Shown in pieces: positions 1-64,000 of a DNA stretch of 64,000 nucleotides. The stretch comes from Podarcis melisellensis (taxonomy: Eukaryota). A program made the position numbers and the translations under genes. The stretch's first letter is position 1, and every line of letters begins with the position of its first letter. Under the pieces are notes generated by a model that saw only the letters and a program-made list of their open reading frames with translations, was not told the origin of the DNA and ran no database searches. Location of the stretch: NCBI GenBank assembly GCA_964234715.1, contig OZ174283.1; one strand, 5' to 3'.

Positions 1-569
1 TAATGAAAATAATTAAACCTCTCATTCCTTGTTTCTTTTCCCAAAATCCCAAGATTTAAAACTTGAATTAAAAACGGGTTCTGAAAGCTTCTTTTAACTG
101 AATCAAAAGAAATGCAAATACCGGTATACACAACTACTTTCTCCTAGAACGGACACTATTGTAAGAATAATATTCAGCACAAACAGCCCCAGAAAAGCAT
201 TACAAACCTCCCAAATTCTATCTTTCTGTAACAATAGTAGGAATTAAGATGTGGATTCTGCAGTCAATAAAAGTCTGCTGCAGGATTCTGGATTGACATC
301 TTCTTTTACACATCAAATTAGGACACTGTTTGGCCTCAAGTCATTTCTGATGCAGCCAATCATTCAGTAGCATTGTTGATGCTACTGAGGAATGTCTCAC
401 ATTTTATAAACAGCCATAAAGGTAAACAGAAGGTAATGTTTAGGCTACGGCCAATAATACTGAATATTTCTATCCATAGAATCATACCAAGGGGTTTTTA
501 AAAAGGGAAAAAAGAAGTGTAAATTCATGAAAAGGCACAAATATGAAGGAAAAGAAAGAAATGAATTAC

Positions 570-634
570 CTTATTCTTATTTTTCATTAGAAAGAGCAGA
601 TTTCCTTTCAGACGACACCATCTCTCTCTTGGCT
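570..634 (-). CDS. INPP4B: Coding exon 2 of the INPP4-type N-terminal PH domain: (E)PRERWCRLKGNLLFLMKNKNK
   Basis: Acceptor cttttgcatgcag| (AG at 636-635) and donor AAG|gtaatt (GT at 569-568). The 65-nt exon is phase-compatible with the phase-1 end of the upstream exon. RWCRLKGNLLF is a PH beta2-beta3 motif (recalled insect INPP4 RWCKLRGNLLFY). The choice of INPP4B over INPP4A is inference. Confidence 0.8.
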
Positions 635-1272
635 CTGCATGCAAAAGCAGCATAGTATTAATAATAATGACGATGATGAAGATAACAATAAATAATACCC
701 TCCTCTCTTCATATATTTCTTCTTAAAGAAGATGCATTTCTAATGACATTTAATGGGGAAGTCATTAATGAAAAATCAGCTTCACTTGGCAGCTGACTTA
801 TAACATGCTGCTAAATGTCAGATTAACTTCCCAGAAGCTTTCAGTTATCCTGCAGCTGACAGAATTAGAGACTGCAGCATACACTCGGTGATGATTTCTT
901 TTGCTTTGTTCCATTTTGCAAAAGGGAACACAGACTGGCTCTTTTGCACGAGACAACCATGCAAACCTTGCTTCAGCAGATGAACCTTACTGGGAAAACT
1001 CAATATTTATTCTTTTCACTGGGTTGTTACAGACTTAATTGATTTATTTTACTCTAAACAACACACATTGTACAGGCAATATTTGGATTATTTTTGTCAT
1101 TTCTAAAAACATCAACACAGTGGTATGAGGACATAAGCACAGGATGGGGTGCTCTGCATGACAAGGTGGGCTAGAATTAAGTTTGTCTTCAGAGATTAAC
1201 ACACTGTGTTAAAAACCAGTGCCAGCCAGAAGCTTCTTAAAGCTGCCCCCCATAAGATAGTGTTCAATATAA

Positions 1273-1635
1273 AAAGGTAAAGGGACCCCTCACAATTAAG
1301 TCCAGTCGCAAATGACTCTGGGGTTGCGGTGCTCATCTCGCTTTACGCCAGTAGGGAGCTGACGTTTGTTCGCAGACAGTTTTTCCAGGTCATGTGGCCA
1401 GCATGACTAAGCCGCTTTTGGTGAAACCAGAGCAGCACACGGAAACGCCGTTTACCTTCCCGCTGGAGCGATACCTATTTATCTACTTGCACTGCCTGCT
1501 TTCAAACTGCTAGGTTGGCAGGAGCTGGGACCGAACAATGGGAGCTCACCTCATCGCGGTGATTCGAATCACCAACCTTTTGATGGGCAAGCCCAAGATG
1601 CACAGTGGTTTAACCCACAGCGCCACCAGTGTCCC
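1273..1635 (-). mobile_element. Sauria SINE, full length
   Basis: tRNA-like head GGGACACTGGTGGCGCTGTGGGTTAAACC and ACCTTT tail. 12-bp TSD tgttcaatataa at 1261-1272 and 1636-1647. Confidence 0.93.
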
Positions 1636-3918
1636 TGTTCAATATAACTAATACCTATTAGAACATCAGAGACTTTTGTCACTTTAAAAGACACTTTAAA
1701 AGTGTAGTGTAGCCCACAAAAACATATGCCATGATAGATTTGCTGGTCTTTAAGGTACCAAAATACCTTATCCAAGTTGACAGGTGTATACTGTATAAAC
1801 ATAGTTGTGTTGGAAGAATAGTTGTAATCAGGAGGGTTACAAGGAAATGAAATGCCGAAAAGACAGACTTGGATATGTTAGAACTCAAATGCATCTGAAA
1901 CCGTTACTGTAACCACTGACAAAGCAAGGTTGAAAACACAAACATCCTGGTATTGGAAAGCTAATTCATGTCCCTAGTGAGTTAAAAAAAAATTAACTTG
2001 ATTCAGGCCACAGGAGATAGAAATGAACTTGATGGGTGGGGTAATAGAAAAATCCAGCTATCTTCAGAAAACTGATCTCCTACATCAGTTATTGCAAAAT
2101 AAATAAAATTTCCATATGCTTCAACTACCTGTTTATCATGAACAGTCCCTATGTCGTAAGCTCTGTTCCATATTTTTGACTTTTGGGAATCCCTTGCTCA
2201 AATATGTTAACAGGCAATACTGTACTACCACTGCCATCTTCCATGGGGTTAAAGCTTCCTCCACATGATCTCTAGAAGTTAAAACTCTGAGTCTACAATC
2301 CCATATTTATTTACCTGGCAGTATAGTAAGTCCTACTGAACCCAGTGGGGTTTCATTCTGATTCAACATGTTTAGGACTGCACTGTGAATGGAGATTGGC
2401 TGTGTCTCAACTCTAGCACACAGTCTAGAGTGAAACAGTCGGTTAGACTACATTTTGTACTGCTGATAATGTATTATCCTTTTGCTAGTAGATGTTTTAC
2501 AGAAAAACAACAATTCTCTTAGCTTGTAAATCACAGGGGTAGGTACAGAGTTCAATGCATAAGGAATGCAGTGGACAATTTACACCAGTATGCAATGGGG
2601 AGCAGGGTGAGGCTTGCAAAATTCTCTTTGGCATGAAATTAGGAGAGTTGCACAGAATGTATTTTTGTCAGTGAAATGTAGGCTGGTATGAATTTCTAGC
2701 ACTGCCAGCAGCAAAAATATGGGGTTCTATCCATTACTGCCTGTGCAGAATTCTGCTCACACAATGTAACTTTCCATTCCTCTCCTCCCCTGCAAGCCCC
2801 CAAAATTTGCTCCAGAGAGTGCTCCAACTCTCTGCAGCAGATTTTGAGGTGGGAGGCTGCAGGACAAGAGAGAAATGAAAAGTTCTGTTGTGGAAGCAGA
2901 AATTTGTAACAAAAGTGGAACAACAGCATTAGGTACAACCCATGGGGTATGATATTTTGTGTAATGCATTCTTTCTAATTTGTCTTGGTTGTTTGCAATG
3001 TATGGGGGTGACTTTATTCTGTTGTTATCTGCTGAAGTGGATTCTTGATACATATATTTTTATTGGTTCTTGGTTATGTTTTGAATTGTGACAGGATGGC
3101 AATGTGCCATTTAATGTATTTGTTGAAATTTCTGTGGGTTGCGAACCACAACATGGAAATGAATGTGGAACAGAGCTAAACAAAGTTAAAATGAAACAAA
3201 AATGAAAAACAGATATGAACATTTCAAGCCCAAATATAGTGATGGTTCCAAAGACAATGACAAGATGGAGTGGTTAGAGGACAACTTTGTACTCTTACTT
3301 GCAACTAAAAAAAACAAAGAGGAAGGTGTGCAAAATAGGCAAATGCATGCAAATTAGTTCAATTTAAGAGGCCACAGAACTCAACTTTTCTTGGCCCAGA
3401 ATTAGGTTAGTTCCATTAAGCGTTTTGACCATCTTGTTGTAGTTGTTAGCATCAAACCAAATGTACTGAGGGAAGAACAAGGGCTGGATGTGAAAATGTG
3501 TAGGCCTTCCCATTCATTTTAGCAGCTCTTTGCACTGCCTGTGCTCCTAAACATGCATAGCACCCAGAAACTAAGCAGAGGCCTGTTTCTCCCCAGCATG
3601 CAGAAAGCATGCAACTTGATAAGTAGTTTGATATAACACACAAGAAGAGAACTTCTCTCATTCCCCTATGTAAATTAATCCAGTTAGCAACCAGCAGCAG
3701 GACTATTACTTTCATCTTTGTTTGCACATACCAGTGAGAGTCTAATCCACCACAGCTATGGCAGAAAAGCAATTACTTAGAAGGTGTTTAGGAGCACTCA
3801 GCCATTAGCAATGAAGAAAACGGATTATACCAGCAAATCTGTGAATACTAAAACAGTCAGCAGACAACAGCTGCCAAACATACGTGCACAGATGATTGCC
3901 AATGCCAACTATTTTTAC

Positions 3919-4030
3919 CTATACGTTTACCATCCCTTAGCATTCTGCATATGGTCAGTTTTCCTTCCTTGTCAAAACAAGATGATGGCCTTCTAGCCAG
4001 AGAAATCAATTCTTTGACATTGTATTGCAT
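3919..4030 (-). CDS. INPP4B: First coding segment of the INPP4-type PH domain: MQYNVKELISLARRPSSCFDKEGKLTICRMLRDGKRI
   Basis: ATG at 4030-4028 within an exon with acceptor ttctgtttttgttttaatgttgcag| (exon start 4129). Donor TAG|gtaaaa (exon end 3919), with an in-frame alternative ATG|gtaaac (exon end 3931). The MxYNxKEL..LA..PS..FDKEG pattern matches the recalled start of invertebrate INPP4 and is related to the PLEKHJ1 start MRYNEKEL. Confidence 0.8.
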
Positions 4031-4129
4031 CTGGCTGATCGTGAAGAAGATGAAGAGGAAACGGATGATAACAGGGATACTAATGAACTGGTTGAAAGTG
4101 AGCAAGATCTTTTCAGCAGACAAGGCCAA
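4031..4129 (-). other. 5' portion (presumed 5' UTR) of the ATG-containing exon
   Basis: Strong polypyrimidine tract with AG at 4131-4130. The 99 nt contain no ATG and are open in the PH frame. Confidence 0.7.
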
Positions 4130-5599
4130 CTGCAACATTAAAACAAAAACAGAAAGGTGTAGTACAAAATTGCATGCTGATGTCTTTCCATAGCTTTTCT
4201 CAGGGTTGCTAGCTAGTTGTTGTTGTTGTTTTAATGTAACTGCCTAGGTGCCTGGGATTTCATGTATCAAGTCATCAATTAAATCTGCATAAGCTTCCAT
4301 ATGAACACAACATTTCTGAGTCAAAAGTCCCCTTCTTTAAATTTTTGGATGATTGCATATCACAGATGGCACTACTTTAGAAGACACATTCCCTTATCTA
4401 CAAAAGAGGAGAAACATATCTTCCAAGATACTGCCTGTCACCTGCAGCTTTGTAAGTGTTCTTATTAGACTATATATATATATATATATACTGTATATAT
4501 ATAGTAGCAGCTTAAAACAGCTAGAGGACAGCAGGTTGAGGGAAAGTGGTCACAAATCCACAGATTTCAATTAGTCTACCTTAAACAGAATACAGCTTTA
4601 TTTCTATAACCACTTACCTGGCAGTAATCCCACTGAACTCCATTGAATGTACGTGTGTGTGTGTATGATTGCTTAATCAATTGCTGAATCTTCTAAAAAA
4701 TGAATTAACTAAAAGGTCATAGTTTTAGTTTTTTCTTGAACTGTAGTTCCTGAGTACAGGCAGTTGTGGGGGTCTTGCTTATCCTAGAGTGAACATCTAA
4801 TATTGCAACAGTCTAGAAGGTCCCTCTAGCGTCCCTCTTTTTACTGCTGAACTACAGCTCCCTTCATCACTGACCATTGTCCATCCTGGCTGGGGCTTAT
4901 GGGAGATGCAGTCCAACAACATCTGGGGAACACTGGGGTTGACATTTACATGGTAGATATCATGTTGCAGAGATCAAGTTTGGCCACTTTTTTTAACAAC
5001 TGGTGCACCATCTTTCTAAAGGCTAAATGTCAGAGACCTTCTAATGTTGTACAATTTCTCAATGGAGCTGTGGCCATCAAAAATATTATTAGGTCTTTAG
5101 AAATAAGACTTATGCTCATCTCCAAACAACAAATATGCTGTTCTGCAACCAGTCTGAATATTTTGTTTAGTAATCCATGCTATTTTACACAACCCCCCCA
5201 CACCCAATTCTTATTACATGTTCCCATTCACACCAGATGTGCCCCTCGGTTTTTGGACATGGTGAATTCAATGCTGATTAAACTCACACAACAGTACTGC
5301 TGCAATCTAATTCACAGCCCTCAAGCCTGCACTTCTTACAACAACCACACTGGGTAATCAATAATGGAACGCCTGGGGTTACATGCAGTTATAACCTTGA
5401 AACAGTGCAAGTCAGGGTCCTAAGAGTTACAAACTAGGAGCCCATAGTTTATTTAGAGCATGGTTTCAAAGGAAAGATCTTTGTAGCTCCAAAATCTAGA
5501 AATGATCTTAATCACTATGGGGAAAAATGACACTCTTGGCTCCAGGTACCATACAGTGGCTGGGTGAGAAAGGATATCTGCAGGTTGATGGAGGCAGAC

Positions 5600-5740
5600 C
5601 AAGGGGCAATCGCTAGTGGATAAAGCATGAGACTCTCAGTATCAGGGTTGTGGATTCAAGTCCTGCATTGATTCCTGCTTTGCAGGGTGTTGGACTAGAT
5701 GACCATTGTGGTCCCTTTCCAATTCTACAATTCTATAATT
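5600..5740 (+). mobile_element. tRNA-derived SINE with CR1-type 3' end
   Basis: tRNA-like head followed by ggactagatgacc...ttccaattctacaattctataatt, a CR1 3' terminus. Confidence 0.65.
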
Positions 5741-6070
5741 GCAGCTGCATATATTATTAGCACATATCTCTTCCCTGATGTAAGCACATTTAGCTTGACA
5801 CCCTCTCTCCCTCCCTCATCAAACGGTAGGGTAAATCAGGTGCTAAAAGACTGAGTAAGATTTCTTCTCTCAACCTGCACTGCCATGGCAGGGTTCTCAC
5901 CTACACTACACTGACCTGATCAAGGGGGAACATGACAACTAAGATAAATTCAGTTCAATATTATAATCACACTGGACATAGACAAAAAATAAGAGCAAAG
6001 AAAGAATGGTGAGCCCCAACCTTCTTGAGCCTCGAGGCACATTTTGAAATCTAATAAACTGTTGTGGGCA

Positions 6071-6427
6071 AAAAGGTAAAGGTAAAGGGACCCCTGAACG
6101 TTAGGTCCAGTTGCGGACGACTCTGGGGTTATGGCGCTCATCTCGCTTTACTGGCTGAGGGAGCTCCGTACAGCTTCTGGGTCATGTGGCCAGCATGACT
6201 AAGCTGCCTCTGGCTGACCAGAACAGCACAGAGAAACACCGTTTACCTTCCCACCAGAGCGGTACCTATTTATCTACTTGCACTTTGACGTGCTTTCGAA
6301 CTGCTAGGTTGGCAGGACCAGGGTCCGAACAATGGGAGCTCACCTTGTTGTGGGGATTCAAACTGCCGACCTTCTGATTGGCAAGCCCAAGGCTCAGTGG
6401 TTTAACCCACAGCGCCATCCGCATCCC
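6071..6427 (-). mobile_element. Sauria SINE, full length
   Basis: Same family as 1273-1635, with (ACCTTT)n tail. TSD ctgttgtgggca at 6059-6070 and 6428-6439. Confidence 0.93.
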
Positions 6428-9400
6428 CTGTTGTGGGCATAACTCTCCACAAAACACATACAACGGGAACAAAAAAAAATGCAACCACCACTCCTGCAAA
6501 GGCCAACTTCACAAATGACCCCTTGCAAAAGGCAAAAGCCTCATGTTAAAATAAAAATAGGAGGAGCAGGGAACCTTGGCAGGTGCCAATGGGAGTGTCT
6601 GTGGGCACTATGCAAACTTCCACTTGAAACCATATAGGTTAGTGAAGGGGGTTTCATCAGACCAGTCTATTGGGCCAACAGGATCAGGAACACCCTTGGA
6701 ACTTCCCTGACCCATACATCCAGAGTTTGTTGGCTCAGCTTAGAAAGGTTGCCTTACATAGGTACACCCTTAGCGTACCAGGAGCTGTGCAAAATGAATT
6801 ATAGGAGGCACTGAGTTGACCGCTTCGGATAAACAGAGTTGAAGTTCCCCAGCAATCTGTATTTGTTAATGGGAAAACTCGCTGGCACAGTTGGATCAGG
6901 TGAAGTAATGTTTTGCTGCAGATCCAAACAATCCTCTTTATTCACTGATGCATCCACAATAATCACACAGTGGAAGCCAAAAACAGTGTTGCGTAAGTGA
7001 GTACTCAAACCAAACTAGAGCAAGCTGTTGAATTTTTTAAAGCTACACCACACTTTATTTGTAAATGTCAGAATCAACAGCTGTCGCCACTAATCAAAAC
7101 GGACAAACATTGCTTTACTGATACAACCCTAGGTCACAGCCACTCATCCTCGCAACATAACTTTATAAAACCACCATTTCCCTATAAAGCAATCACCTTC
7201 TTCTCCCCACCGCAAAAAAATAATAATGAAAAATGCATCCCACTGAGGATCCATATTTCTATAAGAGAATTTGAATAAATAATAAACAGCATTTTGCTGG
7301 TTTAGGATGACTGCCAAGCAGAAGCAGCTTTAAAGTGAAAGCTCAAAGCTATGGCTGCAGGGAGGTCAGCAGTGGCAAAATCAAATGTTCCTGCCTCTTT
7401 TCATGGTGATTTGCATAGTACTAAAATAAAGCTTTGAACATATTCTTCCAAACTTTCATTTTTTCCCCAGGCTGAATACTTGGAATCTCTCTTCAGCACT
7501 CACAGAATCAGATCTCAGTGTTTCAGTGCTCTACTTAGCTGGGTTTAACTCAAAGCAGTTAGATTTGGTATTAACATTACTGCAAATGTACTTTTTAGAT
7601 TGCATAGGTTCTCAGTATCTCATAAGTTTTAACTGTTCTGGTTTTCACTGCCAGTCTATTATGGTCCTCCTGTTGCATGAAACCGATTAGTCATTCATTT
7701 CTTTAAAAACAAACAAACCACTCCAAGACAATTTTGTAGGTACTATGTCCTCACGTGAATCAGCTATCCTTTCCTGCCCAATCTAACTTTGCTTTCAGAT
7801 CAGCAAGTCTTTCATTGGAATCAATCCATTCTCTGTGGACGCAAGTAAATACCCTATGCTAATGATGGATAATATTCCTTTCAATAAATGGTAGCTGAAA
7901 GGTATTGGGCCTAGTCACAACGAGACAAAGTAAATAATATGCTTCTATTTATTCCAAATGGAGAGAAACAACACATGACTTTATCCTTATGTCCAATTTC
8001 TGTTCATACATGCAGCAAACAACTGGTGCAATATAATTACCACCCTAGTAACAAAACACCTACCTAATTCTTGGCCAGTTAGAGTTCAGACAACACAGTT
8101 TGGAATATGCAAGCCAGGTGCTTCAAATCATGTCAGGTGCCCTGAATAAAGGTAAAAACCTGAGTGGATTGAGATTTTTAAAGTCCTCTCAATGTCCCTT
8201 AGTGCTTTCCTCTCAGCTGTACAACCACAGATGAGTTACAAATGATATTAATATGTAGCTCTTCACCACTTCAAGATTAAGAGAAAAATGTAAACAGCTG
8301 AAACTATTTCCGACTGCATTACGAAGAAACCTTTTAAATGGTCAAAGCATACATAAAATTAAAAATGTTAGGCAAGCTGTGAGATTATTGAACATTTTAA
8401 AACGCTATGGTTTGATTGTGATCTATTTAAATTGCCAGAAGATATGGAGTAGCGTGTCATGTTAATGGAGACAAAGTACAAAATTTTAGAGTATTTTCTA
8501 CAGTCCAGTAAGATTATGTTCAGAGAAACTGATGAAAATTAAGACTTCCTTCCACTTATTGAAGAAAGGAGTAATCTTGGCATAGGATTTTCTAAGCTTC
8601 AGAACAGCATGTGGGTTTGACTGCAGACGGATATCCTTCATAAAGGAAAAAGGTGCCTGATCTAGCACACTTAAAGCCCTAGATCACAACATTCAAACAT
8701 ATGAAGACATCCAAAGGGGAATTTAAGACATGTAACAGTATAATCCACATATCTTCAGTTTGCTCCTGTGCTACGTAGTGGTATGATGTACCAAACACAA
8801 GCAGGAGGAGAAGAGAAATTGCAACACACATTTCAAAAACAAGCAAAAGATTTCTGGAAGTTCCATTTATTTATTGGATCTTTATATACACCATTTGCCC
8901 TATGCTCACAGAATGGTGTACAACAAATTAAAATGCACCAATATATATTTCTGAAAATCAGTAGAAATATCCTCATCCTTAACTAAAAAAAGAGAAGATA
9001 GCATAAAATAGAAGCAAACTGACCTCAGTGAATCACGCCACCTTCCCTCCAAAGGCCTAGAGAAAGAGGCATGTCTTCCTCTGCTTCTTGAAAGAATATA
9101 ACAGTGAGGTGAGAAGACACACCTCGGTGAGATCATTCCCAAAATTTAGAGCTGTTGAGAAGACTCTGTTGCAATGCTGTCAATAGCAATTTGTCACTTC
9201 TTCTGATGGCTAAAGGTTTACCATCACTGATTACCATCACTTTTATTAATTTTCTATTTAGGTTTGTTTCATTGTCAGTTTATATTAAATACAACTTTAC
9301 CTGTTCAATCTGCATTACACTCTCTTTCTCCCCGCCCCCCATCTCTCATTTATATTCCATATGTTTGTCTCATTTTCAATTCAACTGTCCAAATAAATAA

Positions 9401-9500
9401 AAGGAAAGCTAAATGCAGAAGGGTCAGAGCATCTGAAGTAGCAATCGAGTCATGGGGGTAGGACAGAGAGAAAGTCAGTGCAGGGAGAAAGAAGGACAAG

Positions 9501-9751
9501 GAGAGCCAGTGTGGCATAGAGGTTAAGAGCAGTAGACTCGTAATCTGGGGAACCGGGTTTGCGTCTCCGCTTCTCCACATGCAGCTGCTGGGTGACCTTG
9601 GGCTAGTCACACTTCTCTGAAGTATCTCAGCCCCACTCACCTCACAGAGTGTTTGTTGTGGGGGAGGAAGGGAAAGGAGAATGTTAGCCGCTTTGAGACT
9701 CCTTCAGGTAGTGATAAAGCAGGATATCAAATCCAAACTCTTCTTCTTCTT
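9501..9751 (+). mobile_element. Squam3-like tRNA SINE with (CTT)n tail
   Basis: Head gagagccagtgtgg..ggttaagagc and (CTT)n tail. Highly similar to the copies at 14053-14348 and 15066-15314. Confidence 0.85.
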
Positions 9752-9794
9752 CAAGGGCAATGCTTATCGGGGGGACGGACCTGTTGCCCTTTCA

Positions 9795-9795
<1 letters not shown>

Positions 9796-9843
<48 letters not shown>
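9796..9843. repeat. (TAT)n microsatellite
   Basis: Read directly from the sequence. Confidence 0.95.
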
Positions 9844-9844
<1 letters not shown>

Positions 9845-12384
9845 GCATAGCCCAACTGTTCTATTTTAAACTTGTTCTCCCTTGTACTGAATGAGTAAAA
9901 TGACTCATGTTGTTCTCAAATACAATTTTACTGAATGTTTTCTTCTGTGGATAAAGCTGCATGGCCTAGCCTACAATGCTGACAATCAAAGCAACAGCTC
10001 TAAAGTAGGCAGGAGCTATCTATATCAGTAATAGGAGAACAGTAAATTTTATAGTGTTTCATTTCCCCTTCATGTTAAACTAAGGCCATAGCACTAACCT
10101 CTAGGAGCTGTGTCATTTTGCAGCGATGATGTAGCAGTTTCAAGAAATTACAGCAGTAATGCTCAAAATGGAGGTGGGGTTAATGTTCTCCATGACAGTA
10201 TTTTTTCAAAGCCTATTTTCTGGAACTAGTGTCTTAAGGTGTAGGGGAGAGGGGATTTTCAACTCTTACAACTCATCAATATTTGGACACACATCTAGAA
10301 GCAAAAAACAATAACCAACCCCCCACAGTTAGCTAGGGACACATCGTTTACTGCCCATTTCTGGGTACTACAGCATGAAATGAAAGTTTTCAGTGTCTTT
10401 TCAGTTTACTGCAGAGTGCAATCATTGTTTAAGGCCTCAAGTTTTGATGCTTTATTACTGTGGATATAAACTTTCTCTCCTCTCCACTAAAGTTTACAGC
10501 AGCTCTTCTGCTGCTGCAAGACAAGAAATACTGTTATCGGCCACTCCCTGAAATGTACCAGCTATTTCTCCTGGAGCCAAACTATACATTGCAGCACAAT
10601 GTGCATGAGGGTAGTTGGACACCTCTCTCTTCCATCCCAGAAAAAGCTTCTTCATGAGTTGGGTGATTACAGCAGAGAAGCAACGGGGAGGGGCGCTTAA
10701 TAAACCCCCACACCAGAAATTCATGTTTACCCCATCATCTCTTATGAAGAAACTTTTCTTACCTCATCTACAAAAAAGCCATCAGGTTATGGTTACATGA
10801 ATTTGCATTTAATCTGGCCCTAAGTGCTCATCCAGATGCTCTCATTGAGCAGCCAAGTGTCGTCTTTCTTTCCAAACAGTCCGGTATGTCAATGGCTGCC
10901 TGGAACTGTGCCATCTCTCCATTTGTCTGGTAGCACCCAGCAGACGTGCAGGATGATGACACTGTGGCCAATCTTTGCTTTAAACCTGGGGCCCCTCTAG
11001 GCTAGTGTTTTTTGCAGGTGTAATCTGCAACGTGTCGTTGACACAATAATGATGCATTAGTGGTGGGTTTACACTGGACAACCCGTCATTCAATTTCATT
11101 AGTTCTGTGATGTTCCCCAGAGTTTTATTATTACTGACATCTGGAGGAGGACTGCTTTGCTATAGAACAACAGAAGTGAGGCCAAAAAATTCCCAGAGTG
11201 CTTACGGTATGGAAATTTTAACAGGAAGTTGCAGGGTCCACACTGACTGGAAAGGAAGCAATGTTTGCGAAGCAGGAGCAAACAGTAATGAAAGTGTGAT
11301 CATATATATCAACCCCAATACCATCATGAGCACAATGAATCATAAATCTACAATAAAAAATACACACAGAGAGGCCCTTAATCCAGCTAGCAGCATTTGA
11401 GCTGCCACTGTTTTCTTGCTGCTGCTGAAGCACCAACTAAAACCTCAAAATGTCCATGAAATGGTAGGAAAAACAGCATCATTCCATTTCCTTTCCAGAA
11501 ATAGCATACAGAAAAGAGGATAGAAAACCCTATATAGGGCCAGTCGTTTCTGTTTCCATATACTGTCCTTGAAAAAAAAGCAGGAATGAATGTTATTTTC
11601 TTCTTAGGAGCATGTTGAAGTTTGAGTTTATGCATACAAAGCATTGGTACAAGCCTGTAGCTCAGGTGAGAGGCGGAGAGAGAAGAGAAATGAAAAATCA
11701 CCAATGGCTACTTCATCTCATAGTGCGAATTCCACCCACCCACTCAGAGAGCACCATGAACCACTGCCACGGCACACTATTTGTTTTGAATTTAAGGAGA
11801 AGGAGTAATGATGTGTTGAATTAATTACTCCATTAATCAGTCAACATAAATGGATTTTGGAGCAGGATCATCTGGGTGAGAAATTAATTGGGGCAATGGA
11901 TGAATTAATGAAAGTGCTGATTTGGGTGGTGTGAGGTAGGGTGGAAATTAACTGAATTATTTATTTGGGATTGTTTTAATGTAGAAATAAATGGCTTCCT
12001 TGAGGAAATTTGAATTCTAATAATTTTGTATTTTCATGCATAAATTAGAATATGCAGATTTGTGTCTTCTTCTTCCATAGTGCCTATCCTACCATTTGGC
12101 CACACTAGTGAACTCACTAGAAGATTTCTACTCATGCTAGACAGAGCCGACACAGTTTATTGCAGGTGGTGGTTGCAGTTTGCACAGCTGACTTGCCACA
12201 CTCACTTTAAGAGTGCCCTACGGAAAAGATACCTGCATTTTCCCAGGCCCTTCCTGTGCTCACAACACACTGGGAGCCTGAGAAGCCACAGCTCAGGGTC
12301 ATCTGCATAGAAGCTCTCCTGGAATACAGAGTGTGCAGAAGACATAACATAAGGGACCTACTCTTCTGTCTTGCATGACAATGG

Positions 12385-12545
12385 GAGAGAGCCATAGCTC
12401 AGTTGTGGAGCATCTGCTGTGGATGTAGAAAGCCACAGATTCATCCTCAGCATCCCCAGGTAGGGCGAGGAATACATGGGAACTATTGCCATCAAAGTTG
12501 GGCAATACTGAGCTCAATGGACCAATAGACTGACTTGGTATGTTC
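12385..12545 (+). mobile_element. Degenerate Squam2-like tRNA SINE
   Basis: Head gccatagctcagttgtggagcatctgc and body caatactgagctcaatggaccaa. A related 3' piece lies at about 28105-28190. Confidence 0.6.
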
Positions 12546-12585
12546 CAAATTAGGAGGCCTTGGCAGGAATGGTTTATGATGTTAC

Positions 12586-13316
12586 CAGGGCTTTTTTTCA
12601 TGGAGAATTCACAGGAACTCGGTTCCTGCACCTCTCAGGTGGGTGCCATTGCTATTCTAAGAGAACAAGGGAGAAGTTCATGGTGACTTCCGGCCATAGC
12701 TGTCAACTTACAGATTTGAAAATAAGGGACCAGCAGCCAAAATAAGGGACCTGCAGCCTCACCTGTTCCAGGCAGTCCAGTCTTCCTGTCCTCCTGCAGT
12801 CTGGTCAAACTCATGCTGGTAGCTTCGAGAACACTGTCCAACCAACTTTGTAACCAGAGGTTCAGCTGAATAGAATCTGAATCACATGCACCACAAGGCC
12901 TATGCAGCCTCAACTTAAAATGGCTCCCCAGCCTGGCTTTGCACTGCAATGTTTGCAGCAGCACGTGCAACAAAATGGTGTCCAGCATTCAAAAACCCCC
13001 TCAGCTTGCATTAACTAGCCACACACAATGCATGCAAGCTCCACCCCCCAGTCGTTCTTAGACTTCTTATTGGGTGAGCAACACAGCCAAGCAACACAGT
13101 TGGAGCCTCCCTCCTCCCTGGCTGGCAGGGAGGGAGGGAGGGAGAGGAGCTGCTTCTTTTGAAATTTAAGGGACATCATTTAAGGGACATTTAAGGGACA
13201 TCCATCAATAAGGGACAGCAGCGGGACATGGCGCTGGAATAAGGGACTGTCCCTTCAAATAAGGGGCACTTGACAGCTATGCTTCCAGCACCTCTTTTTC
13301 TAGAAAAATAGCACTG
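12586..13316. mobile_element. hAT MITE interrupted by a nested hAT element
   Basis: Ends cagggctttttttc and gaaaaatagcactg. 8-bp TSD gatgttac/gatgctac. Uninterrupted copies at 16233-16368 and 47394-47519. Confidence 0.85.
12695..13281. mobile_element. Nested non-autonomous hAT element
   Basis: TIRs catagctgtcaa and ttgacagctatg. 8-bp TSD cttccggc/cttccagc. Repeated subterminal aagggac motifs. Confidence 0.88.
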
Positions 13317-14052
13317 GATGCTACCATTCCCAAAACAAATGTGCTGTGCATGTTCCCCTTCAGTCCTGGTACGTGCACTCAGTTCAGCTCATCTTGTCAC
13401 TTGTGAAGACTGCCCTTCATTCAGAGACACTCTATTCTACCCATGAAAGGAGCTCTTAGCAAACAATTATGTGGTATCCGCTGCACTGTAAGAGGCAGGT
13501 CTATCAATGCTACAGCTGTGCTAAGCTCCAAGAATTAAAAATGAATAAACTTGAAGAGATAAAAGGCAAGGTTCCTTCATATCAGTATGGCACACCCCAA
13601 AAGACTAGTTTCACATGCCCCACAAGCCTTGGTTGGCGAAGACATGGAAGAAAGAAAGAATGAAATGAGAAATCTGTGATTTGATATCAGTACTATATTA
13701 ATTGCTAAAAAGCTATTTTCTTTCCACTCCATCTAGTAACTGCACATGCCACTGTTCAAAGCTCACAAATATCTACATAGCTACTTTCTAATTAAAAAGA
13801 TAATACCGCTCCTGAGAACACAACCGTCAAACAAATAAATCTGGAAAAACAGTGTATCCATGCCATTATATTAAGGCGAAGCCATAAATCATTTTAACTG
13901 TGTCTCTGCAGTAACAATACAATGTTAACGGGCAATGACAGTCCCAATTTTAAAAGAATTCCTTATCACATATGGGAGGAATAAGCGGGGGAGGGGGAGA
14001 GAACAAACAAATTCATCAGTACTGATCACTTTAAAAAGTTACTACCTGAAGT

Positions 14053-14348
14053 AGAAGAAGAAGAAGAAGAAGAAGAAGAAGAAGAAGAAGAAGAAGAAGA
14101 AGAAGAAGAGTTTGGATTTGATATTCCGCCTTTCACTCCCTTTAAGGAGTCTCAAAGCGGCTAACATTCTCCTTTCCCTTCCTCCCCCACAACAAACACT
14201 CTGGGAGGTGAGTGGGGCTGAGAGACTTCAAAGAAGTGTGACTGGCCCAAGGTCACCCAGCAGCTGCATGTGGAGGAGCGGAGACGCGAACCCGGCTCCC
14301 AAAATTACAAGACTACCGCTCTTAACTACTACACCACACTGGCTCTCC
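14053..14348 (-). mobile_element. Squam3-like SINE with expanded (CTT)n tail
   Basis: Reverse complement of the 9501 family. The tail appears as (AGA)n at 14053-14109. Confidence 0.85.
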
Positions 14349-14502
14349 AAATGAACCCTTACCTCTGCAGCCAGTAATGTATTATCCTTTATTTATAAGC
14401 CAGGATAACCTTATCAATTGCTTCTACAGGCATAGGTTTCTTCCATAACCACTAAGAAGCCATTTTGGCATGCAAGTGATATAGAAAATAATATTAATGA
14501 TA

Positions 14503-14717
14503 CAGTGGTACCTCGGGTTACAGATGCATCAGGTTACAGACTCCGCTAACCCAGAAATAGTACCTTCGGTTAAGAACTTTGCTTCAGGATGAGAACAGAA
14601 ATTGCACGGCAGCAGCAGGAGGCCCCATTAGCTAAAGTGGTACTTCAGATTAAGAAGAGTTTCAGGTTAAGAATGGACCTCCAGAACGAATTGAGTTCTT
14701 AACCCGAGGTACCACTG
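14503..14717. mobile_element. Tc1/mariner (Tigger-like) MITE
   Basis: TIR cagtggtacctcgggtta at both ends, flanked by TA. Confidence 0.9.
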
Positions 14718-14894
14718 TAATAGAAAAAGACTTGATTAAAAAAAAACCTTGTATTTGCAGTTTTAAAATTGTATCTGAAACTCAAAAAGAAAGTATTCTT
14801 TTGCCTTATTTCAGCATACCACAGTGGGCATGTATTATTTTTTATTGTATTTACATACCTCCTTTTATTCCAAGGAGGTCAAGCTGGTTCACGT

Positions 14895-15050
14895 GGTACC
14901 CTTCCCCATTTTATCCTCACAACAACCTTGAGAAGTAGGTTAGGCTGAGAAATGGCAACTGGCCCAAGGTCACTCAGTGAGCTTCATGGCTGAGGAGGGA
15001 TTCAGACCCTGGCCTCCCAGGTCCTCGCCCAACACTCTAACTACTACCCC
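14895..15050 (-). mobile_element. MIR/CORE-like SINE fragment
   Basis: cccattttatcctcacaacaacc...ggcccaaggtcac. Relatives at about 17910-18090 (+) and 46620-46740 (-). Confidence 0.6.
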
Positions 15051-15065
15051 TTCATTCATTCAGAA

Positions 15066-15314
15066 GAGAGCCAGTGTGGTGTAGTGGTTAAAAGCGGTAG
15101 ACTCATAATCTGGTGAACCGGGTTTGCGTCTCCGCTCCTCCACATGCAGCTGCTGGGTGACCTTGGGCCAGTCACACTTCTCTGAAGTCTCTCAGCCCCA
15201 CTCACCTCACAGAGTGTTTGTTGTGGGGAAGGAGGGGAAAGTAGAATGTTAGTCGCTTTGAGACTCCTTTGGGCAGTGATAAACTGGGATATCAAATCCA
15301 AATTCCTCTTCTTC
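15066..15314 (+). mobile_element. Squam3-like SINE
   Basis: Same family as 9501-9751. Confidence 0.85.
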
Positions 15315-16043
15315 ATTATCCTCATGAACGGGCATCCCTTGATTAAAAGGAGCTATGAGCTCATCCCTGGCACACAGCTCCCCCAGCCCAGCCCTCCATG
15401 TGTCAGTGTGGACACTTAGACACAAAAGCCTTCACAACAATGTACAGGGAGTGGAGGTGGGGCTCAGGGAACTGTTTGTCAACAGTTGTAGACACCAGCC
15501 CTTTTCATCACACAGCGCCCCTTCTGGGAAGCAAGGCTGGAAGGGAGCTGCTGTTTGGCTTGTTTCTTTGCTCTGACATGTACTGAATTGGATGTCCTAA
15601 AAAGGAAATATTATTTATTTTAAAACATTCTTATCCTGCCTTCCCACATCAGTGACCAAAGTAACTTACTTTTGGGGGGGGGGCAATAAAATAAAATCTG
15701 TAACCTGCAACAGCACAAAAATCAAAAACAAGAAAGAAACCAGCAGTAGCAAAGTCATAAAACAAGCAGATTGGAAGAAATGTGCAAGAGAACAGGATTT
15801 CCCCCCTAACTTAGTGCCCAAATGATGTCTGATTGTTCCAACTAGGTCTCTGTTCAAAGCACATTGTAAGGGCAGAACGCCATCACTGAAAAGACCCTGT
15901 CTCCTGTTGCCATCCACTTGACCTCTGAAAGAAAGCTCAAAGCAGGAAGTGGTAGTCAAAGCTAATCCTACTTGGAGTAGACCAACTGAAGTTAATAGGA
16001 CTAACATGAATTTCAATGGTTCTCCTCTAAATAGGTCTTTGAT

Positions 16044-16177
16044 CAGGCATAGGCAAACTTGGCCTTCCAGATGTTTTGGGACTACAACTCCCATCACCCC
16101 TAGCTAACAGAACCAGTGGTCAGGGATGATGGGATTGTAGTCTCAAAACATCTGTAGGGCCGAGCTTGCTATGCCTG
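16044..16177. mobile_element. Palindromic hAT (Charlie-like) MITE
   Basis: Ends caggcataggcaaac and gcttgctatgcctg. 8-bp TSD tctttgat/tcttagat. Confidence 0.85.
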
Positions 16178-16232
16178 TCTTAGATGAATGCACCTCTGAC
16201 GGTGATGTCAGTGAACAAACTCATGGGAAAAG

Positions 16233-16368
16233 GGGGTTCTTTTTCAGCCGGATCTCACCAGAACTCAGTTCCAGCACCTCTCAGGTGGGCACCATTGCAA
16301 CTCTAAGAGAATTAAGGAAGAGTTTGTGGTGAGTTCCAGCACCCTTTTTTCTAGAAAAAATAGCACTG
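16233..16368. mobile_element. hAT MITE, same family as the outer element at 12586-13316
   Basis: Direct similarity: cacctctcaggtggg..ccattgc..tctagaaaaatagcactg. Confidence 0.8.
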
Positions 16369-19012
16369 GGAAAGGCTATAGGAAAAGGCAGTCCTTAAGG
16401 TAAGCTGATTCCAAGCCAAACTGGTTCCAGCCCTGTTTAGGGAAGTTTTTTTAAAAAATTGCTGATGTTTTAATGTATTTTTAATCTCCTGTTGGAAGCC
16501 GCCCAGAGTGACTGGGGAAATCCAGCCAGATGGGTGGGGTATAAGTAATATATTATTATTATCATCATCATCATCATCATCATTATTATCATTATTTATT
16601 AGCAGACAAGATGTGCTTTGACTTCCCTCTGAGCTGCTCGGTTCTTGCATCTTCCCCACACATAAAAATGAAATGGTAGCACTATGGAAATGTAGCTGGC
16701 TTAGTGGATCTGCTCTACTTTAAAAAGATTACTCATCTCCTACACTACTCCACATTTTACGGATTTTCATTAACTAGAAGTAATGAAGAAATGCCAGGAG
16801 TACTAGAAGATTCACTGTGATAGATTTTATAATATGGCATAAGTAATATTGACTGTACTTGGTAACAGCTAGGTTTCTGCACACCATAGTAGCACTTCAT
16901 TCCCTAATGGACAAGCCCTTATTTCCCTGACATGGACAAGGTCAATGTCAAGAGCTAAATTATTTTTGCAAACATCCTCTTCAGTTCCCTCTTGTAAACC
17001 TCTGTTTTCAGATGGAATCAATAAAGGCCATGCCTCAAACATACCACTTTATTCCTAGACCAAATTATGTTAGAAAGCCTAAGGGCTAAAGAAACGTCAA
17101 TGATACTTTACTATTTCTGAAATGTAATTATCCATAGGATATGTTCTAGAAATAAATATCTCAAGGTCAAAGTGACATAGCAAAATGTTGTAAAGGTCAG
17201 TTGTATGCACAAACATATTCTTACCCTTTGCTTACTGTGATGCATTGCGGTAACAATAGTAAACATTTTAATTCTCTTTTTTAAAAAAAGTTTAACCAGG
17301 CACTGTTGCTTGAATGCTGCAGCCTTTGACAAGGTCCTTTGAAATTATTTCCAAAAATGTAAGTGCTAGAAACATTTATTTAAACAGCAGTTCCAAAAAA
17401 ACCAAAGGTGCATGTTGCACGTAGTTCCACAAATCTGTTCTGAGATCTAGGTTTCTTTTAATTTATACAATGCAGCACCCAGGACTGCAATTTGTAGAGG
17501 GAAATGGGGGTGGAGAAGTGATGAGGCAGCTGTACTTGAATCTTTTTCCCATGTGCAGATGAAAGTAATGGAGGCGATTTTCAGAAGAAAATCAAAGCAA
17601 GACAGTTAAGCAGCTTTCTCTGTCCACAACAGTCTTTCACCTCACATTGCAGCATCTATCTGCAGCTATACCGTATAAGCAAGGCAGTTAAAATAATCAA
17701 GCGATACCTAGAGGATGAGAAGGAAAGTGCAGTCGATGTGAACTTTGGGGGGAGGGGAGAGATAAAGAGAACATGCAAACACACACAAGCTTTGCCTCTG
17801 TTTTGTTTTGAATCCAACGCAGATTTTACTCTGCAGTATCTGGAAGAGTGTGAAAAACAATGAAGGAAGAGATAATATGGGTTTCAACCAGATCTTGATC
17901 AATTTTGACTCGGACCTGGGAGACCAGTGTTCGAACCCCCGCTCAGCCATGAAGCTCACCGGGTGACCTTGGGCCTGTCACTTTCTTTCAGCCTAACCTA
18001 CATCATAGGATAAAGGGGAGAAGTGTGCATGTCACTTTGAGTTGCTTGAAGAAAAGGGGGGCGGGATATTGAAGTAATAACAAATAAAAAATGTTGCCAG
18101 TCTTTCCATGCTTCCACAAACTAAAGCCAGCAATTTATTTGGACTTGTTTTTGTTTCAATGGTTTATTATATCATGCTTTGATGATGAAAACCTCATATG
18201 AGAGAATTTAGGGAAGCAATAGCAATGGAGCTTGGAATGTCTCTATATTTATACAAGTGTGAATCCCATGACAAAATATCATGTAGGAGTGGAAGGGCAG
18301 GAGTATCCCACCACCCCCTTCTTTTACCATCTCTAGCTTGCCCTGCTGTTTTCCCCTGAGAAAGCCTGCTGTTTATCTCTGAATCAGAGCAAATGTCAAT
18401 CGGGTTTTCTCTAGAATGATGTTTGCTCCAATTTAGCACTAAAGAAGAGTTTTGCAGCGAAAAGTGGCAGGGCAAATAGGCAAAACTGCTCAGACTTGTG
18501 CTTTCTAGTTACAGTCAGAACAAACTCTCACACACATGCTTCCCAGCTCCATGGAGCTGGCTCCAGGACCAGGTGCTGTCTCAGCCATTCCTCTACTTAA
18601 GTAGAGAGGCAGTGGCGGCTGCAGCTGTCCAGTTCTTTGTGAACAGATGTTTCTTGTCTCCTTCAACCTCAAGGATGCTGTAGGAGTCTTGTCATGGTCC
18701 CATGGTGTTCAAACACCTAAAATAACCATGGTCAAATGAGTACAGAAGTATTTCTTCCATTCACCGTTAGCTCCCAAAGTCATCTTAAGTAGGATGAATT
18801 CATTGGGGAAAATATCCACTTCTCTTTAGGTAGGCCAACTCTTTCCACTCAACCTACCACACCACAAGTTTCTTTAAGCTGCAAGTAGCACTAAACCCAC
18901 ACAGTTTGAAGGATCCTACTGAGTTGTTGAAGTGGCCTCCTTCCATATCTTCATGCTGACCTTCCTATTCCCATTATGTGCTTAATATGCTCCACTTCAC
19001 AGTGGGGAGGAG

Positions 19013-19750
19013 TTGTGGTGGACCACGTGGCCACCCACTCCCCTCCAGGGGCGGGGGACAGAGTCCCGCATCACCCGGAAGCTCCTGGCCACATCATCAA
19101 CCAGCCAGCCAATCCGTTGGCAGGGGAGGCATGGCCAGGCCCCATTTAAACTGAGGCACGAGCCGGAAAACTTCCTCGCAGCTTGCTTCCTCGGTCTCCC
19201 GCCTGCCCTCCCTAATTTGCAGGTTTAGATATGGCCTTACTATGAACCGCAGTTGGTTGCCATTGAGGGGCCTGGTAAGAATTTTTCCACTTGGCTGATT
19301 GGCATAGGCCATTTGGTTTTCACCTACCTCAAAGCAATCATCACAACTTTGTAAGGTTTGGCAGTTAGGCATTGGTTGATCTTATGATGGGGGAGGGGAG
19401 GTGTGGCCATTACCTGCCCCTCCAAGCTTAAGGGTATTCCATTAAAGGAATCTGGGGGTGTGGATCTTGTCCGAAGTCCGGGGCTGGGCTAGGCTATGCC
19501 ACAACCCCGTCAGGAACCCTGGGGGAGCTCGAGTTGGTTTGCATCAATGGGGCTCCCCCTACCGCTGGTTGACCTGTCCCTACATGACAGGTAGGAGTCG
19601 GATACAGTCGGGTCATTTCCAATGCTTAAGCCAATACTGCTCACATTCTGTATCCAATAAAGTTGTAGCTTAAATTTGCCCAATAACATTAACCTAATAT
19701 CCATGTCCTTGTGTCTCATTCATTGACGAGGTGGTGGTTTCAGGGTCTCG
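19013..19750 (+). mobile_element. Ngaro/DIRS-like (tyrosine-recombinase retroelement) terminal-repeat remnant
   Basis: GC-rich LTR-like block with CCAAT and TTTAAA, ending aatgcttaagccaa...aataaagttgtagc...tgtgtctcatt. Homologous to 29345-29690 on the opposite strand. The family name is from recall. Confidence 0.55.
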
Positions 19751-20459
19751 ACAAGCAACCAACTTGCCAGATTGCAAAAGGCAAGTTTAGAGCAAGACTC
19801 TACTAAGGGGGAAAATAGTTGTTTATATGGAAACCCATATACTGCACAAGCAGCAGGTGACATTGCATCAGGCTTCTTATCCAGAGGAGAATGACAAGAC
19901 ATACTTTGGGGATAAGCATGATTCCATGGGGATGGAATCATGGAAGAGCATAGTACATAAGGTCCTCTTGTTAATTCTATGAGATGACTGAGAGAGATGC
20001 ATGTTTTAAAAAATGCAAAAGCACACAGTGGGTTCTTCATTGCCAGACTGCTTTGCTCTCTGTGGCATGACAATTTAGAAACAGATACACAGCACAGCTG
20101 TGCACTTCATGACTGAAGATAACCATTCATTGCAGCAACTCCATGCCCAGTTCCCACTATTGCTTGTAACTAGCTCCTGTCCCCTTACACTACTTCATCT
20201 TCCTGTAAAGGAGAAGTTCTCAAACTCTGGACCACACTTTCAGAATGAAAATTTGCTCGTGCCACACCATTTTGTTTTACTCATAAGAAATACATGGGAA
20301 AACAAAAAGAAACACTTCTAGCAGTGCTTGATTAATAACATAGAACAAACTACTTTATAATATGATCATGAGACATGAGAAAGAATAAAACAATGCAGCT
20401 ACATAAGAACACGAATCATTCCTAAAATGTAATTATAGATGAGTCTTCTTCAGCACTAG

Positions 20460-20760
20460 AGAATAACTTGCACCTAAATATTAGTAAGACAAAGGAGATG
20501 GTGTTGGACTTTTGGAGGAAGAGAGGGGAACTAGCCACGTTGTGTATCAGGGGGCGTTGCGTGGAGAGAGTCTCTTCCTTTAAATTCCTGGGAGTTTACC
20601 TTCGTGAAGACCTCACTTGGAAAAACAATATAACTCAGGTGGTTAGGAAGGCCCAACAGAAACTCCATTTCCTCTGGGTCTTGTGAAAGAACAATGTTAA
20701 ACAACAATTGATGACCTCCTTCAACCAGTCCAGAAAGTGTCCTCTCATATTGTATCACAG
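20460..20760 (+). mobile_element. Rex1/Babar LINE reverse-transcriptase C-terminal fragment
   Basis: LNISKTKEMVLDF...VERVSSFKFLGVYLREDLTWKNNITQVVRKAQQKLHFL is typical of Rex1/Babar ORF2. It is followed by a stop and decay. Confidence 0.8.
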
Positions 20761-20869
20761 TTTAAGGTGCCATTTAGCTCCTAGTTTTCATATCTTAGTT
20801 TCTAACACTGAGTTAGGGACTTCCACTGCATGGCGGATTGAGCATTTGAGACCAATAGTGGGTCCAATG

Positions 20870-21300
20870 GACGAGAAGCCTGTTTCTGCATATACTGTAG
20901 AGAGAAGTGAAGGGCAGATGGGGCTCATCAACGTGGGAAGGTAGCCCATCAAGGAGAAGGAAAATTCTCACCCTAAACCTTCATTGCCTTGCAGAATTTC
21001 TTCAGGAGAAGAAAAGGCTAAGCAGTACGCCCTACAAAAATCTGGAGTGGATTCCCTAAAATGGTTGGATGGCACCTTATGCACCTCCTTCTGGCACCTC
21101 CTTCTGGTGCCAAATATATTGCTGTGCTTTCCTTTGGACCACACAAGCAAGGCCAAGGGGGAGGGTCTTGTCATCTGGGCAGCCCATGACCTCCATACAC
21201 CCTGCCCAGGCTTGTTCCCCCAAGGAGGTAACTTTGGTGCTGCTAACTGGGAGCACTTAGGAGGCACACTCCATTGTCTCTCGACACAGACGGATGCCAA
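20870..21300 (+). mobile_element. Probable RTE-type LINE 5' region fragment
   Basis: gggaaggtagcccatcaaggagaaggaaaattctcaccctaaacc resembles RTE 5' UTR sequence (recall). Confidence 0.4.
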
Positions 21301-22174
21301 AAAATACTGTACTGCACTGAAATTTTTAAATATTTCTTTGATTGTCCTTGAATCTCACCACCACACTTGCCATCCTCTCCTGCCACACTACAGCTTTAAA
21401 AGGCTCTCCGCCATTGCACAGTAGAACAACTTCCTCTACTGTAACCAGTACTAAAAAATCACCAGCTATCTGCAGCCTAACTCCCATCTTGCTTGCTCCA
21501 TTTGGCATACACAAGGTTAATACTAACTTTATTCCTTGTGTTGTGTAGCAAGAAGGTTCCCTGTTGCTCTGAACTGCAGCTCTGTAGCATGCCAATCGGC
21601 AATCAGTCTGGCTGCTGAAAGCATTCTTTTTTGGAAAGCAGGGCAGAACAAGTCAGATTTTTTTTAAAAGCACTCCCTTTTTAACATGTCACTGATTGTG
21701 AAGGGAGGTTAGCCTTCCAACAGGGAAGAGAAAGAAATAGCTCTTTAAAAATAATATCCCAATGAAGCAGAGCTGTTGAAAAATATGGTCGAAGGAACAG
21801 GTGAAATGAGAGATGCAAAGTAAATTTCAACCTCAAAATTTACTCTTTGATCATATAAATATTTTAATTCAACAGATACATAATGTGAAAAAAAGACATT
21901 AATGAAAAAAGCAACCATGACAAGGAAGAGCGTTATCTTATTTGCATATATTTTCTGAAGCTACTTACTTTGTGTGGTTTAAGAAAAATATTCATCACAG
22001 AAGCGTAAGAATTAAACATGAGTATTTTGCCCTCCTTTCAATATGCATTTGCACAGTCTTAAGAATTACATAAATTGAATGGTTTCTTGGATTATTTTAA
22101 TTAGAACTACTAACAGATCAGCTTCAGGCCATCTCAGAAGAAGATACACACATTAATCTAAGTACAGTCTAAGG

Positions 22175-22670
22175 CAGAGGCTTCCAACCTTTTGGGGTCC
22201 CCAGCTCCCTTGACCAACTACATTCTTTCCGCAGCATCCCTGTCGGGCTCAGGAGCCCAGTTGGGTCACCCCTTGCTTGCAAAGCCAGCAGCCCCTCACC
22301 TTTTTTCAAGCACCCTCCCTTTTGGAGTGTTCCCTCAGCCTCCTCTCTGTTCCCCTCTCCTTGGGAGTCCTCTGGGCAGCTGCAGCTGCTGCCCCTGCCC
22401 TTCCCCAAATACAGGTTCCTCCTCACACTGCCCCACAGGGGCCAAGGAAGCACCCCTTGGCCAGCCCCAGGGGCACCATTCGCCTGGGGAGCTTGTAGTC
22501 AGGGCTGCCACAACAAACAGCTGCGCAAGCCTTTGGGAGACAGAGATGCGAGAGGGCATCAGAGGGAGGGAGGGAAGGAAAGAGGGACAGAGGCCAGTGT
22601 TGTCCACAGCACCCCTGATCATCATTCAAAGAACACCAGGGTGCCACGGCATACTGGTTGAAAACTACTG
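22175..22670. mobile_element. Non-autonomous hAT element
   Basis: Charlie-like ends cagaggcttccaacctt and ggttgaaaactactg around a GC-rich interior. The TSD is degenerate. Confidence 0.6.
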
Positions 22671-23699
22671 GTCTTTTTAAAGCAAACCAACCTAATTTGC
22701 CCGTTCCATATTTATATGCCCATTGGCAGATAGTTATCAACTGAATTTTGCACTTCTCTACATGTTGCAGTGCAGTTTCAATGTCAAAAAGTGTGCAAAA
22801 ATGAATATCTTAGGGCAAAATGCATGGGAAAGCATACAAAAATGTGTATTTCAGGGCGAGAATGCATATAAATTTGTACAATTTAGATGAGATTTTTTCT
22901 GGGGGTTTTTTTAATAAAAAAAGTTCATAAAGCAAAGGACAGGACAGACTTATGACACTGCATGCAAAACTGTGACATAATGAGAACAGGCTGGTTAATC
23001 CTTACTACAACCAGTAGTTGATTTCAGGGCAATCCCAGATATGCAGAGTCTACTCAGAGTCTACTTCACACTGCTCTGAATTTGTTCAACTAATGGTATG
23101 ATAGATGTAAATTTGGCTGTTTAGTTTATTTGGCATTTAAAACGGGCAGGTGAGAAGTTTAGATAATGGTTAACACCCTAAGGCATGTTGGGTGAAGAAC
23201 ATCTGACTAACCCCACCCTATTGGGTGGGGTTGATTGTTATGGTGCTCTTGGGGCCTGGCAGGTCCCACCTGGTGAATGCTGATCAGAGGGGGTGGGGTG
23301 GCACTTGTCAGGCTACACACCTGTAGCTTCCTATTATAAGATGGTTTTACCTCCTTTCACAACAGCCTGGGTGAGACAGTTGCTCTGGCATGGTTTAGCC
23401 CTTAGCAACAGGCAGATTTTCTGCCTTCTAGCACAGGGTTAACCAGCCCACAGTTCTGTTTCATTTGGCACAAGTCGTCCTTGTGTTTGTGTTTTTTTTT
23501 TCATTATTTTTCAAATTATTATGGAGCCACAGAGACAAATGAACAATAACAGAAATTCAATAATATATCCAACTAGAGGCAGGGCACACGAAACCAAACC
23601 ATATTGAATAATAACACCTAATCTAAAATCATGGCAATCATACTTCTCTACACAGCACATAAAATCCCACCATACTGAATAGAAATGATCAGGATTTTC

Positions 23700-24480
23700 C
23701 TGCCCCTTGGAGACACTTAACTTATTTTTCCCCCTGCAATATCAAAATTCCAGAGGTTTTTGTACCATAAGGTTATGGTCAGATTTTTTAACGCTTTCCA
23801 CTGTTGTGCTATAGAGAACCTGGCAACTAGTAACACCGATGTCAAAAGTTCCTTTTGGTAGAATGTCTTGATAGTATCAATCAACATCTTTAGTAGGGAT
23901 AACAAGGGAGATATTTGAATATGTGTTTTAATAATCGTCAATGTCTCCCAATAAATTTCATTCCAGAATGAACCATCCCACCAGAGATGGGAAAAAGTCC
24001 CTCGTTAACAGTCTGGTGATATATTGGAAGCAATATGAGACAGCTCAATGGGTGTTTAATTTTAATAAATATAACCTTCAACCAATTCCAAGGTTGCTCT
24101 CCAATTCATCTACAGTGCTACCTCGGGTTAAGTACTTAATTTGTTCCGGAGGTCCGTACTTAACCTGAAACTGTTCTTAACCCGAAGCACCACTTTAGCT
24201 AATGGGGTCTCCCGCTGTCGCCACACAATTTCTGTTCTCATCCTGAAGCAAAGTTCTTTACCCGAGGTAATATTTCTGGGTTAGCGGAGTCTGTAACCTG
24301 AAGTGTCTGTAACCCGAGGTACCACTGTACTGGCTTTATTTGAATAACCTAACTGTTGATGCTTAAATACATTTGTTGTCTGCATGCAACTTTTAAAGAT
24401 ATGAACATATTAGATTACTTATTCCTGTCTTTCAAAACCCTTTCTAGATATTTTGACTGAGTCATTGGCTGCTTCTAACA
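23700..24480 (-). mobile_element. L1/Tx1-type LINE ORF2 3' fragment
   Basis: KELLTSVLLVARFSIAQQWK...LWYKNLW resembles the AR..IA..WK C-terminal motif of L1 ORF2. Interrupted by a MITE. Confidence 0.6.
24113..24327. mobile_element. Tc1/mariner (Tigger-like) MITE inserted in an L1 fragment
   Basis: Same TIRs and TA TSD as 14503-14717, in the opposite orientation. Confidence 0.9.
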
Positions 24481-27400
24481 AAATAATAATGGAAATGAAA
24501 AGCCCCAGATTTCTCTTTTCTGCAGCAAAGATTCATAAAGGGATTCTGTTAGTTTAAGATACACTTTGATTCATTTTTATTTATATTCTTATTTTATATG
24601 TGTGTTATACATTTGACTCATTTTATGTTAAGAATGGTATGGTTTTGGCGTGGTTTTTTTCTTATCTGACTGCATAATAAAATTTTACATTGATGCGGAA
24701 AACAATAGTTAAGACCTTTATTGAGAATACTGAGCACCTGTGGAACATTGAATGGGGCTTGATTCAATCTTTTCAACAGAAAAGCAACAGACTGAGAAAG
24801 CACCTGTTTGAAATAAACATAAATAAATACAATAATTAGTTTGGCAGGCAGATTAATCAGGCGTCAACTGGGCTCTGGTTACCCTCAATCTCTCCCAAAT
24901 GTGCTTAAGTAAGCCATAGAGTTCCAAGTATATTCTGCAATACAGAGTTACAATGCTAGCTGGTGAACACGTTAAGAAAACAAGAAGAGCCTTCAGGATC
25001 AGATCAAAGGTCCACAAGGAAACCATGAAAGGCAAAAGCCCTTCACAGCCAGCAGGACTGGAGTCCATTTAGCTATCGTTAGTGCTTTGGATCAGAATAT
25101 TTTTCCGGAAAAGAAGTTTTTCACAACTATCCTTTTCTAGAGACAATTGTCATTTCTGAGGATGTCTCATCCCAGATATTTTTTCCCTTTACATGTATTG
25201 AACAGATACAATAAAAGCCAAACTGGGCACTTTTTCAAGTGACGCTGCAGCAGAAGTGGGCCACCTGTTGCCTTGCAGATGCTGTTGGACTACAAACCCT
25301 CCCCATTGCATCAAGCTGTCTGGGATTGATGGGAGCAGGGGGTCGATTCTCACCTTGAAGGGCCATAGATTCTTTACATCTGCTAACACTAGTAGTGTCA
25401 ACAGTTTTAAGTGCCCTTTTCCATTAACATTTAGCATTATTTTATTATTTATGCATTTTATTTATGATTTTGTTTGCTTCTAGCAGTTAGTTCCCAGGGC
25501 AGTACAGAGCAGAAGAGAAACAACAAACACAATACAAATTCAGAAATGAAAGAAGAACAGATTAGAATGGTTCTAGCCCAGAGCTCAAAAGGCACTGGCA
25601 GAACAAAAAGGTCTTTGCCTGGCACACAAAATGGGATAGCAAAGTAAGTGCCAGTTGCGCCTCTTGGGGCTCTGCCACTGCTGAAAAGGCTCTCCCCCCC
25701 GGTTGCCACCTTTTGTGTCATATAATTAGATTGCAAGCCTGCAAGTAAGTACTTATTTATCCTTCAGTATCTCTACAGAACTTCCAAAATTGTAGGCACT
25801 TTATAATTTGTTTATTTCTTTGATTTAAAAGCTACCCTAAAACAATAGTTCCCTGGGTAGCATGTAGTGTAAAATAAAGCACATACAAAATAAACAACAA
25901 AAACAACAAGAAGGCAGGTCACATCTTCCCAGGACTAACATTGCCAGAATAGTAGTCTGCAGATACGTAAAATACAATGGTTTTACAGTGGCCTGTAAAT
26001 ACTTGTTTGGAGGTGGTTAGTTTTAAATTCTACTTGAATTATTGTATATGCTAAATGTTGCTTTGATAGCTATATTTTTGTCTGGGCTTCAATATTCATA
26101 ATATAATTGATTACCACTTTATTGTAAAAAGAAAAAGAAAAAAGAAAGTAAGTAAAAAATGTTGCTCTGTCATGCTGAGCTAAGCCAGTTTGGTTTATCA
26201 TATCATCCAAACCCAGGTTCATGTGGTTTATCTCTTTCCATACTAACCACAAGCTATAGCCAAGGTTTGCCCTATGGTTTGTCTGGGAGAGATAAAAAAA
26301 AAGCCTCACACAATGAATCAAACCATGGCTTAGTGCAGCGCAGCACCGAGGAAGGTGTGAAGTGGTTGCAATCTCATCTCCCAGAGACTATGCTGTCATA
26401 CGTTCATGGTAAGCAATTGTTTGGCTTAGTGTGATGTGCAAACCGGGGCAAAAAGAACTAGTAAACACACAATGCAACATTATGTGCTAAATTAATAGTG
26501 CTTTCGATAAATTTATTGCACAGTGATTGGTTTAAGTTAATAATTCACAAATATTAATTCCAGGACTTGACATGCTGGCATCCTGATTTTTAAATAAATG
26601 TATCAATTTAAATATACTTGGAGATTCAATATTTATGTTATGTGAAGGGGTGAAACACCAAGCATATAAGTTATTTCTAATAGAGCATGGTGGTTTCTGT
26701 TGCCAACTCTACTTTTAAAAACACGTATATAAAATACTCTGCTTTTTCTTCAGATCATAAAATCCCCCCCCCCCGCCTTTTACCAAAGATTTATGTTATA
26801 AGTTTCCTACTAGCATTCGGAAGCCCTGCTTTGGAAGTGCCAAGGGAGGATGCCCTATAAACACAATGTTTGCTTTAGAGTAAAAATGTAGGACCCAAGC
26901 TTATTATTCTAACTGAAGCATTTTTTAAAAAAATACAATAAATAAATACAATTCTGTGAAAACACAAAAATAAAAGTCTATGTGTTTAGATGCATGCTTG
27001 CAACATGGAAGCAAACACACCCATACAGCTACAGTACTGTATATACTTATATGTATCACCCACCCCTAAGTAAATAAAACTGACAGCTTAGTGATGCCTG
27101 TTGTGATAAAGTGGTTAAAAGCAAAAAGAGGGGTGGGGAAGAGAAAACAATGTTACTGAACAGGATTATGTATTTTTTTGAAGATACCCTCTCAAAATGG
27201 CACCTGATACTACCTTTACATCACTGCAGAGAAGGATGAAGCATTAAAGAAATATAAAGTTAACAGCATTCAATAGAATACCAGTTAACTTTAGTGGCAA
27301 AAAAAGCAGTGATAGCTCTGACATTTTATAACATTTGTTCTTTTGAGCCTGAAAAGTTAATGGAATTGCTAAATCAGACGATACACTCTCAGAACTTCAT

Positions 27401-27631
27401 GACGAGTGATGGGGGGTTATTACTGCTTTCAGCACCTCCACTGTTTCCTTGCGATTGACCGGGAAGTTGGAGAATGCTGCAGCACAGTTGCCGGCAGGAG
27501 TTAGTGTTGCCACCTGTCCCATATAATATAATCAATGTAAACGAGACCCTGTCAGCATATAACACCTTTCTCAATAATTCTGTACTGTTTGCCTGTTTGC
27601 TACTGGGCCAAGATCAAGGTATTACTATTAG

Positions 27632-27925
27632 TGTTATGTACTGAAGTTCTCACCCTGGGCCAGCAGGGGGATACTGTAGATAGTTATGCAAATGAAGGAT
27701 TGAAAGTGACGTTCAGTGATTGGATAGTTTGTATGCAAATGAAGGATTGAAGTTGACGTTCTGTGATTGGATAGTTTTAGAAAGTTGCAACAGTTACGTT
27801 GCTCTGGAGCTCTATATAAGCAGGCTGACTGAGCTCCTCAATTCAGTTCTGTTGTGGCCTTTGAATAAACAAGAGCTGTTTGAAGAATCACTGTGTTGTC
27901 TGATATGTTCGCCCACAACTTAACA
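27632..27925 (+). mobile_element. Solo LTR, 294 bp
   Basis: TGTTA...TAACA inverted ends, perfect 5-bp TSD attag (27627-27631 and 27926-27930), TATATAA and AATAAA. Confidence 0.9.
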
Positions 27926-28642
27926 ATTAGTATACAGTATCATGCCCATAACAGTTTGGAAACAGTTTACCTGTAAGACTGCCTTACCCTATATAAGTCC
28001 ACTCGACTGCTCCAATCTGCAGAACTGGCACAATTACAGGTGCCACACAACACTCATCCCACAGTCTTTTTGTGTGGCAGCACCCACAATCATATCTGAA
28101 AACCTGCAGAGCTACTGCCAGTCATTGAGGACAATACTGAGATTGACCTACGGTCCGACTCAGCACAAGGCAACTTTCAGTGTTCCTGTGCATATACATT
28201 TCTAGACTAGAAAAGGAGTGACTAGCTAGTTGTTTCCCATCTGTGTCAAGAAATATTTTCTGGAAACAAAAATACCTGGGTTTAAGGAATGAGTTACGGA
28301 GCTTACATATTCATTCATGTACCCAAGGAAACTGGAGGTTAAGGTGCCACCTTAACTTCCATGCAATGTGAGCAGTAAACCTGCTCTATAGTCTCACATA
28401 TTGTTCTTACAACTTTGGGCTACTCCAGATGACCTGCTTATTGAATATTTACCCTGATTTGTTTCATGGTAGTTATACATCTTCCTGCTAATCAATCTTT
28501 TATCTCACACCTTTTAGTGCATTTCCCTGTCATATTCTTAACTACAAAATGTCTGTGTGAGGTGTGTGTGTGTATGTTTAAGTGGGTACATTGCTCCAGT
28601 GTGCTATAATCCACTTTAACTGTGCAAACCTACTTTTCCAGG

Positions 28643-28850
28643 CCATGTTGTTTTCTTGGCAGGGATACTGGAGTGGCTTGCCGGTTCCTCCTCCAGGAGG
28701 ATCATGTTTAGTCAAAACTCTCCACTATGACCTGTCCGTCTTGGGTGGCCCTGCACAGCATAGCTCATAGCTTCTCTGAGTTACTTAAGCCCCTTCACAT
28801 CACGACAAGGCAGTGATCCATGACTAAACGACTAAACAACAACAACAACA
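28643..28850. mobile_element. BovB/RTE-derived insertion with inverted 5' part
   Basis: BovB 5'-region sequence on the minus strand joined to a plus-strand gactaaacgactaaa(caa)n tail. 11-bp TSD acttttccagg. Confidence 0.8.
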
Positions 28851-29344
28851 ACTTTTCCAGGACGTGAATGAATCCCTCCTGCAAAATACTGTCTGTAGGC
28901 GAACTTTATCTCCCCACTGCCAAACTTTTGCTACACCTTTTAGTTCCAGTTTAGTCTTCCTCTGCAGGTTGGGGGGCAACACTGAAGCAAGGGACAGTGT
29001 TGTGTCACATTTTAATACAACTAGCTTTCCCAGCTCCACAGTTTTTGCTATTACATCTCATTTATTGCAAGTAATTCAAGTGTCAGACAAATAATGATGC
29101 CTGTCTCCTCAAGAGCCGGCATTCCTTTGCTGTGTTGTGACAGATACTTACTACCATTCAAACAGACCTCCTGTAGGATTCCTTCAGAAACAAATGCAGG
29201 GAAATAGGTGCTCTGTTGGTTTCAATGAGCATATCTTCAAATATTTCTCTACATTGGGTTTAAGACAGACCAAAACATTAAATAGCAAAGGCTTGGCTCT
29301 TGACAACCATGAAAAGTTCATAGAAGTGAACTTTCCCGTCACTG

Positions 29345-29690
29345 TTGCTCCCACTGTGGGCCTAGGCTCAGTGCAGCCATGGGTAGGATGTGTGTATGAA
29401 CCCAAATAAGACACAGGACAGCAGTACTGGGATTGAATCAGGCCACGACTTTTACTGATTGCAGGTGTCAGCAGGTCTTGGCATAGGCATTAAATGTGTA
29501 TCCTTTTCCTTTCCCACTACTGCTTCCCAAGGCCCATCCCACATAGTTCAGAAGAGCATCCCAACTCTCATTGGTGGATTTTCAGAGAATCCAAATTACC
29601 TCTGTGATTTTTCATTCCACAAGCGTCTTAAGGAGAAGGGTTGCATAGTGGGAGGACTCTGTGCTTTAAGATCAGGGAAGAGGAACCTGT
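29345..29690 (-). mobile_element. Second, more degenerate Ngaro/DIRS-like end fragment
   Basis: Reverse complement aatgcctatgccaagacctgctgacacc...taaaagtcgtggcc...tgtgtcttatt aligns by eye with 19621-19720. Confidence 0.5.
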
Positions 29691-32292
29691 AGCCCTCCAG
29701 ATGCTACTGAACTCAAATTCCCATCAGCCCCAATCAGCATGGCTAATTGTCTGAGATGATGGAAACTAGAGTCCAAAAACATCTGGAGGGCCTGGTTTTA
29801 AAGCCTGACAACATATCAGTTTTTAAAGGAGAGGGCCTAAGAGAGAACCCAGCTCCCTTTACCATGTTGGTACACACTGTTCATCACCACAGTCAATATA
29901 TGTTATTTCAGCTGGTGGGTTTTCCTTTGTTATGCATACAGAGCTTTTAGATTGTGGGCTGTTGAATTTTTTTGAAAAAATAATTGAAGAAATTTATGAT
30001 TACTAGTCATGTTTCCCTACTTCTATTTTTCTTCAGGGTAATCAAGTGCATTACTTGTTCCTGAAACAGTAGCATCACCAACTTGCTCCAAATGTACACG
30101 CTGACAGTTTGCAACACACCCTTTGAGGCATCCACTTTCTCATGAGTAGGTTCTCAAGTAATGGCATAAAAGATTATGCCTGGCATCCTTGGAATATCAA
30201 AAAGAAAGAGAGTATCTGCGAGCAGAACCTAACCCCACAGGGGAAACTGGGCATCCAAAAAAGCATAGAGCTGCACAATTAAGCAAATATGCAATTAACT
30301 AAAATTCCAGTACTCATTTACTGCATACAGAACCTTTATTCCAAGGCTCCCATAGCACGTTCAGACAATAATTAAGCCTCACAATACCCCTGTGAGGTAT
30401 GTAGCAAATGCAAACCCAAATTAAAATGTAAATTGCTTGAAGCTGAAGTTTATGCATGATCCTCAAATATCAGAAGCCAGTTTGTGCAGTCACGAGTGAT
30501 CTTTGAATTTTCTACAGTATTTTCTCAGTTTATTCTTTCTTACAAGTGCTGCTTCATGATGCTTTAGGTGCAAATGAACTGTACGGTTTTAAACCAGAGA
30601 ACATTTTATTTCTAGAAAGGCACGGAGAATCTTACCATGCTAAAATAGCTTGTTAGGCAGCTAGTAAATGCTGCTACCCTTCAAATGCATTGATCATTCA
30701 AAAATCAGCTAAAGCGGCTGCTTATTAATAAGATATTCTTCTTGTTCAACTATTCAGTGAACAAAATTATCCCCAAATATGGTGGAACCAGCTCAGTTCT
30801 CTTTAGAATGCAGTTGTGAGCATTCCTCCTCTGAAATACTTACATTGGTTCCAAAATTAACTACCACAAAAATTAAGAATCTTGTAGACTAAGACTAAGA
30901 AATAAATTGAAATGTGTGAGCATCAAACTCTTGCAAGGACTTCTGCTATAGCAGCAATGCTAGAGCACCTCTTTTCTGCTTGAGAGAAGTATTCAGTGAT
31001 AAGGTAAAGAGATGCAATAACTCGCCTTTATCTATGAGCATTTATTGACTTCAGGCAAAGGCCCTTGGAGCACATAATACTAAGTAATAGTTATGAGCAG
31101 CATTCGTAAGTGGCAGGGAGCTCTGGACTCTTTCCCCTCCCCTGTCTTATTCCAGCACAGCCATGATAAGGATCTGCTTGCACTTTTGAACTAACTGGAG
31201 TTCCCATTATGACTGACTTGGGGGGATTTGTTTAAACAAGCCATGATTTTTTTTAAAAAAAATATATTCATAGCAGAAATATTGTAACCCCCGGCTCATG
31301 AAGAAGTGAATTATGGCCAACATGACAAAGATGTCTTCTATTACTATAGTTAGGAAATATACGAAATACTGCCCCCTTGAATGGGGGTGATCCCATTTCG
31401 TTGCCCTACTGGTCAGCAGAGTCACCCACTTTACTGCATGAGGAAACGTTGACATTTTGGAAAACAAGTCGAAAAATGTAACAGATTTTCTGGCAATGAA
31501 CTAAGATAAAGTACTGGTAGATGTAAACCTTATAAAATTAAAAAAAAGTAGTAGTATCTGATTTTTCTCTCATATATTTACCTTATGCAGAGGGGAACAG
31601 ACCTCTTTCTGCCTCCAGGTCCATTATCAGATTTTTGTATCAGTACCTGCAGTCAAGGGCAAGGTGCACAGCGTACAGCGTACAGCTAACACCTGAAGCC
31701 TCCTGGTTTCCAAACAACCATTTCAACCTTCCCTTTCCCCCGTGCTTAATAGCTTTCAATATATTCCTTACATAATGATTGGCATGACTGCAGATATACA
31801 AATCTCCCAAGCAAAATATAATGAGAGGGGTTTTAAGGAAGGTTCTCTGTTTTTTTGTTTAGTATGCATTCTGTAAAATTCAGAAGTGAATAATTAATCC
31901 TATTTATGGCATTAGCATGGAGGCATGGAAGTAACTAGAATGCTACTAAGGGTGCAGTCCTAAGCACACTTTAGAGTGGAAACAAGGCATATTGATTGAA
32001 CTCAGCGGGCCATGCTTTCAAGAAAACATATTGAGGACTGGGCAGCTAGTACTCACAACATGGAAAGTTACAGCTCACTCTGAAATCCTTTGTTTTAAAC
32101 ATAAATGGAGCCCCTGGACAGAAACTTATGAAGGGCAAGAAAAGGAATAGCTGGTCCAAAACATTAATAGTTATAGCATTATGCTCACACTATGTGAACT
32201 GAAGGGCACTCAGCCCTTACACAAGCTTGCACATAGTTGCCCTGGGATGCCAAAAGGATTTTCTGGGCCTGGTAAACTGTATGTGGATTGGG

Positions 32293-32301
32293 ACACACAC
32301 A

Positions 32302-32343
<42 letters not shown>
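32293..32343. repeat. (CA)n(GA)n compound microsatellite
   Basis: Read directly from the sequence. Confidence 0.95.
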
Positions 32344-32349
<6 letters not shown>

Positions 32350-32616
32350 GAATATATTAACTTAGCCTAGCCTGCATACCTTGTTACAGAGACAAAAATA
32401 GCAAGAGAAGGTGGTTAATATTCACAACCTTGACCTCTTGGGAAGAAAAGCAAGGTACAAATATATAATGCAATTATTGTAAAGAAAAATAAACAGAAAC
32501 AGAAAAGCAGCCTCCACTTGCTCTAAATGCAACATCCTACAGTCCTTATATTTTACAGCAAAATACAAAAACAAAACAAAATTTTTGCCAACACTGGAGG
32601 TGCAAATACATATATA

Positions 32617-32761
32617 CAGTGCTTTTTTCTGGGGAGACGCAGAGGTACGCATACCCCTAAACATTTTGTGAACCTAAGTTTGGTCTCATTGAGGGGCAGT
32701 ATTTCAATATGAGTAGGAAAATGAGAGTACCCCTAAACATTTTTTAAGAAAAAAAGCACTG
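32617..32761. mobile_element. hAT MITE
   Basis: TIRs cagtgctttttt and aaaaaagcactg. Perfect 8-bp TSD catatata. Confidence 0.9.
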
Positions 32762-34349
32762 CATATATAATAGCTTATTGTTGGGTCCCTCCCTCCACCA
32801 CCTGTACCCTACAGGGAGAGGAGAGGAGCATGAAACTATTGACTTATTTTAGGATCAAAGCCATGATCTGCTGCAGATTCACAGCATGTCGCCTGCATTT
32901 GCTTTCCATACACAAGAAATGCCGACTCCAAGAAACTGAAGCTGCATCTTGGGACACCTGTGGCTTACATAAACAGCTGGATATGTACAGGAGTCCTATG
33001 GATCAGTGTAACATATACACATATTCAGAATTTCTCTCCTGTACACAAAGAAATTATCCTGTACACACAGAGAGAAATTAATTTAAGTATGTGGACTTGG
33101 ATTAGGCTGCAGTCCTATACCCACTTATCTTAGACTGAGGACCGCTCAACTCATTTGGACTTACTTCTAAGTAGAAATGGTTAGCAATGCATGGTTCGCA
33201 TCTAATTCACCCCCCTTTCTATATTTAATATCATTTGTTTCATGTTTCCCAACCCATTCCATATAGTACTTGGCAGCTTTTTGTGTGCTGTTTGGAATTC
33301 TATCTTTTCTGCTATTTTAATTACTTTTCTCTTGGCTGTATTCTTGCAATGCCTTGATCTACTGCTGGTGCAAAAATGATTTCATTTTTAATGGGTTTTA
33401 CCCTTTTGATTTCCTCCTTCTCTTTTTAAAAACATTTAAGCTGTCCTCTTCTTGCAGAGTTTGAATTTTATCGCTTGCGCATGTGAAAGAGCAATAGCTT
33501 TTTGCTTGCCTTACAGCTGATTAACTGCAAGGAAGCCATCGAATATAAAATACAATGTGTTTGATTTCTAAACAAGTTCCTCCAGAGCCCCTTTTTGTGG
33601 TCAAGGTTAAGCTATTCCTTGGTACAACCCTACTTCTACTGAAAGTCCATTCCAAAATACTTCTAGAAATGCTTTCCTGTGCCTTTGGGGAAGGGCGCTG
33701 ATGGGCTGCCATTCCTTACCTGCTTTGTGCATTTCAGCTGTTTTACTGATAGTGTTCTTATATGGCTGATTTTAAATACTTTAACTGGATTGTGTGTGGA
33801 CCACCCTGGACTCCTGTGGGAGGAAGGTCAAGGTAGAGATATAATAAATAAAACCATTTTAATGACATAGGAAAAGCAACCCATCCTGTCCTGTTTTACT
33901 GAGGATTTTTAAATAGGTGTTTTGCTTGTTATTTGGTGTTATTTACAAACTACCAACTAAATAGTCTGGTTCCTTCCCCAGTCTTGTATAAGGGGAAATA
34001 CAGCAGTACAAAAGTTTTTGAGCCATTATTTGCATATAATAAGGAAGACCTTAGGAGTGTAATGGAGTGCAACAAATTTGCAACATTAGCTTTCATCCAA
34101 TTGAGCTGTTCGAATTTGGAGTGGGGGGACATACACCAGGAGCAGCAAGGCTGCAGGGAAGTTGCATGGGATACTGCATGTCCGTTTTCCGTGAAAGTAC
34201 ACACTAATCATCTCTGCTTCTACTTTCCTGGAAATGGTTCTTAGTTGAAAAATCACCGTGGTATGAAATTATTTTCAGTACACGGCATAAAAAGAGTGTC
34301 TTAACTGATCATGGAGACTTTTGTAAAAATGAATTTGAGGTTAAGAATA

Positions 34350-34795
34350 TTAAGAAGAGTTCTGCTGGAGCAGACCAAATGTATATCTATCTCAGCACAT
34401 TATGTTTCTCACAGTGGACAACCAAGATACCTACATGAAGCTCAGAATCAGGACATGAGAGTGTGAGCCACTCTGCCACATTCCCAGTGACTGTAGTGAA
34501 GGGCGTAGCATTGCTTCTGAGCCTGCAGGTGATACACAGGCATCATGACTAGTAGTCAATGACAGCCTTGTTCTCCATAAATTTGTCTAGTCCCCTTTAC
34601 AGTCGTATATAAGTTGGTGCACCCCAACATCTTGTGGAACCAAATTCAATGGTATGGCGATGCACCATGTGTAGAAGTCCTTCCTTTTGTCAGTCCTGAT
34701 TCTCCTACCCTTTAGCTTGATTGGATGACCCTGTGGTCTAAAATTAAAAGAGAAAAAAAATTCTCCCTCTCGCCACACCATGCATAATTTTATTT
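34350..34795 (-). mobile_element. CR1 LINE 3' fragment
   Basis: GHPIKLKGRRIRTDKRKDFYT matches the CR1 ORF2 C-terminus and is followed by 3' UTR. A related UTR piece lies at about 53905-54050. Confidence 0.8.
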
Positions 34796-37700
34796 TTTAT
34801 ACTTTTTTTCTAAGCATTAAATTATGGCAACAAGAGTAGCAAGAACCACCACGGTCTTTCTGATACGCATTCCACGCAGATCTAGATTTGAAAAATAAGA
34901 AAATCAGATCAGCAAGTTAAAAACACCAGCTGACAGGAAGGTAGGAAATTTATTTCAGAAACAGCTGTTCAGACTCAAGTCTACTGGACAGACAATGCCA
35001 CTTTGAATTCATAATGTGTTTTGAAAATTAATATTGCTTCTGATTGCCAGAATCCAGAGTGGAATACAAAGGTGGCATCAACACATCATCCCAACCTTTT
35101 GTAGGTTGTTCATGTGCACTTGTCTTAAGCACAAAATGTGCATGTAAATTAAAAGTCCTTTGCTATTTCCCACTGGAATTTAAAACATCTTCAGCTTTGA
35201 TGGATATTCAAGAAGGCAGATATTCCAAAATACTTGGACAGGAAACAAAAACCCCTTCAGCTTCCTCTCACTTCACTACCATTTAGTTTAGAAATGGAAA
35301 GAAGGCTTGATACACATTTTAACAACAAACTCTTAAGCCTCTGAGGAAGTCTCCATACCTGACAGTTTACAGCTAAGCAGCACAGGGTTTCAGCTTACTC
35401 TATCTCTACACAAAGTACAGTCTCTGCAAGGGCTGCCACCACTGGTTCTAGCCAAGAAAACAAGGAAGTAAGCATCAGTATGATGTGTGAAAAGACTACA
35501 GTTTGGCATGTTCCAAGAAGCAGAAAACATGCAGGGAAGTATAAGCTCAAACTCATTGTCTCCTTATCCTCATTACAACATAACAATGATGCTACATTGT
35601 ACTTTACCAACATAAATAGCTAATTATGTTCTCTCTCTTTTTGTCTTGCTAATTTCTTTTCTTCACTAAGTTTATCTTAGGGTGTTAGTTTACTACTGTG
35701 GTGCAGTCACTTATAGAAAGAAGGCCTTTTTAGTAGAGGCATCCTGGTTATGGGAAAAAAATTGCAGAGGCTAGATTTGCATGGCTAGATTTAAACTGTA
35801 TAATTATTATTACTATTACTATAATGTATATATTAGAGTTGGCATTAAAGAGTATCGGTTAAAAAGAAATTACTACTATCACAGTCTTTCCTTCTTTTTT
35901 CTCAAACTATGTTTTCATTCATGTTTAGCAATCATTTCCTCTTTAATCCTTTATATGAAAACTAGCAAAGGACCTTGATCTTAATTGTGATGTCTTTAGG
36001 CAAAGTATTTTACATCTGGCACCTTGCCCCCAGAAGCATTCAAAAGAATCAAACACACACATACATACATCTATGCAGGTTCATAATCTCCATGAAAAAC
36101 AGTTGCCTTGGGGGAAGCCAAGAGGAATAAACCAGCATCTAAGACAATCTAGAGGTTTCAGGACCTTGGAGAAAAATCAAGACTTTGATCTGAAACCAAA
36201 GGCAACCAATTCAACTCAGAAGAAATGTCACTGCCAGAGAGCCATACTGCACTACTGCTTCTGAATTGCTAAAATAATAATAATAATACACCTCAAAAAC
36301 TAAATGGCAAGCAAGTTAAAAAGAGCGAGCCTATAGGTTTACAGTCTAAACAGGCAATAGGAAACAGGGGAAGAAAAGCAAAAAGGAAAGAACAGATGCA
36401 GAGAGGAGAGGCTCAAAATTCAGGACTTTGTAAAATAGTTGTAAAATAGAAGCAGCAACTAAAGATTTAGACCAGAGGAAAGGTGCTGGCAGAGCCACAA
36501 AGCAAACAGAGAGAAGTAAAAACAGATAAGAAAGAATTAAAGCCAACCATTGATTTAGTAAAATGTCAGTTTTAATTACAACCTGAGCTCTAAATGCAAT
36601 ATACAAGCTTCTGAACTGCACATAATTCCCCATTAGGAGGCATGACTGAGAAAAAATAAGAAGGCATTTCTGATTGAAGACATGTCACATACGATTAAGC
36701 CTAGTTTATCCTTCCCCTCAAGTTCTTTGTCTGCTTGGAGAGGAGCTTTCCAGCCTTTATTATTTCAATCTTGCTGAGTCAATTGTGATCTATATCAGTA
36801 TCAGTTTTGTACCACCCTGTGTTAGACACCAAGTCAAGTCTTAGATGAATATGTAGCTCACCCACCATAGATGTGAAGGAAGACCCCAGCTGAGTAGATT
36901 TCCTTTCCTACTCTATGGCAGCCTTCCAGTTCTTTAGGAGCCTCTGTGGAGGCTGGTGGAGTCAGACACCTTCATATTTAGACCAGAGAAGGTGTGGCAC
37001 AACAGTGAATTCTTGCTCTGTGGAGATATCTGTATATATAATGCACATTGCTCCCCAAAAGAAGATACCTTCCCTTTTCTAGAAGTAGTAGAAAAGCTGT
37101 TTCAACTAAAGTGACATGCTCACAGCAGCAGTTTGCCACGAAATGATTCTCTAGCACTGCAGCATTTGTCCTTGACTCAGCACCAGTTTGATGTCACACT
37201 TCTTGTTTTTCCCTGGAGTGCTTGAAAAGCAACAAGGTGGACAGTTCTGGAATAAAGTTTATTACTGTCTGCTTGGCCAGAAATATCTAGTAGGGTGCCT
37301 TTTTAGAAGACAGCAAGCTCCCTTACTCAATGTAAGGGAATATGGGGCAGCCACTTCTGCTGTCAGCATGGGAGCAAAGTAGAGAGGAACAGCAGCAAAA
37401 TACAAGTGGAGTGCTTTTCCACTGATGTGAACATGGGGAAATAGACTGCCGCTGTTCAAAATGGTAGATTTGAGCACTCTTCTCTCTACAGGGGAAGGGA
37501 AAGGGGAGAGGTCTCTGCAGTAGCAATTATGGACTTCTAGACCTCCTACTTCAGCTCCACTGGATTACCTAGGTCAGATGCATTAAGCATTTTTATTCCC
37601 CTCTGCAGTCCTTTGGTTTTCTTTTTATTTCCTGAATTAGCTGACAGGTCCATTTTCCATTCCCTGGCAGAGGCTGTTTCCAAGCAACTGATGGGAGGAA

Positions 37701-40700
37701 AATGGGGAGGAGAGATGTAGAGCCTGTAGTTATTGACATCTACCTCCTCTTTGAGCACAGAATTTACCCAAACGGCTACACCTGTAGCAGACAGGTACCA
37801 CTGAAGGGGCAAGGGTAAGCCTAATTCATATAAAAGCTTTCTTACAACTTTGAGGGTTAAAAATAAATTTTTAAAAATCAGTCAAGCGGTATATAAATTT
37901 TATGAAATAAAATTAATTTACTAAGCAGAACCAAATCAACCTGCCACCAGTCTTAGACAAAATGGTTAATTGCATTTAATCTTAATTTTCACCTACTCCC
38001 TCTCACCATTTGAGATCAGCTACCAGAAGGATCTGTTCTCTAAAATCAAGGACATCTCCAAAAAGCAAAGAGGATATAGAATTTAGAAGCTTCTTTTTCC
38101 AGGAAAAAGGCAAGTACTGTATATTCATTTAAACAAAGCAGCCACTGGGTTTATTCTACAGCACTTGTGGCTGAAGCTCTCCTGTCCTACTTTAGTTAAG
38201 AGCACCTGCTTCATCTTCAGTGCCTTGACTTCATTATATGTTTGTATGCTTCAAATAAGCATCCTAAATGTAGTCACTATGGTAGAAACTTAACACTCTA
38301 TCCTACTGGCTATTAGAAGTTGCAGCCGCAGTGCTGCATTCACACTCCACACAGAGAGACATTCTGACAGCTCTCAGAATATGACTCAAGTGGACGCCCC
38401 CGGAAATAAGGGCCATGAATAGCACCATGGGTACAACAGTTCAAACTCAGCTTGCTGAAACAACTATTACAACCTTCTCCAAAAGTTGTATCCCTCAGAT
38501 GTTTTAGACTCCAGCTCCCATCAGCCCCAGCCAGCACAGCTAGTGGTCTGGGATGATGGGAGTTGTAGTCCCAAATAGCCAGAGAGCACAAAGTTGGGGG
38601 GACATTATTGGGTCACATATTCCACAATTGGCAGGAAACAAAAGTTGCATCAGCTGTATACAGGAGTTCATAGTATCCTGTTGTGGAGTATCATAGTTTT
38701 TATAATGCTAGTACATAGCAGTAGTCATCAAAATATTCATTGACTTGACAGTAGGGTTCTGTTGCCATTTCTCAAGTGCCATGTAAAGAAAGATGTCACT
38801 CAAATTCTTTATAATATAGTTTTTACAAGTGCTTGCAAAAATCAGTGTGATTACTAGGCTTGATTGTGTTTCATGCTGTTTATTCTCATCCAGAGGAGAG
38901 GACTGAATTTCAGCAAGCCTCTCTACTGCACAATTTAGAATTTCTAAGTTCCATTAGTCTCTCTCAATGGTTTTTAACCATTATATTAACTCGCTCCCCC
39001 TGCCCTGAAATACAGGACCAGAGTGGCAAGCACAAACCAGAACTCTGGAGGTAGAATGATGAGCAAGTGGTAGTCCTATGTGAATGCTCAACATTCATCC
39101 TCTCACAATCTGAAGGGTGTGGAGTGGAGCTTTGTTTTAGTAATCTGATCCATTTTCATGGGTGTTTTATATTGCTTTGGGGGCTCTTTTAGAAAGGCAG
39201 TTAATATAAATTTAAACCTTATCATTATTTGGAAGCCTGATCTTGCAGGGTTCTGCACATCATTCACCCTGCATGTGTCGAGCATACATGCACACCCCTT
39301 CACATCTTTACCCTGTGGAAATCTGTGGGGTACGGCAATGGAGACATGACAGAGGGGAATGGAAAAGGGAGAATGACCCTGTTCTCTCCCCTCAGGTGAC
39401 TGGAATCACATGATGGGTGAATGCCTGCCTAGGGCTTCTATGGCAATATGAACTTCTATATTGGTAAGCAACTGAGAAGGCAAATGGGTAGGAGCATATA
39501 TTCTAAACGACATGCCCTAAGTGGGTAATAAGCTACATGCAACTTAAAAATGTTATGAACTTTCGGGGGGGGGGATGCATTGTGATGTATAATACTTTCA
39601 TAAGTACCCAATGCACTGTGTACATTTATCATCTCTTCTTAAAAATGGAATTTATAAACTATATTAGATATGGAGTGGACAATGACTGGGAGGGGTCCAT
39701 ACATACCCACCTCTTTTAGCCAGTGAATTCTGAAACAAAGAGATGCAAATCAATATGGAATGTAAATGCCAAGATTGCATTATATTGAAAGTCGTTTGAT
39801 CCAAACCTTCCCTTAGGGGGTGTGGGGGGAAAAAACCTGTTAGAAAAACTAATAATAAAAGAACACTGTCCTCCTGAATAATGCATTTTCAATACATAGA
39901 CATTTTAAAGACTATTGTGAAGGTTGAAAAGCAGGACCTGCATGAAAGAAGAAGCCCTATTTATAGTTTTATGAGTGCAAATGTATTCAAGTTTGCTTCT
40001 TTGGTCATAAGTTATGAAATAAGTTATGCAGCTGGAGAGAACTTCAAGACGAATATTTGGGGGGAGGGGAAACCCTGCCTGAATAAGCAGAGGATGTCAT
40101 ACAAAAATGCACACTTACAGCAGACCACCAGCTAAATAGGAGAACTCCATCTAAGCTCTACACAGTTTAAAAGTGTATGAAAGTGTCTGTAGTCACGATT
40201 AACAGTCGCAGTGCAGCTCCTTCTCTTCTGAAAGAAGATTCCCTCGTGATAAAAATGAAAAAGGTGACTTTAAGCCTAGGCCTCCCAAGAAATTGAAGAA
40301 GCAGACAAAAAAGTGGCCTCGGCAAATGACTGACTGAACCAGCCAGCTGCTTACAGTACTCATTGCATTAAAAAGAGAAAGGGGTTACCTGCCCTCCTGG
40401 TTACTCAGAAGTTATGGAAAGAAAGAACAGAAATTGCTCTTCAGCTGCTGAAACAAAGGAAAGGGCTGCTACATTATGTAGAGGAAGAAGCAAATGTTGC
40501 TGCTGAGAAACCTGCTATAGTCTGTCTTGCAACAGTACTAAAGCCCAGCAGATGACCAATTGAAATATTTAGCACAGCAAAATCATTCATATCAATAACA
40601 TATTGCCTTTAAAAAATAAAAGATGATACAAAATGCTGGCTTTTACTGAACAACTGCAGACCACGTCCATGGACAGCCCGGAAACTTTTTTCAACAACAG

Positions 40701-43700
40701 AAGGAAATTTGTTTTAGCATTATTGCTTGAATATTTTAGAAATACTTCAAGCTGACTTTGAGCCACAACTGAGATACACACATTACTTAAAATTACAGAA
40801 AGAATCCTAAAATTTATGAAACCCTAGAAATTCTAGTACAAATCTTAGTCTCAACATAAAGCCACTTGAATACTTGTGTTTCAAAATGTACAGTCGAACA
40901 ACGCTCTTCATATTACTGAGTTACACTACAGTAAACTTAAAGTGAAATTCCATTTTATTTTTACCTGCAGAATGTTGTTCTGATTAACTGAATAAGACAG
41001 TAGAGAGAGAGAAACCAGAACATGGCTTCAGGCAAGATGCCCAAGTATGTCACTCTAACATAATGTGCCAAAATTGATTATGTTGAAGGTAATTTCATCA
41101 TATTTAAAAATGAGCAAGCGTAATTTTTTTTCCCTTTTCAAAACAGTACAATAATCTGTTCTTTTGTTTCTATAAACCTTAATAAATATTCATGAGTAGC
41201 TTCATGACACCTCATTAGTGAGCTGTTAAGCAAGTTGAACCAATGCTGAATTAAACATTTATAATGAATTACTGTAGCTTCCTAATGCAATGTGATTTTT
41301 TTTTTGTAAATACAAAAACACATTTGTTTTAATAATTGCAATTTGAAAGACATAACTGCTTCCATTTGTGCTTGCAGAAATTAAAAATGTAAGATTTTTC
41401 CTTTGAGGAAGTTCGTTTTTTCTTCAAAACCAACACCACACCTATGAATCGGGACCAGAGTGTTCATTTACAGGGAATCTTAGGATCCAACACTACCAGA
41501 CTGCCAAGGATCACAACTACAGAACTAGTTGCATTATTAAATACAATGTTTCACATGTTTGGCAAACCTTTTGGCTTGTTAGCTTTATTGTGGCATCAAC
41601 TACATCAACCTTAGCAAAAGCTATCTAATCTTCCAAGGTGACCCCCATTTTTTAACATTATTACATTCTCTAGCAACAAAAGGGCACCATATTTTTCATC
41701 ACTAATAAAACACTGTGGCTTCTAAAATTCATTTTAAAGTTGCTGGGCATAGGTCCGTCCCCCCCAAAAAAACAAAATGCCTGAAAAACTAAATACTCAG
41801 TTTTCAGATTTTGAGACATCACAGGCATGATTGCATTGCTAGATATTTAATGAAAGATCACAAAGATAAAAGTCACCTTAATTTTTTTAAAAAATAGTAG
41901 TGTTTGTTAATTTAGGAAAATTAAATGCATGAGCCATTGCAGCAACAATTTTGTGCAAAAGAATATCCGTTAGGCGACTCATTAGTCATGTCACCAAGCC
42001 TGATGTTCTGGGCAGGAGATTCATTTTCTGGGTCTGCAACTGCCAAACTCTGTCTAGGGCATGGCACTGTGTTCGCCTCAGTCTCCCAAACTGAACCCAT
42101 TCTACACTCAGTGAAAAACGTAGCAGACAAAAGCAAGGAAAGAGAAATGAAAGTAGGAAAAAGCTGCCCTCCTTTACTCTTTTTCTCCCTTCCCGTTTGG
42201 GGATTGGTGGAGTAGAAGTCAGGGAGCCCAACAATAGGTGGTACCAGAGCCAGTGACAGGCAGAGGTAACCAATTTCAGTTTTGTCCTCATCCCTTTCTG
42301 AGTTGTACAAAACCTGGCAGAAGAAGGGCCACCTGGTTGGAAGAAAGAAGACATGCAGGAGCCATGAGAGGGCAAGCTGAGGCAACTGGAGAAGCAGTGC
42401 CCCAGTCAATCCTGTGGAGCAGTCTCCACTGGAAGATAGTATACAGCCATCACAAAACTGTCCATTATAATCATTATTGAACTGCACCAAAATATTGTGA
42501 GATCCTGCACCACGAAGGTCGCTTCCTCCCCTTCCTCTGGCTCCCACCTGTTTCCACGTTCTATCTCTGCAATCAATGCATGCAAAATAAAATGCCTTAA
42601 GCAGTGCCATTGCACAAACTGATCATTGTGATCACGGCTCTCATTTACACCAAGACATCTTTCGATATTAGCCTATAGGTTATCAGTGGATTTACTACCA
42701 AACTGACATACACACCCTACATTGTAGGACCGTCAGGCATACCTGAGCCTTTGGGGAAAAACAAACACACTGCACCAGCGTTTTTGTTTTCAAAAGTTTG
42801 CTTGCCCTGCTTGAAACCCTTGTATATTTGCAGTTACATAAGGTTCTCAGCATTGCACACTGCCATCTGCTGCACAGTTTTATTACAAGCTTTGCCAAAA
42901 AAATACCAATCCACCTTATAACATACGTAACAGAGACGTTGACACTTGGTTTCAACTATTCTTTCTGCTACAACTTGGAGAGAACAATGAATTAAATGCA
43001 AGATAATGCAATATTAATTGTGAGGCGATGCAAATTCGATAATGGGAATTTATTAAGGAAAAATTATTTAGGCAATTCTATTGATTGTTATATTTACTGA
43101 TGTCATATAAAACTCTTATCACATTAAGAAATATTTTAAATAAATAATATGAAGTCATAATCCATTTTTTATTTCATTCAGACTAAATATTCATAAAGGA
43201 AATTGCCGGTTACTAAAATCAGCACCGAGTTTAGGCTGGCTTGGGTGCTTCCTGCACAAGGCAACTAGCTGGGGGCATGCAAAATTGAGCAGATTTATAA
43301 GTGAGTAGATTCATAACTGAAATTTGGGGATGCCCACTTTTGGCCTCATACAGGGTGCCAAATCTTACGAAGGATTTCCAAAGTCCACCTCTGCTAAAAT
43401 GCCCATGATATATGCAGTCCAGCAAGTATGAAGCCCACTCTATACGACATGCTTTCTTTCTTTAAAGTATCTGTTGACAGATTGCATCTAACACAACATC
43501 AGATACATAGTTTGTAAATTGTTTTCATTTGAAACTCTGTTGTCTGGTTTTAAGCAGTCTTTCTTGCAACCTTAGTATCCTGTTATATCAAATTAAAGGG
43601 AGCAGGAGGAGATCAACACAACTTTCAGAAGGCAGGGAGAGATTTTACAAGACCCCTACACGATTTCACCCTTAACTAAGATGGTATTACTAATACTACA

Positions 43701-45629
43701 GCATTAACTAATACTCTGGGCACTTACTGAAGCCCCAGAATACCTAAAGGCCACATCCCATATTTCTTTTCTTTAAACACAGCACAGCATCTTTCCTGAA
43801 GTTGTTCTTGCAAGACAAAACAAATATTATTATTATTTTTACAGGATGTATTTGCCTTGTTTCTTAATACTTTTGAATACCATTTCAGTGAATCTGCAGT
43901 GAATGACTGACACTGGATATTGCCCAAAGTATTAATAAGTATTACTCAAAAGTATTAAGGAGCAAAATGGAGAACTGTTGGTTTGTTGCAAAAGTAATTT
44001 TATTAAGTTATGTACAGTATTTGGGTTTCTACTCACTCATTCCTTATGGTTCAAAGGATTATGCAAAAAAAAATTAAGGTGCAAAATAAGCAAGGAATTT
44101 AAAATAACTAAATAAACCTAATAATTATTTTTTTTAATCCCTGGAAGCACAAACATAGAACACCAAACGGCTGGAAGCCTGTCTAAACAAGTATGTCCTG
44201 CACTGTTACTTGAAAAGGGAATTCTGGATCCACTAGGTGGTCACAGAGAATCTTTTTCTTACCAGTCTTGGCATTTCACTAGAAGGTTTTTACTAGGTTA
44301 ACCCGTCAGGTGTGTTTTTTCCCCAACCGTGGCAGGAAAATAGTTTGAATCTGTCGCTTCACAGTTTACAGCTCTGTGTTTTAGCCACTACACTGCATTT
44401 CATGACATTTTCCTCCCAAGTGTCTGTGACAGGTTTCAGAAAACTAGATTGAGTGGCAAGCCAAACTGAAGTAGAGCACATGAGCAATTCAAGGGGTCAA
44501 ATCCATTTCTCCCTTTAATCCCTCCTTCACCTCCTTCCCTCTATAGCATCTTCATAGCTGGCTGAACCTGAGTGCCCCCAAAAGACTTGCCACCTATACT
44601 GTAAGAGAATCTGCAAGAAAAGCATCGGTGGTGTAGAGGTTGCACATTTGAAACAGTTTCTTTCTCTTTCTCTTGGGGGCAGGGGAAAAAACCTCATGTG
44701 AGAAGTTGGGTGAGACTGCCATCTGGACAATTGGTGTTCACTTGAGCCACTGAACACCAGTTTCTTTGCTACAAAAAATATACTTAGAATCACCTGCTTA
44801 GAGGCTGCAATCAAGGAATACAACAAAATGCTCTCATTAGCACTTTGCCTCTTCAAAGAGAAAACAGATCCCAGAATCTGAAATGGAAGCCTCTGCATTA
44901 AAAAGGAAAAAAGAATATTTGCATTGCAATAAATGCAAATATAAAGCACTTTCTTTGCTGGGATTACTCCTACCACTGTGTCAGTCAAAGAATACAGTGG
45001 CACTGAACATCACATGGGTTCTCTTTTGCAAAAGAGATACTGATTTCATTACCATGCATAATGGAAAAGTGACTGGACATTGGTTAGTGCACACAACCGT
45101 GTCTACATTCTGGCAATATGGATGGTGAAGAGGATACAACTCAGAGTCTGTATTGCCTCCTCTAGTGGCAAGGCAGCTGAGCTCTTTCAAATAGTCTGGA
45201 GGTTGCTGACATATATTGTAGAGGAAGACCAAAGCCTTTGAGGGGCCATTGTGACCAACTGGCTGCACATTCTGATCTTGACTCTGCAGTTGTGGCACAT
45301 CCAATCAAATCATACATGTGTAGCTGGTGAAGTGTTGTGCAATAGCTTGACTTCAGTGGTCTAGGCACAGGTAACTTCAAGATTGGATTAGTGCAATATA
45401 CTCTAAATGAGGTAGCTTCCCTTCAGCTTCATCTGGAAATTGGAATTTCTGTTGATATGCTACATCCCTGCACTGGTTGCCAGCTTGTTACTCGGCCCAA
45501 TTCAAGGTGTTACTATTAGATGATAAAGCCCACTCTACTGCTTCCATCTACAGAACTGACACTTTTATAAGTGCTACATGTGTTTGCTCCACACTCACAA
45601 GGAACTGATCCTTCAGTGTATCAACACCT

Positions 45630-45747
45630 AAAGGTAAAGGATCCTTGACCATTAGGTCCAGTTGTGATCGACTCTGGGGTTGCAGCGCTCATCTCGCTTT
45701 ATTGGCCGAGGGAGCCGGTGTACAGCTTCAGGGTCATGTGGCCAGCA
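45630..45747 (-). mobile_element. Sauria SINE, 5'-truncated
   Basis: Matches the 3' ~120 nt of the two full-length copies. Confidence 0.85.
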
Positions 45748-47393
45748 ACACCTACTAGCCCATTAATTTTAGGCAAGCACCTTCTCTGTATAGCTCGCCC
45801 ACCACTTATGCAAGGGTTCGGTTCCAAGGGTCCATGCACAAAGGCAAAATCACGCAAAGTCAGGAACCTCCAGAACCATCATCCCCCCAAGGAGGCAGAG
45901 GGCTTCTTATTGGGCTCTGGGAAGGTTACAGAGGCCAGTAAGCAAGGAAAACCCACTGGGTGCATGACTCGTGGTCTTTCCCTGCTCTCCATTTATTCAT
46001 TCCCTCACCCACCCACATAATGTTGCAATTGCAAATGTAGAACAAGTGCAAGTTGCAATGCCACTGTATTATTTTTGGCATCTGCTAAAAAGTTTTAGTT
46101 AAGCCTATCCATATGGGTAATTTTAACAAATATGCTTGTGATTTCTAGATGTTTTTAAATGTTTGATTTTATATGTATTTTAAAAAATATTTTACATTGT
46201 TTTATGTACCTCATTTGATGGTTTTTATTGATTAAGTTGTGCATAAATTTGTTAATTAAATAACTGGGGGGGCAGAAGGAGGGAGGGAAGGATGGAGGAA
46301 GAAGAGGCAGGAGCAGCTGCTGAAGCTGCCTGGCAGAAACAACATCTGGATTTTCCATAATACCTACATAAGCAAATGATGGCGTTTCAAAAGAAAATGT
46401 CCATTGTGGAAGCACCTTCACTTGGTGTTCCGGCAAATGCCAAGAGAAATCAATTAACTTTAGTTTCTCATTTCACATACACACCCTGTACATATGCAAA
46501 TATAATGCTAGGTCTCAAAGCACATGTAACTTACATCACCATAAATTTATATCATTGCAAAACAACAATGTGTTAATTGCTATAGCGACCCATTATTATG
46601 CACCCTTGCTCAGGAAATGTATAGATTACAAAAGAATCCTGTGAGATAAGTTAGGCTGAGGATCTATGACTGGCCCAAAGTAACCCTGGCTTAGCAATCT
46701 TTCAGGTCCTGGTCCAACATTCTAACTACTACATCACCCCTTCAACTTTACCATTCCGTTCTAGAAACTCGCCAAAACCAAAAATTGTACATTGTTTGGA
46801 AACTGTATGTGACACCCTCACTCAAACTATCTGTTTGTTGGCCAGGGAACTGAAGGCATGGGGAATAATAATTAGCAAACCCAAGCCCCTGGAATGAAAA
46901 CAGCTATGTTCAATAAATAGGAAAACAGGATTCATTCTCACGGTGAGATTTCCACCAGTAGGCATCTAGGGTTGCTTTTGAGTTTGAAATGCTTTGTGAG
47001 GGTAAAATGGGCTAAGTGGTCTGGTGTCACAGATGAAATGAAGTGATGTGGAAAGTGCTTCTTTGCTTTAAATTTCACCCTCCCAAGACCGCTTTGCAAC
47101 AGAAACTGTGCACGGGTTATGGGCTAAGATTTTTGAGCTAAATTTTTCTTTAATTTGATATTCTATGTGAATTCCTGAGAGAGTCTTTTTTTTTTTACAG
47201 GGGAAGAGGCACTGGCCTACAAATGCACTGAAATATAAATAATTAGGCAGCCTATTCCTATTTAAAGTCAGTACGTTCATCACCTCCACGCTGCCAAGAT
47301 ACACCTTTGCTTGAAGTCTTAAAAAAAAAAAATCTATGAAATAAGTGAGTTACTTTCAAAACTAGCTTTGAAATTTTTCACTACTGGTAGAAC

Positions 47394-47519
47394 TAGGGCT
47401 TTTTTTCAGCCGGAACTCAGTTCTGGTACCTCTCAGGTGGTTGTCATTGCCATTCCAAGAGAAGAAGGGAGGTGTTCATGGTGAGTTCTGGCACCTCATT
47501 TTCTAGAAAAATAGCACTG
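47394..47519. mobile_element. hAT MITE, same family as the outer element at 12586-13316
   Basis: Direct similarity to that family. Degenerate TSD ggtagaac/ggtacaat. Confidence 0.8.
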
Positions 47520-48585
47520 GGTACAATCACCAACTGCAATGCTGGTAGGAAACACGAGCTACATGCATCACATCCCAAGTCACTGTCCACAGTACCAGTC
47601 TTGCCCCCAATGCAACAGAGATACCCCCCATCTTCCAGACTTTAACACATCCTGGCAGCTACTGATGTAAACAACAAATAGGCATAGGAAAACTCACAGG
47701 AGGATCCTTGTAGAAATGGAGTAAGGGTCAAGTGCTTCCTAAGGCAATGCAGCACTAGGACAAGAGGGCATATTTTGCTGGTCCCAAGCACTCTGCCTTC
47801 CCCACCTGGATTTGAACCTGAAAGACAGGGGGAAAGTGCAGGTGCATGGAGGCCAAGTTGTAATCAAACAAAATTTGTTGATCACAAGGCACATCTGTTA
47901 TGACATTAGCCTAAGCTTCCATTTTTCTGGGTTTGTGGAGCAAAAGCCAACATGAGACAGGTTAAACTGACTATATGCATTTCTGAATATGACAAAAAGC
48001 TGGAGTATCTGAATATTTACAGCACTAATGTAATAGAAGTTTTATATTTAAAGAAAATTCCACTTAAGCAAAACACAGAATTATCTGCATGTTATGTTTG
48101 CTTCACTGGAGGAAAAGAGGCTCTGCATGTAAATTTGGTTTCTCCAGATCTTTGGGGCTTTTAATGCTAATCACAATTGAAATCAGAGGAAAAAACCAGC
48201 CTGGGGATAAAGGGAGAAACCCTGACTTCACACACTGCAGGACAAAGCTGTGGGGCCACAAACAAAACCCAGGGTGGTGCCCCAATTTAAATTAAGCCCC
48301 AAAGCACCTTTTCTCTTGCTTTATGTCAAAAGGATAATTTAATAAGCTCTTAACAGTCCAAGGAAATGACACCCTAGAAAAAAAATCTCATGAACATGGC
48401 ATTCCACAATCCATTGAACTCTGACATTTTTTTCACAAACACAGCATAAACATGTTTGTATGATAAATGGCTAATGGGACAGAGAAATTGCTTTATACCT
48501 TTAAGTAATAACATCCGCACACATGGTATAACTAGCATGTGAAAGGTTGAGGTTGCAACCTCAGCACACTTGCTAGGAATTAAGC

Positions 48586-48721
48586 CAGGTATAAGCAAAC
48601 TCAGTCCTCCAGATGTTTTGGGACTACAACTCCCATCATCCCTAGCTAACAGGACCAGTGGTCAGGGATGATGGGAATTGTAGTCCCAAAACATCTGGAG
48701 GACCAAGTTCGCCTATGCCTG
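48586..48721. mobile_element. Palindromic hAT MITE, same family as 16044-16177
   Basis: Near-identical body and TSD aattaagc/cattaagc. Degenerate relatives at about 4845-4935, 25255-25340, 29675-29795 and 38470-38600. Confidence 0.85.
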
Positions 48722-48732
48722 CATTAAGCTGT

Positions 48733-48945
48733 ACAGTTATACCTTGGAAGTCAAATGGAATCACGAATCCATTCTAGAAGACTTCCAAAACATTCAAAAA
48801 CCAAATCGCAGCTTCTGATTGGCTGCAGGAAGTTCCTGCAGCCAATCAGAAGCCCCATCAGACGTTTTGGTACCAAAAGAATGTTCGCAAAACAGAACAA
48901 TCACTTCCATTCGGGAGCCAAAACGACTGACTTCCAGGGCGTTCA
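48733..48945. mobile_element. Degenerate Tigger-like MITE with internal palindrome
   Basis: Starts ta-cagttataccttg. Internal hairpin gcttctgattggctgcaggaa-g-ttcctgcagccaatcagaagc. Confidence 0.6.
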
Positions 48946-51372
48946 GAATCCTTTATTACCCCAAGTAGAAATATCTTCAGTCCATTGTCTCACAAGGCTC
49001 AGTTCCTTCAGTGCAGCCAATAACTGTATAGAACTGTATGTATCCACTTTCATTTAAATGCAACATCCTTTTCTCAAGAAAAAAAGACCAAGGTGATTAT
49101 TTAGAATGATATTCTGCATGAAAAGTTTGCTACATTTGGAGCCACCCCTGGATGTAGTCTCAAATGGAGAAACGCAGGTGCTTTTTAAAAACAATAATAA
49201 TGAAAGTTTAAACACACCTCTTAATATCAATAGTTGCAGAACACAAATTACACTGAAGTAAAATCAGTGAAAAACTTCACAATCATAAAATTGAAGTGGA
49301 GCTTCGGGTACACACAAATCCTGCTCAATATAGGACATCGAGAACTACAGAATCTGCAACAGACAGGTGCCCTGACTCTACTGGTAGACCTCCAGCAGAG
49401 GAGAGTCCAACACACCTCTAGATAAGTGATTGTTATTATTAAATCCGGTGGTGGCATTTTCTTGCTCAAGGGAACTCAAAGTGACTTACAATGAAAAAGA
49501 AGTGGTTCCATTGCCATACTGCTCTTACCCTCAAGAAACTTCTCCTAAAGTTCAGCCAAAATCTCCCTCCTCTAACTTAAGCCCATGTGATGTAGTCCTG
49601 CCCTTTGGGACATCAGAAAAGCAACCTTTGGCAGTGTACACATTGCCATTTATTCCAAAGCACTCCCATTGCTCACGTTAGCCACAACTCCCGTCTATCC
49701 CGCAGTTTCCTGAGGAATACTGTTGCTTGGTGCTCCCCCCCCCCTCTTGAACCAACTTCCATCAGATTTGGAAAATGTAAGCCACATTCACTTCGCAGTC
49801 AAGCCGAGGTGTGCACATTTGAGACAGCCATTGCACACCAGCAGATGAGAGCCTCATTAATAGGAGGCTGCAGGAGCAGGGTAACTAGACAGGTAATGTG
49901 CATCAGGTGAAGTCATCCCTGCCACTTCTCTGGTGTGTACAGCAACATGCAAATGAAACTTGAAACGCAGTGGGAGAAATGGCATCGTTGCATTTTAAGC
50001 TGCTAATGTGCACATAGCCTAAGCTCTCCGCTGTATCATGACCTCCCTCAGTACTCATTGCAGGGTTTGTTTTCCATATCATTGGCCATCTTTACTGCCC
50101 ATTTCAATCCATTCTATATCCTTCTTCAAGTGTAACACCCTAGCAAGTGTAACACCGCTTTTTTAAAAAATAAAATTTAAGTAACGTTTTAAAAGGATCC
50201 ACATTTTAAATACGTGTACATCATCATTACTACTGTGAACCTCTGCACCTATCAAGTTGCCTGCTTCCAGTTTATGCTGCAGTAGTGGAAGTGTGCTAAA
50301 GAGCAAAATTTTGTCAATATGTATATCTACCCAAACCATATGGCCAGAACTAAGAAACCTTGCTTTCTTTTCTCTTAGGCATTGCAACATCTACCCACAG
50401 GGGTACTGCACAAGTGGAATTCTTGCATCCAGATAATGACTAACCATGGAGCAGGAGTCCTATGCATAAATCACATGTGCTTCCTTAGATTCCAGAAGCA
50501 AACCCAGAAGCACATCAATAATTTAAAGCCCCCAAATCCTATAAAGACTTCCATGCATGCTTAATTTGATGCACTGTGAGTAATCCCCCCTTGAATTCAA
50601 TGCAAGATGACATTGGCTCCAATCCTGCACATTTTTGTATGCATCTAGTTGTACTAATTTGGGCCATTCCATGTTGACAAATGAATATATATAAGAAACC
50701 AGTTATATAACATCCTAAGTAAAAAAAGGAGGCCAATGCAGTGTTGCTGATCAAACATAGGTATTGCCTTAATACTTAACAGAGCCGTGTGTTTGTGTGT
50801 GTGTTTTCCTGAAAATTAAACCCCACTAACAATTGGTGCCGTTTTTAAAAAAGAGAGTCTCTGTTACCTCCAGGTGATTATCATCTAGATTGTAGAACAG
50901 CTGAGCCAGTATGGTTGGTTATCTCCCACCACCTCTCCAAAGGAGACAGCCTTTTAGCTCAGAGGAGAGGAATATATACAACCACAAAAACACTGCAGGC
51001 TATTAAGTCAATATTTCAGCACAAGAACTTTCAGAACAAAATCATCGTATTTAAATACAATGAACACCAAGTCCATTAACCAGTGCAAAATTCAACACCC
51101 CATGAAGCAATCTAGGTTCAATTAAACCTCAGTGTACATATTTAGCTGTATCATTAACAAGTGTGAACGCTTTCCAAAGAGAGAAGAATACAGAGGGATG
51201 TGCCAGATGGCACTGCACTTAATAGCTTTTCTCAAAAAACAAAAAACCAACCCTCAAAATTCTCTAATATTTAGAGTATACTCTAGCCAATACATCTGAG
51301 CTTCATTTGCATTTTAAGGAGTCTGATGAACGCACTTTCATTTGAGCCTAATTAAATAAAAGAAGACGAGGA

Positions 51373-51373
<1 letters not shown>

Positions 51374-51415
<42 letters not shown>

Positions 51416-51417
51416 TC

Positions 51418-51446
<29 letters not shown>
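51374..51446. repeat. (CT)n(CA)n compound microsatellite at the CpG island edge
   Basis: Read directly; about 70 nt into the intron after the exon 1C donor. Confidence 0.95.
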
Positions 51447-51448
<2 letters not shown>

Positions 51449-51515
51449 AGTGCCTCCTCTAACTTTTCTGACAATATTTGTTGTAGAAAGCCACGCTCTC
51501 CCCCCTCCCCCTTAC

Positions 51516-51960
51516 TTAAATTTGCTCCAGATTTCCGATAAGTGTGGGCCAGCAAAAACTCTGTACCACGGTTTTCGGAACCTCCTCGCAACTAAGAGAG
51601 ATTCCCCAGCAGGAACCGCAACGAGCTCGGTGTTCCTCCTAACGCCCACTTCTCCTAATGCTGAGAAGTTCTTTTAAATCTCCTTAACACAGTGTGTGTG
51701 TGTGTTCAGGGTAGCATCCGCACTTCCTTTGAGAGCGAGCTCTTTCTCTCTTCGGTGCCCAAAGTAACCACCCGGAATGCCACGTTTCCAATGCATCAGC
51801 CGCCGCCGCCGCCAGGAAGGAAGATCCTGCGTTCTTGATGGCAAGGCGACAACCAAAACGGCGATCATCCTCTGCCTTCCTTTAAACTAACAGGATCTCT
51901 ATCGCAGCAGCAGCAACAGCAGCAGCAGCCAGCCAGTCTGCCTGCCTGCCTGCAACCCTC
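51516..51960 (-). other. Candidate alternative first exon 1C
   Basis: Donor TAA|gtaagg (GT at 51515-51514) at the downstream edge of the CpG island. UTR-like CTG and GCG triplet runs. The 5' boundary is uncertain. Confidence 0.4.
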
Positions 51961-52370
51961 ATTCACTGCAATCCCGCCTCATCTTTCCGGGCAGACGCCT
52001 CGCTTGGTACCCAGCGACAGACATCTCTCTCCTCAATAAGGGAGAGAAAAATGCACGCAGCAGAAAGACCAGGAGGACGAGAAGGGTCTCTCTTTGCGCC
52101 CCCAACCACCACCCCCATCACCGCCCTTTTTAAACTAGTTCTCCCGCCTCGCAGAGGAGGAGAAAACAACTCCAAACACGGTTCTCGCGGAAAGGGCAGG
52201 TAAGGCAAAGCCCGTCTCGAGGGTCCCAGTCGCAGCAGCAGCAGCCCCGGAGCGCCTCTCGCCTCCTCGCGCGCGCCAGGCAACGGAGCCACTGCCAGCC
52301 CCGCGACTCTCGACACCTGCTCCATTCGCCCTCGCTCGCCTGCTTCGGGGTCTCGCACCTGCCCCCGTAC

Positions 52371-52431
52371 CTTCCCTGCCTGCAGCGCCCGCCTCTTCGG
52401 ACTTGTGTTTCCCGCCCGCCTCCCGGCGAAA
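52371..52431 (-). other. Candidate 5' UTR exon 1B (internal or alternative first)
   Basis: Acceptor tttcttcctgttgcag| and donor AAG|gtacgg, with a second donor CAG|gtgcga 12 nt further on (exon end 52359). Confidence 0.4.
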
Positions 52432-52635
52432 CTGCAACAGGAAGAAACTTGAAAGGGGCTCGAGAAGCGGGGTGGGAAAACAGAGGCGACTTTCGCCTCA
52501 GACTAGCCCTCCGTCGGCGGCGGCGGCCGCAGCAGTCGCCCACCCGCGCTTGCCTAAGGCGCCCTCTCTCTCTCTCTCTCTCTCTCAGGAAACCGCCCCG
52601 GCGAAAGAGAGGGACGGGTCTGAGTTTGTTTTTAC

Positions 52636-52705
52636 CTGCGCTGCCTCCCCGCGAAGGCGCCGCTCGCCCGCCTGCCCGCCTGCGTCCGTCTCCAGTCTGT
52701 GGCAC
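52636..52705 (-). other. Candidate non-coding first exon 1A
   Basis: Lies downstream of the TATA box and ends at donor CAG|gtaaaa (GT at 52635-52634). Confidence 0.55.
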
Positions 52706-52726
52706 GCAAGGACTCCGTAGCCTCTG

Positions 52727-52735
52727 CTATTTATA
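52727..52735 (-). promoter_or_regulatory. TATA box (TATAAATAG); predicted TSS about 52705-52700
   Basis: Consensus TATAWAW in GC-rich context, about 100 nt upstream of the donor at 52635. Confidence 0.6.
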
Positions 52736-55700
52736 GTCCGCAGCTCCTCGCCAACCCCTGGCCAAGCGGGAGAGAGGAGCTGCAAGGGAAAGCAGCGGGG
52801 GCGAGACTCAGCGGGCTTCCGCGCTCTCCTGCCAGCCAGCCAGCCGGGCGGCCACCGCCAGCGCGCCTCAGAGCCTCCGCGCCGAGTCGAGGGGGCTGCT
52901 TCGCTGCAGCTGCTCGCACAAGCCAGAGGCGCAAAGCGAGGCGCGCGCGTTCCTTCCCCTCGGTAGCGCCGCCTCCCGCCAGCCGAGTCTCCGCCTCCTC
53001 TTTTTTTGCCTCCTTCCTCCAATGTCACCGCAGCTCGACGGAGGCTCCCGAGCTCTGCAGGAGGCCAACCCCAGGAGCGACGGCCGGTGCCCAAGGGCGC
53101 ACGCGCCGCAAGAGACGCGAGGCCGGCGCGCGATGCTCCGCTGCTTTCCCTCTCGCGCTCTCTGGCACCGCAACGCTGAGCTCAGAGGTGACCCGGGCGA
53201 GAGGCGGGCAGCAAGCAGCTGTGACTTGCCGTGCGCCTCCCGGAGTCTAGGGGGCGCTCGCTTCTTGCTGTGAGCTCCCTGGAGAACCAGAGGGTGAGAA
53301 AGAGAGAGTGCCCTCTACTGGGAACTCAAAAGGCTGCGTTTTCAGGTGGTTTCCCCTCCTCCCCTCTCAACTAGCGTCCTATCTCAGGAAGTAGGCTGGC
53401 AGCACGTTTGAAAAGAATAATAAATGAGCTGCCAAGGTTTTTGACAATTATCTGGCACATAGCCATGTTTGAAGATGCCTGCCAGAGAAAATATTGGCAA
53501 CTTTACTCACTGGTCTCATCTGAAGGATGAATGAGATAAAAGATTGTTAGAAAACCCCATAATTTTCAAAGGGTTGAGTAAATTGCAAACATGCATTTTA
53601 TTTTTCCATTATGCTTACAGTCTACTCTTATATCAGATCTCCCAAGATGTCTTCAAGTGTTTCCCTACACACTGTTAACATCACATGAGGGGAGAGAGCA
53701 GGGGTCCACCATCCTCCCCATCTTGGCTGTTGTCCCCCCCCCCCATCCATGTTGGAGGATTTACCTCTGCAGCAGGATCTTGTTCCACCCATGTAGGCTC
53801 CTGCAGGATTTTGAAGGCTGATCTTCCAGGGTTTAAAATCATACTGTAATCCGGCACATGTCAAGTAAGCTCTCCTTGGATGAATTTCGCAAGAAGGCAA
53901 GATTTGCCCTGATAGATGAGACCAGTGGCCCATCTAGTCCAGCTGTTCTCATGGTGACCAACCAGATGTCTGTGAGAAGCTTGAAATCAGGACCTCAGTG
54001 CAACAAATGACATTCAGAGGCATGCTACCTTCTACAGCCACCAACACATGGGGACCTGTGGGAGTGGTGACAGTGATGCCACAAGTGGGGCCAAGGAGTG
54101 CACCCCCACGCTCTCCTCTTGTGTAATTGCATAAGGGGTGATGCCTCACTAGGAGTGCTTCCAGACTGTCTATATTTTGCAGGGGAAACATTGAAAAACG
54201 TTGGGTGAATTAATGACCAACAGGGAGTATAAATACAGTACCCACAAGCAAATCAGAGTGCATGCAGAATTCAACGTCATATTACTGCCCAGTAAACAAA
54301 TCAAAATGAATGCTCAATATGGATCAGACACAATCGAACCACTGGGTAAACTTTGCAAAAGCAGATCAGGATAAATGCTGAGTGAACAGGTAGCCTGGAG
54401 GAGCTCTCAGTCTTCAGGAAGTTCAAGGGCCTGAACAAGTCCACACCTACAGAAATGCTACATTTTCAGCAATGCTGCAGCTGCAGATGTTCCCATATCA
54501 GTCATTGAACCCACTCTCATTCCTTCTGTTAGTAAAGTGTGTGTTTTGCGCTTGAGTGGAGAATATTGGCAGGTGACGTTAATGGGTAGAGAGCAGAACA
54601 GGGAAATATGGGAGGTCCAAATGATTCTCTGTCTCCCCCTGGTGGTATCTCAAAGGTTGTACATATGCACTACCCCTCGTACTGCCAAGGGATGTTGGCA
54701 TAGAAGGGTAGCATGGTGGTGAGAGTACTTAATTTTGGCCTGCCATTTGCTTCATTTAAGTGTGTGGTCCAAAACATGACAGCAAATTCATCTCAGAAGA
54801 CACATGGCCATTTTTAGCAGACAAACAACATGAGAGGAAAGTGCTAAAAGAAAATTGTGTGCTGATCTTTGGCTTATGTTTTGCATCTCTGCAGCTGCAT
54901 TTTGTAAAACAATAGGGACTGTTGGGCCCTTAATGGCCAGCTCCAATTTAGTAAGCTTTTTTAATGGACGGAAGCCTTGTGCCTTTAATAGGTTTATGAC
55001 TGCAGAATTGTTAGGTTCAGTCCTGCTCTCCTGCCTTCAACAATAGCCTGAGAAATTTAGCTTATCTCAGTTCTCAATCTCTGTGCTAAGAAAAGCTTCA
55101 CCTGGTAAATGTCTATATGACAAGTTGTTCTAAAGCTTCAGAAGAAGGGTCAGTAAAAGGGTGGAGAAGGGGAGCCGTAATCTATTCATTAGTAAAGGAA
55201 GATAGGCTTATTTGGAAAGGGTATCTTTGCAGTCAATCAAGTCTTCATGTCATACAATATATAGCTGAGCTTTTGACATACTCTAAGAGGGGTGTCCAAT
55301 ATCAACAAGTCTCTGAACTTGCTGCTATTGCTCAGATGCTGATGGTGGCATTGTCCAAGATGGTGGCATAGCCCTTAGACCACGATCTGCCCCATCATGT
55401 AGAAAGTGAGGATTGCACCCAATGTTCTCTATGAGAAGAGGTTATGTGGAATATTCCAACTCATGCAAAATCCAGCTGTTTGGGGTGCAGCAGATTCTTC
55501 TCCAATAGCTGTCGGTCTGTTTCAGGGCACAATTCAAAGTGCTGCTTCAGGTTATCACCCTTAAAGTCTTAGAACCAGGATACCTTATGGGTGCACCATC
55601 TCTCCTTGCAAACAACCCAATCCATTGAGTTCAGCAGGAGGTCCCCCTTTGTGTGTCCTGTCACTGTCTAAAGTGTGAGAAGTGGGAACAATGAAGCTGG

Positions 55701-57539
55701 GAAATACTGGTGTTAATTTGCAGGGTATGGGGGGCAGCTGGCTTCTTTTGCTGCTGTGATTTTATTTTGTCTTGGTTTGAGTTTGTATAATAATAACAAC
55801 AATGCAGAAGAAGAAAAGATCCTTCGTTACAATGTCCAGGATGTTAGGCTTCTTGTCCTTTGAGTTTCGTTTACCTTCCTCTTTATTTCTGTTTCAGCAA
55901 GCTTTCAAACATTTTTGTTTCCCTCCCTCTGGACTATGGCTTATTTTTTTTTAAAAAAATGCTCCTTTTCCTTGTTGTGCTACTTAAAAGGGCTTTATTG
56001 GGTGAATTATTTTTTGACTCATTGTATTAGCAGCATTGAGAGCTTTGCTAGGGAGTTGAAACAACTCATGATAAACAAATATTTAGGGGCAGCCACTTAA
56101 CTTGCCTTTTTTCTCTCCCATCACTTTTCTCCCAGGCAGCTGGATTTGTTTCCCTAAATTGACATGAAGCGTTATAGTCAGTTGGCATTGACAGATACAC
56201 ACAGAGAGATGAAAGGTGCTTCCAGAGAGAAGTTTATTGTGGAATCGGTGCCACTCATATGTGCAAACCTTCTACAGGGTCCAGACAATACTGTCATCAT
56301 CAAAACACCAGTCCATACTTGAACATTTAATCTGGATTTCCAAAAGGGAAAAATAATTCATTATGCATCTCCATTCACTTCTGATGTGGAAGGTCATTAG
56401 CACATTTGTGTGTGTGCATTTGGTTTGTCATGAGTGAGATTTTGGTGGGTGGCCTCCAATGCCACACAACCACACTTCCATTTGCCCATCACTCAAGCCC
56501 AACATAGCTGCCTTGTTTCCAATGCCAAATGAAACATACCTATTTCCATTCATTCTCACATACCAAAAGCACACCCAGTTTAGAAGTTGCATGTTCGCAA
56601 TATCTCCACACAGTAAATGCGGGGGGTTACCTGGGAGACTAATCAAATTGCATATGTTGATCTTGTACAATATCTTTTTATCACTCTTGAATTCTCATGT
56701 AAGACCTCAGTTATGAAAAACAATTTAAAAATAGATGGAAATGGGTATTGGCATTTCCCAAAGTACACAAGTCTCCATTTTGCCTGTTGTAAATCATGAT
56801 AACTGGCTTGTAAGGCTGGTAATGATAATCCTTTTGCATGTCCTTGAAAAAAATTTAAAGGCATGTATGTGCAGGTTCAAAAATGCATAGACACATACTC
56901 AGGGCAAAACAAAAAAAGTTAATGGATGATGGAGTGATTGAGGGGAGGGCCAAAAAAAACAAACACAAACCACACACACACACACACACCACAACTCAGA
57001 TACATTCCATCAAGTTCTGTCCTCTGGTGTGGCAAGCAGTGGAATAGTAACAAATACTCATGGATAATTTGTGGAAGCGAATTTAGCAAATGCACACACA
57101 GAAAAATCAGATCTAAACAACCTGTTTGGGTACAGAGAAAAAATGAGGGAGAATTCATAAAATACAATCTGATAGCAAAGCTGGAATTGTTCTGTTGTGC
57201 TAATTAATGTATCCTTGAAATATGAAACAATAATTTCAATTCAACCTTAAACAGCAAGAATCAAATTTTCCCATAAGTTCTAATTAAGCAGTTTCCCACT
57301 GGAAATACCATCTTAAATTCCTGTGTGGCTGAATGACAACTTTCAGATCAACAATAGAATGTTTTGGGGGGATAGAAAAATTGTCAAATTGGTTTCTGAA
57401 TGTTGCCATTTCTTATGTCAGATTCGGGTCCATTTATTCTTTTGTGTAAAAACTGACTTATTGGACCTTTAGAAATAAGATACTGTTGCTTATTCTATGG
57501 AATACACATTCTTTATTATGGTCCAAAGACCCAGAAACC

Positions 57540-57866
57540 CAAAGGTCAGCAAACTTTTTCAGCAGGTGGCCAGTCCACTGTCCCTCAGACCTTGTAGGGG
57601 GCCGGACTATATTTTTTTTGGGGGGGGAGGAATGAAGGAATTCCTATGCCCCACAAATAACCCAGAGATGCATTTTAAATAAAAGCACACATTCTACTCA
57701 TGTAAAAACACCAGCAGGCCCCACAAATAACCCAGAGACGCATTTTAAATAAAAGGACACATTCTACTCATGTAAAAACATGCTGATTCCCGGACCATCT
57801 GTGGGCCGGATTTAGAAGGCGATTGGCCCAGATCTGGCCCCCTGGGCCTTAGTTTGCCTACCCATG
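57540..57866. mobile_element. Non-autonomous hAT element with internal 70-bp-period duplication
   Basis: Ends caaaggtcagcaaact and agtttgcctacccatg. The duplicated unit starts at 57648 and 57718. Confidence 0.75.
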
Positions 57867-60800
57867 GAATAAGCTTTACAGCCTTTACACAATGTGCTCC
57901 AATGGTCCTTAGTGACAACTTTGCACAGAGAAACACAATGTATAAAACAGGATTCTGCAATGGCTTTCTTAGTTGCAATTCACCCACTTGCTGAAGCATT
58001 TTTGAGATGCCATAATCAAGGGGATACTTGCTTCAAAGCTTCACCTTTCCATTTGTGTGTGTGGGGGGGAAACAGTTTACAGCATGTGACAGTGTGTTAC
58101 GGGAATGTACCTGTAGAGACAGTCAGGGCACATTGCATGGAGGTTCTGTGAACCAATCCTTAAGTAACACAGAATGCCAAGGGCGGGGAATGCATTTGCC
58201 ACACGTTGCTGGAAATTATCACTTTTGGAAATTCCAATCGAGCAACATCTCCTACAAAAACCACAAAATGCTGGAAACATTAGTCAGTTCCTGGGTGGGG
58301 ATTCATATGCAGAGAGCATGTGTTTAAGGGTTTTAGTTTTCAAGGCATCAGCTTATAATGCATCAAACTCAGGATCCAGGCATCACACCTCAAGGAAGCT
58401 TTTCTACTTATGAGAGCATTTCATGAGAGCTTATGTTCTCATGCAAAGAGAAGATTCATGAAGAGAGCAGAAACCTGACTAGTGTCAAATACAGTACAAA
58501 AGAGCATCACCATGAATGAGACTTCAGAGCAATGCTGCTGAGGTGAAACTGACACAGATCATCTCCAAACTGTCTTCATATTCATCAGTTTCTGTTCCCT
58601 TGTCCTCAATCCCTCTTAGTAGGCTGAGCACTCGCATGGGTGCTGGACTGCACCTCATCTAACCTTTGAAAGAGAACAAAGCCATCACTCCCCAAGGCAA
58701 GACTAACCTCTGACATGTGGAATAGACAGAGCTTTTGAACTGGGGTTTTCAGGACTATACCATAAAAGCTAAGGCAATGTTGAGAGCACACTTTGAAGAG
58801 ATCCTCTGAATGCATGGTTCCTGGGCAGGTAAAGTGCGGCTTCTGAATTGGAATATTATTTCAGGTCTCCTTCATGCCCTCCATTTTCTCCAAAGTTTTC
58901 TCCCTTGACAAAAGATGTTTCGATTTTTTTTTGCTTCGTTCTCAAGGCACTTCAGGATTTCAGACAGTGTGAGATTTTGAGCTAGCCTTATCATTTTATT
59001 CTGTCCTCTCTTGGCCACAAAGAGGAACAGAAGCAATGGTAAGGCTTGCAGCTAGTATACCTAGCCCCAAATCTTTGAAGGAGAAGGCAGAGGTTCCCCA
59101 CTGTTGCGGAAGAAGTAATTCTCCAGGAGGGGAATGTAACAGTGATTGGGAGGCAGTATTGTGGTCATGCGACTGCAACGCATGGTGAATGTGCCTTGTA
59201 AGCACCCTACAGCTTTAAACATTTGGTGTGCTATATGTAGAGCTGGAAACTTCAGCTTCTTTTTTTGTCTGAAACCTCTTGTTAACTTCTGCTACAACCA
59301 CAATTTGACTTCAAATTACTGCTTACAGCGTCCTGAGCTAGGTTACAAGCATCTGATATTGACAGTTGGAGGAAGCTGTTAGAATGTATAATTAAACTCA
59401 CTGCTTATCTGCTTTATGCAGTCGACAGTAGTTAATATATAACTAGGGGAATGCCCATCATTATGATGTGTGAAGGTTAAAGGGAGGGCTTGTAAACTGC
59501 AATGATACATTAGATACACCCCCTCCCCAATGGGGACTTGGCTGTCAGACCACACAGTGGCAGGCATGGGGTTTTATCTATTCCAACATTCTTGCCAATT
59601 TAGAATGGCCAGCATTATTTTTTCTTGCATTTGTTCATTAGCAGTGTAGAAAACAGAGTTTAAAAGCTCTGCCTACTAAGTTCTGTGTGTCAGGCTGTTG
59701 TTAAAAGGCACAGGAACAGAGCTGGTGCCATAGCTGGCAACCATGTACCAACTGGAACACGCTTACTTTATCTGGGAGAAATAAATTCTGCCACTATTGG
59801 GGTAAGGATTAAGGGAGACCTACCTTCCCTCCCAGACACTGTGGTGAGCCGTGTCTGTGATGACAGAGGCATCCACAGGAGGCCCTCCGTTGAAGATACT
59901 AATGTATGGACAGGTGCATATGGAGACAGGCTGTTCTTTGAGTACCCAAGTCCTAAGCTCTGAAGTGATCTAAATATCAAAACCAGAACTTTGAATCAGA
60001 ATCCGTCTTCATCCTGTGAGGGCTGTCCTTAAAACTATCAATAGGAAAGCAAAATAAATTATTGGTAATATAATTTAAAAGGAACAAAAAAAAGCAATGA
60101 TATTTGCCACAGTATTCCGGGAAAGTACCTTCTGCTAAAAGAGAGTCATGCGAAGAGGAACAGGGTTATGTTCCAAAGCAAATGCACGCGCCACAGCACT
60201 GGTTGTAACTACTTCACTAATGGAATGCCCTGCTATTCTGTTGGCCTTTGCTTTAGCCTCGTTTTATTTATTTTTTAGATTCTTCCAAGTCTGTGTACTC
60301 CCTCTCTGCTGGAGCACAGATCTTGCCACGTTTCTGAAAGTGGGACATAAGGGAGCAGCCTCGTAATTTACAAGCAGTCTCTCACAACCAGTGCCACAAT
60401 CCGTTATGAGATGTTGCCCTTCTGTCACTGAATTGCGGGAGGATGTGCTTTGACAGATCATGCAGAAAGGCCAAGTTTGCTTATCCAATGAGTGCTTGAT
60501 GCCTGAGAGACTTTGCAATGGATTTTTAATGGCACTAAGTGTGTTTTTGTTTCGTTGCATGTTTGATTTCAGTGTGTCGGGGGCAGGAATAAAAAAGGTG
60601 CTCTGTCTTCTTAGGTGTAAACTGTCTTTTTTGCAGCCAAGTCCCACTCAGTCTGCTTTCAGGAAGAGGCATACATTGCACAGACATGTATCAAATGCAC
60701 CCAGGAACAGCAGGGGAAACACTGGTTTAATGAAAATGAGCCGTCCAGCCACATACTTTAAAATACATATACTGAATATATTAACAACACAGAGGGAAGC

Positions 60801-60938
60801 AAACATTGAAGTCCCGTTCAAGTATTCCTTCTTCATCTAAAACTGGGGAAGGGGGGTGGAATGCTTTACCCTCTGTTATTTGATATTGCTCCCTAAAGTT
60901 ACCCTGAAACCCCTAGAATAGTGAACACATGGGATATA

Positions 60939-61416
60939 CCGTATTTTTTGCCCTATAGGGCGCACTGGCCCATAGGACGCACCTCGTTTTTTTGGGGGGG
61001 AATGAATAAAAAAGTTTATTTTCCCCCCCAGCTGTGGGGCTGGGGCGTGGGAAGCCTGATCTTCCCCCAACCCCAGCCCCCAGAACAGGCTGCTATTAGC
61101 AAGCCTTGCGAGCCCAGAGGCAACTCCCGCCTGGCTCCCAAGGCTTGCGGACACCTGCGCAAAGCACGGGGTGCCCCGTGCTTTGGGCTGCAGGCTGCTG
61201 CCCACAAGCCTTGCAAGCCCAGCAGCAACTCCCGCCGGGCTCCCAAGGTTTGCGGATAGCTTCCTGAAGCCTGGAGAGCGAGAGGGGTCAGTGCGGACCG
61301 ACGCCTCTCGCTCTCCAGGCTTCAGCAAAAGCCTGCATTCGCCCCATAGGACGCACACACATTTCCTCTTCATTTTTGGAGGGGGAAAAGTGCGTCCTAT
61401 AGGGCGAAAAATACGG
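60939..61416. mobile_element. Tc1/mariner (Tigger/pogo-like) MITE
   Basis: TIRs ccgtattttttgccctatagggcgcac and gtgcgtcctatagggcgaaaaatacgg, flanked by TA. CpG-rich, suggesting a young copy. Confidence 0.9.
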
Positions 61417-62327
61417 TAAGCAATGAAGAGTATTGATTGACCTTGCTCAGGACAAAGTCTGAGAGTGTTTGCTTTTGCTGTTGCAGTGATGGGTGAAGAG
61501 TTGTTGATATGACACATATACTACCATGGGACTGCCCACCTATCAGTCACCTGACACCATATGTTTGTGAGTGAGTGGCCACACCAACCTGTCAAAGTTA
61601 GCCCTCAGGCTAGGGAAGGAGATAAAGATTTGGCCCACCAGACAAAAAGGTTCCCCACTGCAATTTAAAATATATTCTTACTAAATTCACCAATATGGTG
61701 TGTTCACATTTCATGATAATCACAACAGAACTTTCACAATGAACTTCTCTGCTACACAAGTATGGAATAATTTCTGAAATCCATATTTTCTTGTTGTATT
61801 CTTGAGAATGGGTGAGAGTGAAAAACTTCCTTCATGGCATTGTATATATTGCACCAGTGTCTTCTGGTGCAAATCAGAAGATAATCTGTTCCGATATTAC
61901 TGGAAATGCTGATATTACAGCAACAATAGGAAACGTATCCAAACAATCTTGAAAGATTTTATAGCTGATTGGGGAACCTCTCTGCTTCCTTTCTTCCAAT
62001 CTTCCATCAGATCAGGACTGTGAATGCATATAAACGTCTCTTTAAAATGCACTTGTCTCATTTGAAGAAAAAGCAATCATAGAACAGAGTCCAAAGTCAA
62101 GAGCTGATTGTCATGCTGGGTCAGAGCCAAGGTGCCATGCAAAAATAGCAGTAGCTGGCATAAATGGATGAGGCCCAGGTTTCTAACCAGAATCAGCCAA
62201 AACAGTGAAATAGGAGCAAAGAGTCCAATATGCATAGCATACATGAAAATGTAACAAGGTGTAATTTTCTTTAGCTTCTGATCATTCATAGGATAGTACC
62301 ATTACTGGCCAATTTGAGGATGTAGAG

Positions 62328-62504
62328 CAGGGGTGGGGAACTGTTTTCAGACTAATCGCCACATCTCCTTGTGAGCAATGTTCTGGGGAGGGTGGCTGCA
62401 TGACCCTGGCATGTGGGGCCAGAGGTAAAAGTGGGTGGAGCAACACATGTGACTCTCAGCTTGGTACATTTGGTTATACTACAGCAGCCATTCAAAATCC
62501 AGAG

Positions 62505-62540
<36 letters not shown>

Positions 62541-62701
62541 CCAGACTCCATCCTGGGAGACAAGACATTCCATCAAAGCAAAAGCACTCAAGGCTACATA
62601 GCAGAGATGGTGAGGGTTGTGATCTGAGGACAGTCCCAGGACCAAACAGAGAGACTTAGAGGGCTGCATTTGGCCCCTGAACCTGAGATTCCCCAGCCCT
62701 G
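62328..62701. mobile_element. Non-autonomous hAT element with internal (CA)n
   Basis: Ends caggggtggggaac and attccccagccctg. TSD atgtagag/atccagag. Confidence 0.7.
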
Positions 62702-64000
62702 ATCCAGAGCAAAGGTGTGTCACTGGCAGCATGTGGGGCAAAACTGCTGCCCCCCAAGTAACTATATATGGACTTTTATTGTTCTGGCCAATTTTTATCC
62801 AAGTTCAGGAGGAGAAAGGCTTACTCATGGATTCACTTGAAGGGAAAAGACAAAAAGGTGCTCAAGTTTATTTATTCATTTTGTAACAATATTCTATACT
62901 GCTGCCAACTTTTATGAAATATCAAGACTGTGCACAGCAATATATACAAATATAATAAAACATAAACTACTTTTCAGTGCAATACCTCAACATATTAATC
63001 ATCAGTGGAATGGTATGAGTGACCCCAAAGCATTATCTGGAGGAATTGTGTGGCCTTGAATATACAGAATTGACCACTCTGCATCTAGAGGGCATTCATA
63101 GTCAATATTTATGCCTTTGAAACATATGCTCATCACTGGTGATGCCCAGCTTCCTGAGGCTACTGGGACTCTGGACTCCAGCTTAAGTAATCTTCCATAA
63201 GAATGCAGGGAGTAATGCCACAGGAGTGAATCTCTGCAATGTCTGAACAACTAGAGACGAGGCTGCCATGTGGAGGAGCTCTGCCAAGTTGACATGGCAG
63301 CTGACCATCTGGTGGCTCCAATATTTTAGCCGCAGCAACAGCAACCATTCTACCAGCACCTCTTGTGCCTGACTGCTCTCTCCTGGCTTTTGTTCACATG
63401 TCTCCAGGTCAGCTCACACATTATGAATGCTCCCAGAAATAACCTCTGCATATTAGCTCCCATGCACATGATGCGCTCCCACCATTTGCTAGAAGTGATG
63501 AGAAAACACTCCCTAGGTAACCATTATGGGTAGGCTGTTTGACTGTTAGGTACAGGCCACTGTACAAAGACTATTTCAAGCGGCCTCCACATGATTATCA
63601 GAACGTGTAGAGGCATTCAAAGATGAAAGGAGACCAGCCCCACCAGGAAAACTCAGCATAGGGTGGCATTTGTTGACATACATCACAGAGGAGCTGACAC
63701 CTTGCCTGCCTCCATAGTGCCCACCACCATTTGGTCCTCCAATGGCAGTAGTTACTCTCCTCTCCTCTCCTTTCCTTCAGTCAATTGCAAGTGGGCTTAC
63801 CTGGAAACTTCCCTGTACTGAATCCAGCTCTTTTGCAGGCCAAGAACAATTCTACTTGTGAGCCTGAGGAAGAAGCTGGCAGATTCTCCACCCTCTCACC
63901 TTTGTGTGTGGGACCACATGAGAGCAAGGGCGAGGCTGTGGTTGCTACAGAGTCATCACCAACATGGGTCCTGAGCGTTGGCAGGTGGTGGGGGTAGGAG

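Follow-up and report, generated by a model that had tools for sequence, protein, structure and literature searches.

PI(3,4)P2 signalling is brought to an end by the phosphatases INPP4A and INPP4B, of which INPP4B also acts as a tumour suppressor. The canonical mammalian proteins begin close to a C2 domain, and an NCBI CDD model, PH_INPP4A_INPP4B, describes a PH domain followed by the C2 domain. The INPP4B gene is very large, has 5' exons that are not translated, and its first intron is long. A second group of proteins with an N-terminal PH domain, PLEKHJ1 and PHETA1/2, consists of small proteins which are encoded by compact genes and are not phosphatases. In lipid-binding PH domains generally, the loop between beta1 and beta2 holds residues that contact the phosphoinositide head group.

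The locus described here, at the left end of a 64-kb stretch of lizard DNA (hereafter the window), shares features with both groups. With PLEKHJ1 and PHETA1/2 it has in common a start of the type M-[RKQ]-[YFL]-N-x-[KR]-[ED]-L, with beta1 10-15 residues further on, and a beta2-beta3 stretch of the type R-W-x-x-L-x-G-N-[LM]-L-F. A PH domain at the start would agree with the CDD model of the INPP4 proteins, and the large gene, the untranslated 5' exons and the long first intron fit the layout of INPP4B. Our reading, with a rough probability of 0.55, is that a large minus-strand gene of many exons has its first two coding exons here, that these encode the start of a PH domain, and that the gene is most likely an INPP4 (A or B).

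Two exons on the minus strand and what lies upstream of them

The two small minus-strand exons are real. The original prediction had proposed exons at 4030..3919 and 634..570 with canonical splice sites and compatible phases, and both were borne out, the peptides that we re-read from the sequence being identical to the claimed ones. Table 1 lists these exons together with the upstream features.

Table 1. Features of the locus in window coordinates, grouped from the upstream exons to the second coding exon.
Feature	Position	Strand	Description
Podarcis muralis model, exon farthest upstream	57835..58002	-	tblastn match of P0002 residues 5-60, 87.5% identity
CpG-island exon(s), probable promoter-proximal 5' UTR	52588..53290	-	P0002 residues 48-282; joined to the exon at 4129
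Match of P0002 residues 265-358	4132..3851	-	tblastn; includes exon 1 and passes the 3919 donor
Probable 5' untranslated part of exon 1	4031..4129	-	acceptor ttgcag at 4130/4129, used by the Podarcis muralis model
Exon 1, coding part	3919..4030	-	start codon, 37 codons and 1 base, MQYNVKELISLARRPSSCFDKEGKLTICRMLRDGKRI; ends in phase 1
Intron between exons 1 and 2	635..3918	-	3284 bases; splice sites at both ends
Exon 2	570..634	-	65 bases; phase 1 in, phase 0 out; carries a PH beta2-beta3-like motif

Read on the minus strand, exon 1 runs from the ATG at 4030 to one extra base (g), after which the donor g/gtaaaa follows 3919 (a slash marks the exon border). Exon 2 is preceded by the acceptor ttttgcatgcag, which ends directly before 634, and is closed by the donor aag/gtaatt after 570, in phase 0. 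The codon split across 3919/634 is composed of g and ag and reads GAG (Glu), and the part of exon 2 after this Glu comprises 21 codons, PRERWCRLKGNLLFLMKNKNK. Exon 1, the split Glu and exon 2 add up to 59 residues; both exons are free of stop codons and their phases fit.

Inside the intron, at about 1259-1669, there is a SINE-like repeat with very deep, multi-copy RNA and DNA coverage and many loose ends. The 64 kb of the window contain no N, and an Rfam search of the window returned nothing.

The only annotated protein that contains exon 1 is XP_028600394.1 (P0002) of Podarcis muralis, named "uncharacterized protein LOC114604459", with 97% identity over 36 residues of exon 1. Its gene model splices exons at ~58 kb and ~53 kb onto the acceptor at 4130/4129 and then reads past the 3919 donor, which it does not use, into the intron. 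Thus the model contains the same exon as ours and is the source of the upstream exons and of the 4130/4129 acceptor, but it differs from the proposed gene in that the GC-rich 5' exons are translated and the donor is passed.

The GC content is 0.59 at 52-54 kb of the window. A second candidate acceptor, gatcag, is located at 4035/4034, and the AG at 4130 is missing in L001, a contig of a much more distant species. Upstream of the ATG at 4030 the frame is broken by indels of 3 and 5 bases in comparison to L001. Since the frame is lost there, the GC-rich "protein" part of XP_028600394.1 is most readily explained as 5' UTR, with the true start of translation at 4030, where the exon has its first ATG. 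XP_028600394.1 probably covers the 5' end of a larger gene and models it wrongly. As it joins the exons at ~58 and ~53 kb to 4129, the ATG exon lies inside a long transcription unit, downstream of a 48-kb intron, and an intron of that length in front of the first coding exon, in DNA of 40% GC, indicates a large gene and not one of the compact PLEKHJ1/PHETA type.

In the gene that we propose, transcription would start at the CpG island ~48-54 kb upstream, and one or two untranslated exons would be spliced onto 4129..3919, with translation starting from the ATG at 4030. Exon 1 would then be joined to 634..570, and the transcript would run on past the left edge of the window.

Conservation of exon 1 and RNA reads at the locus

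Among 1.84 billion cluster representatives, phmmer found three real matches to exon 1, all of them genomic read-through open reading frames (ORFs). Besides P0002, these are P0001, an ORF at locus L005 of a close relative with a nucleotide identity of 96.6%, and P0003, an ORF found on four short contigs (L001-L004) of a much more distant species. The phmmer matches P0004-P0006 are repeat proteins with spurious scores summed over their repeats. Searching a metagenome collection with exon 1 added three further loci. L006, an orthologue from a species akin to that of P0003, lies on a 16-kb contig of host DNA that stops 1.5 kb past exon 1. L007 is a homologue at a far greater evolutionary distance, and L008 is a chance match to a bacterial methyltransferase-like sequence.

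Exon 1 is free of indels, with intact ATG, frame and donor, in L005, in L001-L004 and in L006. The frame is hence kept in other reptiles; its loss in other sauropsids had been named by the original prediction as an outcome that would count against it. Against the two more distant reptile-like sequences, the amino acid identity of exon 1 is 65-73%. Over all 112 coding bases, neither L001 nor L006 shows an indel, and both the ATG and the ATAG/GTA donor are retained, while the indels (of 3, 5 and 1 base) are confined to the flanks on both sides. The nucleotide identity is 73% in exon 1 versus 63-67% in the ~100-130 bases of flank on either side, and dN/dS of exon 1 against the window is 0.38 for L001 and 0.27 for L006. 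When 11.6 kb of L006 were compared with the first 20 kb of the window, only two blocks aligned, one of which is a block of 400 bases round exon 1. On these comparisons, the suggestion that exon 1 behaves like a conserved start-codon exon is supported. L007 carries a homologous ATG exon, MRYNAKELAFIAEQPAKFFTKEGPLYMRTSQGHVWHRKKD, followed by one base and a gtaagt donor in phase 1; its start motif, its K-E-G-x-L spacing and its donor phase are all like those of exon 1, on a contig that covers only 0.33 kb (~330 bases) beyond the exon.

The codon-type substitution signal of exon 1 is modest. The differences from the distant lineage are distributed over the three codon positions as 8/11/11 and 8/7/11, without an excess at the third position. 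Between L001 and L006 there are six non-synonymous changes and one synonymous change in exon 1, which puts dN/dS above 1 on seven changes. Moreover, a 26-base core of exon 1 (encoding CFDKEGKL) is identical down to its silent sites; together with the flanks, whose identity is little below that of the exon, this implies that part of the constraint may act at the nucleotide level and not at the protein level.

In three RNA-seq runs of a related species, of which ~12% each was read, no reads were found on exon 1 and no joints, and one unspliced read crosses exon 2. The only RNA coverage nearby falls on the intronic SINE-like repeat at ~1259-1669. Reads across the 3919 to 634 junction, which the original prediction had named as a check, were likewise not found in this part of the three runs. 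As these data cover only ~12% of each run, from an unspecified tissue and at an unspecified level of expression, the absence of reads on exon 1 is not the same as silence. We infer that exon 1 is spliced onto exon 2.

These observations bear on an alternative in which exon 1 is a piece of a conserved transcript, either non-coding or with a short ORF, whose end lies in the next intron, so that the open frame and "exon 2" would be fortuitous. The RefSeq model, which passes the donor, would agree with such a transcript, as would the missing junction reads in the runs just described, the extension of the conserved block to ~130 bases on each side of exon 1, the weak third-position bias with dN/dS >1 between L001 and L006 on seven changes, and the lack of HMM matches for the single exons. 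On the other hand, ATG, frame and donor are intact in all four sequences, which are independent and stem from two lineages, and the frame-breaking indels lie in the flanks. Furthermore, dN/dS is 0.27-0.38 across a deep split, the distant L007 shares start motif, K-E-G-x-L spacing and donor phase, and a motif of the RW..L..LLF type that is unique in the window lies 3.3 kb downstream between AG/GT borders in the right phase. We regard such a non-coding or fortuitous origin as quite improbable, and the locus probably contains the start of a PH-domain gene, well formed and in part conserved.

The 59 residues as the probable start of a PH domain

The 59-residue peptide consists of an N-terminal segment, a beta1 strand KEGKLTICR, a basic loop of 12 residues, MLRDGKRIEPRE, and a beta2-beta3 stretch RWCRLKGNLLF. 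The motifs that had been claimed for beta1 (KEGKL) and for beta2-beta3 are thus present, in a layout like that at the start of a PH domain. The elements of the PH pattern which we looked for, a beta1 of K/R-x-G-x-L, a basic loop and a beta2-beta3 of R/K-W-x-x-L with two hydrophobic residues and F/Y, are all found at the usual spacing. The N-terminal segment, M-x-[YF]-N-x-K-[ED]-L, is of the type with which PLEKHJ1 and the sesquipedalian/PHETA proteins start.

Translated in six frames, the 64 kb contain a single copy of the pattern [RK]W..L..(.)[LIVM][LIVM][FY], compared with 0.16 copies expected from shuffles. This sole copy, RWCRLKGNLLF, lies in exon 2, which is on the same strand as the ATG exon, 3.3 kb downstream of it, and has AG/GT borders in fitting phase. 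From relatives no counterpart of exon 2 was obtained: searches for contigs that encode P0001-P0003, the window ORFs round both exons or the ORFs of L006 gave short contigs or nothing, and none of these contigs extended as far as exon 2. A homologue search with the 42-aa ORF round exon 2 returned this ORF itself or nothing.

Pfam has no family at E<=10 for either exon alone (37 and 21 aa, pieces which are too short), PDB sequence searches with each exon singly and with a five-sequence profile gave nothing or chance matches, and the ESM Atlas held no usable look-alike of exon 1. Such results in Pfam, PDB and the Atlas are to be expected of pieces that are only 21-37 residues long. In window positions 1-569 nothing similar to beta4-beta7 or to the C-terminal helix with its conserved Trp was found, so the remainder of the domain would have to be encoded by exons beyond the left edge of the window.

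It is plausible, judging from the layout of the peptide, that the 59 residues form the start, or first third, of a PH domain. They would comprise the M-x-[YF]-N-x-K-[ED]-L segment, beta1, the basic beta1-beta2 loop and beta2-beta3.

The host gene: INPP4 or another PH-domain gene

The attribution of the locus to INPP4A or INPP4B stands at about even odds and is circumstantial: the CDD model describes a PH domain before C2, and the gene is very large, with untranslated 5' exons. The canonical mammalian INPP4 proteins differ in that they start near C2. The window contains no exon for C2, for the linker or for the CX5R phosphatase; its left edge lies 569 bases past exon 2. The contigs of L001-L007 all end before any further exon. 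An INPP4 PH match for the peptide, which had been set as a check, was not obtained in searches with the exons taken singly, and these searches likewise returned no database protein that links either exon to INPP4. In the literature searched, no paper dealt with an INPP4 PH domain, with the name or number of the CDD model, or with LOC114604459.

Alternatively, the exons, as real exons for the start of a PH domain, may belong to a gene other than INPP4, which could be an unannotated gene or one lost from mammals with a PLEKHJ1/PHETA-like N-terminal PH domain. This alternative agrees with the start motif, which matches that of PLEKHJ1 and PHETA, proteins that are not phosphatases. It also agrees with the absence of INPP4 sequence from all searches made, and with the NCBI annotation, which places the exon of Podarcis muralis not in an INPP4 gene but in an 'uncharacterized' locus of its own.

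Several results speak against such a host. In a collection of 5.8 billion proteins, we found no protein of 99-626 aa with exon 1 beyond two genomic read-through ORFs, which counts against an annotated small PH protein. Neither was a stand-alone protein with exon 1 found among the 50% cluster representatives (1.84 billion); this phmmer search could have missed a long INPP4 protein if the representative of its cluster lacks exon 1. Searches for homologues with the carriers P0001 and P0002 returned the carriers themselves or nothing. A best match to a stand-alone PLEKHJ1/PHETA-like protein, which the original prediction had named as an outcome that would count against it, was not found either.

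The gene structure points in the same direction. A small stand-alone PH protein of the PLEKHJ1/PHETA kind would have ~150-260 aa and a compact gene, whereas introns of 48 kb and 3.3 kb, in AT-rich DNA, separate the exons here. In addition, the stretch from the start motif to beta2 is unlike that of the PLEKHJ1 and PHETA proteins, and what follows the N-terminal motif is unlike PLEKHJ1 as well. A host other than INPP4 is on the whole unlikely, and we prefer INPP4. In an INPP4 phosphatase, a PH domain in front of C2 would add a module for targeting the enzyme to a membrane or to a partner.

The present practical value of the locus is a corrected gene start, which is poorly modelled in the RefSeq annotation of a related lizard. 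If the CDD model exists as described, the PH-C2-phosphatase architecture is already known to the domain databases even though the searchable literature is silent on it, and the locus would add another INPP4-type member and correct the RefSeq model.

A broader and rather doubtful proposal, though one we consider possible, is that squamates, and by extension the vertebrate ancestor, have an INPP4 with a PLEKHJ1/PHETA-type PH domain before C2 that is missing from the canonical mammalian proteins and from the INPP4 literature. If this is true, a PI(3,4)P2 phosphatase has a second targeting module which was lost or silenced in mammals, and a PH domain in the non-mammalian orthologues would bear both on how INPP4A and INPP4B are targeted and on the mammalian loss.

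Read depth and repeats near exon 2

Run X1 dates from 2017 and is of uncertain kind; in it, word depth reached 13.5 in the bin that contains exon 2 of the putative PH domain (window 574-710), against 2-5 in the adjoining bins. The SINE-like repeat exists in multiple copies and is transcribed at some genomic location, since its RNA-seq depth is hundreds-fold, its contig depth is huge, and variants and loose ends are numerous in all four runs.

Positions of the features
Feature	Position	Remark
SINE-like repeat	window 1259-1669	in the intron between exons 1 and 2
AT-rich block, 190 bases	window 13758-13949	matches L006:1236-1427
CpG island	window 52000-53300	GC 0.59; matches 5' exon of XP_028600394.1
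Further-upstream exon	window 57835-58002	matches 5' exon of XP_028600394.1
TG/CA dinucleotide microsatellite	window about 62400-62700	
Start-codon exon homologous to exon 1	L007:2584-2704	eukaryote contig JAAUXV010144092.1

Upstream leader exons

In the Podarcis muralis model XP_028600394.1 the GC-rich leader is treated as coding sequence, apparently an artefact of annotation. The microsatellite appears as a CVCVCVCV run within the translation of an open reading frame.

Conservation in distant contigs

The start-codon exon of the far more distant contig L007 encodes MRYNAKELAFIAEQPAKFFTKEGPLYMRTSQGHVWHRKKD and ends in phase 1 at gtaagt; the contig stops about 330 bases past this exon. Between the window and the distant reptile contig L006, exon 1 and the AT-rich block, at 72.5% identity, are the only alignable blocks in 11.6 kb. 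Because the AT-rich block carries TAAT-type motifs and has no open frame, it is probably an intronic enhancer.
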